Positions 1 to 64,000 of a stretch of 64,000 nucleotides of DNA are shown piece after piece (the stretch's first letter is position 1; every line of letters starts with the position of its first letter). This stretch comes from Octopus vulgaris (lineage: Eukaryota), in contig OX597816.1 of NCBI GenBank assembly GCA_951406725.2, positions 44,392,001-44,456,000 on the forward strand, written 5' to 3'. The notes under the pieces are model-generated. The model was not told the origin of the DNA, did not search any database, and worked only from the letters and a program-made list of their open reading frames with translations. The translations under genes and the position numbers were made by a program.

Positions 1-214
1 ATATCATAAAAATTATTAGAATTGGGAATCAAATGTGGAAATATCATCCAGAGTCCAGCAGAAAACCGCCCGGAGGACGGTCGTTCTGCTAGTGTATCTC
101 TAATAATGTGTATTACTCTAATAATAAGTATGAAGCTAAAAGCTTATCTTGCGCAGTGGATGTACAAACTCTTTATCAATGTTCCATAGACTTTTCCAGA
201 CTGTTCCGTCCGTT

Positions 215-480
215 GCATCATACCCAATGAGAAAATAATATGTGGAAGACATTCTCTTGGCAATAATGTGGTTGATGTCTTCAATCTCAGCTTTGTACAG
301 CTATATTTCTTGCTAAATTTTTTCTACCTTTTTATGCTGTAGGTATTTGGTGGGGATCTCTTGTTCCTGAATTGCATGGAGGTACCCTTCGAAGATGGAT
401 GTCTTAAACTTATAAGTACTCCATACCATGCTTTTCTCATGATCAATTCTTTCTATGGTTTGCGTTTTTATAAGAAGTAC
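215..480 (-). mobile_element. Degenerate R4/Dong-like (RLE-type) non-LTR retrotransposon fragment
   Basis: Manual minus-strand translation gives IDHEKSMVWS...FEGYLHAIQEQEIPTKYL...EIEDINHII. This matches the EG-x-L-x-A-x-Q-x-Q and E-x-I-x-H-I-I region of the better preserved copy at 39464. Confidence 0.6.
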
Positions 481-874
481 CTATGTATTATCTTCTCAGT
501 AAAATGGTCCATTTCCTTATTTTGTTATTTTTAGAAACAGATGTATGTATGTATTATATGCATACATACACCAATACCTATCTATATATAGGTACATATA
601 GGACGAAGTGAAACGATATTTATACACACTCATACACACGTACACACACAGAGCACACATATAAATACACCTACGTGCAGGCGCAGGTAAACATGAAGAA
701 ATATATGTATAAAACTATAAGAAACTGTGTATGAGTTTAGGTTTTAAAAACGAATAGATAAATAAAAAGCAATAAACAGGAGAAATAAACTAAATGCAAG
801 TGAAATATAGGAATAAAACATAAGCATAGGTTACTATATACATTTACGCATACATACATATAAATGCGTATGCA

Positions 875-6240
<5,366 letters not shown>

Positions 6241-6687
6241 GTGACGGCGACGATGACCACGAAAATTACGGTGAAGGAGTTGAAAGAAAACTACACCTTT
6301 CTCGCCATCATCATCATCACCGATGTGCTCATTCGGAACATATAAATGATGCCCAATGAGTAAATATTTTAAAGTGACTGAGAAAACAAGAAAATATTTA
6401 TAGAAGTATGTATGTTTTTAAGAGAGACGAGGAGAAAACAAGAAAGAGAAAGAGAGAGAGAGAGGGACAGACAGAAAGAAACAGAGACGGAGAGGAAGAG
6501 AGAATGAGGCACAGCAAATAGGTTGGGGATGTTGAGAGTGAGAGAGAATTATAGGGAAATGAGAGCAGCGGTGATAAAGAATAGTGTAGACAGTCTGAAA
6601 GTAGTCTGGGAGACAGCGTGGAAAAAAAACCGAAAGAAAATGAAGACAAAAATAATAGAATTTAGGTATAGAGTAGACATGGATAAT

Positions 6688-7068
6688 AGAAGAAGGAGAA
6701 GAAGGATATAAAGAAGAAGAAGAAGAAGAAGAAGAAGAAGAAGAAGAAGAAGAAGAAGAAGAAGAAGAAGATGAAGGAGAAGATGAAGGAGAAGGTGAAG
6801 AAGAAGAAGGAGAAGAAGAAGAAGAAGAAGAAGAAGAAGAAGAAGAAGAAGAAGAAGAAGAAGAAGAAGAAGAAGAAGAAGAATAGCGCGAGGAAGAAAG
6901 GGGAGAAGGAAGAGAAAGAGTTGAATGAAAATAAAATTAATGAAGAGAATAAAGAGGTGAAATAATGAGAAGACAAAGAAATAGAAGGAAGTGAAATGAG
7001 AAGAAGAAGAAGAAGAAGAAGAAGAAGAAGAAGAAGAAGAAGAAGAAGAAGAAGAAGAAGAAGAAGAA
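6688..7068. repeat. Long (GAA)n polypurine tracts
   Basis: Directly visible. Confidence 0.95.
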
Positions 7069-7627
7069 AAATAATGAAGAGAATGAGAATGAGGGGAAGA
7101 CGAGAAAATAGGCGGAATGAGAAAAAGAACAACAGCAACAAATAAAATACGAAGAAGAAAAGAAAAAGTAAAAGAAACGCACGTGCACGCATGCGTGTGT
7201 CAAATTTCGTTGCAAAGCATAAGACATTTGCCCAAGGTCTCGTGAATCTGAGATCACGTGATCACGAATTGAACTGTTTTTTTTTAACTATTAAACCATA
7301 TTAAAGATAAAAGGAAATGACTAAAATTTGGTAACATCATTAATTTCGAAAATTCATTTGCAGGGCTGTGGTATAAATGACGTATGACAACAAAAATTGA
7401 TTGCAAATTTTTCTCTTAGTTGAAAACAGAAAGCTTAAAACTTAACAGTGTATGTTTGTGGTTCTCAAAGAAAATATGGGGAGATAATTTTAAGCAATTA
7501 GGAATTAATCTCTGAAAATTAATTTAGAAGCTTAGATGAAGAGAGGCTTAATCTTTGTTTGCAGGCAGACACGGAAACAGCAATGAACTTGTTTCGGTGA
7601 ATTTAGTTAACATCAGCATCTCTCTCT

Positions 7628-8037
7628 CTATCCGCTCAGTCGAAGTCGACTCTCGGTCACTCGTTGGATCAGTGTCCTCCAGTCAGTTCTATCCTGGGCT
7701 ACTTCGTTCAGATTGGCTATGTCCATTCCGGTATCCCTCTTGATGGTGTCAAACCAGCGGGTTCTTGGTCGGCCTCTTCCTCTCTTGCCACTGACCATTC
7801 CGAGCATGATGTCCTTCTCCAGGGATTTTCTCCGCATATTATAACTGAAATATGCCAATCTATGCTTGGTGATCCTAGATTCTAGCGACATTTTCGGCCT
7901 TATCTGCTTAAGAACTTCTCCATTGGTGAGCCTCGCTGTCCATGGAATGCGTAAAAGTCTTCTCCAACACCAAAGCTCGAATGCATTAATTCTCTTCTGG
8001 TCAGCTTTCTTTAGTGTCCAGGTCTCACATCCATATT
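7628..8037 (-). mobile_element. RTE-clade (BovB-like) LINE, 3' terminal fragment
   Basis: Open frame YGCETWTLKKADQKRINAFELWCWRRLLRIPWTAR...SLEKDIMLGMVSGKRGRGRPRTRW...DRTDWR...ESRLRLSG, typical of the RTE/BovB ORF C-terminus. Confidence 0.92.
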
Positions 8038-8064
8038 GCTAGATTTTTTTTAAATGCATAAAAA

Positions 8065-8633
8065 GGCACATGCTTGAATGTGTAGTAAGAAGTTAACTGC
8101 TCAAAAACATGGTTTGGGGGTTCAGTCTCACTGCCTGGCCCCCTGGCCACAGCCGACCTAAGCCTTGTGAGTGGATTTGGTAGACGTAAGCTAAAAGCAG
8201 CCTGTGGTATATGTGTGTGTGAGCTTGCATGCATGTGTGAGTGTGTGTGTGTGTGTGTGTGTGAGCTTGCATGTGTGTGTGTGTGTGTGTGTGTTTGTGT
8301 TCGTGTTTGTCCTCCACCACCGCCGGACAAACAGTGTTGGCTTGTTTACGTCCCCGAAAACTTGCTATTCGGCAAAAAGCAGACGATTGAATAAGCCCCA
8401 GGCTCAATGGTAAAGAAAAAATAAGCACATGAATACTGGTGTCGATTTGTTCGACTAAAGCTTTTTTATAAGTTGGCCACAATCTAATGACTGAAACAAG
8501 TAAAAGATAAAAGACGTTCTGGGTTCAATTCCACTGCGTGGCACCTTGGGCAAGTGTCTTCTAGTATAGCCTCAGGCCGACTAAAGCCTTGTGAGTGGAT
8601 TTGGTAGACGGAAACTGAAAGAAGGCCGTCGTG

Positions 8634-8708
<75 letters not shown>

Positions 8709-8900
8709 TTGTGTGTCTGTGTTTGTCTTCCAACATCGCTTGACAACCGATACTGGCGTGTTTACATCCCCTTCACTAGCGGTTCGGCAAAAGAGACCAA
8801 TAGAATAACTACTAGGCTCAGAAATAATAACTCCTGGGGTCGATTTGCTGGACTAAAGGCGATGCTCCAGCATGGCCGCAGTCAGATGACTGAAACAAAA
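8065..8900 (+). mobile_element. Two adjacent copies of bipartite SINE family A (internal TA/TG microsatellite)
   Basis: Shares CCACTGCGTGGCACCTTGGGCAAGTGTCTTC...GTGAGTGGATTTGGTAGACGGAAACTG and the 3' CCAGCATGGCCGCAGTCA blocks with the copy at 15138. Confidence 0.85.
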
Positions 8901-9307
8901 ATAATACTTTACTATAACATTATTTATTTAATCGAGTGTCTGCCTATTTTTTTTTTTTTTTTTTGCGTTATCTTACATTATATAAACCACGGAGTCCGTT
9001 CGACAGCATTTTCGGATTTGAGATATATTTCACTGCAATATCTTGCGCATATATCTCCCAGTTTCTTTCGTCGATTTGCAGCATTGTTAGAGCATTTAAC
9101 AAACTATCTTACAGCGTGTATTTACGGTCCGTTAAATTACATTCTGTCTCGAAATCGTACTCAGGTTAACATTGCTATTCATCCTTTATGATATACTATG
9201 GAACCAATCAAAGACTAAGGGCGATGCAATTTAATATACCCTCCTTCCAAAATGTGAGCTCTTGTACCTGTCTCAGAAGTCAGTATTGAATAGCAGTTGC
9301 TGTTGTC

Positions 9308-9828
9308 TTCTTCTTCTTCTTCTTCTTCTTCTTCTTCTTCTTCTTCCAATCAGGACTCACGCCATTAGCCACATAGAATAATCTCTAATTGGAGCCCACT
9401 CTAAGCTACTAAGAATGCGTGTGGAAACTTAGAGATCCACCCCCCACACGCGATAGACTGGCGGTTGCACGGGCGCGAAAGCTACGTTGTTATCCTCATT
9501 CCGTAAACGGTGTTTTTTTAACGGATGGAGAGCTGAACCATCCTGGGGTACAGAGGATTCGCAATCCAGAAAAGGGTCTGAAGGTTTACCACACCATAGA
9601 GGGTTACACCATGGTTCCTCTGCTTTGTGGCAGAAGTAGGAAGAAAGAGTGAGAGAAATTTGTGTTGAAAGAGTACAGCGGGGTTCACCACCACCAGCCC
9701 CCGCCGGAGCCTCGTGGAGCGTAGGTGTTTTTGCTCAATAAACACTCACAATGCCAGGCCTGGGATTCGAAGCCGCGTTCTTACAACTGCGAGTCTGCTA
9801 CTCTAACCACTGACCCATTGCGACTCCA
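9308..9828 (-). mobile_element. tRNA-derived SINE family C head with an alternative 3' body and (GAA)n tail
   Basis: Minus-strand head GTCGCAATGGGTCAGTGGTTAGAG...TTCGAATCCCAG...GTGAGTGTTTATTGAGCAAAAACACCTA is shared with the 21065 and 44365 copies. Confidence 0.75.
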
Positions 9829-12515
9829 CAGTTGCAGTTGTTGTTGATGTTTTCGACACTGCCGCTACTGTTGCTCTTGCTGTTATTGATATTACTGCTA
9901 CTATTCTTGTTATTCTTGCTGCTCCTGCTGCTATCATTGTTTTTGTTGTTGTTGTTCATTTTCATGTTATTGTTGTTGTTGCTGTTGTTGTTGTTAAAGT
10001 GGAACTTATAACACCATGTAGTATTCAGTTAAGTAAATTTAGGTGTTCTGTTTTGGAATCCCGCTTAGCTCAAGATCACCTTTCATCTTTCCAAAGTCGA
10101 TAGAATAAAGTACCGATGAAGTACAGGTATCAATTAAACCAATACAATCGATTATTTCTATCCCCGCCCGAACTATAAAGCATTGCACCTATGTATAAAA
10201 TTCACCTTGTTGGCTTGTGTTTTCCTTTTTAGATTCCTCTTTTTGTTTCGGCTGTTATTTTGCTCAAGATCAATTTTGATTTAGAGAACCTATAATCAAA
10301 AGCCTTTCTAGTCCTGATCATTTCCACTTTTGCTTCAGAAAATATCTACTTTTACTTTTATAAGGCGGTAAGGTGTCACACGAGTATAGTTTGTTACAAT
10401 TTCTAACAGGCCAGGCAACCACATAGTGGTCCTCTCATTGACTACAGGTTGATATAGTTTTTCATTGTTTTACATTATTGTTATTGTTGTTGTTGTCATT
10501 GCTATTTCAGTATTGTTTTTGTCGTTATTCCATTCATTGATATGGAATGACCATATATCCTTTTTAGGTTTTCTAGACTACATTTTCTTTTCTAAACTAC
10601 ATTTTCCAACCAATGTATCCTTCCATACTTTAAATCCTAGGCTATGATTTGTAGGATGTTTAGCTGTTATTTCTTCCAGATCGAAGGACGACATATCGGC
10701 TGTCTTGACTTGTTTTATAGATATATTTAACTACTGATTCTTCTTAACACTTTTTTGTGCATAAGGGATGTAGTGTGACGATTTAAACGAAAGGGGAGGA
10801 ACAGGACCTATGACACTTTTCAGGATCTCCAAGATCGCCAGTAAGAAGGATGGAGACATGTCACAAATATTTACAACAAAGTAGATTCTTCTCTGCTTAA
10901 TGCAACCATGGACAAGATGGTTGTAATAAACCGGGCTTTATAAAGCGTAACACGCCTTCAGTCTACTGCATATCACTCAAAAGGGATCGATCAGCCTGCG
11001 GCTATGCTACAATGGGACTTGCATTGAAGCCGTGTAAAGGGATCGAACGTGCAACTACGCAGTTACTAAACGAACTTAAACACACCGCCAGGTTAGCATC
11101 CCCTTTGTTGCTTGCTTTCACAGCTGTTATTTATTTCAACTCTGTATTCTTTCATTTTTTTCTTCATTGTTACTTGTGTTCTTACCAAGATGTTTGATCT
11201 AATTCTTGGTGTTGCAATTGTTGATGTGTTTCTTGTTGTTACTGTTATTGCAGCTGTTGTTATTGTCGCTTTTTGTAGAGATTTTTTTTTCCTGCTAAAT
11301 ATCACGTTGTTATTTTTGTTTTTATTTCCGAGTCGCTATTTTTTTATCTTAATTTTTGTTGCTGTTTTTGCCGAGCAGCTATTTCGTTACTGTAGCTTTT
11401 GTTATTGCATTTTTCTTCAACCACACCTAGTGTTTATTGCTGAAGAATTTACCAAACATGTTCCTGTTGTTATAGTTGTTGTTATTGCTATTTTTGTTGC
11501 TGCAATTATTGTTTATGTTGTTGCCGATGTGGATATTGTACCCCTCTAACACATACTTCCCTTTTTTTATTACTGACATATATTGCTTCATCTTTTCGTT
11601 ACTCTTGTCCCTTTTATTATTGCAACAGCTGTTATTATAGTTGTTGCTCATCTTCTTGTATTCCAACACACATAAATTTTGCTGGTGCTGGATTTTGCAG
11701 TGCCAGTTCTTAGCCTTGTTGCTGCAATATATTTTTTTTGCGGCTGCTTTTATTTTTTTGTTATTAGTATTGCATTCTACCACACTTTACTTCATCTGAA
11801 CGTAAAGCAAAGCGATATTGTTTAAAAACTACATACTTTCGAAATCTTTGCCGTAAGCGTCCTTAGCATTTGATCTCTGCATTATATCCAACTTAAGAGG
11901 AGTTGCATAGTGTTTTAGTGCTTCCGGTACATTCTAACTCGCATCCTGTTTACCATCAAAATATAATGCGTTGACGTTTTTCATTTGTTATCGTTTAGAT
12001 GTATGAGATGTGTATGTGCTCATAAACTTCTGTGTGTGTTAATATATAATACATGTATATTGGTTTTTACAACATTTATACATATGTTACACATATATGT
12101 GTGTGTGTGTGTGTATACATACATACATACATACATACATACATGCATACATACATACGTATATATGTGTATATATATATAGATATATACATATGTGTAT
12201 ATGTATATATATATATATATATATATAAATATATACACACATACATACATATATTGATTTATATGATACTGATATATATATATATATATATATATATAGA
12301 TATAGATATATACTCGTACATCTATTGATTTATACGATATTAATATGTGTGTGTCTGTGTGTATGTGTGAAACAAATATTCATATGTACCTGTGTATGTA
12401 TAAATATACACACAGAGACGTACAAACACCAATAAACGCACACGTATACATATGTACATAGACGCTCATATATACATTTATATACGCACACACATACATC
12501 TAAATGCACACACAC

Positions 12516-12558
<43 letters not shown>

Positions 12559-12596
12559 CAATATTTATATTTATTTAGTTATATCTCATTATATTG

Positions 12597-12632
<36 letters not shown>

Positions 12633-13009
12633 ATTATATACGTACATGTATACACATACGCACAAGATAGATATATTGAACTTTCTTATTTTTACGGTTT
12701 GCTTTATTTCGTCAGACTAACAATACAATCGCACCAAGAAACAGAGTCAAAGAATACGATACATAAACACACACTTTCCACACTGGCCCATGTAAATAAT
12801 GCAACAAATATCATTTTTTAAAAGCAAAATGCACTAAAACGTTTGAGTAGTAGAATGTAATCTTTTTGCTCTAAATAATTCATTGAAAAAGGCACATCTA
12901 CCAGTGGCAACCTGGTAACAACGATATCAATGTGTAATTTGTTTGAGAATCATTAACATGAATGATGAGGAGGAAGACTACTACGACGACGGTAATAACA
13001 ACAGTAACA

Positions 13010-13082
<73 letters not shown>

Positions 13083-13099
13083 TAACAATGATAAAAAAA

Positions 13100-13381
13100 A
13101 GGTACTGAAACCTATTTGAAAGTGATTCCAGGCTTACCATCCCTACAGGAAGTGCAAAAAATCGTATTAACTGGAACGGCTCATGTCCTGAGAAGAGCAT
13201 TATCGCCGTGAAAACAACATCCATCCATGAATTTATTTATTTATTAATTTTTAAATACATATTTTATCTGTGAATTTGCGCGTGTAATCTGGAAATGCAT
13301 ACAATGAGCTTCTCTGCCCTAGGTGTATGCAAAACACCCGGCGAGAAACGGAAGAAAATTTGAAGAAAGAAGGAAAAAACA
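13100..13381 (+). mobile_element. R4/Dong-like LINE 3' end in (AAT)n
   Basis: Translates PGLPSLQEVQKIVLTGTAHVLRRALSP*. The 3' UTR matches 54700-54776. Confidence 0.75.
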
Positions 13382-13427
13382 TAATAATTATAATAACAAT
13401 AATGATCATGATCATGATGATCATGGT

Positions 13428-13950
13428 GCAGTACCAGGCAGTGGCGCTCATGACTTCTGATTTTAACTGATTGGAAGTGTTATCATGTATATTGTTTTGT
13501 CTTGTTAGAAAGATGGACCACAGCGAATATTCTACTCAATACCACTCATTTCTTTGTCAGTTGTTTGACCTTAACCCGTTAAGCATGTCCCTTACTAGCT
13601 GACGATATGTGCATCTCTGATCACGAGCAGAAGTCGTGTTGAGAGGAATTCTTTGGGGTTTTGATGATACGCCTTTGGAAAAATGGATGTTGCTTTCAAC
13701 ATTTTTAAATAAGCCGTATTTAGAGACCTTTCGAGCGGGATGGGCTACTCGACCAGAAGAAAATTCTAGCTGGGCCCATCTGCAAGGTCATGCGCTGTTT
13801 ATCTTGATATGAGATCACCATATCGCGCACATATGGTTGTGATACTTGTGCTTGGTGTACCCTTATCAGACAGGTAGTCATGGTGGGTATACTGGGCTTC
13901 GTATATTTTATCCTAGTGTCACGTTGATGGTATGCACTACTCTCTCGCTT
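13428..13950 (+). mobile_element. ~530-bp non-coding interspersed element (family D), copy 1
   Basis: Starts GCAGTACCAGGCAGTGGC and ends ...CTCTCTCGCTT before AATAAT. Homologous to 26816-27350 and 36886-37437. Confidence 0.85.
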
Positions 13951-13954
13951 AATA

Positions 13955-15066
13955 ATAACTGGAATAAAATCCAAGCAATTAATACATGGGCGATATCACC
14001 ACTTCGGTATGCAGCGGGAATTACAAAATGGCAAAATAGAGAATTGAAGAAAATGGATACCAAGATCAGAAGACTGTTGACAGTACCCAGAGCCTTCGAC
14101 CCTAAGAGTGACACCGATAGGATGTACTTGTGCAGAATATAGGGTGGAAGAAGTTTGATCAGTTGCCAGGTCTGTATCGAAGCAGAGGAAAACATCCTAG
14201 TGTTGTATATAAAAAATTCCTTGGAGCCATTAAACAAGAAATGAACAAAAAAATAATTAAAACAGAAAAGCATCGAAGGAAAAGAAAATGTACGGTCCGT
14301 TTGCCTTAGATGTGAACTGAAACACAGATAAGTATGAGGTGGAGTGACTTGAAGATAGAGTCAGAATCACTCATATGTCCTGCTCAGAAACAGGCGTTAA
14401 GGACCAACTATATGAAGTGCAGAATAGACAACACTACCGATAGCGACTAATGCAGAATGTGTTGTGAGAGGGGTGAAACGGTATGGCACATCGTCAGCGA
14501 AGGCCCAAAGTTGGTACAATGTGGGTACAAAAGACGCCATGACAATGAGACAAGAGCGATCCATTGGGAGCTCTGTGGAAATCATAGCCTGCGAAGTGTA
14601 AAGACGAGGTATGAGCAAAATCTTGTGGGCTGCAAAGATCCAGTGCGACCACCCGACCAGACATCGGGACCGAACATTGCTGTGGTCAATAAAAAGGAAA
14701 GAATATGTATGATAATCGACATAGCATGCCTCGGTAACAACAGGATCAATGTGAAAGAAGAAAACATTAAAAAAAAAAAACTATGACGAATTGTAGTGGG
14801 AAATACGAAGATTGTCGTCAATGAAGCGAGTACAGGTGATACCAATAGCAGTTGATGCACTTGGAAATATCAGCAGTCAACTACCAACATGGTTGAAAAA
14901 GATAGGGGCAAGTTTCAAGGTAGAACTCAAAAAAATATCCGCATTGCTTGGAGCTGCAAGTATTCTTCGCAGGGTTCGTGAAGCATGACCAGTAAACAAG
15001 TGTCATCTTAGTCTGCTGGCTATGGACACCTTCCATCATACTCAGCAAAATAAGCTGGTAGTTTTC

Positions 15067-15070
<4 letters not shown>
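13955..15070 (+). mobile_element. Degenerate R4/Dong-like LINE 3' fragment
   Basis: NKIQAINTWAI...RY, PKSDTDRMY, CRMC...ETVWHIVS, RRHD and IIDIAC motifs with stops and frameshifts; ends at (AAT)n. Confidence 0.88.
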
Positions 15071-15137
<67 letters not shown>

Positions 15138-15537
15138 GGCGCAGGAGTGGCTGTGTGGTAAGTAGCTTGCTAACCAACCACATGGTTCCTGGTTCAGTCC
15201 CCACTGCGTGGCATCTTGGGCAAGTGTCTTCTGCTATAGCCCCGGGCCGACCAATGCCTTGTGAGTGGATTTGGTAAACGGAAACTGAAAGAAGCCTGTC
15301 GTATATATGTATATATATAAATGCGTGTGTGTATGTGTTTGTGTGTCCCCTAGCATTGCTTGACAACCGATGCTGGTGTGTTTACGTCCCCGTCACTTAG
15401 CGGTTCGGCAAAAGAGACCGATTGAATAAGTACTAGGCTTACAAAGAGTAAGTCCCGTGGTCGATTTGCTCAACTAAAGGCGGTGCTCCAGCATGGCCGC
15501 AGTCAAATGACAGAAACAAGTAAAAGAGTAAAAGAGT
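15138..15537 (+). mobile_element. SINE family A, near full length
   Basis: tRNA-like head (TGGCTGTGTGGTAAG ... GGTTCAGTCCC), internal TA/TG tract and AGTAAAAG tail; more than 10 related copies in the window. Confidence 0.9.
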
Positions 15538-15552
15538 TTAATAATAATAATG

Positions 15553-15585
<33 letters not shown>

Positions 15586-15766
15586 TCTACTAAAGGGGTC
15601 TAATCGATCATATCGACCCCAGAACGTAATTGTTAGATATTTTATCGATCCCGAAAGAATGAAAAGCAAAGTCAACTAGATAAAATTTGAACTCAAGACG
15701 TAAAGACGGATGCATTCCTGCTAAGTATTTTACCCGGCGTGCTTACGATTCTGCCGGCTCGCCGCC
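15586..15766 (-). mobile_element. SINE family B, diverged
   Basis: Reverse complement matches the copies at 27407 and 60678. Confidence 0.75.
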
Positions 15767-16307
15767 TAATAATAACAACAAGCGGGACACGTGAATATTT
15801 CACGGAATTAATGGTAAACCCTATTTGGTTATTTCTGCAAACTTTATTTAAAAAACCTGAAAGTACAGCCTAAGTTGTGCATGTATGGAAAGATAGTCGC
15901 TCATTTGATATTCATTAAAAAGTGAAAGAAACTGGAATACGACGATTACTTAAAGGACTTTACATATATTTTTTATATATTTTATGCGCAATTTTATATA
16001 CTTAATACACAACACTCATAAAATAATTATTCACTCCTATTTTTCCATTTTCCCCATAAACAAAACATGAATATCCCGTACGTATGATACAGCCCGCAGT
16101 TAAATCGTACATAACCGCCACGTAAATAAGCGTCAATATTTTCCGTGAATTGCAGTTATGCGCATGCGTTAAGGGATAGGTGATAGGTGATATAAAAAAA
16201 CTTAGTTCAATAAAAAAAAACTACACTTTTCACTATCCAATCACCACCACCATCACTACCATCTCCCCCTCTCTCTCTATCTCTCCCTCATCTCATTATT
16301 ATTATTA

Positions 16308-16399
<92 letters not shown>

Positions 16400-16400
<1 letters not shown>

Positions 16401-16870
16401 GGTAGTCTTACCCAATGCGCCTATTATGATAGGAATTGTTTCTGTTTTTAGACTTCACATACGAGTTACCTCTATTTCCAAGTCTTTGAATTTTGAATGT
16501 TTCTCCATTTCTTTTAGAGAAGCGTTGTCATCTGTTGGCATTGATACATCGATTAGAAAGCATTTTTTGTTGATCATCTCTGACATCAATATCCGGCCTA
16601 TTGTTCTTAATTCCTCTCTCTCTCTCTCTGTATTGACATAGTATGGTTGCTTTCTCATTGTCTGTAACCTTTTTGTGTGTGCCTATACCATCTTTCTCCT
16701 GTTATTATTCCATAGTGTTGCCATACCATTCAGTGTATACAGATCCCAACTTTGTCACGTCTATGAATATAATCCTTCTTAGTCAGGACTGGGCAGGCAG
16801 AGACAATATGGTTTATAGTTTCTTGTCCATCTTCACATATTCTGCAGATTATTATTTGCGGATAAACTTT
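16400..16870 (-). mobile_element. R4/Dong-like LINE fragment, same family as 39180
   Basis: CRICEDGQETINHIVSACPVL...HRRDKVG and CFLIDVSMPTDDN...KFKDLEIEVTRM; abuts (ATT)n. Confidence 0.88.
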
Positions 16871-17565
16871 CAGTGAGATATAGTGTCTAATGAAATGAAG
16901 CTGTTGCTTAGCTATTATTTTTCTCAAGCAACAAGTATCGGCTTTTCTCAGAGCATTGGTAGCCTGGCTCAATCTTTCGGAATTGCGGAGATGTACTTGC
17001 ATAGCAAGTGACCTAATCTGAGATCGTGTGCTGGAACGAAAACAACTGCAGCGTGGAAAGTGTTTATAAGCCATTTAAGAAACACACAAAAAACGTTTGA
17101 TTCACTTCAACATTTAAATTTAATCTGACAAAATTCTGTGCTACACATTCAGTCAAAAATATTTCTAAATGATTAAAATATTGTGTACGTCAAAATGTCG
17201 ACGCTCATTTTGTTAGAGGGCGGGAATGCTATGTGTGTGTATATGTCAAATATAGCAGACGTGTGTTTGTGTTGATTGACACGCCATGATATTCATTATA
17301 CGTGTGTATTCAGTATGTGTGCTGACGTCACGGGAGCCATGATTTTTTTTATGTCAAAAAATAAAAAGCAAAAAATATTTTAAATCGTTTTCATTAATAG
17401 AGCTCTAAATATTACAAAAATTTCTACTGCACTGCCGTAGGTAAGTATGAAAATAAATATGCAAAAAAAAAATTAAGATAGACTATACTATTTCTGAGAT
17501 ATTTCGGGTAGAAACATCTTGTAGAGTTTTAGTATTTATATATATATATATACATATATATATAA

Positions 17566-17760
17566 GGGGGAAAATTCCCAAAAAACCAAAAGACGAAGAC
17601 TGGTGGTGCAGACAACAAACAGATATATTAGTATAACGCTCGGGAAGTGAAAACGTCTTTAACGTTTCCAGCCTACGCTCTTCCACAGAAAGAAACACAG
17701 AAAGAAACAAGGAGAGAAAGTAAAGAATGTATAGTGGTAGCGATCTATCATGGCGAATGT
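17566..17760 (-). mobile_element. Penelope-like/HHR-variant repeat family E, copy 1
   Basis: Homologous to 35560-35720 and 59250-59418; the minus strand contains CTTT-CTGTGGA-AGAGCGTAGGCTG-GAAACGTT-AAAG. Confidence 0.65.
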
Positions 17761-17946
17761 GTGTGTGAGGGGGGAGAGAGGGAGGAGAGACAGAGACTAA
17801 GTGGATGAGTGAGATCTTTCTGAATTTGCTGATGCAATCAACAACAAAACATTTATTGCGCATACACACACACACATATATATGTATGTATGTGTGTGTA
17901 TATATATATATCTATATGTATAATATGCGGATACATATATTTACAT

Positions 17947-17978
<32 letters not shown>

Positions 17979-18001
17979 GTACTTATATATAATTACATAG
18001 T

Positions 18002-18033
<32 letters not shown>

Positions 18034-18035
18034 TG

Positions 18036-18070
<35 letters not shown>

Positions 18071-18804
18071 ATATATACATATATATCTATATATGTACTT
18101 ATGTATATAAAGATATATATATATATATAAGTATATAAATATGTGTGTGTGTGTGTGTGTTTACACTCACAGAGACGCAGACAAACTCAGACGAATACAC
18201 GCACATTTATATATAATTGATTAGAGATTTTCTACACAGTAAACCTTCGTTAATGAAATATTTCCCAAGAGCAATGAATGTGATAGTAAGAAACTTAGTG
18301 AAATTTATGACTGTGTCAATGTAGATTAAATGTCTAAATATCTAGTATGATTTGCTATTATTAAAATTCTATTTTACCATCTAAAAGCGAAAACAGCTTT
18401 AGACTATACATTTATAATATTTCTGTCTACACAATGAAAGAACTGGTTTTTAGTCATCATCAGTCGGTTGGTTCCTGTTTCGAATCTAGACTTTAAATAT
18501 GTGAAATAGAACGGATGATGATTTAACATAATTGTTACATTTGAGTACAGTGTCATATATAGCGATCGTTCTTCTGTCATAGCATTCTGTAAAAATGAAA
18601 ATAGCCAGTCTGGAGAGTATAGCCCTGATATATCAAAATACATCATGGTCTTGTCATAACTGGACTGCATTTGAATATAGTTGTTCTCAATTAAATTAAA
18701 AATTAAAATTGCTAGACTGGAGAATATAGCCCTAACATATAAAAATGCAGCATAATTGGACTGCATTGTCAGTTAGGTCTTTCCTTAGTGATAATAATAA
18801 TACG

Positions 18805-19710
18805 TGTTCAGACAGAGAAATGTAGAAAGGGGAAAAAATATGTGAAAAGAACTGGCATAGAAGGGAACAAAGTGTACGGTCAGTTTGAAAGAGATACTTA
18901 TGCAAAGACGGATGCAGAAACCCGGTGGTTATGGATGCAGATGATTGATTTGAAGATAGAAATAGAAGCATTTATATACGTGGCATAGGACAAGCATTGA
19001 TAACAAATTATGTGAAGTGCAGAATTGATAAAACAAATCAGAGCGACAAATACAGAATACGGGGTGAGAAGGGTGAAACTGTGTAGCACATTGTTAGTGA
19101 ATAAATGAAACTGGCACTACGACGTGAATACAAAAGGCGACGTGACAATGTGACAAGAATGATCTATTAGGAGTTCTGATGAAGTTATGGCCTAGAAAGT
19201 TCAAAGTGGTATAACCAAATCCCAGAAGGAGCTACTAAGAATTTCAGAAGCCTGTGGGACGCAATAATTCAGCAGGACAATCAGATTAAACATCCGAAAC
19301 CTGACATTGTTGTAGAGAACAAAGAAGAGAACAATCAAGACAATCATGCCTGATGACTGACATAGCATGTCCTGGTGACAATAGGATCGAAGAGAAAGAG
19401 GAAAAAGTGAACAACTATGATGGATTGAAGTTGGAAGTACGCAGGTTCTGGGAAGTTAAAAGAGAGGACGTGATACCAATAGTGCTTGGCGTGCTAGGAA
19501 GTATCATCACTCAACTACCAACGTGGCTCAAAAAAATTGATATAAATATAAAGAAAGAACCCTTACAAAAATCATTATTCCTTGGAACAGTAAGAGTTCT
19601 CCGAAGGGTTCTTAAACCATGATCAGTAAAGAAGTGTCACTTTAGGCTGCTGGCTGAGTACAGCTGACACTTTCTATCATACCCAGCGAAATAAAGCTGA
19701 CATGTTTTAT
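18805..19710 (+). mobile_element. Degenerate R4/Dong-like LINE 3' fragment, related to 13955
   Basis: YGQF, KPDIV, DIACPGD...YDGLKLEVRRFW...VIPIVLGVLG...LQKSLFLGTVRVLRRVL motifs of the restriction-like endonuclease C-terminus. Confidence 0.88.
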
Positions 19711-19764
19711 ATTATAACAATAACAACAATAATAACGATAATTATAATAATAATACTTACTATT

Positions 19765-20195
19765 ATAGGCACAATGTCTGCAATTTAGGGGGAGGGGATA
19801 GTCGATTACATCGACCCCAGTACTCACCTGGTACTTTTTTCATCGACCCTAAAAGGATGAAAGGCAAAGTTGACCTCAGCGAAAATTGAATTCAAAACGT
19901 AGCGGCAGACGAAATACCGCTAAGCATTTTGTCCGGTGTCCTAACGATTCTACCAGCTCGTTACCTTAATAATTATAAAAATAATACTTTCTACTAAAGG
20001 TACAAGGCCTGCGGTTTTGGGGACGGGATAGTCGATTATGTCAGCCCCATTGTTTCACTGGTACTTAATTTCTCGATCCCGAAAGGATGAACGGCAGGGT
20101 TGACCTCAGCAGAATTTTAGCTCAGAATGTAATGGCAGACGAATTATCGCTAAGCATTTCGCCTGGCGTGCTAACGGTTCTGATAGCTCGCCACC

Positions 20196-20196
<1 letters not shown>
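19765..20196 (-). mobile_element. Two tandem diverged SINE family B copies
   Basis: Both contain GAAAGGATGAA-GGCA-GTTGACCTC, the reverse complement of the family B central domain. Confidence 0.8.
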
Positions 20197-20269
<73 letters not shown>

Positions 20270-20583
20270 AACAATAAAAAAAGAATTAGAACATCACTAA
20301 CAATGACATCAACGAACACAAGAGGAACAAGAACAAAAGCACAAAAATTAACAACTACAGTATCATAATCTCTTGAGAGAGACGAAAGATAGAAGATACG
20401 AAAATTGTTATTGATCATTACAATATTTTCGTTCCTTCTGGTCTAGGAGTATCAATCTGTGTAGATGTGTCTTTTCAGGTGATTACAATATGGATCTCGT
20501 TAAAATAACCACTGTTCCGCATGATATCTTCGCAGTTTGTGTATAGAAAGCAGCAAATTAAGGGCTACATCAGTTTTATAGAT

Positions 20584-20655
<72 letters not shown>

Positions 20656-21064
20656 ATAAATATATATATAAATGGGGGTTTGTATGATTGTGTATAGAAG
20701 GATATATATATATATATATTTCAAAGGAATTCCAACTCTGGCCCTAACCACTGGGCCATTGCGCCACCACGAAATATATAGTATAAATAGTATATATAGT
20801 AAAACGAAATGAAGTATTGATTGTCTTATTGAATATCAAATATTAAGGGACTAGTATACTCAGTATTTCATCTATTCAATAAGACAATCAATACTTCATT
20901 TCATTTTACTATATATGCTATTTATACTATGTATTCTATATTCTACATTAATATTATAAAGAATATAAATAAAACATTAAAAAATAGAGTTGGAATTCCT
21001 TTGAATAATATATATATATACATACATATATATGTATGTATGTATGTATATATATATACATATA

Positions 21065-21324
21065 CAATGGCCCAGTGGTTAGGGCAACGATTCCCAGATC
21101 GGGCGTTGTGAGTGTTTATTGAGCGAAAACACCTAAAGCTCCACGAGGTTCCAGCAGGGAGTGGTGGCGAACCTTTCAGTACAACTTTCTCTCACTCTTT
21201 CTTCTGTTGGCCTACTCGCTTAGCCAGCGGGGTGGCGTCATTTGAAAGCTAAAACAATGCGAAGCGCATTGTGACAGCGATGTGTAGCAACATCTGATAG
21301 CCTGGTCGGTCACGGTGACGGTGA
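21065..21324 (+). mobile_element. SINE family C with an RTE-like 3' tail, internally deleted head
   Basis: CAATGGCCCAGTGGTTAGGGC head; tail CTGGTCGGTCACGGTGA followed by (TA)n. Confidence 0.8.
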
Positions 21325-21381
21325 TATATATATATATGTATGTATATATGTATGCATGTATATACGTAGATAAATAGACAT

Positions 21382-21496
<115 letters not shown>

Positions 21497-22241
21497 TATA
21501 TAGGGCGAGCGAGAGAGAGAGAGAGATAGATATACAGATCATTTATTCTTCTTTCGATGTAGTTGAACAACCAAACCCAAAACACTCAGGATTTACATCA
21601 CGAGTTACGCTATTCATCCTTTCGATCACTAAATACAGGTCGTGGAACGCGAGTCTTCCAGCCGCGTGGTTACCCATTTACAGCTGACTGGATTGGAGCT
21701 AGAGCGAGGTGAAATTAAGTGTTTTGCTCAAGACTACAACGCACATAGATTATGCATATAACAAACATTTGTATAAACACGTTGCCGTACTATATATTTT
21801 ATTTGAACGTGTTCAGTCGTGAAGGGCACCAGCTATGCATCGGTGCAGTCGAGTACTCCTCCGCATATCACAACTTTACTTGGTGCTACGCTGAGAGAAA
21901 TGTGTGGACGCCTAAAAGTATGTCTATATATTCTCACGACGATATAGGCACCTAAAACATTTTACGAAAGCATCGCACATATTACCTTGCTATACTCGCT
22001 CACAGATGATGGTCAGTTGTAATTTGTTCTTCACTATAATAGGAAATACTAAAATTTTAAAAGGCGTAGGCATACCTGCGTGGCAAGAATTTTGCTTCTC
22101 AACCATATCGATCCGAGGTCCCACAGTATGGCACGTTGGGTGAGTGTCTTCTACTCTATCCTCCGACCGACAGAGTAGATTTGGAAGACGGAAACTGAAA
22201 GAAGCCCGTCCTATATATCCATCTGTCTGTTTATATCTATC

Positions 22242-24103
22242 TCGCTTCTATACGTATTGACTCTCGAGCCATTATTGCGGAAGCTGGCAACTCTGAGGGG
22301 CATCCCGCGAGAACTGGGATGCGGGACGAGCGTGTCTGCATACGCGGACGACGTCACCGTCATAGTGTCTAGCCACGAGCACATCGAGCAGGTCGGCGAG
22401 ACACTGAAAAACTACGAAGCGGTAACAGGAGCGAAAATCAACCGGCAAAAATCAGTGGGCTTGCGACTCGGCACCTGGAGAAGCAAGCCCATGCCGTCCA
22501 CCAGCGCCTCCGTCGTGGGACGCTGGACGGACGGTTCGGTCGAGTTGCATCGGATCTGGTTTGGTCCGGACCTCCGAGTGGAGAAGAACTGGAACGAGAT
22601 AACGAGTAGGGTGGTCACTCTCGCCCGGCCGAGAGGAAACTGTCCCTAAAAGGTCGGGCGGAGGTGGCGAACTCGTACATCGCGTCCGTCATCTACAACC
22701 GCTTGACCGTCGTGCCTTGTCCCGACCCTACCATCACCAAACTAGAACGCATTCTCTTTCGCTTCTTGTGGAAAGGATGCGTCCCGATGGTCAGGCGATC
22801 CATTTGCTGTCAACACCCGTTAAAAGGAGGACTGGGCATGCCGTGGTTGATGATGCGCAGACACGCGCTGAGACTGCGACACCTCAGGCTCTACGTAGAC
22901 GACGGTGAACAGGTGTGGTCGCCGTTTGTGAGGCACGCTTTCCCGCAACTCGTCTCCATGACCGATCTGCAGTCGTGGATCAAAAAGAGGCCGAGGAAGG
23001 GCGAATGGCACCGCGAGTGCCGCGTTGCTCTCAAGCAACTCTGCCGTCCCGGGTCGAACTTCAGTGACTCCAACACAACCAAAGCATTCTATACGGGATT
23101 AGTGGAGGGAGGTACGACGACGAGCTCGGGGCGAACCTGGACGTCGACGAGGATTACCTGACCCGCCTGTTCGGGACGACTTTCGGGCCAGAGCCCATGG
23201 ACAACTTCCAGAGATCCCTGGCCTGGCTATGCTACCGAGAAGCGCTACCCGTTCGGGATAAGCTCTACAGACACGGCTCGAGAAACACTAGGCCGACCTG
23301 CCCGAGATACGGTCAGAGCGACGAAACTGTTCTGCACGCACTCGTGCAGTGTCCAGCAATTTCCGACCTGTGGGCTTATGTCAAACAACTACTGTCACGT
23401 GTGGGACGTGTCGGTTTATCAGCGGAGTCTATCGTCAATATTGTCACGCCTCCTTCCTTCAAATGGGAAAGGAAGAGCTATTTTCATCATCCTTGTGGCT
23501 ATGGCGAAAGAATGTATCTGGGGGACGCGTCTGAAAGGATTGGAGACAAACACTTTCCTCTCTGGTCAATCTCTCATCAACTTCTTCAAGTATCACTTGA
23601 AAAGGAAAGTGAGAGTAGAGAGGCAGTTTTGTCTAGCGAATATTTTAAAAAAAGATGGGTGAATGTAGCAAAGATGGCACGCATGAATGACGAAGCCACC
23701 TTGAGCATAATCCTATGAACCCAGAAATTGAAAACAGAGGGTTACCCACTTGCAAACATATGTGGTAACATGTAACAATACTGACCGAGGTTACCGTGGT
23801 CTTTTCCGTAGGCTTTTCTTCCCACGGATAAACCTTATCTGCTTCCCACTTTACACCGTACATCATGACACTGTGATACACGATCCCTATTGATGGGTTT
23901 TTTCTTTTTCCCCTTTTTTCCTTTTTTCTCCTTTTATCTTTTTTCTTTTGTTTCTCTTCCTTTTTTTTCTTTTTTTCTTCTTTCTCTTTTACGATCCCTT
24001 TTGATCGAAAACCTACCCCACATTTTTTTTTCCAAAAGAAGAAAAGCTCTACTTTGTAATCTGTCCCGTCTGTGTGCAGCCCTGTGTGGCTAATGAAGAA
24101 ACA
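22242..24103 (+). mobile_element. Tx1/L1-clade LINE, 5'-truncated ORF2 (RT C-terminus and zinc finger) plus 3' UTR
   Basis: LEPLLRKL...SAYADDVTV...GAKINRQKS, FRFLWKG...GGLGMP, ALPVRDKL...CPR...ETVLHALVQC, with frameshifts and a pyrimidine-rich 3' UTR. Nested between the two halves of a SINE A copy. Confidence 0.93.
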
Positions 24104-24113
24104 TATCTATCTA

Positions 24114-24191
<78 letters not shown>

Positions 24192-24192
24192 G

Positions 24193-24250
<58 letters not shown>

Positions 24251-25111
24251 AATTATATAATTATAAGTGTGTTTGTTGGTGTGCGTGTATGTGTGTAGGT
24301 GCATTTATGTGTGTGTGAGAGTGAGCGTGCGTGTTTGCGCGTGTATTTGTGCATGTGTGTTTGTCCTCCGCCACCGTGTGATAACCGGTGTTAGTGTGTT
24401 TACGTCCCCGTTAGATATAGCGGCTCGCCAAAAGTGACCGTTAGAGTAAGTACTAGGGATCGATTTGTTTGACTAAAAAAATCTTCAAGGTGATGCTTCA
24501 GCATGGCCACAGTCTAATGACGGAAACAAGTAAAAGCATGAAAGATACCAGTCGGTACTTCGCTGAAATTTATGTTACGAAATTCCTCCCGCATTTGATG
24601 TACAGTAATCATAGGCGGCTCGCAGACATTCTGGATAGCACGGCTTACGAAAAAAAAATCACCTTGAAAATCAATTAGTAGTGCAATCGGCCAGATGATT
24701 CTGGCAACCGATTGCCCATACTTGACAGAGTATTTATAGCAATTTTCCAATTGTCACTTCTTAAATGTTGTTACCGCAATATTTATGTAAGGAAACAATT
24801 GTAAATTATCATATTCGTTTATGCAAATAATATGCAAATTACTCAGTGTTCATTTTCAAATCTAAATGTCTTAATTACATCATTTACGTTATCATGTGTT
24901 TAAATACCTTTACAAAATAATATTAATTGGCTAATCACATTAATTTGAGAATCGATATATATTTATTTGTGGTGGGTTATTAATAGCATATTATATTATT
25001 ATGAAAATTTAATTAATTCTATATCATTGTGTTTATGAAAGTTATATGAAAAAACAATGCCTGCAGCCATATATATATATATATGTATATGTATATATGT
25101 ATGTATGTATG

Positions 25112-25195
<84 letters not shown>

Positions 25196-25235
25196 CATGT
25201 ATATGTATATATATGTATATATATATATATGTATG

Positions 25236-25314
<79 letters not shown>

Positions 25315-25464
25315 ATATAAATATATATATATATGTATGTATCTGTGTATGTATGTATATATACATACATATATATACCTATATGTATATATACATGTGT
25401 GTGTATGTATATGTATATATATAATATATACATATGTGTGTGTGTGTGTGTGTATTTGTGTATG

Positions 25465-25496
<32 letters not shown>

Positions 25497-26042
25497 CGGA
25501 TACATGTATATATATATATGTATATAAATATATGTGTGTCTGAGTGTGTGCGAGTGTATATGTGTGTATGTGTGTGTATATGCGTGTATTTATGCATGTA
25601 CATCTGTTATTCTGTGTAAAGTATTGCATTATAATGATTTAATAACGAAATATTTTATTGTTTTCATAAAAGTAACGTATTTATTGTATGGGAAGCATTT
25701 CTTTTACTTTTTATTAAATTTGGTTTGCAATAACCGCTTTTAAAAATTTATGAAAAACAAAATTGCTGCTTCCAGCACCATACCTTTTATTTTGTCGTTT
25801 TAACCCCAGGTTAGTCCTGGTCTAGTACTCCAGTGATGAAATGCATTTTAACGGTGATCATATTTTTACGTAGGCATAGCGTTGTGCCGTTTTCTGTGGT
25901 TTTCATTTCTTTTTGAAATGATTTCCTACGTCTCTCGTGGAACGTTTTGCATTCAGCGATCGAAAGGATGAATAGCTGAAATCTTATGGTGAATCCCGAC
26001 TAGTTGGAATTTGTTGTTTAACTATGTCGAAGAATGAATGAT

Positions 26043-26146
<104 letters not shown>

Positions 26147-26147
26147 A

Positions 26148-26183
<36 letters not shown>

Positions 26184-26261
26184 AATCTATCTATCTATCT
26201 TACTTTCTTTTATCTATGCGTATGAATATATATATATATATATATATATATAATAATAATG

Positions 26262-26320
<59 letters not shown>

Positions 26321-26753
26321 CCATGAATGGAATTTATATATATTTTAAATCGTCGTTTGCACGGTTTGCATGTTTCTTAAGATGATTGTCCGTATTCCTG
26401 GGTTGATTACAGTATAGTCTGTAGTATTCATGGACATCAGCTAGATCATATTCATGCGTTCATCTCCTCGCCCAAAGATACTATGGACAGTAACTTAATC
26501 ATCCAGGGAATACAGAGTACGATTTGAAGAGACATGTGATCTGTGGAAACGCGCGTTGCGATGCATTAAAAGAATTATAAATTTCATCCATGGATTATTA
26601 TTATTATTATTATTATTATTAATATTATTATTATTATTATTATGATTATTATCATTATTATTATTATATTATTATTATTATTATGGCGGTGCCCCAGCAT
26701 GGCCACAGCTCGTGAGCTGAAACTAGATAATTTGAAATAAATAAAATAAATAG

Positions 26754-26803
<50 letters not shown>

Positions 26804-26815
26804 GATTATTACTAT

Positions 26816-27350
26816 GAGTGAGAGAGCAGTGCATGCCATCAAAGTGACACTGGAGTAAAATATTCGAAGCCCTGTATACCCATCATGACTACCCATCTGA
26901 TAAGGGTACACTAGGCACATGCATCACAACCATATGTGCGTGGCATGGTGATCTCATATCAAGATAAACAGTACACGACCTTGCAGGTGGGGCCCAATAA
27001 GAATTTTCTTCTGGTCGAGTAGCCCATCCCACTCAAACGGTCTCTGAATAAGGGATATTTAAGGATGTTGAACAAAATACCCATGTTTTCAGAGGTTAAT
27101 TATCCAAACCCCCAAAGAATTCCTCTCAACACATGGCTATGATGCTCCCCCACTACTTCTGCTCGTGATCAGAGATGCACATATAATCAGCCACTAAGGG
27201 ACATGGTAAACTGGTTAAGGTCAAACAACTGACAAACAAATCTGTGGTATTGAGCAGACTATTTACTGTAGCCCATCTTTTATACTAAGAAAAAAAATGT
27301 ACATGATAACACTTCCAATCAGTCAAGATCCACTGCCTGGTACTGTATCA
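26816..27350 (-). mobile_element. Family D element, copy 2
   Basis: Reverse complement of 13428-13950; abuts (ATT)n. Confidence 0.85.
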
Positions 27351-27406
27351 GTTACGATCAGTTAAGAGAGCCACTGCATGCCAGGTTAGGGCTAACAACA
27401 TCGATA

Positions 27407-27637
27407 GGCGGCGAGCTGGCAGAAACGTTAGCACGCCGGGCGAAATGCGTAGCCGTATTTCGTCTGCCGTTACGTTGTGAGTTCAAATTCCGCCGAGGTC
27501 GACTTTGCCTTTCATCCTTTCGAGGTCGATAAATTAAGCACCAGTTACGCACTGGGGTCGATGTAATCGACTTAATACCTATGTCTTTCCTTGTTTGTCC
27601 CCTCTGTGTTTAGCCCCTTGTGGGTAATAAAGAAATA
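27407..27637 (+). mobile_element. SINE family B, young copy with ~22-bp TSD
   Basis: Head GGCGGCGAGCTGGCAGAAACGTTAG, B-box-like GAGTTCAAATTCC, central GCCTTTCATCCTTTCGAGGTCGATAAA. Flanked by GGTTAGGGCTAACA(A/G)CATCGAT on both sides. Confidence 0.92.
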
Positions 27638-27959
27638 GGTTAGGGCTAACAGCATCGATTAGTATTTAACGTCTATGACTATTATGAGTTGCCACTCACG
27701 CTGTAAACGTCTCCAACAGGTAATTCCATGTTCGCTTCACTGGATGGTAATATTATCCAGAGTGTGTAATAGCAATAATTTATAATGATAGAGAATTTTG
27801 TGATTGCTACATCCTTAAAATTTATTTTCTTTTAATTTACATTTCATGCAGCATATTTTTTATGGTTATGACAACCTATACGTGTTTCGACTGCACGGAG
27901 TACGGATAGTTGCACATGCAACCTGGCGTGATATTCTGTGCAGCTCAGATGAAAATAGT

Positions 27960-29520
27960 AGACTAGACATTAAAAAAATGAACCTATAAACAAGAATATT
28001 GGTAATGCTAAACTGGCTGAAAGAACAGAAATAGTTAATAGCAGAAGTGACTGGAACACTAATATCAACATATCACAGATTGTATTGGGGGACGGTTTTA
28101 AAGTAAGGACCAGCAATCGAGGGAAAAAAACACTTCACCACAAGCCTATACCTCCACACTCAGGGTGCTAGAAATAGAAGCTCACAAACACCTATGGATA
28201 TTGAGTTTAGGGAAAATAGTAGATAAATAGGAACGAGGGCAGAAGAGACATATAGCAGGAACTATAGAACAATGGATAAGAGGAACGGAATTAGGTCTCT
28301 CTAATTTTTGCTAGGAATGAAGTATGTCCCTTAAACTCTAGATGTTCAACGAAGAAACTTGTATATTGATGTAAAATCACTTCTGAGGAAAGAACATGCT
28401 TCTACATAAGGACGAACTCGCTAAATTTTAAAAGACTAGCTACTGTTTAAATTCATTTAGAGACAGAAATAAAATAAACAGCACGGGCTTAAGCAAACTA
28501 ATCTGGCCCTTAAACATAGGAACTATAGCTTACTCCGGAGTGGGAGATAATTAGTTAAGCTAAACCGCATCAAGGAGGAGGAAGTGGATGTCAGTCATGT
28601 AAAGAAGAAATATACCAAATCTTTTCATCGAGGTATAAATTGCTCAGCAGCAGAGTGGAACAGGCCTTAAGATGCTTACGCAAACAGCAAAGCATTTAAG
28701 AAATTTAACAATCGTTCTAGATAACTCAATATCCCACCCACATATAGGTTAGAAAAGAAGGATATAAGCGCATGTCCTAAACTCCCCAAATATATGGCAT
28801 TTTCGTAACAAACCTAGTATCTATTTTTTATCTTTTCTACTACCCAGCATAAATACTTCAACCACAAAAATATCTGAATAACTAAGAACCGTACATAGAA
28901 CTGTACCACCCTAAAATAAAATACATTACAAGAACTATACTTCAAAGTAAGGTTATTAAGTTCCCATCTACTACAATAAACAAAGAAGCCTATCAAAAGA
29001 GGTACAAACTTCTTAATTAAATAGAATCCAGACTTCAGCTTAGCAACTGGTGTGAAACCGAGATCCACAACACAAGCTTACACACACATAAGATTTCAGA
29101 TTCAAAACAACTAACCCTCACTTCCACCTGAACCCTAACCATTGGTTGACTTCAAACATAGCTAGTTGAAGGACCCTGAACAAAGTTGCACAGAATATTA
29201 TGCTAGGTTACATGTGCAAATGCCCATACTCCGTGCAATCGAAACACGTGAGGTCGTCCTAACCATAGGAAATATGGTGTATGAAATGTGAGATAAAAGG
29301 ATATAAATTTTGAGGATGTACCAATCTCCATATTCTCTATCATCATAATTATTGCTCATATATATATATATAATCATTATGAGGATATATGAACCTCTTA
29401 TAGGGATAGTTTTATCCAAGTTACACTGGTTTAATACATTTTGAAGATATAATTCTTCAATGAATATATTATACAAATATCAAATATTAGTGAAATAAGA
29501 AAATGGAGAGATATAATGGA
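27960..29520 (+). mobile_element. Possible very old LINE relic
   Basis: A-rich non-microsatellite block with a weak IVLGDGF (GDFN-like) motif and no continuous frame. Confidence 0.25.
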
Positions 29521-32139
29521 TATAAATTAATTTGTGATTAACATTGCCTACAATTGTTTCAATTTACATACACTACAAATTACAAAATACAGATAATATA
29601 TAATAAAATGATTTTGCACTTTCTAAGATTTTGAGTGAAATATCTTCAGGGCAAAAAGGACATTACGGAATTTACATGTGAATCATTTGAGATACTACAA
29701 TATATTAAGCAGATGAAAATATTTACAGTTATTTATATCTGTGTACGTTAATATTTTATTTATATATAATAATCATTTAATTATTTAAACATAATAATAA
29801 TAAACTGAAGTATATAAAATAATTAAAATATCGATTAAAAATGAAAATAAAAAATAAAAAATAAAATGGAAATTAAAAATGAAAGTAATAAAATAGTAAT
29901 TATAAAAATTTATAAAAATATATAAAAAATACATACGACAGGCATCTTTTAGTTTCCGACTACCAAATCTATTGACAAGGCTTTTGTAAGCTCGATACTA
30001 TAATAAAAAAACACTTGTATAAGATGCCATGCAGTGGGACTGAAACTAGAACCGTATGGTTGAGAATTAAACTTCTTACCACGTAGACACTCATGCCCAT
30101 AAGCGTATACACAGGTGCGTGCGTATGTTTGTGAGTCTGTATGTGTGTGTACATATATATATATATATGTATGTATATTTGTAGTCGCAGCATATTTGTG
30201 CTTCTGATGTTTTTTATGCGACTATATGTATAAATCTCGTTTCGACTTCCGAAAGGGATGCCGTCCTGTTGGAGGATAAACCCAACAACTGCCTCGGGAA
30301 CTACTTTCCTGCTGTGCGGATTGGTACAACATAAAACGAAGTGCCTTGCCGAAATACACAAGAGGTAACCCGGCTAGAAAATCGAACCCGTGACCAAGGA
30401 ATCGCGAGTTCAACACTATCCATGCAGCCACGCGACTTCACGCGTTGTATCCGATACTAAGCTATTGAACTTCTCTTTCATTTCTCTTTAAGATCGTAGT
30501 GTGGAATTTAAATGAAAAAATGAAATTTTGCCGTTCTTTCTAACCAGTTCTGCCACCAGCGTAGACCATTACGTTTAGAACCAATGATAGGAATTTATAA
30601 ATGAACGTGAAACCAACATTGCCATGGAGATCAAATGGCTACTATAATAGTATCTTTTCCTAAAAGCAAGTTTCAATCTCTGTGCTATTCTAAATACCAA
30701 AATGTTCTCTGCAGTCTAATCTTTCCCAGTCTGACCTCCTGTAGTTCGCTGGTTGCATGATCTTTTTATTTCCTATATACATCTCAATGAAAAATTGTTC
30801 CTGTCATTTCCGAGCAGCTACAAGACTCTAAGTAATTTTCTCAAACAGAATGTAAAAAGAAAGAAAGAAAGAAAGAAAGAAAGAAATGAAATAATAAAAA
30901 CTTTTATCCACATTCTCTTTATTTTCATTATTTTGTTCAATTTCTGACACATTCTCTAAAAGCTTTCAGTATGGCCTGTGCATAAAACATAAAGTAAAAC
31001 AGTTTAAAGAAAAAAAATAATATACATGAAAGTACTTTCCGATTTGATGTCATACAGCTACATCTATAGCGAATAAAATGCTATTTTGATGACTAATTTC
31101 CCCCGACTAAATAATTTTTCTTTCTTCATGAAGTTTGGCAAGGACAGGTCGGCTTAGATACCAGCAATTTATCATGTTGTAATTCGTACTGGAGAAGAAA
31201 GATGCAGACAGTTTATATATTCTGACCCGAGCCGAGGGCATCGCAGATATATCGTGCGGGCAATCTATAATCGAAACTGGTAGAGCCATCGATCGCGATT
31301 GATGAAGCCACTTTTATTGTTATCACCGCAGAAAAAAAAAATTAGAGATAGCCAACCATCACAAACACATTCATATAATGGAAGGGAAAACTTTATCAAA
31401 TTATATATTTTAGATCACGATTAATGATTAATAGCGTCGTTTACAGATTTTAAATGGATCAGTTACTGATTTACTGCATTTCCTACAGTAGGAACGAAAA
31501 GGAAGTGTTTGAAACTCATGTAAAACAAATATTCCAAGGGACGTCTTTCGTAAAGGACAAGCATTTCCATTTTTCCGTCATTGTATACCGCATTCGCTGA
31601 TATACGTGTATGTATACAGACACATATATATTAATGTTTGTTTTTATATATATGCATACACACGGAGACACATATACATATGAATATGTTTGTGTGCGCG
31701 CACGCGCGTGCATGTGTTTATATCTGAGTGTGTGCAATTAGGCTTTAACTGAAGGATCACTCAGTGGGTTTAAGAAGTGTAACACATCTATTTTTACAGA
31801 AAAAACTGTTGAGAGTAACTTCGAAATATTGATTTTTCTTTTCACTTACAAACCCGCAGCCGATGAATCTTCGAAGACAATCCTAAAATTTCGGTCAATT
31901 CTGTTTGACTCGAAATGTATCGTTAATACAAGGCCATGGTTGACGAACCTTAGGATGCAATCTGAAAGTGCCATGGTTATGCCTCATATCTTTTATTTAT
32001 TACTTGCTTCAGTCAAACCCAGTACATTTTTTTCTCCCTGGTAATCTTCGTATCAAACAACACCGGTCGTCAAACAGTAGCGGGGAGCAGGAGAAAACAA
32101 AACAGACACACACGCCTACACACACATGCAAATATGAAT

Positions 32140-32440
32140 GTTGGGCTCACAATCATGATCTAGTGAGTTCGATTTGCAGGCTTGGCTGTGTGTTGTGTTC
32201 TTGAGCAAGACACTTTATTTCACGTTGCTCCAGTTCACTCAGCTGTAGTAATGAGTTGCAACTGGATTGGTGCCAAGCTGTATCGGCCTTTGCCTTTCTC
32301 TTGCATAACATCGGTGGCATGGAGAGTGGAGGCTGTGCGACTGCTGGTCTTCCATAAACAATCTTGCCTGGACTTCTGCCTTTGAGAGTAAGATTCTAGG
32401 TGTAATCCCACAATCATTCATGACTGATTCGGGTTTCTAC
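32140..32440 (+). mobile_element. Diverged tRNA-derived SINE with a CORE-like central block
   Basis: B-box GAGTTCGATT followed by TTCTTGAGCAAGACACTTTATTTCAC...CACTCAGCTGTA. Confidence 0.6.
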
Positions 32441-33152
32441 TCTTTACCCTGTATATACACGACGGGCTTCTTTCAGTTTCTGTCCATCAAACTAACTTAC
32501 AAGTGATTAGTCGGCCAGAAGCTATAGTTCAAGAAACTTGTCCAAGATGCCACGGAGTAGGATTGGACCAAAGACCACATGTTCGGGAAGCAAGCTTTTC
32601 AACCACACAGCCACTCCTGTGCCTATGCTAAAAGTTTGTAAACTGTACATTAAAAAAGAAATAATCAGAGATTCAATTCCACTATATAATTGAAATTGAA
32701 TGGATATAATAATGGCTATTTCTTCATCGCAGATTGTCAGTCCTTCCTGAAGATTCCTCCTATCTCTTGATTTAATAGCCATCAAAAACCTTAGCGAAAA
32801 ATAAAGATGACAAAAAAACATCTGAATCCGTAAACCCACTACACCTACACACTAATCTAAGAATGTACTGAATAATGATTGCTTTAGTACAGGGGGAATT
32901 TCGTTCAATTAAAAGGTTTTTAAGACGATTCTCTTATCTATGATTAATTAATTTTTATCCTAATTTCCTCATCTTTTCTTTCATATGACCTCTACATCTT
33001 GAAGTATACTTACACTGCGAAGATAAGTAAAATTCAAAACTGTAAAATAAGCTTTTATATGAGAAGAACCAGGAAGTAAACACATCCGTACATTATAGAC
33101 GTGTATGCGCTTATAAGACACAATCACACATACATACGTACATACATACATG

Positions 33153-33208
<56 letters not shown>

Positions 33209-33337
33209 GGAATATATATATAGTTAGGTATATAGATATATATATGCATATACATATATATATACATTTCTGTAGACATATATACATACATGCGTATTAT
33301 ACATATATATACATATACACATACACACACACGCACG

Positions 33338-33371
<34 letters not shown>

Positions 33372-33391
33372 CATAATTACATACATGTATT

Positions 33392-33545
<154 letters not shown>

Positions 33546-34147
33546 TATGTATGTATGAATATCAGTGTAAAGTGTTGTCATGAGTAGGGAATGGAGTGTG
33601 TGTGAGCAAGCGAGAAAGTGAGAGAGAGAGAAAAAAAGACAGCAGAGAGACAGAAGCAGAGAGTATGAGTGTTGTCTGCTTGCGTTAAGCAGACTAGAAA
33701 TGAAAATACTAATCAAAATTTCTTTTATATCGAAATAATGTGTGGTGAAAGGAAATCACTTTAGTCGATTTCCTGTTGGAAAAGTAAAATATCAAACAGA
33801 ACCTAAAACGAAAACAACAATTATAAAACCATGAAACGAAATTTCTTGGTTGGAATCGGCCAAATTGGTTTAATTCTATTGAGAAGAACGGTTGTAGGTT
33901 CGTTCTTCAGTTTATTGTCTTCCGCTTTTAAACGAATCATGAAAGTGAATATATTTTTTTTCTCTTCGAATTTGCCACTAATAGGGTAATGACAGTGCAG
34001 TACAGAATGGAGAATGTTCCGGTGTTGGCGACATTGCAGCACACGGTTGTTAATCTCTAATTTGAAGGCAGGGGCGTGCTTCCTCATGACCGGGGATAAA
34101 ATTCTACTGGTCCATATGTTGCAGGGAAACCAGAATATCTGCAATTG

Positions 34148-34186
<39 letters not shown>

Positions 34187-34904
34187 AATATATATATATA
34201 AATTCTTTCATGTCTTGGGATTCACGGTAAAAACGGCTTTGGTGGAATTGCGCAAAAAATTACACAGATGTGTAAAATGATCCAGCGGTGATGCTGGGCT
34301 TTGTATTTTTTCATATCTCCCTTGGCTACCGAGATAATCTACTATAATAATACTCTAGTGTTTATGAATGAGAAAGGAAGGGGTGATAAATGAATAAGGA
34401 AGGAAGAGGTGATGTCATACTTGGTAGTGGGATGAGGAAAATCATACGCAGTAAACAACATGAAATACAACAGTAAACAGCATGAAAAAAGAAAAAAAAT
34501 GAGTTCAATACGCAAACAACCAAAGAAACAAACGGAAAACAGGACAAATAACACAAAGAATAACCTTTCATCAGTTGTCGGCTGTCTATCTACTCCTCAT
34601 ATCGAGCATTCAACAAAAATAAGAGTCTTCGAAGACAATTGTTCCCATAAGTATCAAAATATGATTTTGGATTTATAGATGGTCAAAGTTGGGAAGAAAA
34701 AAAGGACAGGGGAGACATACATGGAAGCCGAACGAAAACAAACATGGAGTGTCGTTAGACCAAAACGAGAGTAAAATGGCGAACGGTGGAGAAATATTTT
34801 CTTTGAAAAGAGAAAAGATATAAGAAAGATAGAATACGTCCAGTCCTTAGGACACACTGAAGGAAATGAAAAATGATCAGGCTAGGAAAAGAAAGATAGA
34901 CGAT

Positions 34905-35392
34905 TGACCCAAGCCAACGATAGCAAAGGATATCTATTGTGAGCAGATTAAGAGGCTTAAGTCAGCACTAGAAAAAAAACTACCGTCTTTAGTTTCAAGA
35001 CGAAAGGTGTTGTTCAATCAGGCTAATGCTCGGCCACATACAACGGCGATGACATTCCAAAGGCTGGGGCAGTTTGAATGGGAAACGATGCCCCATCCAC
35101 CATATTCAGACATTGTCTCATCTGATTATCATTTATTCCACAGTCTTTAAAATCATTTGGACGGAACAAATATTAATTCTGTAGATGAGGTCAGAACAGT
35201 ACCGGAGGAGTAATTTTCGTCACGGACGAGTGAATTTTGGAAGAGGGGCCTATGCAAATCTACCACATAGATGGAAGAGTATTGTAGAAAATGAAGGAGA
35301 GTATATTTAGAATAAAATAAAGGAATTTGTTTATCTTAATTCTGAAACATAAAAGAAGTATTAAAAGCTCGCATTATTTATGGGATGGCCAT
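34905..35392 (+). mobile_element. Mariner (DD34D) transposase 3' relic
   Basis: Manual translation YCEQIKRLKSALEKK...VLFNQANARPHT...FEWETMPHPPYSDIVSSDYHLFHSL* matches the mariner HDNARPH and HPPYSPDLAPSDYHLF motifs; stops present. Confidence 0.9.
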
Positions 35393-35559
35393 GAACTTCT
35401 ACGGATTCTACCTGTCTCCTCTCATCACCCACGAACTCTACTGGACTTTCTACACTTCAGCTGCACCTCTCCTGCCTATGGATTACACTGGACTCCTCTG
35501 TTGATGAAACATCGCTCCAATACACCACAACGTCTGAAGCATTTGAACCTTTTGAACTT

Positions 35560-35720
35560 TTCATATATTTTTTTTCATTCTGTGTTCCTCTCTGTAGAAG
35601 AGCATAGGCTCGAAGGGTTAAAGAATTTTTCTCTTTGCGAGCGTTATACTAATACATCTGTTTGTTGCCTACACCACCTAGCTTCGTTTTCTGTTGTCTT
35701 TTGGTGTAAATTCTCCTCCT
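35560..35720 (+). mobile_element. Repeat family E, copy 2
   Basis: CTGTAGAAGAGCATAGGCTCGAAG...GAGCGTTATACTAATACATCTGTTTG is shared with the other two copies. Confidence 0.65.
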
Positions 35721-35763
35721 ATATATATATATATATATATATATATGTAGGTATGTATGTGCG

Positions 35764-35796
<33 letters not shown>

Positions 35797-35847
35797 GTAT
35801 ATATATATGTATATATACATATATATATATGTGTATATATATATATG

Positions 35848-35911
<64 letters not shown>

Positions 35912-36848
35912 CGTGTGTGTAATGTATGTATGTATGTATGTATTATGTATGTATTCACAAGGCAAATGATACAGACCGAAAACGGAATACACAGGGAAAC
36001 TTTATTGCTCATAACGATCGTTTCGACACATCCTGTATCGAACCTTTGTGGGTGAGAAACTATACACCTAATTTTGGTGCATCCTTCGGTGTAGAAGCAT
36101 CTGGTCCGTTGATGTAATAAGATCCAGCGACAGTTGTGTAATTACCGTGAGTGAGGCCAGGTAGCCATAGGCAGTGAACGTAGTTTACCGACGTACTACT
36201 AGGAACATAACCAACACTTAAATATTGACTTACGTACATGTGTGTGTGTACGTGTGTGTATGCGTGCGTGCATGTGCGTATGTATTAATGTGTATGTGTG
36301 CGTGTACGATTGCATTTGTCACTCCCGTAGCTCACCAATTGGTGTTGGTAGGCTTACGTGTTCGTAACGTTACAGATCGGCAAAAAATCCCCAGAGAACA
36401 AGTACCAGACGAAACTTACGTACTGGTATCGATTCGCTCAACTAAATCCATGAAAGTGATAGATAACTCAAGATGGCTGCAGTCTATTGACCTAAACAAG
36501 AAATGAGCATATCGCAAGCATATAAGAATGAAACATTGATGGCTGAAAGAAACACGCAAGCGTTAAGTAAAGAAAAGAGCGCGTCAATCTTGCTGTAACA
36601 TGTATATCTAATGTACAAACTTGAATAGAAGCGAACAGATCAATACTCAGTGATATTTGAAATCAGATCATTTACTTGAATTTAATGATGTACATTTATC
36701 GATATATCTGTTTTGCCTTCTTTTATGTTCATATGGCGGTTTGGAAGGCCGCGTGTCTTTAAGTTTATAATGTGGAATATGGGAGCTCGAAAAGAACAAG
36801 AATCTTTAACGAATGTTAAAAGTAAAGACAAATGATAGCAGAAAAACA

Positions 36849-36885
<37 letters not shown>

Positions 36886-36887
<2 letters not shown>

Positions 36888-37437
36888 CAGTACCAGGCAG
36901 TGGCTCTCATGGCTTCTCATCTTAACTGACTGGTATTTTGGTATGAAAGATGAGCTACAGCAAATATTCTGCTCAATGCCACAGATTTGCTTGTCAGTTG
37001 TTTGACCATAACCAGTTGAGCATGCCCCTTAATGCCTGACGATATGTGCATCTCTGATCACGAGCATAAGTAGTGGGGGAACATCCTAGCCATGTGATGA
37101 GAAAAACTATTTGGGGCTTTGATAATTCACCTGTGGAAACAAGGGTGTTTCGCTCATGTTAGACATCCCTTAAACATCCCCTAAACTTCCCTTAAACATC
37201 CCTTATTCAGGGACCTTTTGAGCGGGATGGGCTACTCGACCTGAAGAAAATTCTAAATGGGCCCCACCTGCAAGGTCATGTGCTGATTATCTTGATATGA
37301 GATCACCATGTTGCGCACATATTGTTGCGATGTATGTGCCTGTTGCACTCTTATCAAACGGGTAGTCATTATGGGTATACTGGGCTTCGTCTATTTTAGC
37401 CTTGTGTCACTTTGATAGCATGCACTGTTTTCTCGCA
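36886..37437 (+). mobile_element. Family D element, copy 3
   Basis: Same 5' start after (GAT)n; internal 11-bp ACATCCCTTAA expansion near 37163-37205. Confidence 0.85.
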
Positions 37438-37596
37438 GAAGAATAGCAGCAACAACAACAACAACAACAACAATAACAACAACAATAATAATAATAATAA
37501 TAATAATCATGATAGCTTGAGCTTCTAGCTCGTCTTTTCTGGTTTCTGGGTGAGACTTGGAGTCAACTTGTAGAAATGCAAAGCAAAAGCCAAACA

Positions 37597-37659
<63 letters not shown>

Positions 37660-37699
37660 TTCATGTTTTTGTCATCAAGCGAAGGATGAGGGGGACAAT

Positions 37700-38850
37700 A
37701 CAAAGACACACAAAAACACTTGGGGTTTACACATAATGAAAGGATAAAATGATTATTAGAAAAAAAGGACGTATACACAATATAAAATGAAATGTAAGGA
37801 CTTATACATAGGTTTAAAGAAAAGGGGAGAGGATGATTGACATATAGCTCTCCGGATACAGAATGACCTTTAGAGATAATCCAGGAACCCCGTTGTCCGA
37901 AATTTCACTGAACACCAAGCGCAAGTGCCCTTCTCCAATTCCTTCTCTCCCACTCATAGGCCCATACCTAGAGAGGTATTATCCACTCTTGTCATTTTCG
38001 CAACTTTCACCCACCTTCCAATAAACTCACTCGAGGACAGCACTTCCTTCTCCACTCTCAATTTCCTGTGAGAGCTCTTCCAAAGAGGAATCTATCTGTC
38101 CTCATGCCTTTCAGCCCTGTCCACCAAACAACCTTTTTCGCCACAGCTACCAGACAAAGGAAAACTGCCTTGCCTGCCCGACTGAAGGAGGGTGGCAGGG
38201 CAATCATCTCTACAGACTCGGACGATAAACGAATCCGTTCTATACGTGACAGCAACTGTTCGACATAACTCCAAAATCAACAATGCTTGGATACTGAAAG
38301 AGTGCGTGCAGAACGGTTTCGTCACTCTACGCGCACCATGGACAAGCCCATCTGACAAACCATCCATGCCTGTAGAGTTTTCTCGAACGAGTAGAGTCCC
38401 CCCGCCACTGTACCATTGTCAGGCCAAGGACATCTGGAAACTATCCATTATAACTATCCATTATAACTTCGTTTTCGTCACCACCCAGAAACTGCACAAG
38501 AACGTCTCGTCGCACTTCCCCGCCACTAATCCTCTATAAATTTCTAAAGCGGAACATACACCCATCTCATTACCCGACTTGAATAGCGCTGTGAGCGCCT
38601 GATGACGTCCTAGGTGCCAGGTGCTCAGTGACGTTCTTTTCTCCACCCAAGACTGCAGCTCCGCCAAGGACACGAGGTGCGGAAAGATGAGCTTCACAAA
38701 CGAAGCCCATACAAGCTCACCATCCAGAAATCGTAGCAGGTGGCGTAACCTAAGAGCGTGTCTGCGCATTAGGAGCCACAACATACCTAATCTGCCATTC
38801 AGAGGATGCTGGCAACAGACTCACTGCCTTACCAATGGAAAGCTTCCCTA
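37700..38850 (-). mobile_element. Second Tx1/L1-type LINE subfamily, degenerate 3' fragment
   Basis: CCQHPLNG...LMRRHALRLRHLLRFLDGELVW and LSRIERIRLSSESV...AVAKKVVWW align with the element at 22242. Confidence 0.85.
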
Positions 38851-38864
38851 TGCTGGATCATAGA

Positions 38865-39124
38865 TAAAGCATGCCCTATTGACAAGGTATGCGATAACGG
38901 AGAAAGAAAAGTCGGTAGATATGACAGGTTGATAAAAATCTTGAGAAGTACATGGGGCAAATAGGGGCTGCAATAAGGGTGGAACCCTTGCAGAAAACAG
39001 CACTAGTTGGAACAGCTCAAATACTCTGGAAGGTGCTCGGAAAATAAGAGGTGTTATCTTAGTTCACTGGTAGTGAACAGCTGACACCGTAGTACATCTC
39101 CAGCATTAGAAGCTGTGCAAAGGC
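38865..39124 (+). mobile_element. R4/Dong-like LINE 3' end
   Basis: LQKTALVGTAQILWKVLGK*, then 3' UTR and (AAT)n. Confidence 0.7.
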
Positions 39125-39156
<32 letters not shown>

Positions 39157-39179
39157 TAATAATAATAATAATAATAAAC

Positions 39180-40354
39180 GAAGCCCAAAATCTGACATAG
39201 AAAGACTATATATACAACGTATAGAAGGTGGTAGAGGCCTTATACACCTGGAAAACTACTATGAAATAACCACCATAGGACTGCAAAAATACCTACTTCA
39301 GAAGGAAGGAAAACTGATCCAGATAGCAGCAAAACACGAGCAAAACAAAAAACTGTTCTCAGTATTTAAGGAAGCTGACAAATACAAACAAGAAATCATA
39401 CCACCTAATAAACACAAAGAAGAAGAAGAAGATGATGAAGAAACAACAAAAGCTATAAAACAAATGAAATCCAAACTAAAAATAGAACAGCAACGAGCCA
39501 TGATAAAACGATGGCAAGAAAAGCCCCTTCATGGTAAATACTGCACTAAACTAAACGCAAAAGAAATAGACAAAGAAAAATCCCAGCAATGGTTGAGAAG
39601 CTCAGGACTCAAAGCAGAAACAGAGGGATTTTTAATTGCAGCACAAGACCAAAGCCTCCCCACCAGAAATTACCAAAAACATGTAATGAACAGAAATATT
39701 ACAAGTAACTGCAGAATATGTGGAGATGGACAAGAAACAATAAATCATATTATCTCTAGCTGCCCAGTCCTGGCTAAGAAGGAATATATTCACAGACATG
39801 ACAGAGTTGGAACCTACATACATTGGAAGCTATGCCAACATTATGGAATAACAACAGAAAAAAGATGGTATAGGCACACACCAGAAAAGGTCACAGAAAA
39901 CGAGAAAGCAACCATACTCTGGGATATGCCGATACACACAGATAGAGAAATTAAGGCCAACAGACCAGATATAGTTGTCAGAGATCATGAAGAAAAAAAT
40001 GCTTTCTAATTGATGTATCAATACCGGCAGATGACAACGTGTCTCTAAAAGAAATGGAGAAACTCTCAAAATACAAAGACCTGGAAATAGAGGTAACCAG
40101 AATGTGGAATCTGAAAACAGAAACAATTCCTATCATAGTAGGTGCATTAGGCATGATAAAAAAATATTCAGACAAATACATAACAAAAACACCAGGACTT
40201 ACAAACACATATAACATACAGAAAATTGCACTACTAGGCACTGCACACATCCTACGCAGAACACTTTCCATACAATAACCATCAGAGCATCACAACAAAT
40301 CACAGCACATACCCAAGGCACACAGAGCTGCGCTCGGTAGTGAAGTGAAAGCAC

Positions 40355-40355
<1 letters not shown>
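39180..40355 (+). mobile_element. Young R4/Dong-like LINE 3' fragment (CCHC knuckle plus restriction-like endonuclease)
   Basis: PKSDIERLY...GGRGL...ETEGFLIAAQDQ...CRICGDGQETINHIISSC...RHD...RPDIV, then LIDVS...KYKDL...IQKIALLGTAHILRR. One frameshift at an A-run near 39995; (AAT)n on both sides. Confidence 0.95.
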
Positions 40356-40437
<82 letters not shown>

Positions 40438-41212
40438 GCAACAACAATAACAGCAGCAATGATAATGATAAAAGTATAACTACATGCATAATGAATACTA
40501 ATAATAAATGATGTCAGAATTTATGTGAAGCTATTTTTATGTTACTGTTAGATAATGACGAGGAGACGTATTATATTGTTTGTGGAATGGTTGTCAGAGC
40601 AAAGCAAAGGTTGCCTATCACAGCAGAACATGCTGTGATAGACTGTGTTTAGCAACATATAGATAGAACAGACACCATTGTAACAATTGCTGTCGAAAGT
40701 GCGAAGCGATTCAATGAGAGAATAAGGTTAATGTTTGTGCTTGTGACGGCGTAAATATATATATATGAATGTATGTATGTTTGATGCATGTAAGTATGTG
40801 TGATTGTAGTATGTATGTATGTATGTATGTGACGGTATATTCTTGTATGTAGGAATGATGTGTGTGTACGTGTGTCTCTGTGTGTGCTTTCACTAGGAAG
40901 CATTGTCCTGAGTATGGCAAGAGCGAAATAGACATATAAATTAATGGAAAGACGGGACGAAAGTGTGAAAGAGTGGTGGGTACAGAGAAATGAAATATGA
41001 AGACAATTGTTAGAATTAACAATGGGCATAAAAAAAAACAAAAACGTTCATAAAGAGATTGGCAAGCAGATAGAGGGAGAGATGAAGATGGAGAGAAAGA
41101 GACAGACAGAGAGAACTGGACAAAGTTTGAGAGAAAGGGAGATGTTTAGGTGACAGTGAGAGAAACAAGCAGGAATTCAGTGTGCAACCATATATACATT
41201 TGTGCTTATACA

Positions 41213-41334
<122 letters not shown>

Positions 41335-42167
41335 ATACAGTACACATGTCCTCATGCTTGTATGTATACATGTATATATAACATACGTGTGTGTATGTAT
41401 GTATGTATGTATGTATGTATATATATAAGTATACGCGTGTTTTATTCATATGAGTAAGGGTATAATGAGACGTGGAGATAGAAAAGAAAAGTTCGACACG
41501 GTTCATAACAAACACACGGAAACAAAAAATAGTAATAATGAAAAACAAAATAAATAATATAAACTCGATTCATTTTCTGCTCTTCTTTATCTTCTCTTGT
41601 TTTCGTATTTTATTATTTCATGCTTGTTTGTTGTTGCCATTTTACTCCTTTGGACACTGTTCGGAAATGTATCTGTGATATGACAGCAGATATATAGAAA
41701 CAAAAGCAAAAATGACAGAAAAAATACATTGTCAGTTATTTCACACTAGAAATAGATAAATCAACTGTCATTGGTTTTAGAAATGCCAGTTTATACGGGT
41801 TGTTGTTTTCTCTTTTTTTTCCTCCCTTTGTTTGTTCGTTTGGCTCTGTAACGGATAGAACAAAACAAAACAAAACAAAAAAAAACATTGCTTGAAGTTA
41901 ACGGCAAGGAAGGAAAGACAATAATATCATCAACAAGACAAGACATGTTTTAATGCAGAGAAATCTATTAATTTCTTTTGAAACTTTCTTATGTATGTGT
42001 ATGGGTGTGTGTGTGTGTGTGTGAATGAATATATGTATATATGTATGTATGTATGTATATATGTATATATATATATATATACATACATACATACATATAT
42101 ACAAAAATAAAATATATATTCATTCACACACACACACCCATACACATACATAAGAAAGTTTCAAAAG

Positions 42168-42217
<50 letters not shown>

Positions 42218-42890
42218 GCACACACGCACACACATATATATGTATACGTATATGTATATATATACATCCGTAAATATATGCATATATTCATACACACGCA
42301 CATGTTACTCGTTGCTTTCCACCTTGTTATTGTTCTTATTGGGTATGTAGCCCCGCATTCAGCCTTACTAGTGGAGTTCGATGGCCAAAGAGTTTTCAGT
42401 TTTGACCATGTAGTCGAATTTTTTCTTTAACACTCTATGACTATAATTATCGATTGTGTGCCACTTGAATTTATGTGCGTAGGATATGATAAGAGAGAGT
42501 TTTAGTTGCTTTAGACATTTAGCAGATTGATTGAGCAATTACAAATAGACTCTCTCTCCTCGGCTTTGTTATTTAATTTATGTAAAATATGTTGATCTTC
42601 ATTGTTTATTTCTAGATCACTTTCATCATTCTAAACAGGCATATGGTCGAGACCATTTCATTTATGGCCACTTCATTTTTATTTCGGACAACCGTGTCTA
42701 TCTGGGTACTTTGTTTCGTCTGAAATGCGACAGAATAATAAACGTGAAAACCAGCTACAATTTCCAATGGGTCGACCGACCTAATATAAGGCCATACACG
42801 GGCCCATTTTGCATACCATTGTAGACATCACCAACTCTACAATGTCCCTATAATGTATTACTCAGGATCATTGTGTGATGTTCTGAGATA

Positions 42891-43295
42891 TCTTTATATA
42901 TAAAATAGAAATTGAGGTTGTGTGTTGTCTGTCTCCTACGATTTAGATTCCTATCTACTCCCACATTTTGCGGTGCAGTTTAACCAAAACCAGGTATCTT
43001 ATAGTCGTCATTCATATCGAGCCCTTCTCGGTATTAGCGCGCGTCTACGATGAGTATACGATTTGAAAAAAAAATTGCCATCAATTGTTCCCATTTTTAA
43101 TGCATTTTTGGCATATATAAGGGAAGTAACTCTCTAAAAATTTATTATTAAATCTCAGAACCTAAAAAGCTACAGTAACACCCCACCCCCTTTGTGGTTA
43201 GCCATATTGAGATGGCTATTATACTTTACATCTCTAAAAATGCTTATATAGTTATTTCCCTTACAAACCCGAGCAACGCCGGGCGATACTGCTAG
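42891..43295 (+). mobile_element. Non-autonomous Helitron, copy 1
   Basis: 5' A|TC, subterminal hairpin CCCGAGCAACGCCGGG and 3' CTAG|T, with no TSD. Confidence 0.85.
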
Positions 43296-43704
43296 TTTCT
43301 ATTAATTTGCTGTTTGATAAGTCAATCGTCTCTAAGAGACAAACATCTTTAAATTAGAGTTATTTGGAAACATTAGTGTTTGATTAATTGTTGAATTTAT
43401 TATTAGAGAGTTATCATTATTTCTTGTATGCAGCAGAATACAGGTGAACATGAGCACTTGTCATTGGCAGTCGGAGCCATCATGAAATAGCATGATTTCT
43501 TGTTTGGACCAATATGAATGTCTCTCTCTATTGGGACATCCTATTTCATTTTGTGTACATTTGCTTCCAATGTTTGTTTTGTTTTTTTCTTTCTTTCATA
43601 ATCTATCCTGTATCACATTCTCCTTAATGTTTTGCAAATTGCTTCCCGTCTCAGTATTCGCCTTTGTGATGAATAAGTGAATGAAGAATGCTGATTGTGT
43701 GTGC

Positions 43705-43735
<31 letters not shown>

Positions 43736-44139
43736 CTCTTTTTCTCTCTTTTTTTTACTCTTTTTACTTGTTTCAGTCATTTGACTGCGGCCATGCTGGA
43801 GCACCGCCTTTAGTCGAGCAAATCGACCCCGGGACTTATTCTTTGTAAGCCCAGTACTTATTCTATCGGTCTCTTTTGCCGAACCGCTAAGTTACGGGGA
43901 CGTAAACACACCAGCATCGGTTGTCAAGCAATGCTAGGGGAACAAACACAGACACACAAACATATTCACACACACTTATATATATATACATATATACAAC
44001 AGGCTTCTTTCAGTTTCCGTCTACCAAATCCACTCACAAGGCATTGGTCGGCCCGGGGCTATAGCAGAAGACACGTGCCCAAGATGCCACGCAGTGGGAC
44101 TGAACTCGGAACCATGTGGTTGGTTAGCAAGCTACTTAC

Positions 44140-44140
<1 letters not shown>
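43736..44140 (-). mobile_element. Young SINE A copy, present in only one duplicate
   Basis: Reverse complement of the 15138 type; absent from the paralogous (TA)n at ~46287-46320. Confidence 0.9.
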
Positions 44141-44188
<48 letters not shown>

Positions 44189-44314
44189 ATATATGCTTTT
44201 TTCTTTTTCTTTGTTTCGTCTCTACTTATTTCAGTCATTTGACTGTGACCATGCTGGTGCACCGCCTTTAGTCGGACAAATATATCTATATCTATCTATC
44301 TATATATATATATG

Positions 44315-44350
<36 letters not shown>

Positions 44351-44647
44351 TGTGTATATATATCACGTGATCGCCACCGCCACTCTGCTGGAGCCTCGTG
44401 GAACTTTAGGTGTTTTCGCTCAATAAACACTCACAACACCCGGTCTGGGAATCGATACCGCGATCCTACGACCGCGAGTTCGCTGCCCTAACCACTGGGC
44501 CATTGCACCTTCACATATCTATATATATATTGTGATAGACTGACTGACAGACAGATGGACATATAGATAGATAGATAGTTAGATAGATAGATACATACAT
44601 ACATACATACATACATACATACATACATACATACATACATACATACA

Positions 44648-44676
<29 letters not shown>

Positions 44677-44678
<2 letters not shown>

Positions 44679-44810
44679 GTTTCTTTATTAGCCACACAGG
44701 GCTGCACACAGACAGGACAAATTACAAGGTAGAGCTTTTCTTTTGGGGGTAAAATAGGGGGTTTGGCTTTCGATCAAAAGGGATCGGAAAAGGAAAGAAA
44801 CAGGACAAAA

Positions 44811-44813
<3 letters not shown>
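44677..44813 (-). mobile_element. Extreme 3' end of the Tx1-type LINE
   Basis: Reverse complement TGTGTGCAGCCCTGTGTGGCTAATAAAGAAACAT matches ~24070-24103. Confidence 0.88.
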
Positions 44814-44885
<72 letters not shown>

Positions 44886-45475
44886 TTATAAGTTTTGCAA
44901 TTCACATTGCCATAATTTTTTTTACTCTAAATTCGTCCTGATGAAATACATGCATGATAGAAGGACTTACCCTTAATCTTCTTTACTTTGCACTTCAGCT
45001 TTGAAGACGATTATAAAGAGTAGTAAACTCAACATCAGATTTCTAATTTTGATACGAGAACACCGGAACGCAATTATGTGTTCGGTTCCCAACTCTTTTC
45101 AGGTACGATACCGATTCCTGTTCAGTATGCTATCAACAGTGAACGACGAGGTATATCTTGAAAATAAATCTAGTTGTCAAGTCTTGCCTGTTTCACGTTC
45201 CCTTGGAATGATTAGCTGCTATTTCTAGCGTCGAAGCCTATCACTTACAGTGGGGGAAAAAACTACAAAGTTATATATCCTGCTAATTAAATGGTAATAC
45301 GCACCCTTATTATTTGTCATGTGTAAACCCGAGAGGTAATATTCGTATTGCATCTCTTATGTGTTTTCCTGCCAGTTGTTTGACCGTTTTAGTCAGCTTT
45401 TGTCGATAACGAACTTTTAATTAAAGTACTAACAGGGATTTCTATTTGCAACTCATTCAAATAACAAGTTGAATA

Positions 45476-45873
45476 TCTTTTTATATAAAAGTGAGGTTGT
45501 GTGTTGTCTGTCTCCTACGATTTGGATTCCTAACTACTCCCACATTTTGCGGTGCAGAGTAACCAAAAGCGGGTATCTTATAGTCGTGATTCATATCGAG
45601 CCCTTCTCGGTATTAGCGCGCGTCTACGATGAGTATACGATTTGAAAAAAAAAATACCATCAATTTTTCCCATTTTTAATGCATTTTTGGCATATAAAAG
45701 GGAAGTAACTCTCTAAAAATTTATTATTAAATCTCAGAACGTAAAAAGCTACAGTAACCCCTCCCCCCTTTGTGGTTAGCCATATTGAGATGGCTATTAT
45801 ACTTTACATCTCTAAAAATGCTTATATAGTTATTTACCTTACAAACCCGAGCAACGCCGGGCGATACTGCTAG
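45476..45873 (+). mobile_element. Non-autonomous Helitron, copy 2
   Basis: Same termini and body as copy 1. Confidence 0.85.
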
Positions 45874-46282
45874 TTTCTATTAATTTGCTGTTTGATAAGT
45901 CAATCGTCTCTAAGAGACAAACATCTTTAAATTAGAGTTATTTGGAAACATTAGTGTTTGATTAGTTGTTGAATTTAATATTAGAGAGTTATCATTATTT
46001 CTTGTATGCAGCAGAATACAGGTGAACATGAGCACTTGTCATTGGCAGTCGGAGCCATCATGAAATAGCATGATTTCTTGTTTGGACCAATATGAATGTC
46101 TCTCTCTATTGGGACATCTTATTTCATTTTGTGTACATTTGCTTCCAATGTTTGTTTTGTTTTTTTCTTTCTTCCATAATCTATCCTGTATCACATTCTC
46201 CTTAATGTTTTGCAAATTGCTTCCCGTCTCAGTATTCGCCTTTGTGATGAATAAGTGAATGAAGAATGCTGATTGTGTGTGC

Positions 46283-46322
<40 letters not shown>

Positions 46323-47382
46323 TTTTTTTTCTTTTTCTTTGTTCCGTTTCTACTTATTTCAGTCATTTGACTACGACCATGCTGGTGTACCGCCTTTAGT
46401 CAGACAAATATATGTATGTGTGTATGTATGTATGTATGTATGTATGTATGTATGTATGCATGCATGTATGTATGTATGTATGTATATATATATATATATA
46501 TATCACGTGATCACCACCCCCACCCCCTGGAACTTTGGGTGTTTTCGCTCAAGAAACACTCACAACACCCGGTCTGGGAATCGAAACCGCGATCCTACGA
46601 CCGCGAGTCCGCTGCCCTAACCACTGAGCCACTGCACCTCCACATATCTATATATATATTGTGATAGACTAACTGACAGACAGATGGACATATAGATAGA
46701 TAGATAGGTAGATAGATAGATAGATATTATAAGTTTTGCAATTCACATTGCCATAATTTTTTTACTCTAAATTCGTCCTGATGAAATAATAGATGCATGA
46801 TAGAAGGGCTTACCCTTAATCTTCTTTACTTTGCACTTCAGCTTTGAAGACGATTATAAAGAGTAGCAGATTCAACATCAGATTTCTAATTTTGATACGA
46901 GAACACCGGAACGCAATTATGTGTTCGGTTCCCAACTCTTTTCAGGTACGATACCGATTCCTGTTCAGTATGCTATCAACAATGAACGACGAGGTATATC
47001 TTGAAAATAAATCTAGTTGTCAAGTCTTGCCTGTTTCACGTTCCCTTGGAATGATTAGCTGCTGTTTCTAGCATCGAAACATATCACTTACAGTGGGGGA
47101 TAAAACTACAAAGTTACATATCCTGCTAATTAAATGGTAATACGCACCCTTATTATCTGTCATGTGTAAACCCGAGAGGTAATATTCGTATTGCATCTCT
47201 TACGTGTTTTCCCGCCAGTTGTTTGACCATTTTAGTCAGCTTTTGTCGATAACGAATTTTTAATTAAAGTACTAACAGGGATTTCTATTTGCAACTCATT
47301 CAAATAACAAGTTGAATATCTTTATATATAAAAGTGTCTCTATAATGTATTACTCAGGATCATTGTGTGATGTTCTGAGATA

Positions 47383-47776
47383 TCTTTATATATAAAAGTA
47401 AGGTTGTGTGTCTGTCTCCTACGATTTAGATTCCTAACTACTCCCACATTTTGCGGTGCAGTTTAACCAAAACCGGGTATCTTATAGTCGGGATTCATAT
47501 CGAGCCTTTCTGGGTATTAGCGCGCGTCTACGATGTATCTACGATTTAAAAAATGATTACCATCAATTTTTCCCATTTTTAATGCATTTTTGGCATATAT
47601 AAGGGAAGTAACTCTCTAAAAAATTATTATTAAATCTCAGAACGTAAAAAGCTACAGTAACCCCTCCCCCCTTTGTGGTTAGCCATATTGAGATGGCTAT
47701 TATACTCTACATCTCTAAAAATGCTTATATAGTTATTTCCCTTAGAAACCCGAGCAACGCCGGGCGATACTGCTAG
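47383..47776 (+). mobile_element. Non-autonomous Helitron, copy 3
   Basis: Same termini and body as copy 1. Confidence 0.85.
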
Positions 47777-49356
47777 TCATTAATAGAATAAATAACAAAG
47801 GTTTTATCTAGCTGAACAGATAGAAAATAATTTTTCCAGCATGGCAGCAGCTCTGAGCTGAAACTAGAGAGAAAAAAAAATTATGTTTATTGATTGCAAG
47901 TGAGGTTCTATTGCAATTTACCTTACACTATTTATGTTTGATACGTATACAGGACTTTGTCCAGTCAAACAACTGAACCATTAGGGCCTTTGCTGGTCAG
48001 CCAGTCACCATAACACCTAAAGCTCTATTAGCCATGTATTAGCATATGTATGTGAAAGTCCAGGGCAAGATTAATCCTTCCTGTCTGGTACGTCTTCGAA
48101 ATGGTATCGTCGCAGGCGTTGTTTTCAGAACACAAACAGCCAGAATAGATACTTACAAGGTATTTTGCTCAAACAGTCATGCCATTCTAAAGTCGAGGAT
48201 TCGTACTTTGCAATCGATCCCAAAACGACGAAAGGCAAAATTGACCTTGATGTCATATGAACTCAGAGTACAGAGATCTGAATCAAGTACTGTGAACAGT
48301 TTTAGCTAACGCCCGCACGACTCTACCACTTCACCACATAAACATAACAACAAATCAAGCTTTAAACGTAATGGATTTTCGAGCGTTAGTATCGTCAATG
48401 TTATAAGCGCCGGTGGAACATATGAATAAGAACAGTTTAGATACTACTTACTCACTCGTCTCTTAGATATGTTGCTTTCACTGTTGAGCCAACGTTATTA
48501 CCGATGCTATCGTTCATTAGAAATTTCAGCATGCTGGTGTTGCGTCTCTAAAAGTAATAAATTACGTTCTTGTATATTCTACAGAACCAATAACAGGGAA
48601 TTGGAAAGGAAATGTCCTAACATAAATTCTAGCATGTGACAACTATGACTCACTTGCTTTAATCAGTCTTTAGATGTCATAAGACTATTGTAATATCAAG
48701 TAACTGATTTATGACTTCGACCCGTTATTTTTAGATTTTTCTTGTTTCATTTTTTTTGAAGAGGCCATCTTTTTATATAGTATGGTTTAAATTTGCAGTT
48801 AAATTGCTCAAATGACAGAATTCATTATGAAAAACTAATTGTTTCTGTTATTTTAGCTAAAATTTCCATCTCAAGGTTCATTGTCCGGTCAATGAAATAC
48901 AATTAGTTGTAGTAACTTTTATTGTTGAAGCACATCAAAACAACTAAAACCGCATACACACTCGCTAACACGTTTACAAACTCTCTCACACACACACAGA
49001 AACAAACATTTCCACATCTACTCACGTACCAATGCAGACACCTACCTGCACACCAGCTCATATAAAAAAAAATATAAAGTAATGAAAATAAATTTTTACT
49101 AGGTCGATGAATAGCTTAAAAGATCACCAAGCAAATACCCCAATAAAATAGAATTCAACAAACCGTACGCATGATCATATTATCAACAACATGGAGGTTT
49201 TATTTAGTATTCAGCATATTTTAGTGCTAAAACCCATAAAACAGTTTAAATTTAATTATAAGAGACACAACAAAGCAATAAATGTCTGTAAAGCTTGTTA
49301 ACTTAATAAATTACACAATTTTTACAATTATTAACTTGTATGTTTTTCCAGCTCTT

Positions 49357-49454
<98 letters not shown>

Positions 49455-50683
49455 AATAAATATATATATAGAGAGAGAGATAGAGAGAGAGACATACATA
49501 CATATATACAAACATTTATATATGCATATATATATTTGTGTGTATATAAATGCGCACTAATATTTTGTTAAAAATGCATGACTAAAATTGATGATTGTAT
49601 TTTTAATGTCTTTTATTTTTTTCTATGTATTCTTTTCTTCAAAATTCTGTGTCTGTTGACTGGATATTCTACAGATTATAACAAACAGTGTTTCGTTTAT
49701 TTATAAATATTTTGTTTTTCGCCATATCGTTTTAGTATTTTATGTTAGTCATCATATTTCGATTTTGCTGTAATTGTGTAACCATATGGACTTGAGTAAA
49801 TAAAGAAACATCTTTTCTGTTTTCAAATTATAATGTTGCTGATTTAAAACAGCCCCTGTAGGAAATCTTTCATACAAATATTAGGGGCCAAAGTAGGAAA
49901 GACGACGCTAAACACACATGCTTCTGCAATATTTATTATATATGCAAGCACACAAATTCATAGTGGGGAAAGATAGGAAGTAAGATGTAAAACACACATG
50001 CCTCTGCAATATTTATTATTTATGAACACACATCACAGCATACAGAGAAGCGTTCAGATGCACAAACATACAAGCACGTATATTTACAGGAAGCCTGACA
50101 GATCAGATTTAGAGTAAAAGGAAAATCGGAAAAAATGTGACGTTCATATATTTCTCAAAGCTATGTGTGATGTTACTGAAATGATAGTGATTGAGAAAGA
50201 GAACTTCTAAAATGTGTGTTATGACCTCACTGGGCAACAGCACTCAAATGGCTTAACAGAGCATTGCAAAATAGGATTATGGTATTAGCGAATAGAAATC
50301 CAGCAACGAAACTATAACACCATTCAGTGCAATATGAAAAGGAATGAATCCTCTGTAAAAACTGTGAAGAATACTTATATATTAAATATGCAGCTAGGTG
50401 CGTGCGCGTGTGGGCATGCACACTACATACATGCACATACTGACACAAACACACGTATATATATATATATATACATACACTTTATATATGTGTGTATGTG
50501 TGTCAGTGCGTGTGTATGTATTATGTTTCCCTGTGTATATTCATGTGAATACCTATGCATATATACACAAATATACATACATATATATATATATATGCAT
50601 ATATATATACATATACATACATACATATATATATATGTATATATATGTATATATCTATATATCTTTATATATATATTTATGTA

Positions 50684-50734
<51 letters not shown>

Positions 50735-51590
50735 GTATATATATCAATATATATATATATGTATATGGAGAAAGAGAGAGACAGACACACAGACTGATAG
50801 ATAGATAGATAGATAGATAGACGCAGATGTATACATATGTACACATATAAATATGTGTATATGTGCTTGTTGTGTGTGTGTGTGTTTGTATATGAATGTG
50901 TGAGTGTGTGAGCGAGCCTGTGCGTGTTTTGCAGTCAACTAACGGCGCCATTAACTGCAGAAAATAGCAGGACATTCTCCTCGAAATAATAGGCAGGACA
51001 CGTTGAAGAATATCATATTACGTACACTATGCCTGAAGAAAAAACAGTATGGTCAGAATCTGCAACGTATTTGATCATAGTTCTGCGCAGCCGATTATCC
51101 CGGAGCCACACAACAATAAAAATAGGAAAAAACAATACCAAGAATATTTAGCTTTCTTCTTTTATTTGATGCAATCATTTGATTGCGGCCATGCTGGGAC
51201 AACGCCTTGCGGAATTTTAGTTCAAAGAACAGTCACCCTCATGTACTTTTTTGCAGAACATCTGAGTTATAGAGATGTAAACACACCTTCATCGGTTACT
51301 AATCGGTGATGGCAAACAAATACAGGTACAAAGACATTTACGACTGGTGTCTTACTCTTTCCCTCTACCGAACACAAAACAAGGTTGTGGTCGACCTGGG
51401 ATCGTAGAAGAAAGCACTTGAACAAGGTGAAGCATAGTGGAACTGAAACCGCAAGCATGTGGTTCGAAAGCAAACATTTTACCACACCGGCATATATGTA
51501 TATAATTATAAACCTCATGCGCGCGCGCGCACACATGCACACACACACGCTCGCATATATGTATATAGCCATATATATGTATGTGCGTAT

Positions 51591-51662
<72 letters not shown>

Positions 51663-51697
51663 TGTTTGAGTTGCCTAATAGTGGTTTTATCTCTAAT

Positions 51698-51742
<45 letters not shown>

Positions 51743-51956
51743 TTTAGAAATTTTAGAAATTTCACCACCAGTGGTCAATAGACAACATATTCGCAAAATA
51801 AAATAGTGTACATTTAAACACAAAAGAAACTACCTTTAACAGGTAATTTTACAGGCTAGAAGAAGCAGTTAAAACGATCAAAACCACATTTAAGATCAAT
51901 TTCGTAGTGAATGAAAAATAAAAACTTTTACCATGTCATTTTTTTACAGTCATACC

Positions 51957-52205
51957 TAGATTTCGAATTTTATTTAGCTAATAAAATAATTTGCTAGGCG
52001 AAATTCACATCAGTGACCGCGCCATAACATTAACATATAATTTAGAGACAAATAGCACGCGTCTCATCATTATATATTACAATTTTTCAAATTCACCACG
52101 CATGCGTTATTTGTCACTAAATTAAATGTTAATATTATGGCGCGGTGACTGGTGAGAAATTCGCCTAGCAAATTATTTTATTTGCTAAATAAAATTCGAA
52201 ACCTA
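51957..52205. mobile_element. MITE-like fold-back element with ~100-bp inverted arms, TA at both ends
   Basis: TTTCGAATTTTATTTAGC...TTTGCTAGGCGAA...ACCGCGCCATAA is mirrored by its reverse complement. Confidence 0.8.
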
Positions 52206-52273
52206 TATACTTGGAAATGGATGCGTGGGCGTTCAATCATATAATAATATAAATAATATATATATTATTTATA

Positions 52274-52656
52274 TCTCTCTCTATATAAACGGCAGTTTGT
52301 CTGTGCGTTTTCTGTGTGTCTGGTTTCTCGTACCCTCACTCTGACCACGGCTTTCAACCGATTCTGATGAAACTTGACACACACATAGCCCAATGTCATA
52401 ATTCAAAACTAACGCAGCGAAAATTTTGAAAAGTTCCCCCAGTTCTGAAAAAATCGATAAATTCGACATGGGGTCGAGAATCAGAAACCCAAACCACAGA
52501 CTGTCTAGGGGACGCAACTCCACCTTTTTTAACTCTCAAAAAAAATTTACCATCATTTTTTTTCCATTTTTTTGCTATTTTTTGGCTATAACTCTCTAAA
52601 AATGCTTTATAGTTATTTCCCTTACAAACCTGAGCAATGCCGGGCGATACTGCTAG
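52274..52656 (+). mobile_element. Non-autonomous Helitron variant (same 3' end, different 5' body)
   Basis: Ends ...TTACAAACCTGAGCAATGCCGGGCGATACTGCTAG|T; starts TC(TC)nTATATAAA. Confidence 0.8.
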
Positions 52657-52727
52657 TTATATATATATATGTATGCGTGTGTGTGTGAATATATAATATA
52701 TTTACACACACATATACATATATCTAT

Positions 52728-52761
<34 letters not shown>

Positions 52762-52763
<2 letters not shown>

Positions 52764-53275
52764 AGCTTCCAGGCGTTTAATGGCATAAGGGATGTGCTCA
52801 AGAGAAGGTTGGACAGGACCACCCGCGCCAACCTCATTAACAGTGCAGTTCTACCTGAAATGTTATATGGTTGTGAAACATGGGCTACCACAAAGAGAGA
52901 AGAGCAGAGACTCGTAACGGCTCAAAGAGCCATGGAAAGGTCAATGCTTGGTATCTCGTTGAGAGAGCACATCAGTAGCGAGATCATCAGAAAGAAGTCC
53001 GGCGTAAGAGATGTCATTGCAGAGTATACACGCAGCAAGTATAGATGGGCTGGACACGTCGCCGGGCTCACCGATAATCGGTAGACCCACGCAGTTGTCG
53101 AGTGGTACTCGCACGAGCGGAAAAGACCACCCACAAGACCTCCACGACGGTGGAGTTACGATTTCAGGAGGACGATTGGGATCACGTGGATGAGAAGGGC
53201 GCGAACCAGAGACGAGTGGACAGCATGCTGTAACCAGCAGTGTCAAATGGACGCCTGATGGACTGGTCGGTCAAG

Positions 53276-53279
<4 letters not shown>
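52762..53279 (+). mobile_element. RTE-clade LINE 3' fragment (RTE-1-like) in (TA)n
   Basis: VLPEMLYGCETW...QRAMERSMLGISLREHI...RWAGHVA...DNR*T...EW...KRP...RPPRRW. Confidence 0.9.
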
Positions 53280-53346
<67 letters not shown>

Positions 53347-53970
53347 GTATTGTCATACGTATATGTGTATGAATGTGTGTGCGTGTGTACATAGCAATGT
53401 ATATATGTCACATATAATGTAAAACATCGTGGAAAGGAATATTTACTGCGACATTCGTTCAGAGATAATGCCTCTTATGGACGTGCTATGTTTAAAAAGA
53501 ATAATGTTTAACAGAGGGAGACGAAAGTCGTTCCAGCAACTGGTAAGGATAACGGCAGAAGCAATTTGACCTTTTTGGACCTTGACAAAGGTCTGTGTTC
53601 ACAGCCAGCTTGTTTCTTTGACGAGATTTATTTTCTCCAGTATATAAGAAAACAGTGAAAAAACCTTCACTGATGTTGCTAACATAAAGTCCAGCATAAA
53701 GCACGCTGCAATGTTTCTAGAAGATGCAGTTGGAAACAGAAGTTTTATGTGATGTGATAATGTGATTTAGGCGATGTGATTATTGTGGTAATGTTATTGT
53801 AGGAATAGGCGTTTCGTGTACACGAGCTCCTGCAAAAGTGACTGGATGTGTGTGCAGGTTCAAATTAATTTTTTATACGTGAAGTACTTTATTCCAAGCG
53901 GCCGTGCCATTTTCCCTGAACGAGTAACCGTATGATCTCTCCATCCACTCCTTCTCTCTCTCTCTCTTTC

Positions 53971-54079
<109 letters not shown>

Positions 54080-54399
54080 ACGTGTGTGTATGTGCGTATG
54101 TGTGCGCGTTTATGCGTGTTTGTGTGAGGAAAGTGTGTGTGCACATTGTGTGTTTGTGTGTGTTATAGACAAATATTACTTACATAAAAATATACTATGA
54201 AATTACGATAAAATTTACATATTCATGTAAGAATTGAACATAAATATTTAATTAGCATTGTAATTAATTTGTGCACTAAGTATGATAGATTGCACAGTCG
54301 GCACATTCAGAGAAAATATTTGTGTCATTCAGTTATATATTTTAATGATCTAAGTTCAAAACAAACCAAGTGTACAGTTCGATGTTTAAGAGATGAGGA

Positions 54400-54533
54400 A
54401 TAATGTACATGATTTACATTATTTACATTATTTACATTCAACGGGCATATGGTGTAGTAATTAAGAGCCCGGGCTACTAACCCCAAGATTTCGAGTTTGA
54501 TTCCAGGCAGTGACCTGAATAATGATAATAATG

Positions 54534-54605
<72 letters not shown>

Positions 54606-54773
54606 TGAGAACTGTTGCTGCTCATGTATTTTAATTTAACTTAAAAAAAAAAAAATGAACGAACTATTGAGTTTGGTTTAATGGCCTACCAATGTATACT
54701 ATGAGTTTCTTTGCCCTAGGAGTCGGGAAGACACTCGGCAAGAAATGGAAGCAAATTTGAAAGAAGAAAAAAA

Positions 54774-54822
<49 letters not shown>

Positions 54823-55000
54823 CAGCAACAACAACAACATCATCGAAAAATACCTTAGGAATGAGAACCCAGGTTCGAAATTTCCTCAAGACACCTGATG
54901 AAAGCTGGAAGGTATATCAGCCGAAACGTTGTGTTAGCAACAAACAAGATGAGGTCAAATATCCGACAAATGTAAATAGTGTAAATAATGTAAATAATTA
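54400..55000 (+). mobile_element. tRNA-headed SINE-like element with a 3' minimal hammerhead, interrupted by a Dong 3' end (54604-54776)
   Basis: tRNA-like head 54443-54515, internal (AAT)n, HHR core at 54890-54935, and an inverted copy of the 3' tail upstream. Confidence 0.65.
54890..54935 (+). ncRNA. Minimal type I hammerhead ribozyme
   Basis: GACAC-CTGATGA-AAGCTGG(loop)TCAGCC-GAAA-CG-TT-GTGTT. Stem I is GACAC/GTGTT, stem III is palindromic ACGT, and stem II has one mismatch. Confidence 0.65.
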
Positions 55001-55638
55001 ACCAAGAGTAATTTTGCTTTCTTATACGAATTTTGCGATTTCTAATGTAAGCCAATGTTATGGTGGCTGCCTGATAAAGAAGTTTTCTCGAGCACGAGTG
55101 TTCTACTATAGTTTCGTGGCGATAAAAGCTTTGTGAGTAGATTCTGTAGACAAAACTGCAAGGAACTCTTCGTATCGATGTATCATCTATCCAGGCGGAA
55201 GTGTGGCTGTGTGGTAAGAAGCTTGCTTCCCAGCCCCATGATCCTGGATTCAGTCCGATTGCGTGGCATTTTGGGAAGTGTTTTCTGCTATAGCCTCAAT
55301 CCAACCAAAGCCTTGTGAGTGGATTTGGTAGACGGAAGTTGAGAAAAGCCCGTCGTATATATATATATATATATATTTTAAATGATTAAATGAAAGAATG
55401 GAGTCGAACGAAGATTTTAACAAAATCTTCGTTAAAATCTTCGTTCGACTCCATTCTTTCATTTATTCATTTTATAAAATACAGAAATTACCACACAAGA
55501 ACATGGGGTTTCTACCCTTGGCATGTAGCTACAACCGTGTTTTCTGACGTGAATTTGCTACCCAGGTATCGATTAACCGAATTATCAATACTAGGATAAT
55601 TCATTCACCTACTTAAATATATATATATATACATACAT

Positions 55639-55669
55639 ACTAGCAGCTAACCCAGGTTTCACCCGGTCT
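55639..55669 (-). mobile_element. Helitron-like 3' terminus
   Basis: Minus strand GACCGGGTGAAACCTGGGTTAGCTGCTAG|T: hairpin plus CTAG. Confidence 0.5.
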
Positions 55670-56091
55670 ATATGGATGATGTGGCTGTGATCGTTTTCGG
55701 TTAGGCATAATCTATAACAGTGTTTCTCAACCTTATCATTTCGGGTTCCCTGTTTCGATTGGAGCCTCCAGCTGTAAGAATATTTCCTGCCTCCCCCTAC
55801 TCCTGTCAGAAAACAGCTGCAGGAGTTGTGAAGAACGAATTTGTACGTTGTCTGGGAGAATTCCATTAGAAAAAGGTTTTAATCGATTTTCTCGGTAACT
55901 ATGGGGGCTAGGGAGAAACACAAACCGCATTCAAATCTATGCACCCGTCTTCACATGTGTGCCATTTCTAACGTGAATCCACCCAGCTGTTTGGTTGTGA
56001 ACCTCAAGAAAGAATAAAACGATCGCCCATGTACAATTTATATTATATATATATCTGTGTGTGTGTGTATGTGTGTATATATATGTGTGTG

Positions 56092-56143
<52 letters not shown>

Positions 56144-56343
56144 GAGTGTGTCTTTGTGTCTATGTTTGTTCACGCCATCATCGCTTGACAACCGATGTTG
56201 GTGTGTTTACTTAGCGCTTCGGCAGAGTGAACAATAGAATAAGTCCTGGGGTCGATTTGTTCGACTAAAACAACCTTTAAGGCGGTGCTCCAGCATGGTC
56301 GCAGTCAAATGACTGAAACGAGTCAAAGAATAAAATATTAAAG

Positions 56344-56382
<39 letters not shown>

Positions 56383-56860
56383 TTTAATGACCGGTAGTAA
56401 TGCATGTTCTTTCATACACACACATACACACACATAAATGTGTAAGTATGTATGTGCGTATGTATGTATTTTTGTTTGTGTTTTGTTTCCTACTACCACC
56501 CGACAACCGGCGGTGGCTTGATCAATTCCCTGTAATTTAGCGAAAAAAACAAAAGAAAAATTGCAAGGCCAATCGAATGTATACAGGCTTAAAAGAAGAG
56601 AAATACTGTGATCGATTTGTTCGATTAAACCCTTCAAAGCGGTGCTGCAGAATGACCGATGTCTAATGAATGAGACAAGTAAAACGTAAAAGGAAAAGCT
56701 TATTTTCTTTCTTTTCTTTTTTTGTATTTGGTTTGCAAGATTCTTTTTGTGATTTCATGTGTTGAAGCATATCTTATTGTGTTTGAGGGAGAGCCATTCT
56801 CTTATAGTGCCTTATTAGTAAAAATAAATAAAAAGATAAATAAATAAATAAATAAATACA

Positions 56861-56891
<31 letters not shown>

Positions 56892-57584
56892 ATGTGTGGA
56901 AATCGGTGAGGCACTAAAAGAGAATAACTCTCCCCAGACACAGTAAAAGAAAAAGATGCACCTATGTTAAAAATCAATATCGTTGCACGTAAAAATCAGA
57001 ACGGCTCATATGATATACATACATATAAACGCAGTAGATTTGGGTAAACATACGTATATAACAGATTATTATAGACGAATCTATTTAAGTGATTTAAATC
57101 ATGCCACCGTTACTAGACTACGAAGTGTGAACACGACTACTTTGCAATAATTAATTGCTTCTATGTTTTCAATTAAATATTAAATTTATTTTTTTGTTAT
57201 CATTTCATTTATTCAATGGTGTTAATAATGTATAGGAACAAACACACCGATATGATGTAATATGCTGTCCAGTTTCTCGAGCAGCTAGAAATAAGTGGCA
57301 AACACCTTCCAAATCTTAAACCTTTCACGTGAAAGTAAAAGAAACAGAAATAGGACACGAAATTACTCTAGTTCTAGATAAACTGTGTCTACAAAAAGAT
57401 TTTTAAAACATTTCTCTGGCATATCTTTGATCTTCGATCTGCTGCCTTAGGCAACAGTAAGACAGTATCAGCAACACTCTTCTTATACTTAAGTATAGAC
57501 ATTACACACACACACACACAAACACACACACATACACACACACACACAAACATACACACACATATTTACATCCACATATATATG

Positions 57585-57625
<41 letters not shown>

Positions 57626-57736
57626 ATAGTAAATTTATATATATATACACACACAAACACACACATATACACACACATCCGCACACACACGCGCATATGT
57701 ATACATATATATATATATATATATTATTTATATATA

Positions 57737-58605
57737 TATGTACTTGTGATATTTTTCTGTATTTACCCCCAAACCTTCGTGAGCTGTCTGGAGTAAACAT
57801 TATCTGAGAGAAATTTTCTTTAAGTAGTAGAAATGCTAAGAAAAAATTTTTTTGGCTGTTATTTCTACTAAGTTCAGTATGTGGCAAAGTAATTTATTTT
57901 ACTAAGCCCTAATTATATAATGTAATATTTTAAATTCGCCTTAAATGGTCCTTTTACATACTGAACACTTGGTGAAATTGATTAATTAATTAATTTTACC
58001 CTCAATTGTTGATATTATAATTCATTTCTCTCGGTCATACTGCCTCGGTTCTCGCGGTTAAAATATAATGTTTGCTAGATAGACCACGTGGGTGGAATGG
58101 GGAGTGCAGAATTTTACGCCTGCGCATTTTGAATTTGTTGACACTGTTTAGTTGGAGTGGTTCATCTGAAGCGACAAGTTCGCTGATAGGTAAAGTTCCT
58201 TCTTTTTAGTGTTTCCAAATCCAAATTAAGAAATTTTGAGCTGACGAAAGAAATGCTGATTTTATTTGGCTAATCTTGAAACGTTGACGTACTCAAACGA
58301 TCTATGTACTTGTGATATTTTTCTGTATTTACCCCCAAACCTTCGTGAGCTGTCTGGAGTAAACATTATCTGAGAGAAATTTTCTTTAAGTAGTAGAAAT
58401 GCTAAGAAAAAATTTTTTTGGATGCTATTTCTACTAAGTTCAGTATGTGGCAAAGTAATTTATTTTACTAAGCCCTAATTATATAATGTAATATTTTGAA
58501 TTCGCCTTAAATGGTCCTTTTACATACTGAACACTTGGTGAAATTGATTAATTAATTAATTTTACCCTCAATTGTTGATATTATAATTCATTTCTCTCGG
58601 TCATA
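57737..58605 (+). repeat. 566-bp-period partial tandem repeat (~1.5 units) in (TA)n, HHR-bearing
   Basis: 57737-58039 is repeated almost exactly at 58303-58605. Confidence 0.93.
58235..58297 (+). ncRNA. Type I hammerhead ribozyme (predicted cleavage after 58291)
   Basis: TTTGAG-CTGACGA-[AAGA..GCTGA..TTGGC..TCTT]-GAAA-CGT-TG-ACG-TA-CTCAAA. Perfect 6-bp stem I, intact core and GUA triplet. Confidence 0.88.
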
Positions 58606-58630
58606 TTATAATTAATTTCTCTCGGTCTGT

Positions 58631-58674
<44 letters not shown>

Positions 58675-59249
58675 CATTTACACGTGTCAGTCATTTGACT
58701 GTAGCCATACTGGAGCATACTTTAAAGGGTTTTATTCGAGTCTCGGACTTATTCTTTGCAAGCCTAGTAACTTATTCTATCGACCCCTTTTGCTGAAGTG
58801 CTATGTTACGGGGATATAACCACTCCAACATCGGTTGCAAAGCAATACGTATATAAGGTATAGGTAGAGTAGAAAGACAGAGCATTTCCAATGCAGCACT
58901 CGACCCGTGCTTTACGCTATCAACACTGCCATATTACAGACTAATACCGAAATTATTCAGGTGCAGAAAATGCTTGTTTCATGACGGGAAAACCATTGTG
59001 TGGGATTAGCGAAGAGTAAAATATAATCCGAATATCATAATTGCTCAATACACAACCGCACTTTTGTTGCAGTTCAGCGAAAGTCTCCCCTTCGATGTCT
59101 AAAACCGCAAATATTAAGTAAATTTTAAACTTTGAACTTTTGCGAGAACTGGAGTTGAAAGTAGAGTTGATACAAAAAAATTGTAACTAATCATTAAAGA
59201 TACGTTAGTCTCTCTTTGTATTCTAATTCGGATTAATTTTTTTCTCTCC

Positions 59250-59418
59250 TTTTCTCTCTCCTTGTTTCTCTCCTTGTTTTTCTGTGTCCCTTTCTGTAGA
59301 GGAGCGTAGGTTCGAAACGTAAAAGACTTTTTCTATTCCTGAGCGTTATACTAATACATCTGTTTGGTTTGTACACCACCTGTCTTCGTCTTCTGTTTTT
59401 TTCGTAAACTCTCCCTAT
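59250..59418 (+). mobile_element. Repeat family E, copy 3, with the best preserved variant HHR (59290-59325)
   Basis: CTTT-CTGTAGA-GGAGC-GTAG-GTTC-GAAA-CG-TA-AAAG. Confidence 0.65.
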
Positions 59419-59427
59419 TTATATATA

Positions 59428-59492
<65 letters not shown>

Positions 59493-59495
<3 letters not shown>

Positions 59496-59839
59496 CGTAG
59501 GAGTGGCTGTGTGGTAAGTAGCTTGCTTACCAACTACATGGTTCCGGGATCAGTCCCACTGCGTGGCACCTTGGGCAAGTGTCTTCTACTATATCCTCGG
59601 GCCGACTAAAGCCTTGTGAGTAAATTCCGTGGACAGAAACTGAAAGAATCCCATCATATATATATATATATACATATATATGTAAGACTTTATAGCACTT
59701 ACTCAGCATTACCTGACACCTTTGGGTCTTATTGATACCATTACCTCTCATAACCTCTATTTCTCGCTATTATAAGCACTTATCTCAGGAAAAGCTGCAG
59801 TAATGCATACACAATAACCTCTGTATATATGTATATATA

Positions 59840-59875
<36 letters not shown>

Positions 59876-60120
59876 TGTATGTATGTATGTATGTATGTAT
59901 GTATATATATGTATATGTTTGTGTGTCTGTGTTTGTCCCCGTAACATTGCTTGAGAACCGATGGTGGTGTGTTTACGTCTCCGTAACTTAGCGGATCGGC
60001 AAAAGAGATATTGGAATAGAATATTACTCAGCTTACAAAGAATAAATCCTAAGGTCTATTTGCCCGACTAAAGGCGGTGCCCCAGCATGGCCACACTCAA
60101 ATGACTGAATCAAATAAAAG
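59493..60120 (+). mobile_element. SINE A copy with extra sequence in its internal microsatellite
   Basis: 5' half at 59493-59655 and 3' half at ~59915-60120. Confidence 0.85.
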
Positions 60121-60254
60121 AATATGATATGTATGTGTGTGTATATATATGTATCTAAGTCAGTTGTATATATAGGCATGTATGTATGTAAGAATGTATG
60201 TATGTAATATGTATGTATATAGACCAAACAATGGCGTCATTTCTTTTTGTTGCT

Positions 60255-60432
60255 TAAATGCTTTCGACTTAGCACCGTTTAGCCGAACACACATACTAGG
60301 TCATTCCTGTAGGTGCTTCAAGAGAAGAAACAGCTATCCATCGATTCCATGCTCCCGCAGAATCTTTCACAAGTCCCGTGGAACGGGGTCTTGTGTTATT
60401 TCGAGTTCTACGAAACAAGTATACACCTCCTG
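60255..60432 (-). mobile_element. RTE-type reverse transcriptase relic
   Basis: Manual translation VYTCFVELEITQDPVPRDL*KILREHGIDG*L...CVRLNGAKSKAF resembles the RT motif CFVDLEKAYDRVPR...LREYG. Confidence 0.7.
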
Positions 60433-60677
60433 AAAATACTCATTTTGTCTCAGGAAAGAATAAGGGGATAAGTTTTACGGGTAAAGACAACCAGCGGGTG
60501 ACCTAGGCGTGGACCACAAGCAAGACAGCTTGATTACGTCCATGGAATGACTGATTTTGTTTGGGGATCTACCCAATTCAACTGGAGACGGTTGTCTCAC
60601 ACGGGAAAGCTTGAATACTCTGTCCACAGGACTCTTCCCGTAATAAGTGGGCCGGGAAGATTAGATGAGAGATAAAT

Positions 60678-60907
60678 GGCGGCGAGCTGGCAGAACCGTT
60701 AGCACGCCGGGCGAAACGCGTAGCTGTATTTCATCTGCGCTACGTTCTGAGTTCAAATTCCGCCGAGGTCGACTTTGCCTTTCATCCTTTCGGGGTCGAT
60801 TAAATAAGTACCAGTTACGCACTGGGGTCGATGTAATCGACTTAATCCCTTTGTCTGTCCTTGTTTGTCCCCTCTGTGTTTAGTCCCTTGTGGATAGTAA
60901 AGAAACA
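60678..60907 (+). mobile_element. SINE family B, young copy with ~19-bp TSD
   Basis: Highly similar to 27407-27637; flanked by AGATTAGATG(A/G)GAGATAAA. Confidence 0.92.
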
Positions 60908-62671
60908 GATTAGATGGGAGATAAAATGTCAGAACAAATTTGCATTAACAAACAGATATATATATATATACATTAGACACTTAACAAACAATATTAGTTA
61001 GCTATACACTTATTATGATGTCAATAGCAAGGTCAATGACTATCATCACTACTCTGGGAGTTAGACCATAAGATGAAAAGTCAAGCTAACTGAGACATGC
61101 ATTAGCTTCAACGACCATAGCAAAACCAAGACCAGATAATTATAACCTGCAAAGAGGAAACTTATGTGGTCGCTCAACTCATCTTTTATAATATCAAAAG
61201 CATCATTAGGAAAGCTACACAAAATGGAATAATAACGGCATGGGGCACATTTAATGGAGTTGAATTTCGATCATTTTAACAACGATGAGTTCTAGGTATT
61301 CCTCTTTCATTGGGGTGTACAGATTTGGTAGGAAAAGTGCTAACTTCAGCAGCAACAATTTAGATATCTTTATGTATAACTGAAGATATATTGAGTTTGA
61401 ACACAATTTTGTACAGATGAAGGAGAATAGTAAGTTACCAATAGAATGCTACTTGTACCAAGAATTCACAAACGACAACGGGCTATACCACAGTTGTATG
61501 AGGTTAGATTTGACAATCGAATGGAAAGATATCAATGGAAGATGCCAATGGATGATTTTGACAGAATTGAGTATATGATTTTTTTTTAAATATTCAAGAT
61601 GAAATAAAAAATATATGTGCAAGTAACATGGCATGAAAACCTTGTAGTTTCGTTTCGTATTAAGTCCAAAAACTAGATAAGAAAAGACCTAATAAGCACA
61701 TTTCGGGAATTCAATATTAACCATGCAACAACTGCAATATAAGCATAATCAAAGCTTTAGAAGTTAAGTTAAACTTGTATTTAGATACATATTAAACGTA
61801 CACAAAATAGTTTGAAAACTTATGTTTAACGATAATGATTCCTAGTATCTTTGCACTATAGTTAGAAAGTCTGTTATTGATATGTTTGAAAGATTATCAA
61901 ATATATCATCGTAATATAACAACTTTGAAAAAGCTTTTCATTTCTCAGCCAATTGTTAGTGAAATGCAGACAGAAATGAAAAATTGCATTAAGTTTTCAC
62001 GTTATCAAATTACTATATATCATTTTATAGAATTAACATAAAGATCACCTACCAAATAAATAAACTGAGTATCATAGCAGGTTGACTAAACTAATTGAAG
62101 TAGTTTTGTTGCCTGAATTAACGGTAAATGTCTGAAGTGGTTAGTCAAGAAGCATGAGTTATATGCTTAGAAAGCCATACAAAGTCGGAGAAGACCTATG
62201 TTGGCAGGAATAGTAACTTACCAATAGAGTGCTACTTGTACCAAGAATTCACAAACGAGAACAGGCTATACCACAATTTAATGAGGTTAGATTTGACAAT
62301 CGAATGGATATTTCGCGTAATCTTAACTTGAAACTGTCATATATATACAATCAAGGCCTTTAATATCTATCATAAATTATAGGTAACTTTATTTGAAATT
62401 CAAGTACAAAAGTGAACTGACTCTACATAAATAACATTTATATAACAAATTTTACGGTAAAGGCAGAGCACACCGATAGTTGTTTGTTTGTAAATATAAA
62501 AGAAGTCAAGGACTTAAACAAAATCTTCTGACAAGTGAAAAAGGCAGCTGGATATTCTGAAAGGCGGATTTCAAAGTCGTATTCAGATGATATTCAAATA
62601 TTACGTCGTCTTATGATGAGCAACAGTTATGAAAATTGACAAATTGAAAAGTAGTGTACTTAAACAATGTA

Positions 62672-62734
<63 letters not shown>

Positions 62735-62769
62735 GTACACACTCTCTCTTTCTCTCCCTACATATATGC

Positions 62770-62853
<84 letters not shown>

Positions 62854-63018
62854 AAAGATAAATGCGATACAATAAAATTAATTATAATCGCCGGTGTACC
62901 AGTACACGCCATATATTATACATATATCATTACATTCAAGGCGAAGAGTGCACTAGATACACAATAGCTGGATAAATTTAGTGAGATGAAAATTAAAAAC
63001 TTTTACAAACTTAACTTT

Positions 63019-63091
63019 TCTTATACTGCAGTTTCGCCAAATTCAGTAATAAAAATAGTATTTATTTACTCAGGCTGGCTCTTCAGTAAGA
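63019..63091 (-). ncRNA. Type I hammerhead ribozyme, monomer 1
   Basis: Minus strand TCTTA-CTGAAGA-GCCA...TGGC-GAAA-CTGCAG-TA-TAAGA. Stem I is TCTTA/TAAGA, stem III is palindromic ACTGCAGT, and the triplet is GUA. Confidence 0.88.
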
Positions 63092-63422
63092 TTCCTGTTA
63101 ATGATGGGAAGACCATATCAATAGACCCATGTGCGTCTATCGAAATGCTCTTTCTAAACTATTCAAAACACTGCGCAGACTCAGAACAAACCCGACAAAA
63201 TAGGGGATTGTGGTATATCGTCTAACGGTCAGAAATTTATCGAGAGAATATGTAAACAAAGATAAATGCGATACAATAAAATTAATTATAATCGCCAGTG
63301 TACCAGTACACGCCATATATTATACATATATCATTACATTCAAGGCGAAGAGTGCACTAGATACACAATAGCTGGATAAATTTAGTGAGATGAAAATTAA
63401 AAACTTTTACAAACTTAACTTT

Positions 63423-63495
63423 TCTGATACTGCAGTTTCGCCAAATTCAGTAATAAAAATAGTATTTATTTACTCAGGCTGGCTCTTCAGTAAGA
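63423..63495 (-). ncRNA. Type I hammerhead ribozyme, monomer 2 (one stem I mismatch)
   Basis: As monomer 1, but the 3' stem I strand reads TCAGA. Confidence 0.82.
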
Positions 63496-63826
63496 TTCCT
63501 GTTAATGATGGGAAGACCATATCAATAGACCCATGTGCGTCTATCGAAATGCTCTTTCTAAACTATTCAAAACACTGCGCAGACTCAGAACAAACCCGAC
63601 AAAATAGGGGATTGTGGTATATCGTCTAACGGTCAGAAATTTATCGAGAGAATATGTAAACAAAGATAAATGCGATACAATAAAATTAATTATAATCGCC
63701 GGTGTACCAGTACACGCCATATATTATACATATATCATTACATTCAAGGCGAAGAGTGCACTAGATACACAATAGCTGGATAAATTTAGAGAGATGAAAA
63801 TTAAAAACTTTTACAAACTTAACTTT

Positions 63827-63899
63827 TCTTATACTGCAGTTTCGCCAAATTCAGTAATAAAAATAGTATTTATTTACTCAGGCTGGCTCTTCAGTAAGA
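63827..63899 (-). ncRNA. Type I hammerhead ribozyme, monomer 3
   Basis: Same sequence as monomer 1. Confidence 0.88.
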
Positions 63900-64000
63900 T
63901 TCCTGTTAATGATGGGAAGACCATATCAATAGACCCATGTGCGTCTATCGAAATGCTCTTTCTAAACTATTCAAAACACTGCGCAGACTATATATATATA

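Follow-up and report, generated by a model that had tools for sequence, protein, structure and literature searches.

Animal non-LTR retrozymes were defined by Cervera & de la Pena (2020; PMC7229834), who describe units of 150-450 bp and propose Penelope-like elements (PLEs) as mobilisers. In the account given by a recent preprint (Li, Clavereau & Pollet 2026; 10.64898/2026.07.22.740005) the link to PLEs is drawn, for vertebrates, from co-occurrence and pLTR kinship; units range from 51 to 972 bp, and cleavage is reported for one out of nine retrozyme dimers tested and for none of the other eight. As for the PLEs themselves, PMC11167929 describes a PLE protein which in vitro cleaves AT-rich DNA on either strand and begins reverse transcription at two internal sites defining the tail, ribozyme cleavage being unneeded for insertion. 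Dimeric hammerheads and a U3-A8 core variant are described for PLEs in PMC4209133, and the features given for PLE insertions in PMC8557442 and PMC3846280 are tails of 30-40 bp at one end, inverted copies, a (TA)n bias and, as a proposal, self-priming. Mobilisation of animal retrozymes by PLEs has so far been argued from co-occurrence and sequence kinship; in the family described below, the insertions themselves bear the marks of PLEs.

Architecture of the repeat block

The window, i.e. the whole analysed stretch of 64,000 nucleotides from Octopus vulgaris (contig OX597816.1, positions 44,392,001 to 44,456,000 of the forward strand), contains a repeat block with the following features, given in window positions:

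57695..57739: (TA)n on the upstream side, the left half of the microsatellite used as target, overlapping the element start by TA microhomology
57737..58039 (+): first 303-bp repeat, 5'-truncated insertion start, 12 nt past the unit's hammerhead cut position
57872..58000 (+): conserved fold with two putative priming sites, first copy, offset by 566 from the second
58040..58302 (+): remainder of the 566-bp unit, single-copy here, non-coding, with the hammerhead at its end
58235..58297 (+): hammerhead motif of type I, with GUA followed by the predicted cut (58291/58292)
58281..58290 (+): stem III region, 3 bp plus tetraloop in the monomer; self-complementary 10-mer, predicted dimer
58303..58605 (+): 303-bp repeat, second copy, with which the next unit starts
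58438..58566 (+): RNA fold, conserved, with site A inside the closing stem 58438-58448/58522-58532 and site B just after the hairpin 58537-58566
58480..58494 (+): site A, TA-like, one class of family 3' ends (also 57914-57928)
58573..58585 (+): site B, TA-like, the other class of 3' ends (also 58007-58019)
58603..58636 (+): private stutter, in which 58578-58602 recurs (25 bp, 1 mismatch), followed by 9 nt of a site-B end leading into (TA)n
58633..58670: downstream (TA)n tract

A preliminary description of this DNA had correctly recognised the direct repeats of 303 bp, which lie 566 bp apart and differ at 3 positions, as well as the (TA)n tracts flanking the block. The stutter which it had noted at the 3' end is present, although not as a single piece of ~23 bp: a second copy of 25 bp (58603-58627) is followed by a third piece of 9 nt (58628-58636), the latter representing a normal end of the family. 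Among the 86 family loci compared, no other locus shares this stutter. The gap between the two repeats amounts to 263 bp, and the 566-bp unit contains no ORF of at least 110 aa except for one per strand which enters from the flanking microsatellite. The window copy holds one hammerhead only and is not “active” by the two-motif rule as set out by Li et al. (2026).

Judging from the sequence, we consider it about 80% probable that the block represents 1.5 head-to-tail units of an abundant non-coding hammerhead repeat, likely a non-LTR retrozyme, which likely owes its copying into (TA)n tracts to a Penelope-like RT + GIY-YIG protein acting in trans.

A dispersed family with two alternative 3' ends

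A first look at the 2.8-Gb genome yielded 1834 candidates; the best 40 of these 1834, which were scored, are mostly 95-100% identical. One exact 22-mer of the unit, situated inside the fold region around sites A and B and used to find loci, has 2701 matches, while a control 22-mer has none. Its first 100 matches correspond to 56 loci over 95 Mb of contig C1, all of which were retrieved and constitute our unselected sample; scaled from it, the family comprises ~1,500-1,650 loci. The copies are dispersed over many contigs and comprise, besides the young subfamily present in the window, others with units ~80-87% identical to it. Their 5' ends are variable due to 5' truncation, and up to ~6 units follow each other head to tail per arm (L043, with one arm of 3.3 kb). 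Contigs of four presumed-RNA runs cover the unit, three of the four crossing the tandem joint, and are silent on ends, strand, level and circles.

The 566-bp family is real, young and abundant, and comes from a known class, that of the animal non-LTR retrozyme, a non-autonomous PLE. All retrozyme features testable by sequence were found in it, and it appears to act like a non-autonomous PLE. Both the retrozyme reading and the (TA)n preference put forward in the preliminary description are supported. The word “permuted” used there misses the main point, namely that 3' ends fall at two constant sites.

These two sites, A and B, are TA-like and lie about 90 nt (~87-100 nt) apart, and nearly all 3' ends run straight into (TA)n. 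Head-to-head copies make up 40 of the 56 loci in the unselected sample and single-arm copies the other 16, 13 of the latter ending at B (two of these being one duplicated segment) and three at A. Leaving out eight copies of a short derivative and three loci with an unscorable end, 29 of the 40 head-to-head loci remained for the end count. Twenty-seven of them combine A with B, two combine B with B and none combines A with A (p = 8e-7 against 0.5); an insert within or between the arms is carried by 3 of the 27 A+B loci. Opposite arms diverge by 0.70%, as compared to 0.69% for units in one arm and 1.83% for different loci (141 segments, 49 loci), so that both arms stem from one template. B arms stop near site A in 7 of 27 cases (p = 0.04, exponential null), which is no more than suggestive of a tendency to stop there. 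We regard this insertion anatomy as good genomic evidence that points to paired priming at two sites. A search of the literature revealed nothing relevant on the 566-bp family or on A+B pairing.

The short derivative left out of the end count is a fixed head-to-head form of ~230 bp devoid of a hammerhead, which accounts for 8 of the 56 loci (L036, L038, L041, L054, L065, L075, L081 and L084). Its copies share the junction and partly share the flank, the inverted product itself having been amplified.

Head-to-head copies might also arise from self-priming (fold-back) of one cDNA, or from an antisense template, rather than from two primers on one RNA. Self-priming is the proposal made for rotifer PLEs in PMC3846280, and it would agree with the near-palindromic junctions (5 of 29 within 10 nt) and with rare variants being common to both arms in 29 of 91 pairs. 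At no fewer than 6 of the 27 loci (at least L031, L035, L039, L046, L060 and L079), however, each arm has a part that the other lacks, so that DNA fold-back is excluded at these loci, and a proportion of 27 A+B to 2 same-end loci is not predicted by such a process. As the general origin of the head-to-head copies it appears rather improbable to us, although it may be the source of some of them.

The RNA of the whole 566-bp unit is predicted to fold far better than its shuffles (z = -6.7, 0 of 100 shuffles as good). The region around A and B, with a closing stem around site A and a hairpin ahead of site B, reaches a z of -3.5, and 5 of its 29 consensus pairs are altered on both sides among 10 sequences from subfamilies and more distant relatives. 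Since these 10 aligned sequences stem from few lineages, the double changes represent few events; moreover, the 22-mer by which the loci were found belongs to this very region. The fold at 58438-58566 is likely to constitute a recognition element for the reverse transcriptase.

The hammerhead motif

The hammerhead with 6-bp stem I, extended stem II and GUA site that had been announced for this block is indeed present, as a complete type I motif, at 58235-58297. Stem I pairs 58235-40 with 58292-97; the further elements are CUGACGA, a stem II composed of 4 proximal bp, a 3x3 internal loop and 5 distal bp, GAAA and GUA. A stem III of 4 bp, in contrast, would leave a loop of 2 nt and must be replaced, in the monomer, by 3 bp plus a tetraloop. 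The attribute “textbook” is likewise too strong because pair 10.1-11.1 is A-U instead of G-C and because Rfam offers no hammerhead match: at the motif region it gives six chance hits at E<=10, none of them a hammerhead, and for the entire window microsatellite-driven hits alone among the matches listed (150 of 265). The 10 nt of stem III form no hairpin by themselves and are self-complementary (duplex -10.8 kcal/mol). In this they resemble hammerheads cutting as dimers, and efficient cutting is predicted for the dimer only. Self-complementarity of stem III is found in 57 of 60 cases within the family (32 + 24 + 1, common variants) and persists while its sequence changes.

None of 5000 base shuffles of the unit contains an equally complete motif. 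A check on homologues, concerning conservation of the core and covariation of the stems, had been recommended. Core positions are kept 52/52 in four other subfamily units, as compared to 53-84% in the surrounding 30-nt bins. Stem pair counts within the family are no better than in shuffles, 36 of 500 of which score as high, with a double change in 1 of 18 pairs. Pair 10.1-11.1, with which stem II begins, does not form in 18 of 26 variants; the hammerhead alone is no more stable than shuffles (z = -0.7), and its predicted catalytic fold (-9.2) lies slightly above a non-catalytic one (-9.6).

Stronger evidence for the hammerhead than these within-family counts is provided by sister families, in which the stems are kept although their sequence is exchanged. 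A sister retrozyme family (1799 candidates, units of 578-594 bp; L252-L281) is ~72% identical to the 566-bp unit near the ends only, and loop II of its hammerhead is extended by a long hairpin. Its stem I is fully exchanged yet paired, the AAT/TAA loop is the same, and stem III is mostly self-complementary. The A/B head-to-head ends are shared between both families. A third related hammerhead variant is found in L174.

One may ask whether the hammerhead is by now a passive relic, the family spreading via uncut read-through RNA only. Genome-wide, TA-flanked starts just after the cut amount to three loci versus none and one in two control windows, so no pile-up of 5' ends at the cut is seen, in line with this idea; hammerhead mutants, as reported in PMC11167929, left in vitro insertion unaffected, and the short derivative spreads over 8 of 56 loci without any hammerhead. 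The fully conserved core, the exchanged yet paired stems of the sister families and a stem III which stays self-complementary while its sequence shifts are at odds with a relic, and multi-unit arrays require a source of more-than-unit RNA. We therefore hold such a loss of function to be unlikely. Among the 28 best-scoring loci ~6 start at most 12 nt from the cut, but this set had been selected for starting there, and a 5' start at the cut was rejected as a family rule; in the unselected sample 5' ends near the cut are limited to two arms.

Penelope-like elements and the candidate enzyme

PLEs with RT and GIY-YIG that share the (TA)n target of the retrozyme occur in the genome. Three young RT-bearing families exhibit open frames of 781, 776 and 775 aa and end in (TA)n (young loci: L128 591-5575; L213; L222; L117-L136, L212-L223). 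The 781-aa family, which possesses a cysteine motif before the nuclease, fits Neptune/Nematis by the description given in PMC8557442. Two ends 40-42 nt apart are present in the 781-aa, the 776-aa and one older family, and all three of the head-to-head 781-aa copies examined carry one end of each kind.

Each of the three frames is preceded by an overlapping frame of 450-480 aa, the canonical PLE having a single ORF; the two upstream frames tested gave no clear Pfam match. Hammerhead-like motifs with a U3-A8 type core and a palindromic stem III lie in the terminal regions of several PLE families (L250 ~4194 (+); L213 ~1355 and 7172 (+); L224 ~2203 (-)), and the 775-aa family contains a canonical core.

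The 566-bp unit forms the end of none of the 165 GIY-YIG/PLE loci screened, which belong to about eight families, the best 150 of 6,136-18,635 candidates having been scored per search. Because no screened PLE locus ends in it, the partner enzyme is one we infer. Unit matches in L094 and L174 are separate insertions at TA tracts, as seen on reading the loci, and those in L224, L250 and L183 were judged to be such by strand and position. The preliminary description had alternatively suggested a pLTR of a coding Penelope element and advised looking for a linked RT ORF. This suggestion is not supported: tblastn with three PLE proteins finds no PLE ORF in the window, the 263 bp between the repeats contain no RT ORF, and none of the 165 loci uses the unit as its own end. 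The block does not qualify as an autonomous PLE with partial tandem pLTR, no RT + GIY-YIG ORF being located between the repeats or linked to them. Nor does it qualify as a plant-type LTR retrozyme, the motif being of type I, not type III, and lying outside the 303-bp repeats.

A different matter is whether the copies are truncated ends (pLTRs) of a yet-unfound autonomous PLE, of which the 566-bp unit would be an internally deleted form. Their insertion anatomy equals that of PLEs, both of those in this genome and of those described in PMC8557442, and the PLE searches scored the best 150 candidates each. Moreover, Li et al. (2026) report that 24 of 57 Xenopus retrozyme families were matched to known elements and that 21 of 22 were PLEs. 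Against this, no continuation from the unit into a PLE ORF is found among 86 family and 30 sister loci, and units are joined head to tail up to ~6 times without any ORF. PLE fragments near 6 of the 86 family loci (L017, L052, L056, L070, L071 and L076) are flanking, those at L056 and L076 having been read and found separate. We give this explanation only a small chance for the present copies, which are non-coding; an ancestral PLE origin of the family, on the other hand, is likely. The fragment in L076 (1436-2366, -) belongs to a distant, GC-richer PLE with ~28% identity to others; it ends near a T run and (CA)n and adjoins the family copy across a TA tract.

Finally, a satellite or a DNA-level tandem duplication with a chance ribozyme-like motif, to which the AT-rich sequence and the missing Rfam match might point, can practically be dismissed in view of the dispersal over many contigs, the fixed 3' ends, the 5' truncation and the outcome of the 5000 shuffles.

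Other hammerhead families and further features of the window

The several subfamilies, the sister family and a further hammerhead family with a 404-bp unit bear out the diverse population of hammerhead retroelements that had been surmised from the window. As had been stated, the units of 566 and 404 bp bear no significant resemblance to each other: their score of 65, as compared to 193 for the sister family, is reached by 43 of 200 shuffles. Three short co-linear AT-rich matches are present near the 3' ends of both units.

The 404-bp family (window 62844-63989, minus strand; L282-L301; 606 candidates) ends in (TA)n and has a self-complementary stem III. Its 14 distinct loci have a single 3' end and include not one head-to-head copy, versus 15 of 28 for the 566-bp family chosen likewise; it may use another enzyme or one start site only.

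Elsewhere the window contains an inverted repeat of 98 bp (51957-52205, 91% complementary, 53 nt apart), which resembles an inverted element without hammerhead in L174, and a direct repeat of 101 bp (61425-61525 / 62208-62308, 93% identical, 783 bp apart). Broken frames at 22179-23718, 38461-38820, 39110-40009, 7628-8038 and 52689-53084 are presumably LINE reverse-transcriptase fragments of several families.

Proposed insertion mechanism

The insertions give no sign of cut RNA as the usual template, as far as their sequence tells; 5' ends which do not gather at the cut fit an uncut or circular one. We envisage that a PLE protein would bind the A/B fold in a more-than-unit retrozyme RNA, which may be an uncut multimer or a circle, the sequence being the same for either. 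The protein would nick a (TA)n tract on both strands, whereupon each nicked strand could prime reverse transcription at one of the TA-like sites, TA pairing helping. If both cDNAs were kept and joined, a head-to-head copy would result; if one was kept, a single-arm copy such as that in the window. The hammerhead, predicted to cut efficiently as a dimer only, would free monomers that may circularise. The single arm in the window was likely started at B and then re-primed twice ~21 nt further downstream, giving rise to the stutter; alternatively, the latter might go back to a repair event for which the upstream repeat served as template.

In a more specific version, which is tentative and, to our mind, rather doubtful, the template is a single circular retrozyme RNA of 566 nt. 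A paired PLE RT/endonuclease would prime both (TA)n strands on it at two sites defined by RNA structure and copy the circle in rolling-circle fashion. If true, the family would be a natural genomic record of this process; the tails of PLEs, their inverted pLTRs and their tandems would all go back to a single twin-priming step, and the 130-nt fold would serve PLE-driven insertion as a portable cis-element. Against our preferred reading, copying in trans by a PLE protein, speaks the A-B distance, ~90 nt being twice that in the PLEs measured here and the 30-40 nt given in the literature cited above, although a tail of 30-40 nt is a typical feature of PLE derivatives and not a strictly defining one.

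Belonging to a known class and having a ribozyme of an expected type, the family will be useful to the specialist rather than startling. Yet the near-strict A+B pairing from one template bears on an open question about PLEs, namely how tails and inverted repeats form, and a short non-coding unit with a covarying fold, together with several young candidate enzymes in one genome, makes for a testable system.

Comparison with known systems

Like the animal non-LTR retrozymes as described in PMC7229834 and 10.64898/2026.07.22.740005, the family consists of AT-rich units in tandem, which are non-coding and each contain one type I hammerhead; it has a short self-complementary stem III and a highly self-paired predicted RNA, lacks LTR architecture and has PLEs alongside. 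Its unit of 566 bp exceeds the 150-450 bp of the retrozymes described in 2020 and falls inside the 51-972 bp of the 2026 preprint. Unlike the elements as described in these two sources, most loci of the present putative retrozyme are head-to-head copies truncated at the 5' side, whose ends in (TA)n fall at two fixed sites.

With Chlamys PLE derivatives such as MRC1, as characterised in PMC8557442, the family shares its non-autonomous nature and multicopy head-to-tail insertions attributed to PLE machinery. Those derivatives, however, share 3' sequence with an autonomous family, a partner which the 165 loci screened here do not contain, and the Chlamys PLE clade is described as devoid of canonical hammerheads, whereas the hammerhead is complete here.

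The short palindromic stem III resembles that of the dimeric type I hammerheads of newt and axolotl satellites and of PLE pLTRs as presented in PMC7229834 and PMC4209133, and the weak base of stem II in several subfamilies recalls the axolotl HHR_Amex2 as it is presented there. In contrast to the newt and axolotl motifs as depicted, stem II is long, with a conserved 3x3 internal loop, and an A-U pair or a mismatch takes the place of G10.1-C11.1.

With EN+ PLEs as described in the cited papers the family shares partial tandems and inverted 5' copies, a pair of alternative ends of which only one carries the extension, microsatellite or AT-rich targets and a hammerhead in the terminal region; compared with these, it is without ORF and its tail measures ~90 nt instead of 30-42. 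The start sites of the Anolis PLE are, according to its description, not homologous to the cut DNA; here both start sites are TA-like and therefore can pair with the (TA)n target. While no strand difference in start site is reported for the PLE in vitro, the genomic copies of the 566-bp family pair A with B almost strictly.
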